Source of the DNA: Octopus sinensis
Lineage: Eukaryota
Assembly (NCBI RefSeq): GCF_006345805.1
Contig: NW_021826606.1
Coordinates: 1-12,132, forward strand
Length of the DNA stretch: 12,132 nucleotides
Direction: 5' to 3'
Shown here: positions 1 through 12,132 of the stretch, piece by piece
Numbering within the stretch: the stretch's first letter is position 1
Layout: each line of letters opens with the position of its first letter
Notes under the pieces: generated by a model
Told to the model about the DNA's origin: nothing
The model's database searches: none
The model's input: the letters and a program-made list of their open reading frames with translations, nothing else
Position numbers and translations under genes: made by a program

Positions 1-114
1 AAAACTATCGTTGCAGTGGTCATTGCTGGATTGTCTGTTTTACTTAAATAGCGTAGGGTTAAACAAAAGCCAGTCTAGCACAATTACTACTGTTACTTGT
101 ACAACCGTTGTCGT

Positions 115-138
115 AGTTGATGTTGTTGTTGTTGTTGT

Positions 139-196
<58 letters not shown>

Positions 197-460
197 GGCG
201 GTGGTGGTGGTGGTGGTGGTGACATCGTCGGTGTTATTGTAGGAAAGTGGCACTGAAGAATACAGGATATGGTTAGAGAGACCCACTGCAGCATCAAAAA
301 ACAGCCGCCGGCAGGGGGCGCTATTTCAGTTAATGGCGTTCTTGGCAAGTGGGGAAAGAAGAGGCAAGAAAGGAGGACGAGGAAAGAAAGAAGAAGAAGA
401 AGAGAAGAAGAAGAAGAAGAAGAAGAGAAGAAGAAGAAGAAGGAGAAAGAGGGGAGGAGA
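115..460. repeat. Compound trinucleotide microsatellites (GTT)n-(GAT)n-(GGT)n and (GAA)n
   Basis: Directly visible runs at about 115-221 and 385-460. They explain the poly-V/D/G/E/K ORFs. Confidence 0.95.
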
Positions 461-543
461 GAGGAGCGGAGGAATGATTCCCAGTTAAAGAGTCAGTCAA
501 GAACCACGTTTATGCGAAAGAATACGTATAAAATCCACCACCA

Positions 544-548
<5 letters not shown>

Positions 549-575
<27 letters not shown>

Positions 576-840
576 CATGAACATACATATACATATATGA
601 ATAGACATATATGTTTACTTACGTACATACATACATACATACATATGTACGTACATACATCTATACGTACATACATACATATGTAGGTACATACATACAT
701 ACACATACATACACAGACACACACAGACACACTATAACACGTGTTCACATATTATGTTCAAATTAACAATGAACCTATTCAGTAATCTATACGACTGTTT
801 GACAGACTATCTCCCTATCAACCCACCTACCAACCTATCC

Positions 841-937
<97 letters not shown>
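549..937. repeat. (GT)n, (ACAT)n and (TCTA)n microsatellites
   Basis: Directly visible. (TCTA)n at about 835-937 ends at the TA preceding the mariner end. Confidence 0.95.
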
Positions 938-939
<2 letters not shown>

Positions 940-2050
940 AGGTCATCCTATAAGTTCAGTCCCATTTTACCTTTTTTTTAAAATTGAATGAAATTTAATA
1001 GTATTTTAGAATCTCTAATAGGATTTTAAAAAATGTTATGCATTTGTTTAAATTTAAACTAATTAAATATTATTTTACAGAATAATAGAATTAAAATTTC
1101 TTTGATTAAAACCCTTTCTAACATGGTAGTATCCAAAGCGCATTTAAGGTACCTAATGCTTTATGAGTACAAAAAAGGAAACTCTGCAGCTGAAGCGACT
1201 CAAAACATACACTCAGTTTACGGGAAAGAATGCTTGAATGAAAGAACTTGCAGAAGATGGTTTGCAAAATTCAGAAGTGAAGATTTCAGCCTTGAACATG
1301 AAGATCGAACAGGGCGTCCAGTTGAGTTTGATGATAAGCTCCTTGAGGCATTACTTGAAGAAAATCCTGTATTATCAGTTGAAGAATTGGCAATAAAGCT
1401 TAGTTCAAACCATACAACTGTTCATCGTCATCTTCAACAACTTGGAAAGGTTCCTAAACTTGGAAAATGTGTGCCTCATGAATTGTCCGAAAGCAACTGC
1501 AAATCCCAAGCTGACATTTGCTCTTCTCTCCATTCTCGTGAACTCATTTCACCCTTTTTGGATAGACTTGTGACTGGTGACGAAAAATGGATCTTCTAGC
1601 GAAATGTTAAACGTCATAAACAGTAGCTCGGTAAAAGGGGAAAAGCCCAACCACAACTGGGAAGGAAACTTCATGGGGAATAGGTTCTTCTCTCTATCTG
1701 GTGGGATTGCAAAGGAGTAATTCACTTTGAATTGTTACCACCTAATGCAACAATCAATGCTCAAGTCTACTGTCAGCAATTAGAGCGTTTGAACCAAGCT
1801 TCGAAGAAAAAAGGACCCGCTTTAGTGAATCGAAACGGAGTGATATTTCATCAGGACAATGCGCGATCCCACACTGCAAAGATCAGATCACAGAAGATCG
1901 AAGAGCTTCGTTGGGAAAAAATTCCTCATCCACTTTTTTCTTCCGACCTTGTTCCTTCAGACTACCATTTGTTTCGTAGTTTACAGAATCATTTGGGGGA
2001 CATAATTTTCGCAAGCCAGGAGGAGGTCGAAACCGACATTTCAGAGTTCT
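938..2050 (+). mobile_element. Mariner (Tc1/mariner DD34D) DNA transposon, 3'-truncated
   Basis: TA (936-937) is followed by the mariner-type end TCAGGTCATCCTATAAGTTCAGTCCC, an AT-rich leader and the transposase. Homology stops near ETDISEF (about 2050). No matching right TIR is seen in the window. Confidence 0.92.
1123..2050 (+). pseudogene. Mariner transposase pseudogene (single frame, three in-frame TAG stops)
   Basis: ATG at 1123. HTH region (RRWFAKFRSEDFSLE..RTGRP), CVPHEL (=WVPHEL), TGDEKW, IWWD, HQDNA and FSSDLVPSDYHLF (=YSPDLAPSDY) are present, with 34 residues between catalytic D2 and D3. Stops at 1597, 1624 and 1681. ORFs 1102..1599 and 1732..2295 are the same frame. Confidence 0.95.
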
Positions 2051-2543
2051 GCTGGGGCATCCATTCTAATTCACAGATTTGCTGGAGCATCCACTCTGAT
2101 TCATGGGGCTTGCACCTGCTGATAGCCATCTCTGCCCCGATAGCGATGAACAGTGATATGGTCCGGGGGTTGGGCGAGAACGCCGGAGGTTTCCACTGCT
2201 CCAGGTTCGATCATAAACAAACCTGTCAGAGAGCGACCGATACTTTGGCAGTTTACCATTTTCGGCTTGAGGAGCAGCGGAGCCTGGGCTGGTAGCTGAC
2301 AACACCAAGGTGCCACTGGAGAAGCATCCCAGATGAGGGGCCTACCACCATTGTTTATCTTTTTACTCTCTTCTTTTTTTAAAACTGAGTTTTTTGTTTT
2401 TATTCTGTTGTGTTTGATCTTTTCCCTAACATTTCTACCATTTTTTGTTTCAGATATGAACTGTAGATTCTACGTTGATGATTGTGATGTTAAATGCTTT
2501 GTGTTGTAATGTCTCTGTTGGTGAAAGTGGTGTTGCTGAATGT

Positions 2544-2934
2544 GGATGGATGGAGGCACTCCGTCGGTTACGACGACGAGGGTTCCGGTTGATCCGATCA
2601 ACGGAACAGCCTGCTCGTGAAATTAACGTGTAAGTGGCTGACCACTCCACAGACACGTGTACCCTTAACGTAGTTCTCGGGGATATTCAGCGTGACACAG
2701 AGAGTGAATAGGCCGGCCCTTTGAAATACAGGTACAACAGAAACAGGAAGTAAGAGTGAGAGAAAGTTGTGGTGAAAGAGTACAGCAAGGATCACCACCA
2801 TCCTCTGCCGGAGCCTCGTGGAGCTTTAGATGTTTTCGCTCAATAAACACTCACAACGCCCGGTCTGGGAATCGAAACCGCGATCCTACGACCGCGAGTC
2901 CGCTGCCCTAACCACTGGGCCATTGCGCCACCAC
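2544..2934 (-). mobile_element. Full-length tRNA-derived SINE with 11-bp TSD
   Basis: Minus strand A box TGGCCCAGTGG (2922-2912), B box GGTTTCGATTCC (2879-2868) and a (TCCA)n tail. Exact flanking direct repeat TTGCTGAATGT at 2533-2543 and 2935-2945. Confidence 0.93.
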
Positions 2935-3105
2935 TTGCTGAATGTATTGTACTGTAATACCCATGATGATGATTGCGGTGTTGTTGACAGTCGTTAACCC
3001 TTATTCAGTCGTGTCTAGGAGGAGTCATTATACCAATATCATTAACACACGCACTGGTTCAATTCCACTTCTTTATCATTAGCCAACTAGTTAAATAGCC
3101 ATATA

Positions 3106-3875
3106 CAGGGTGCGATGGGTCAATTATCGCCATTTATATTTTTAATTTCACGCATGCTTATTGTTTGTTTTTAATTTTGTCAACTACACAGTATAGCAGG
3201 GTCAGTTGGGCACCGTCTGTGAAACAAACAGAATCACGTAATTTACTCTGCCAGAAATTTAGAAACGACATACTGTACTGCTTGGCATTCGTGCCGAATC
3301 TCCAATACGAACATTTCAGAGTGTTTGTGTATCAAGCTGAGGACAGTGCAAAGGATTCGGAAAGAGTTGGATGAGTATAATGTGATTATGAAGTACGGCA
3401 GGTCGGACAACTCACTCTAATTGTACTGATAAGAAAAGAACTCCTGACTTTGTTGGTGAGATCCAGGCCATGGTTGACAATGATCCCTCCAAGTTAATCA
3501 GGTCCATCGCCAGGGACATGGGAGTGTATGAGTTTCTTATGAGGTACGTAGTGCATAAAGAAATTCGGCATTCCTCATACAAAATGAGAAAGGGCCAGTC
3601 TCTATCTCAAGCCATCAAGGACAAGAGAAAAGACCATACTATGAGGCTTTTGAACAAACTCAAGCATCCCCTACAACCGAAAATGCTTTGGCTTTTTCTC
3701 AGATGAGAAAAATTTCTGCCGGGATCAGATGGTGAACACAGAGAACAACCATTGGCTTGCCTTGTCTCCAAAACATGTATCGAGCGTGATAGAAATCAAA
3801 CATCCAGTCAACATAATGGTGTTTGGAATGATCACCACTGATGGTGACATTATGCCTCCATGCATCTTCCCACAC
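3106..3875 (+). mobile_element. maT/DD37D-like (Tc1/mariner superfamily) transposon, degenerate and 3'-truncated
   Basis: TA plus CAGGGTG end at 3104-3112. Frameshifted transposase: HTH (DNDPSKLIRSIARDMGV), SYKMRKGQ.LS, then after a frameshift at about 3695 FSDEKNF..DQMVNTENN.W...KHPVNIMVFGMITTDGDIMPP.IFP. D2 and D3 are missing, so the DD37D assignment rests on end and motif similarity only. Confidence 0.82.
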
Positions 3876-3966
3876 GTAACTTAGCGATTCGGCAAAAAAG
3901 ATTTGCTCGACTAAAGGCGGTGCTCCAGCATGGCCGCAGTCAAATAACTAAAACAAGTAAAAGAGT
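3873..3966 (+). mobile_element. 3' fragment of a SINE-like interspersed repeat
   Basis: Abrupt switch from transposase to ...GATTTGCTCGACTAAAGGCGGTGCTCCAGCATGGCCGCAGTCAAATAACTAAAACAAGTAAAAGA, running into an A-rich microsatellite. Recognised from memory as an octopus SINE tail. Confidence 0.6.
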
Positions 3967-4346
3967 AATAACAATAATAATAATGATAATAACAATAATA
4001 ATAGTAATAATAATAATAATATACTAATAATAATATAATAATAATAATAATAATAATATCTATAATGATAATAATGATGATTAATGATGATAATAATAAT
4101 AATATAATAATAATCAATAATAATAAAAGAAGAATGATAACAATAATAATAATAATATAATAATAATAATATAATATAATATAATAATAATAATAATGAG
4201 AATTAATAATAATGATAATAATGATGAAATAATAATAATAATAATAATAATAATACTATAATATAATAAGAAGAAAGAAGAAAAGAAGAAGAAGAAGAAG
4301 AAGATGTATATAAAACTAATAATATAATAATGATAATAACATAATA

Positions 4347-4390
<44 letters not shown>

Positions 4391-4441
4391 TAATAATAAT
4401 AATAATGATAATAATAATAATTGTAATAAAAATAATAATAA
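3966..4441. repeat. Long degenerate (AAT)n microsatellite with an internal (AAG)n block
   Basis: Directly visible. Confidence 0.95.
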
Positions 4442-4854
4442 GTGTTTACAGAATACTCTGCCGCTTACATTGTAATTCAACGAGTCTGTAGTTCCGTTTA
4501 TACAACAATTAGAACATTTAACATGAAAAAACCGACAGAATATTTATTTACTTTGCCACCAGCTACCAGCACCACCCCTACGTCTCTCTCTCTCTCTCCA
4601 TCGCCACCCGTTAACCTCCACGACCCATGATCCTCCACAACACTTCACGCCTGGTTAAATAAAAGAAAATGCTACGCTTCCTTGCTAATATGGCTTTGAT
4701 ATTATCCAAAGTGATATAAAAGTTGATATTTTCACAGCAAACAAGATAAATGTTTTGACCTGACAAACCGTTTAGTCAAATAAATTTCAGGTTTTGTAAG
4801 TCGCCTTCTTGTAATTCTTTTTTCACTATAGCATTGGTTTTGTTGTGGTTGCTG

Positions 4855-4858
4855 TTGC

Positions 4859-4895
<37 letters not shown>

Positions 4896-5150
4896 ATTAT
4901 TATTATTATTATTATAGTAAGAATAGCCGTTTTATTCCCCACCCTTCCTTTTACTAAACCACAAAACCTTTTCAACCGATGTATCTAGTGGTTCCCTCTA
5001 TTTCTATCTATCTATCTATCTATTTATCTTCCATCCTCTCTTTCTGTTTTTATCAATCTCTGTCTCTCTGTCTCTCTGTCTCTCTGTCTCTCTGTCTCTC
5101 TGTCTCTCTCTTTCTTTCTTTCTTTCTTTCCTTTCTCTCGTTCTCTTTCT
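4855..5150. repeat. (ATT)n, (TCTA)n, (CT/CTGT)n and (TCTT)n simple repeats
   Basis: Directly visible at about 4855-4915 and 5000-5150. Confidence 0.9.
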
Positions 5151-5435
5151 CTGCCTACGGAAAATAAAACACTGAGGCGACAACACTTTCAGCCATTTGT
5201 TTGCTTAAATTTAGCGGCAGAAAATCAAGCAGAATAAAACTGGAGACGGAAGTGAAAATAAACAATATGTCGGACAACATCTCGCTTCTGTCTTGAGATA
5301 TTAATGCGTGCGTGCGCGCGTAATTGTACGTGTTTGTGTGTGTGCGTCTGCGATGTATGTTCGTAAGTGCATGTATGTGTATATACGTTCACATAAACAC
5401 ATATATCTATTATGCATATATACATACGTTGTAAA

Positions 5436-5750
5436 GTACATACGTGGCTTAGTGCTTAGGATATTCGGCCCACAATCGTAAGGTCGTGAGTTCGATTCCT
5501 GGAGACGCGTTCTGTCCTTGAGCAAGAGACTTTATTTCCCATTGCTCTAATCCATTCAGCTGGCAAAAACGAGTTATACCAGTAATTCAAAGGGGACCAA
5601 CCTTGTTACATTTTGTGTCACGTTCAATCTCCCTGAGAACAACATTGAGGATTACGCGTGGCTGCGGAGTACTCAGCCACTTGCACGTTCATTTCCCGAG
5701 TAGGCTGTTCCATTGATCGGATCAACTAGAACACTCGTTGTAACAACCAG
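5436..5750 (+). mobile_element. tRNA-derived CORE-type SINE, older copy
   Basis: A box TGGCTTAGTGC (5445-5455), B box GAGTTCGATTCC (5488-5499) and CORE-like GTCCTTGAGCAAGAGACTT. The 3' part (about 5578-5741) aligns with the reverse complement of about 2575-2735. Confidence 0.87.
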
Positions 5751-5761
5751 AATACCAGAAT

Positions 5762-5936
5762 ATGTGCAGTATATGCGATGCCTGATCAATACGTATCTCG
5801 ACTATTGCCATAGTAACGAAGCTAAAGCACGCAGAATGGCCATTTTGTACCAAGCGGTTTCATTCTGCGTGCTTTCGCTTCGTTACTATGGCAACTGTGC
5901 GAATACTTCTTCAACAGGCTTCGAATATATGCGCAT
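5762..5936. repeat. Long inverted repeat/foldback (MITE-like or hairpin RNA)
   Basis: Inner arms 5805-5838 and 5861-5894 are complementary at 33/34. Outer arms extend imperfectly (20/26 over about 5771-5796 vs 5903-5928). The spacer is 22 nt. Confidence 0.92.
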
Positions 5937-6065
5937 GTGAATTTATGTATATATATATATAGATATATATTATATATATATATATATACTATATATATAT
6001 ATATATATATACCATGTGTGTGTGTGTATGTATATACAGAGATATATTCACACGCACATATATTT

Positions 6066-6272
6066 GTTTCTTTATTACCCACATAGAGGGGACAAACAAG
6101 GACAGACAAACGAATTAAGTCAATTACATCGACCCCAGTGCGTAACTGGTACTTAATTTATCGACCTCGAAAGGATGAAAGGCAAAGTCGACCTCGGCAG
6201 AATTTGGACCCAGAATGTAACGGCAGACGAAATACCGCTAAGCATTTCTTCCGGCGTGCTAACGTTTCTGCC
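6066..6272 (-). mobile_element. SINE of the same family as 11594-12012
   Basis: The reverse complement GGCAGAAACGTTAGCACGCCGG...GAGGTCGACTTTGCCTTTCATCCTTTCG...CACTGGGGTCGATGTAATTGACTTAA...GTGGGTAATAAAGAAA aligns end to end with the + strand copies at 11594-12012. Confidence 0.92.
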
Positions 6273-6489
6273 GAAGCGTGAACAAGAAGTATTCGCATAT
6301 ATATATATATATTATCATAAGAGATATAAGAAGGAATTTTATTCCGAAGTATCATATCAGACTCTGGATGACTAAATTACAACAGGTATATAGGCCATTG
6401 TCTGTATTATAGAGCATTGTTGTACCATTCAAAAACCTTTTATTCTTTACAAACAATACACAATGCTTCAGCGAACTACAATACTCTCA

Positions 6490-6573
6490 TATACACATAT
6501 ACATGCAATATATATATATATATATATAGATATATATATATATATAATATATATATAATATATATATATATAT

Positions 6574-6607
<34 letters not shown>

Positions 6608-7058
6608 GCATACATATATACTTAAGTATGTATGACCATGTATGTACATGTATTTGTGTGTGCAGGAGTGAATTGACACAGTGTTTAACGCTATGTTCTT
6701 TTCGGTACGCTACGCTCTACGTTTGATAAATATAGACCAACTCAGGGGGAGGGGCAGGGAGATGGCAGGATTTTTAGACTGCCATATAGGACTGCCTTGT
6801 CTCTTTTTACTGGTGATAATTCTATCTCGGGTTTCAGTTGTTGCCGCCGTCCAGATCGATCACGTGACTACGATCGATCATGAAAGCTGCAATGGGTGCA
6901 GGAGGAGGAGGAGGAGGAAAATGAGGGTAGCCGTCTGTAACCGAATGACTATGGTCATAATGAGGGGGACGATGACGACGACAATGGCGACGACGATAAC
7001 GATGCCAACAATAATAACAGTGGCGACAACAGTGACGATGAAAATAGTGATGACGAAT

Positions 7059-7095
<37 letters not shown>

Positions 7096-7223
7096 CGATG
7101 ATGACGACGATGATGATGATGATGACGACGACGATGATGATGATGACGATGATGATGATGATGACGATGATGATGATGATGACGATGATGATGATGATGA
7201 TGATGACGACGACGATGATGATA

Positions 7224-7260
<37 letters not shown>

Positions 7261-7450
7261 CGACGACGACGACGACGATGATGATGATGATGATGATAAT
7301 GATGATGAAGATGATGAAGATGATATGCGTATGTTCGTCAGCGTACGTGCTTTTAAACATGGCTGAGTCTGTGTGAACATGATTGTGTGTACCTATGTAT
7401 TTATGTGTGTGTATATGTATGTATGTGTGTGTGTGTGTGTGTGTGTACGT
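6490..7450. repeat. (TA)n tract, long (GAT/GAC)n tract and (GT)n tract
   Basis: (TA)n at about 6490-6620, (GAT/GAC)n at about 6970-7325 and (GT)n at about 7405-7445. A short unique stretch (about 6670-6890) lies between them. Confidence 0.9.
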
Positions 7451-7634
7451 GTCAGGCACCGCTCGTCAAGACAAAGTTTAATTTCGTCTGATGTCTTCAG
7501 TTTCAATAGAAACTCAGCCATTTTTGTTCTGTCTGCTGATATCTGACCTCAAATGTCTTGACTAATCCATGTCAAAGTTCACACATGTCATTATATACAT
7601 TATTTACAATTGACGGATATTTGTCCTCATCTTG

Positions 7635-7676
7635 TTCCTTGTTCGGCTGATATAACCTCCAGCCTTCATCAGGTGT
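7635..7676 (-). ncRNA. Degenerate type I hammerhead ribozyme (PLE-associated)
   Basis: ACAC-CTGATGA-A-GGCTG(gaggttatat)CAGCC-GAA. The core box, stem II and GAA are present, but the GAAA/stem III/NUH part appears deleted. Confidence 0.72.
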
Positions 7677-7771
7677 CTTAGGGAAATTGATTATTATTAT
7701 TATTATTATTATTATCATCATCATCATCATCATCATCATTATCATCATCATCATTATTATTATTATTATTC

Positions 7772-7845
7772 TGGTCACTGCCTGGAATCGAACTCGGAAT
7801 CTTAGGTTTAGTATCCCCTGCTCTTAACCACTACACCATATGCCC
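7772..7845 (-). ncRNA. tRNA-like Pol III cassette (pseudo-tRNA) in the PLE 3' region
   Basis: 74 nt GGGCATA..GTGACCA with A box TGGTGTAGTGG and B box GAGTTCGATTCC. The acceptor stem is partial and the T-stem is mispaired, so it is not a functional tRNA. Confidence 0.8.
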
Positions 7846-7903
7846 GTGGACAATTATGGCAATTATGGAGTGAATTTTTAGGGCTTATAAATCTAATATT
7901 CTC

Positions 7904-8771
7904 CTATCTTTCCTTCATATCCGCACCCGGTCTGCTTAGGAGGTTGTTGTGTCCTAGCATACGTGCTGCTTCTTTTAGTTTTCGTATTTTCCAATGGTGT
8001 TCTCTGTCTATTACTTTAACTTCATCCCACAGGGGGAGAAGATCTCCATTTTTCCATACATGATCATTCCTTCATGGTGGGTATCACGATCGCTACTTAT
8101 ATTCATTGCTCGATGTTTTAGGCCCTGAGCAATCCCTCTCTTTACACTGTATGGATGGTGGGAGTTGAAGTTGAGGTATCGTCCAGTGAAGGTCGGCTTG
8201 CGGTATACGGATGTCCTGCATCCATACTTGGTGCTTGTTATTAATACGTCTAGGAATGCTAGCTGATTGTCTTTTTCTTTTTCCCTTGTCTACTGTATGG
8301 ATGGCTTTATTGAGTTCACATGATCTAACAACACTTGGACATCTTCCTGGTGGGGCCAGAGTATGAAGGTGTCATCAACATATCGCAGCCATAGGGTTGG
8401 TTTTAGTGGTATTGATCCTAAAGCCAAATTCTCAAAGTATTCCATGTATATATTGGCTATTATCGGTGATAATGGCAAACCCATAGCTAAACCCTCTTCC
8501 TGTCGATATATATCAATGTCCATACTGAAGTACGCAGTTTCTACGCAGAAGGTCAACATTTCCATCAAGTTTCTTATTGGTATACTAGTGCGTTCTTTTA
8601 GTTTTTCTTGAATCGCCGATAGTGCTTCACCAGTTGGGACTTTGGTGAACAGACTTATCTCATCTAGACTCACCATCTGGTTGGATTCAATGGGGGTATC
8701 CTTGATCAATTCTGTGAAGAGGGTGGAATTCTTCACGTTCGATGTTGAGACTTTCCTGCTAATGGACTGAT
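7904..8771 (-). pseudogene. PLE reverse transcriptase/GIY-YIG endonuclease pseudogene
   Basis: VKNS..MVSLDEISLFTKVP..YRQEEGLAMGLPLSPIIANIYME..WLRYVDDTF. After the TAG at 8290 the same frame continues ..LAFLDVLI..TSVYRKPTFTGRYLNFNSHHPYSVKRG. At about 8063 it jumps frame to DHVWKNGD..PLWDEVKVIDREHHWKIRKLKEAARM, the distal half of the GIY-YIG domain. Confidence 0.93.
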
Positions 8772-8927
8772 TATATATGATGGGCTTCTTTCAGTCTCCC
8801 TCAACCAAATCTACTAACAAGGCTTTGGTCGGTCCGAGGCTATAGTAGAAGAGACTTGCCCAAGGTACCACGCAGTGGGACTGAACCCGGAACCGTGTGG
8901 TATAGAAGCAAGCTTATTATCACACAC
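8772..8927 (-). mobile_element. tRNA-derived CORE-type SINE (third family)
   Basis: Minus strand GGGTTCAGTCCC (B-box-like) followed by GGTACCTTGGGCAAGTCTCTT (CORE-like). Homologous to 10571-10678. Confidence 0.85.
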
Positions 8928-9505
8928 AGACGCGCGCGTACACACACATTCACACACACAGACACTCACACACATATACACTCACACACGCAATGCAGCC
9001 AAATCGCCCTCAAATTATGCAGTAGCATCTTAAAAAAAATATTAGATAAATTAGTTGAGTGCTAGAAGGAAAAAAAAAGATGGGATGATCGAGGCTGGAA
9101 TGTCTTGGATCACGTAAGTCTGCTGGCGCCGGACTGACCCAGGGTTAAATAGCAATAATGAAATGCAGCACTGGAATGTGAACCAACCATCTATTGGTTC
9201 GCAACGAACAGATTGTGAATCTCTATTCGAACTGAACTTATATCAGCCTCCACTCAACCGCTATTGTATGGGGTGGGGGTGGGGGGGTGCCCGAGGGTAA
9301 GAAACTGCTATGTATGGGGGTGACCAAGAAGACTGTATATGGATGATGGAATGGCTAGAAATTGTAGTCAATCCCAGAATTTTCTTTAAAAGAGGAAGAG
9401 CGCATTGTATAATAATAGTCTCAGGTGTAAAAAAGAAAAAAGACGAGATGGTCAGATTTGGAACACACTAAGTTACAGATACGGCATCCTCCAATCAGAG
9501 CTTCC

Positions 9506-9538
9506 ACAACAACAACAACAACAACAACAAACAACAAG

Positions 9539-9574
<36 letters not shown>

Positions 9575-10255
9575 AACAACAACAACAACAGCAGCAACAA
9601 TCAGAAAAAGTAATCAATTTCATTCCTGACGTTTTGAAATTTGACCTGACCCTGACACTGCCCCCTGACCCTTGAACCATCCCCGACCACACCCCCTCTC
9701 CGTCGGGGAGGGGGAAGAGAGATTGGTTTCTACTTCGCAGCCGAATTCTTAACTATTTCTGTCTTGTAAAATATTGCATTGGAATTTAGAAGTTCAGCTC
9801 AATGATGACCTCACTGGGTCAAAGGTCAGTCGTTGTAGTAGTAATGTGTGGGTTGTAGTACGGGAGTGATGGTGGTGGTGGTGGTGGTGCTGGCGGTGGT
9901 AGTGGCGACGGTGGTGGTTGTGGTGGTCTAGTTAACATTATAGGAATGAGGATGATAAAGATGGTGAAGAGGGGAGGAGGAGGAGGAGAGTGGTAGTGGT
10001 GGTGGTGGGGTAAAAGTAGTGATGACAATTGTATTGATAATAGTGATGGCTGTGGTGGTTGTGGTGGTGGTAGTGGTAGTGGTGGTGGGTGGAGATGGTG
10101 AAAACGGTGGTATTGATGATAATAGTGGCGGCAGCAGTGGTTGTAGTTGTGATGATGGCTGCGGAAGTGGTGGTGGTGGTAGTGGTGGTGGTGGTGGTAG
10201 TGGTGGTGGTGGTGGTGGTGGTGGTGGCGGTAGTGGTGGTGGTGATTGGTGTTGG
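9506..10255. repeat. (CAA)n tract (9506-9600) and degenerate (GGT)n tract (about 9865-10255)
   Basis: Directly visible. Unique sequence lies between them at about 9600-9865. Confidence 0.9.
9816..9828 (+). promoter_or_regulatory. Candidate nuclear-receptor DR1 element GGGTCA-A-AGGTCA
   Basis: Exact match to RGGTCA-N-RGGTCA, with more half-sites nearby. Motif only, with no functional evidence. Confidence 0.35.
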
Positions 10256-10446
10256 TGAATATGCCCCAGTTAATCTCTTGATTAAATTGATACAAGATTA
10301 AAGTCAGTGACATGAGAGAGATTTAGCTGCTATTTCTAACATATCGAATGAATACTTAAAAGGAGCCTCGACATCTCTCCTTATGGCTGTTTGTTTTTAG
10401 CCCCAGGTCTGTCAGTATTTACTCAATACATAACATATATATACAC

Positions 10447-10510
<64 letters not shown>

Positions 10511-10570
10511 TATATATTATATATATTATATATATTATATATAATATATATATATATATGGTATATATAT

Positions 10571-10678
10571 AGGCACAAGAGAGGCTGTGTAGTGTGAACT
10601 TTGCTTCCCAACCATATGGTTCTGGGTTCACTTCCACTGCGTGCACCTTGGCCTAGTGTCTTCTCTATAGCTCGGGCT
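10571..10678 (+). mobile_element. 3'-truncated SINE of the same family as 8772-8927
   Basis: TTGCTTCCCAACCATATGGTTCTGGGTTCACTTCCACTGCGTGCACCTTGGCCTAGTGTCTTCTCTATAGCTCGGG aligns to the reverse complement of about 8832-8911. It follows a (TA)n tract at 10425-10570. Confidence 0.85.
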
Positions 10679-10891
10679 ATAATATACGGGACGCTGAAAT
10701 CTACAGGCTTTTTATCAATTTATTTCTTATTTATCCTTTAAAAGAGCGTAAGCTCGAAACGTAAAAAGGTTTTAAGACCTTTCATTTTTCCCGAACGTTA
10801 CCCAGACGTGCTTGTTGTTTACACAGCTGCCTTCTTCTTTGTTTTTTCTATAAATTTCAACATATAATATTATATATATATATATATATAG

Positions 10892-10942
<51 letters not shown>

Positions 10943-11098
10943 CATATACATATACATATATATATGTACGTATGTATATAATATATATATGTGTGTGTGT
11001 GTGTATGTATGTATATATATATAGTATGTGGGTGCATGTGTTAGATGTAACCATCTTGTCTTTATATACGTTATCTATGCGGACATAAAAAGAAATAT

Positions 11099-11164
11099 CA
11101 GTTGGACTGGTTTCAGTCCTCTATTAGGATTTCATCAGTCCTCTATTGGTTCCATCAGTAACTG
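11099..11164 (-). ncRNA. Minimal type I hammerhead ribozyme with internal duplication
   Basis: Minus strand CAGTTA-[CTGATGGaaccaatagagga]-CTGATGA-aaTCCT(aatag)AGGAct-GAAAC-ca-GTC-cAACTG. It has the full core, stem II, a minimal stem III, a GUC triplet and stem I CAGTT/AACTG. Confidence 0.8.
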
Positions 11165-11593
11165 CCCACAGAAACACTATTTATAAACTCACAATATACT
11201 GAAAGTTTCGGTGAACTGGAGGGACTGATTTGCATGTATAACGCATTTTTATGGCCGTTAATTCGTCAATTAACAGTGCATAGCTTTAATGCCCTATACT
11301 GTATCCAGAATATATCTGTAAAAGATTGATTTGGAACCCAAACAACTGAAAGAGAGCTACCAGAGATGCAGCTATGACAGCTGAAATCAGTGCAAGGCGG
11401 TTGTGGTTGGCTAGAGACCGCAGAATGTGTTTTTTGTGTGGGTGAAGGTAAAGTATACAGATCAGGAGGCGAAACACTTGAGACCTTGATATATCTGCCG
11501 AAGGGATAGTTTTAGACACCATTGGAAGAAAAGCTTGCAATATTTTAAAGTTGGTTCTGCAGTTTCTGCAAGGAACAAAACATATCATTTCAG

Positions 11594-12012
11594 TGACGAG
11601 CTGGCAGAAACGTTAGCACGCCGGACGAAATGCTTTGAGGTATTTACACTGTGTGGATGGTAAGAATTGAAGTTCAAATTTCGCCGAGGTCGACTTTGCC
11701 TTTCATCTTTTCGGGGTCGATAAATTAAGTACCAGTTTCACACTGGGGTCGATGTAATCAACTTAATCCCTTTGTCTGTCCTTGTTTGTCCCCTCTGTGT
11801 GTAACCCCTTGTGGGCAGTAAAGAAATAGGTATTTTGTCTGCCGTTATGTTTTGAGTTCAAATTCCGCCGAAGGCGACTTTACCTTTCGTCCTTTCGGGG
11901 TCGGTTAAATAAGTACCAGTTTCGCACTGGGGTCGATGTAATTGACTTAATCCCTTTGTCTGTCCTTATTTGTCCCCTCTATGTTTAGCCCCTGTGGGCA
12001 ATAAAGACATAA
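11594..12012 (+). mobile_element. Dimeric SINE with 12-bp TSD
   Basis: Unit 1 spans 11594 to about 11828. Unit 2 spans about 11829-12012 and lacks the first 45 nt or so. B-box-like GAGTTCAAATTCC is present. Exact direct repeat ATATCATTTCAG at 11582-11593 and 12013-12024. Confidence 0.93.
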
Positions 12013-12132
12013 ATATCATTTCAGCCTTCACTGCCTGCATAGACAGATGTAGACATCTTGTCTTTCTATAACATATCTTCTATCCGGGGAGAGATGCTCT
12101 ATATAAAGACAAGCCTATTTCTATTCATTTCA

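What the first reader, a model, noticed from the sequence alone, without database searches (positions are those of the whole stretch)
7590..7905. PLE 3' end built as tRNA-like Pol III promoter + microsatellite + hammerhead
Seen: co-oriented on the minus strand just after the GIY-YIG remnant are a 74-nt pseudo-tRNA with A/B boxes (7845-7772), an (AAT)/(GAT) tract (7770-7689), a hammerhead core (7676-7635) and a short tail. No TSD is evident around the tRNA-like part and no SINE body follows it. Established: PLE pseudo-LTRs carry minimal hammerheads, and Schistosoma SM-alpha repeats combine Pol III boxes with a hammerhead. Inference: the tRNA cassette may be an integral pLTR promoter, and the roughly 250-nt module could move alone as a PLE-dependent SINE or retrozyme.
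Basis: partly seen in the sequence, partly recalled or inferred. Interest (0 to 1): 0.72.

Follow-up and report, generated by a model that had tools for sequence, protein, structure and literature searches.

The report
Octopus Penelope element with tRNA-like promoter
An abundant Penelope-type jumping gene, likely from an octopus, carries a decayed tRNA copy with RNA polymerase III promoter boxes in its end repeat, just ahead of its protein start and self-cutting RNA motif, where it likely acts as a captured promoter, though the copy in this window is broken.

Summary
All four pieces are present, but this copy's hammerhead is broken: a 12-nt deletion removed GAAAC-NUH. Contigs and reads from 4 of 4 runs laid (two organisms) show other copies with a complete minimal, dimer-type hammerhead. 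Hammerhead and tail are the start of the Penelope ORF inside the pseudo-LTR, so the tRNA-like head (12.2 bits on an independent tRNA profile) lies just upstream of the ORF start, the promoter position. In DNA the head is about as abundant as the endonuclease end (0.5-1.1x), and no pile of copy ends is listed at its 5' edge. It is therefore likely a family-wide part of the pLTR, not a one-off insertion and not mainly a free SINE. The commonest piece is hammerhead plus tail without the head. RNA/DNA coverage rises 2-5x at the head's 5' edge (unstranded, different samples). A distant, intact, tandem Penelope element (L020) also has a tRNA-like piece at this place; 21 of 22 other hammerhead sites do not. 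Pol III transcription is untested. Verdict: new variant of a known kind, linking Penelope pLTRs to Schistosoma SM-alpha-type Pol III hammerhead repeats.

The parts
8065..8774 (-). 5'-truncated PLE reverse transcriptase and thumb remnant, with one frameshift, one stop and small deletions
   Evidence: Pfam RVT_1 E=1e-10; 71-73% identity to residues 379-612 of P0127 and 341-575 of P0162
7916..8062 (-). C-terminal ~50 residues of the endonuclease, joined to the thumb by an internal deletion of ~130 codons that removed the GIY-YIG motif
   Evidence: tblastn 70% to P0127 743-792; loose ends at 8061/8066 and 7919 show other copies hold the missing letters
7846..7903 (-). 3' UTR, start of the pseudo-LTR; carries a 9-bp duplication (7851-7868) that reads of other copies lack
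   Evidence: gaps at 7860-7875 in run X23
7772..7845 (-). tRNA-like head with A box (7838-7828) and B box (7793-7785); acceptor and T stems decayed
   Evidence: no tRNA call
7690..7770 (-). (AAT)n/(GAT)n spacer between head and ORF start; the start codon seen in other copies is missing in this one
   Evidence: P0183 and P0186 begin MRTQVRNFPKTP whereas the window aligns only from residue 7
7641..7676 (-). Minimal type I hammerhead remnant: stem I 5' strand 7676-7673, CTGATGA 7672-7666, unpaired A, stem II 7664-7645, GAA 7644-7642; 12 nt (4 codons) deleted
   Evidence: loose ends at 7642/7643 in 4 of 4 runs; 4-residue gap against P0186 and P0187
7590..7688 (-). N-terminal codons of the PLE ORF inside the pLTR (overlapping the hammerhead) and the tail where most copies end
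   Evidence: 68% identity to P0183; P0183 vs N-terminus of full-length PLE protein P0159 43% over 44 aa, E=6e-8 in a two-sequence search; mixed-flank loose ends at 7589-7597

Best explanation
This is the broken 3' end of an abundant Penelope-like retroelement, likely from an octopus, whose pseudo-LTR likely carries, family-wide, a captured tRNA-derived head just upstream of the ORF start and the hammerhead, and that head likely works as an internal polymerase III-type promoter. Steps: (1) shown: order endonuclease end, UTR, head, triplet tract, ORF start with overlapping hammerhead, tail; (2) shown in other copies: complete minimal hammerhead with 4-bp stem I, 6-bp stem II and a palindromic stem III, the dimer type; (3) inferred from depth and loose ends: the head travels with the element, and most genomic copies are 5'-truncated pieces that stop before reaching it; (4) inferred: as in other PLEs the upstream copy's pLTR drives the next copy of a partial tandem, here from the A/B boxes; (5) predicted: two hammerheads of such a transcript would cut as a dimer, leaving the promoter at the 3' end of the unit, the geometry described for SM-alpha; since the cut falls inside the first ~25 codons, only uncut RNA would keep the start codon.
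For: Boxes at tRNA-like spacing, 13 of 2000 shuffles; tRNA profile 12.2 bits against a shuffle maximum of 4.4. DNA depth of the head relative to the endonuclease end 0.49-0.88 by bin and 0.56-1.07 by place in two organisms, RT 0.10-0.15, tail 2.8-3.3. Among the six loose-end rows shown per run none lies at the head's 5' edge, although rows go down to 62 (X1) and 38 (X8) contigs, while true copy ends at 7589-7597 give 97-207 contigs. 367-373 RNA reads cover 7850-7875, 5-30 nt from the head. Single contigs join 7857 and 7859 to PLE interior (8320, 7982). RNA/DNA ratio is 0.65-1.25 over RT, endonuclease end and UTR and 2.3-2.9 (organism D) or 2.9-5.0 (organism A) over the head. No run of four T on the sense strand from 8790 to 7590. 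L020, an intact tandem PLE outside the window's clade, has a tRNA-like piece between its stop codon and hammerhead (13.5 bits). PLE promoters lie in the pLTR (PMC2377424).
Against: No direct test of Pol III. The lay found no place where many RNA molecules begin (table 6); the library reads both strands equally; RNA and DNA runs come from different samples, and for organism D raw reads are compared with contigs; the tool states that contig depth is no copy number; the tract (7680-7778) was skipped, so no listed record bridges head and hammerhead outside this window. DNA depth dips to 0.16-0.37 at 7850-7875, which I ascribe to this copy's duplication and deletions but did not prove. Lack of T runs is not beyond chance (P=0.36 window, 0.19 L020). 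21 of 22 hammerhead sites in relatives have no such head, so PLEs do not need one. A tRNA-like piece also lies by chance beside a PLE in L037, and L020's box score alone is matched by 3 of 265 shuffles. Octopus gene models that begin with the pLTR peptide fit Pol II transcripts through the pLTR. Conservation of the boxes across copies was not seen (113 difference rows hidden).
Confidence: 0.5

Rival explanations
1. Fixed passenger: a SINE head or tRNA retrocopy landed in the 3' UTR of a master copy and was carried along by the family; the element is transcribed by an ordinary Pol II pLTR promoter, and the boxes do nothing for it (or only give stray short Pol III RNAs).
For: Octopus genomes are rich in tRNA-derived SINEs (two other heads score 19.1 and 16.6 bits in this window; PMC8967140). 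The head ends in an (AAT)n run like a retrocopy tail. 21 of 22 relatives manage without. The two PLE promoters studied are Pol II type with introns. pLTR-initiated host gene models exist.
Against: Boxes are kept while the tRNA stems have decayed; the head is co-oriented at the promoter position; RNA step at its 5' edge in both organisms; the same placement in distant L020.
Confidence: 0.32
2. One reading: head + tract + hammerhead + tail moves mostly on its own as a PLE-dependent SINE or tandem retrozyme, and the window shows such a unit joined to a PLE body.
For: Head-started RNA would carry the 3' tail that the PLE enzyme copies; RNA excess over the head; hammerhead and tail are 1-3x the endonuclease end in DNA; animal retrozymes derive from pLTRs (bioRxiv 10.64898/2026.07.22.740005); SM-alpha precedent (PMC6765202).
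Against: Head not in DNA excess over the endonuclease end in either organism; no listed pile of mixed-flank ends at 7845; the excess lies downstream of the tract, in pieces without the head. A minority of head-started copies is not excluded.
Confidence: 0.13
3. One-off insertion of a SINE head into this copy only, or chance juxtaposition.
For: The copy is heavily rearranged (at least four deletions and one duplication) and the window is full of SINEs.
Against: No target-site duplication; PLE-derived contigs show no common break at 7845/7846; head depth matches the endonuclease end; the head is under 80% alike to the window's other SINE heads, so their reads do not inflate it.
Confidence: 0.05

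Closest known systems
[quoted passage not shown] 2021, PMC8557442)
   Same: RT followed by C-terminal GIY-YIG region, pLTR made of 3' UTR plus ORF start, minimal type I hammerhead with long stem II, short stem I, unpaired base after CUGAUGA, G-C closing pair, palindromic stem III; tail; mass 5' truncation; inverted joints
   Different: tRNA-derived A/B-box head and triplet tract inside the pLTR; the two characterised PLE promoters (D. virilis Penelope, Chlamys-3) are Pol II type overlapping an intron
Schistosoma SM-alpha / Sj-alpha repeats (seen only through the review PMC6765202; the primary papers were not held)
   Same: Pol III promoter upstream of a hammerhead; promoter ends up at the 3' end of the cut unit, so tandem copies are needed
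   Different: SM-alpha is a short non-coding tandem repeat with a canonical hammerhead; here the same layout is the terminal repeat of a protein-coding element
TRIMp3: Helenus, Ajax, Cassandra (Kojima 2024, PMC10886601)
   Same: small-RNA-derived Pol III promoter inside a terminal repeat, proposed to arise by SINE insertion into the repeat
   Different: those are non-autonomous LTR elements with PBS and PPT and no ribozyme; this is a PLE with RT coding sequence and a hammerhead
Animal non-LTR retrozymes (bioRxiv 10.64898/2026.07.22.740005; PMC7761336)
   Same: type I hammerhead, pLTR ancestry
   Different: defined as tandem repeats and described as apparently lacking promoters; no tandem cassette array seen here, and a promoter-like head is present

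Membership tests
EN+ Penelope-like element | PLE-type reverse transcriptase | tested here: met
   RVT_1; 58-73% identity to full-length relatives; 99-supported clade with P0127, P0162, P0001 in a quick tree of 71 rows
EN+ Penelope-like element | C-terminal GIY-YIG endonuclease | tested here: inconclusive
   Only the last ~50 residues remain here. Some relatives carry PF01541; the local Pfam scan of P0127, P0159 and L020 gave RVT_1 only
EN+ Penelope-like element | pLTR = 3' UTR plus start of the next ORF (partial tandem) | tested here: met
   7688-7590 codes for the ORF N-terminus; other copies run on in frame past 7590
EN+ Penelope-like element | Tandem or inverted insertion structures | tested here: inconclusive
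   Opposite-strand joints in single contigs (7634-8031, 7636-8666, 7644-7830, 7848-7906, 7997-8653); none in the window
Minimal type I hammerhead of PLEs | CUGANGA, stem II, GAAA, NUH and stem I in this copy | tested here: not met
   12-nt deletion after stem II
Minimal type I hammerhead of PLEs | The same core in other copies of the family | tested here: met
   Loose ends at 7642/7643 read GAAAC-GUU-GUGU on the sense strand in 4 of 4 runs; P-K-R-C-V in P0186 and P0159
Minimal type I hammerhead of PLEs | Self-cleavage as a dimer | not testable with these tools
   needs an in vitro assay
tRNA-derived SINE | tRNA-related head with A and B boxes | tested here: met
tRNA-derived SINE | Many independent short copies starting at the head | tested here: not met
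   No DNA excess of head over endonuclease end and no listed end cluster at 7845; indirect, a minority not excluded
tRNA-derived SINE | Target-site duplication around the head | tested here: not met
tRNA-derived SINE | Pol III transcription from the boxes | tested here: inconclusive
   RNA/DNA step at the head, but unstranded and no start pile
Functional tRNA gene | Cloverleaf passing ARAGORN or Rfam | tested here: not met
Non-LTR retrozyme / SM-alpha-type repeat | Tandem non-coding units, each with a hammerhead | tested here: inconclusive
   Single unit in the window; no assembly held; no cassette-to-cassette joint among the rows shown (71 not shown)
Non-LTR retrozyme / SM-alpha-type repeat | Circular RNA | not testable with these tools
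   no such joint among the listed rows; needs divergent RT-PCR

The most novel reading that the evidence does not exclude
Protein-coding Penelope-like elements have more than once (this octopus family and the distant L020 family) captured a tRNA-derived Pol III promoter into the pseudo-LTR and are transcribed from it, giving an autonomous retrotransposon with a SINE-type promoter whose hammerhead cuts promoter and start codon off the next copy; SM-alpha-type Pol III hammerhead repeats would then be freed pLTRs of such elements.
Probability: 0.3. Interest if true: 0.8.

Novelty: new variant of a known kind. Interest (0 to 1): 0.57.

Why it matters
How PLEs are transcribed is known from two elements only, both with Pol II-type promoters. 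A tRNA-derived promoter in the pLTR of a coding PLE would be a SINE-type promoter on an autonomous retroelement, would give a concrete origin for Pol III + hammerhead repeats such as SM-alpha, and would extend the TRIMp3 idea from LTR elements to PLEs. PLEs make up 6.83% of the Octopus vulgaris assembly (supplement of PMC13282606), so such heads could add many TFIIIC/Pol III sites, and repeat catalogues may be filing these pLTR pieces as SINEs. It is testable with one assembly and one stranded 5'-end or ChIP data set.

Tried and rejected
No whole genome is held for this window, so no copy census. Exact hammerhead patterns found nothing in viral or metagenome contigs and one unrelated bacterial match. 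Rfam gave no tRNA or hammerhead hit in the window or in L020. Protein search with the window's own pLTR frame found no longer candidate; ESM Atlas gave only hits of 0.81-0.82, chance level. Parent tRNA unresolved: a loosened head motif matched 10 viral loci, 8 of them tRNAs (4 Arg, 3 Met, 1 Ile), and those were selected by the motif. T-run depletion as a sign of full-length Pol III transcription: not significant (window P=0.36, L020 P=0.19, 33 relatives spread widely). No PLE relatives in viral contigs. tRNA-like pieces in L090 (box score 15; not found by the profile) and L037 (28 bits) lie in flanks, not in pLTRs. The second copy's 3' region in the L020 contig could not be fetched. The careful tree did not finish; the quick one is used. 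Ohshima and Okada 1994, Ferbeyre 1998 and Lunse 2017 were not held.

Full report
Setting. The window is repeat-rich animal DNA. Its source is not given and no genome is held. The peptide coded by 7688-7590 matches gene models of Octopus bimaculoides (P0183, P0187) and O. sinensis (P0186) at 55-68% identity, so an octopus is likely; the species was not determined. The unique flank 7500-7543 had no depth in any of the four runs laid, so those runs report on the family, not on this locus.

Observation. The head has an A box at its position 8 and a B box at position 53; such a pair appeared in 13 of 2000 shuffles (box consensus recalled). A profile HMM built from 26 bacterial tRNAs chosen without the head gave three hits under E=0.01 in the window: two other heads (19.1 and 16.6 bits) and this one (12.2 bits, E=0.0016); the best of 920 shuffled 350-nt pieces scored 4.4 bits. 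It is not a tRNA gene. No duplication flanks it. The hammerhead of this copy is incomplete: CTGATGA and a 6-bp stem II are there (14 of 2000 shuffles), but the core ends at GAAC.

The element. 8774-8065 is a 5'-truncated RT and thumb (RVT_1), 71-73% identical to P0127 and P0162; it jumps from P0127 residue 612 to 743, so the GIY-YIG motif is deleted and only the endonuclease's last ~50 residues remain. The frame through the hammerhead reads NFPKTPDEGW.., and P0183, which starts MRTQVRNFPKTPD, aligns with the N-terminus of the full-length PLE protein P0159 (43% over 44 aa). Hammerhead and tail are therefore the first codons of the ORF: this is the 3' pseudo-LTR, the partial tandem that PLEs form (PMC2377424, abstract and discussion read; PMC8557442, passages). 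The head thus sits just upstream of the ORF start, where PLE promoters lie. This copy has lost the start codon and four codons in the hammerhead.

The family (one lay at 80% likeness of 4 of the 24 runs listed). (a) Loose ends at 7642/7643 in all four runs (213+123, 210+109 and 48+23 contigs; 656+1123 reads) supply the missing letters: GAAAC-GUU-GUGU on the sense strand, giving a 4-bp stem I with ACAC and a palindromic stem III. This fits the minimal dimer-type hammerhead of PMC4209133 (parts 1-2 of 4 read); the pairing was read by eye, not folded. (b) Copies end in a spread at 7589-7597 with mixed flanks or run on in frame into the ORF. (c) Relative to the endonuclease end, DNA depth is 0.10-0.15 for RT, 0.49-0.88 for the head bins (0.56-1.07 at single places), 1.0-1.9 for the hammerhead and 2.8-3.3 for the tail, alike in organisms A and D. 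This is a 5'-truncation gradient in which the head is not in excess. (d) None of the six loose-end rows shown per run lies at the head's 5' edge, though rows go down to 62 and 38 contigs in the DNA runs; 1226 rows were not shown, and I assume the shown ones are the largest. A foreign insertion or a large SINE population would both put a pile there. (e) RNA/DNA is 0.65-1.25 from RT to the UTR and 2.3-2.9 (D) or 2.9-5.0 (A) over the head; in raw reads depth goes from 373 at 7850 to 1552 at 7814. Over hammerhead and tail the ratio is 1.2 in D but 4-12 in A, so the two organisms disagree there. Limits: contig depth is no copy number; DNA depth dips to 0.16-0.37 at 7850-7875, where this copy has a duplication and nearby deletions; the tract was skipped, so head-to-hammerhead linkage is seen only in the window; the library is unstranded; no start pile was found; run X15 is only guessed to be RNA; samples differ.

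Relatives. An alignment of 23 PLE proteins fetched 79 loci from metagenome contigs (the best 80 of 450 confirmed). 22 hammerhead-like sites with at least 200 nt upstream were found in 21 loci (23 rows, one site twice; a few doubtful, several related). One of the 22, L020, has a tRNA-like piece upstream (13.5 bits; E=4e-4 in that search; E=0.016 over all 292,893 bases). L020 is a stop-free PLE in a tandem with a 2,791-nt unit whose overlapping parts are identical; the piece (2828-2905) lies between the stop codon and the hammerhead and is followed by a short AAT run. It shows no DNA match to the window's head and falls outside the window's 99-supported clade in a quick tree of 71 rows, so a separate capture is likely. 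Against over-reading: only one junction is seen, the contig may be a collapsed assembly, its box count alone is matched by 3 of 265 shuffles, and L037 shows that a tRNA-like head can lie near a PLE by chance.

Mechanism. Most likely (0.5): a tRNA-derived head was captured into the 3' UTR, became part of the pLTR and supplies an internal Pol III-type promoter, by which an upstream copy transcribes the next; paired hammerheads would cut out a unit with the promoter at its 3' end, the geometry given for SM-alpha in the review PMC6765202 (passages). That the head is integral I put at about 0.85; that it is the working promoter at somewhat over half of that. The sense strand has no T4 run from 8790 to 7590, which allows read-through but is not beyond chance. 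Main rival (0.32): a fixed passenger with a Pol II promoter elsewhere; gene models that start with the pLTR peptide fit that. A mainly free SINE or retrozyme gets 0.13, a one-off insertion 0.05.

Comparison and novelty. The PLE and its hammerhead are ordinary: same motif type as in the relatives. The head in the pLTR is the new part. Ten full-text searches listed no paper on a PLE with a tRNA-derived pLTR head or on octopus hammerheads. Also seen: PMC10886601 (abstract and passages; Pol III promoters in LTRs of non-autonomous TRIMs), bioRxiv 10.64898/2026.07.22.740005 (part 1 of 5 and passages; the words tRNA and promoter do not occur; its supplements are closed), PMC7761336 (passages; retrozymes seem to lack promoters), PMC13282606 (part 1 of 3 and a supplement search; 190 PLE families, no 'hammerhead' in the supplement), and passages of PMC8967140, PMC4758252, PMC12914980 and PMC3531059 with nothing on this. 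Not seen: Ohshima and Okada 1994 on three octopus tRNA-derived retroposons, the primary SM-alpha paper, Lunse 2017, Repbase and Dfam entries, and the supplements of PMC8557442 and PMC4209133; the head could already be catalogued there as a SINE. Earlier scan notes had no look-alike sequence; a word search gave five notes from other genomes, used as leads only.

Verdict. Real feature, broken copy, new variant of a known kind. Interest 0.57; 0.8 if Pol III transcription of the coding element is shown.

Noticed in passing
L020:2756-3020 (metagenome contig JGI1357J11328_10009043): Intact tandem PLE (2,791-nt unit, ~36% identity to P0127) with a tRNA-like piece and a short AAT run between stop codon and hammerhead; possible second, independent capture.
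   Followed up: partly
P0186/P0188/P0190 (O. sinensis LOC115224785) and P0187 (O. bimaculoides dystrobrevin beta X1): Host gene models begin with the pLTR-coded peptide of this family; the partial O. vulgaris counterpart P0189 starts differently. May be pLTR-driven or exonised 5' ends, or annotation artefacts.
   Followed up: partly
window 7634, 7636, 7644, 7848, 7997 (joints): Single contigs join pLTR or endonuclease sequence to the opposite strand of the element, the inverted structures typical of PLE insertions.
   Followed up: no
window 7588-7675 in runs X15 and X23: Hammerhead and tail are 4-12x enriched in RNA over DNA in organism A but only 1.2x in organism D.
   Followed up: no
window 1063-2030 (+): Decayed mariner (Mos1-type) transposase: HTH_48 E=1e-21, Transposase_1 E=3e-17.
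   Followed up: no
window 3110-3890 (+): Broken reading frames that look by eye like a second Tc1/mariner-type remnant; no Pfam hit for the two frames tested.
   Followed up: no
window 2863-2928 (-), 5443-5501 (+), 8872-8909 (-), 10603-10629 (+): Other tRNA-like SINE heads (19.1 and 16.6 bits; the last two weak); the repeat at about 8790-8905 abuts the 5' truncation point of the PLE and resembles 10596-10685.
   Followed up: no
window 6080-6236, 11672-11801, 11829-11984: Three copies of a ~150-180-nt interspersed repeat, two in tandem (period 184) and one inverted, 88-91% alike.
   Followed up: no
L030:2098, L041:2799: PLE hammerheads with the U3-A8 core variant in place of C3-G8, as described for Schistosoma PLEs in PMC4209133.
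   Followed up: no
L037:2010-2084; L090 about 4530-4600: tRNA-like SINE heads in the flanks of PLE copies, outside the pLTR; background for the L020 hit.
   Followed up: yes

Follow-up and report, generated by a model that had tools for sequence, protein, structure and literature searches.

Interrupted transposable elements (TEs) were used by Pace, Sen, Batzer and Feschotte (2009; PMC2671141) to find repair-mediated duplications. In the sections of that paper drawn on here, the donor lies within 5 kb for 824 of 1,136 human TE-interrupting duplicons, microhomologies measure 2–9 nt and deletions 1–15 nt, and all TE classes are represented (SINEs included), in other vertebrates as well as in human. 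The cut-off of at least 50 bp is given there as a limit of the method, and the donor was required at one other place only. The same sections tie these duplications, by many attributes in common, to the earlier short “doublets” (Thomas et al., as described in PMC2671141), which are short, local, non-tandem duplications attributed to imperfect break repair. Polymerase-theta insertions of 2–35 bp templated many kb away are cited in an excerpt of PMC7454005, and an excerpt of PMC10923293 describes patches from molecules “in the neighborhood.”

The locus described here lies in a 12,132-nt stretch of DNA from Octopus sinensis (contig NW_021826606.1 of assembly GCF_006345805.1), called the window below, which is the whole of a 12-kb contig in a 2.72-Gb assembly. 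A SINE copy in it is interrupted, relative to its sister copies, by a short piece of DNA from within 5 kb, as in the duplications described in the excerpts of PMC2671141: the likely donor is 3,502 nt away, on the same chromosome and past the >50 bp minimum of that survey, and the patch shows microhomology and a small deletion and has neither a polyA tail nor a target-site duplication. Unlike those duplications, the patch is 32 nt long rather than at least 50 bp, which places it outside their catalogue; its donor is a repeat (587 near copies, one of them a closer match than the neighbour); and the deletion of 19 nt slightly exceeds their 1–15 nt, in an invertebrate genome where the survey, in the sections used, covers vertebrates only. 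Doublets are near-identical pairs in mammals (PMC2671141, same sections), whereas the pair here is 88% identical. Polymerase-theta templated insertions resemble it in joining a deletion to an insertion, in having microhomology at start and end and in their size of 2–35 bp (excerpts of PMC7454005 and PMC10923293), whereas most templates described there adjoin the break and the one here, known from sequence alone, is 3.5 kb away. A germline break repaired with a copied patch is also what the available parts of PMC5110952 (class 2 TSIP) and PMC8421209 (MMBIR templated insertions) describe, but TSIP donors are distant, and the MMBIR screen concerns inverted templates within 100 bp as opposed to a direct one at 3.5 kb. 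The phrase “repair-mediated duplication” was not found together with invertebrates among the matches listed in our search, which does not establish that such events are unreported in invertebrates. As judged from the assembled DNA, the event shows the structural features of a repair-mediated duplication, below the published size cut-off and with a repeat as donor.

The patched SINE and its surroundings

The acceptor, SINE unit 1 (11594..11828, + strand), differs from the column-commonest letters at 5.8% of sites outside the patch and is followed directly by unit 2 (11829..12012, +), which lacks the 5′ head, begins at GGTATTT and has a normal 23-nt slot. The two are bracketed by a 12-nt target-site duplication, ATATCATTTCAG (left copy 11582..11593, right copy 12013..12024, both +), which suggests that the dimer was likely inserted as a single unit. 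A further sister copy with a normal slot, used for comparison, lies at 6066..6272 (−). The family has more than 26,000 copies and a target-site duplication, and carries box-like motifs while matching no tRNA in ARAGORN or Rfam. In unit 1 we take TGGCAGAAACG (11602..11612, +) to be a putative Pol III A box and GTTCAAATTTC (11672..11682, +) a putative B box, both located as motifs by the box consensus; neither ARAGORN nor Rfam finds a tRNA in the window, and the two boxes are to be read as motif calls. A run of four T (11708..11711, +), a possible Pol III stop, is present in unit 1 and absent from the two sister copies. The family also makes tandem multimers, in which the tail of one unit is joined to the next at GGTATTT without its 5′ head; such junctions are found at 11815-11840 of the window and at 48 places in the fetched loci, and the junction point coincides with the left end of the patch.

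The window holds several other repeats. A second SINE-like family is present at 2566-2760 (+) and 5573-5741 (−), in two copies that are 79% alike, and it served as an independent acceptor family in the survey described below. A decayed mariner-type transposase with in-frame stops occupies 1063-2050 (+; HTH_48, E 1e-21; Transposase_1, E 3e-17), and the region ∼3300-3870 (+) is, by resemblance, presumably a second broken transposase-like fragment, within which the frame at 3392-3703 gave no Pfam match. An imperfect palindrome at 5802-5895, possibly a small inverted-repeat element, has a weak Rfam hairpin match below threshold. Rfam otherwise returned for the window just microsatellite matches under threshold, and a PDB search gave no match.

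According to the original prediction, unit 1 carries between its boxes a captured antisense fragment of a Penelope reverse transcriptase (RT), and alignment within the window confirms the match from which it started: positions 11643-11674 (+) align without gaps to 8141-8172 on the same strand, with 28 of 32 letters identical and all four mismatches transitions. The runner-up 32-mer in the whole window, on both strands, reaches 19/32; the chance expectation for a match of the 28/32 grade in the window is ∼3e-8, and the identity is confined to the 32 nt, ending on both sides. The prediction was also right about the slot, where GGTATTT and CAAATT enclose 23 nt in each of the two sister copies (11829-12012 and 6066-6272), and about the microhomology at the junctions. 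On the left this is TTT (11643..11645, +; SINE GGTA-TTT, donor CTC-TTT) and on the right AGTT (11671..11674, +; SINE CTG-AGTT-CAAA, donor TGA-AGTT-GAGG), the latter running 3 nt into the putative B box. Since these letters belong to the SINE as well, the net new DNA is 25 nt (11646-11670); with 19 SINE nt lost, the interval gains 6 (58 versus 52). There is no polyA/T tail at the junctions, a feature of repair-mediated duplications. In SINE orientation the patch is antisense to the coding strand of the Penelope-type element, in which 8141..8172 codes NFNSHHPYSVK on the minus strand. Its own frame reads NFNSYHPHSV, in agreement with the predicted NFNSYHPHSVK up to the last residue, whose codon takes its end from the SINE and specifies N instead of K. 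The initial U to which the prediction drew attention is present, but it lies in the microhomology common with the SINE and is not diagnostic.

Source of the patch

The likely donor stretch (8141..8172, +) lies 3,502 nt upstream of the patch, on the same strand, inside a decayed fragment of a Penelope-type retroelement (7858..8776, −) that comprises RT and a downstream region (RVT_1, E=1e-10). This fragment is 81-95% identical to the copies fetched from the genome and has, relative to them, an internal deletion of ∼350-375 nt near 8061-8066. The C-terminal part of a sister Penelope copy resembles, at 0.96, clusters in which HTH_animal is present at 90-98% and GIY-YIG at 13-14%; the downstream frames scanned in the local element gave no direct Pfam match to GIY-YIG. 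RT together with a likeness to HTH_animal/GIY-YIG fits the architecture of a Penelope-type element.

The family offers many possible donors. The donor 32-mer at 8141-8172 has 38 exact copies and 587 within three mismatches genome-wide, and the patch 32-mer has 168 genome places within three mismatches; when the best 30 of these 168 were fetched, the 29 outside the window all had Penelope flanks. The best genome-wide match to the patch is 31/32 (on another contig), with 19 further places at 30/32. The patch differs from every Penelope copy in the assembly at one or more sites and is three letters off the commonest version of the stretch, and each of its variants is also found singly among family copies. 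The 38 exact copies have the neighbour's G in position 24 as well, and it may therefore be necessary to assign all four differences to changes in the patch. The probability of four differences is ∼0.06 at the 5.8% decay of the SINE and ∼0.24 if both copies decayed, while with 587 copies in the genome a random site has a probability of ∼0.002 of a copy of the stretch at 5 kb or less. This low chance of proximity, together with the near donors found below for about half of the clearly foreign patches, favours the neighbouring copy, and among the repair readings it is in all probability the donor. It should be noted that the contig stops 458 nt to the right of the patch and that a closer donor may exist on that side.

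Against a local donor speaks the distant 31/32 copy, a better match than the 28/32 neighbour, and the original prediction had allowed that the donor may be another family member. That is possible, but the neighbouring copy is the likelier donor. The same repair scar would then have been templated in trans, by another Penelope copy or by its cDNA or RNA, in the manner of class 2 TSIP or by the uptake of retroelement cDNA into a break. Besides the 31/32 copy and the 19 copies at 30/32, this reading can point to foreign patches in other SINE copies for which there is no near donor, to distant-templated patches described in the available parts of PMC5110952 and to the Ty cDNA insertions described in those of PMC11724301. 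It makes the neighbouring Penelope copy a coincidence at the ∼0.002 level, however; a 31/32 match can recur among hundreds of decayed copies in which the patch variants each occur singly; and in L134, one of the other patched SINE copies, a patch derived from a repeat tracks its neighbour. We regard a template in trans as improbable.

The chimera is single-copy and has not spread. The exact patch 32-mer occurs once in the genome, as does the right junction between insert and SINE even with up to one mismatch, and the left flank of the patched SINE is likewise single, the assembly having this locus just once; the count of copies carrying the insert that the prediction called for is therefore one genome-wide. 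The window being an entire small unplaced contig of 12 kb, without a second assembly copy of the locus, the patch could in principle be an artefact of assembly or polishing. This is unlikely, and we give it very little weight, because the patch equals no Penelope copy of the assembly (it has four differences from the neighbour and at least one from every other, where a chimeric read would copy exactly) and because events of the same class, six in number, lie on chromosome-scale contigs. The unique left flank was moreover found in all four sequencing runs (Logan contigs), with 0-1 differences. One contig per run reaches 11615-11621, and none among the contigs listed, mapped to 11340-11830, spans the patch; Logan contigs lose rare variants, and non-spanning therefore shows neither presence nor absence of the patch. 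Depth in the 11646-11662 bin is 648/50.7/208.5/0.87 in the four runs, versus 48/7.4/57.2/4.9 on the flank.

Patches in other copies of the SINE

Copies were counted by exact anchors flanking the interval between the A and B boxes, and the numbers refer to copies with intact anchors. This A-to-B interval has its normal length in 26,506 copies, is longer by 6-36 nt in 84 and by 4-5 nt in 58, and is shortened in 836. In a control interval of 48 nt on the 3′ side of the B box, 29,119 copies are normal and 191 gain 6-36 nt. Length gains are thus scarcer at the slot than in the control (84/26,506 versus 191/29,119; Fisher odds ratio 0.48), although G-runs and a 40-nt duplication that recurs raise the control count. 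When all 84 lengthened A-to-B copies were extracted, they proved to be mostly local duplications, tail junctions and inverted copies of the SINE itself. Two SINE copies, L085 (G000:C16:49296536-49296623) and L061 (C5:83868390-83868503), hold within the A-to-B interval a nearly identical inverted copy of the B-box region, a patch of the snap-back type. The window copy stands alone among the 84 + 58 lengthened copies in that a foreign piece replaces the 23-nt slot, and alone among the 84 in that its patch starts at GGTATTT. Inspection by eye of the first 100 of the 26,506 normal copies and the first 100 of the 836 shortened ones revealed no long foreign piece.

We then searched the 10-kb surroundings of 32 lengthened copies for donors: 13 in the A-to-B interval (the window included), 15 in the control interval and 4 (out of 16 lengthened copies) in the second SINE family. 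Candidates were picked by a k-mer mask and by eye, those of the control interval from 100 of the 191 copies viewed plus all 42 with a gap of 59-78; the mask was too lenient, scoring just three foreign bases for the L128 patch. At 8 of the 32 loci, the window among them, the patch is 21-48 nt long and has a donor 1.2-3.9 kb away, a fraction that is not an unbiased rate in view of the choice by eye. Four donors are on the same strand as their patch: those of the window (28/32, −3.50 kb), L125 (24/25, +2.65 kb), L128 (G000:C10754:38147-40620; 30/33, +2.44 kb) and L133 (C1:132292610-132296517; 27/27, −3.88 kb). The other four are inverted: L134 (C5:108797915-108799218; 34/34, about −1.25 kb), L135 (21/21, about +3.3 kb), L137 (C9:7948816-7951823; 46/48, about +3.0 kb) and, in the second SINE family, L163 (27/27, about −2.2 kb). 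Four donors are upstream and four downstream, with two patches in each of the four geometries, and seven of the eight donors are 2–4 kb away, a regularity noticed post hoc. Near-donor patches occur in both intervals (three in the A-to-B interval, four in the control) and, weakly, in the second family, where L163 is a weak case because its donor is a common repeat end. Most of the eight have a few shared letters at their junctions, as seen against sister copies.

The specificity of these donors varies. The L128, L133 and L137 sequences have two matches each in the 2.7-Gb genome, the patch and its neighbour alone, and thus pass the one-other-place donor filter of Pace et al. The L134 donor is a repeat with 12 matches within two mismatches, of which the sole identical one is 1.27 kb away. 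For L125 and L135 uniqueness was checked against 560 kb of fetched DNA; the L125 patch was seen in its own locus alone among 163 fetched records, and a cross-locus control reached 20 versus 22 for L125 with a query that still contained SINE sequence. One of the eight patches is Penelope-derived and three donors are unique DNA; comparison of the other seven patches with 29 Penelope loci gave no match beyond 16 nt. No near donor was found for the remaining 24 loci, most of which are self-derived or short. About 7 of the 24 are clearly foreign by eye, and for five clearly foreign patches no donor was found out to the contig end or, where the contig allowed, 15-25 kb. The foreign-looking patches without a donor in the searched flanks include L126 (G000:C2663), L127 (C9062), L129 (C13), L136 (C7), L138 (C11) and L158 (C19), which possibly had distant templates. 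As a rough lower bound, there are 7 near-donor duplications per 2.8 Mb of SINE interval scanned.

These patches also bear on whether the piece could have been added at insertion, by a reverse transcriptase that switched template twice as the SINE dimer retrotransposed, as the original prediction had considered. The clean 12-nt target-site duplication around the dimer and the coincidence of the patch's left end with the GGTATTT at which the family's dimers are joined (48 junctions in fetched loci) would agree with such a switch. The other patches begin at unrelated positions, however, in two intervals and two families and with donors on both sides and both strands, and no second one among the 84 lengthened copies starts at GGTATTT; we consider a template switch highly improbable.

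Probable repair of a germline break

Very probably, the patch arose once, as a repair-mediated duplication with the neighbouring Penelope-type copy as donor; it most likely serves no function and is a neutral scar left in a decayed repeat. The templated repair event put forward in the original prediction is supported by the single-copy chimera, the microhomology, the near donor and the seven like SINE copies, and we read the patch as an ordinary repair scar because those other copies carry patches copied from DNA a few kb away. For a germline break in SINE unit 1, the Penelope-type element 3.5 kb upstream would have served as template, supplying 25-32 bases. Once the break had been resected, a 3′ end would have paired with the donor at one microhomology (likely AGTT) and been extended by a few tens of bases to the second (TTT), before leaving the donor and annealing on the far side of the break; either SDSA-like repair or polymerase-theta end joining, acting on flanking DNA that was resected or looped, could do this. 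From the assembled letters, SDSA-like repair, polymerase theta and a template switch at a fork would be indistinguishable. The four mismatches would be later decay and the antisense orientation a coin toss, all four geometries being expected if either end can prime, on its own or the opposite strand.

An anti-retroelement guide could still have arisen at this locus by accident, if the promoter of unit 1 still works and a ∼118-nt Pol III transcript (11594 to the T4 run ending at 11711) carried the antisense Penelope RT piece into a small-RNA pathway. We think this a long shot; if true, kilobase-range repair copying would be a standing source of such accidental guides.

CRISPR spacer acquisition and piRNA-cluster traps likewise place short mobile-element pieces in antisense within units that may be transcribed; unlike in those systems, there is here neither an array nor polarity, no series of acquisitions at one fixed site, and no bias toward mobile-element donors. 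The original prediction had speculated on a spacer-like system, in which Pol III SINEs would take up antisense retroelement pieces or piRNAs, always in one slot, and transcribe them into guides, and no such SINE-borne acquisition system is described among the matches listed in our literature search. A 32-nt piece antisense to RT between still recognisable putative boxes, in a phylum with PIWI/piRNA pathways (available parts of PMC6128900), would suit that idea, which we nevertheless reject as scarcely credible: the case is single, the slot is not enriched either in length gains or in near-donor patches (3 versus 4), the other patches sit at other positions, come from non-Penelope donors that include unique DNA and lie on both strands, and the patch has drifted three letters from the commonest version of its supposed target. 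The recurrent 25-35-nt antisense TE pieces that were expected at the slot were not found among the copies examined, which hold this one case and show no slot or strand bias. Capture of a piRNA fares no better: patches span 21-48 nt, which makes a length in the piRNA range uninformative, and the U at the start is the SINE's own.

By itself the single event is of little consequence. Short “captured” pieces with a donor in the same window usually belong to the class of repair-mediated duplications, and aligned SINE copies reveal such duplications of 21-48 nt with donors 1-4 kb away, under the size limit and beyond the vertebrate range of the 2009 survey. Aligning its SINEs would thus be an inexpensive way of observing how germline breaks are repaired in this genome.
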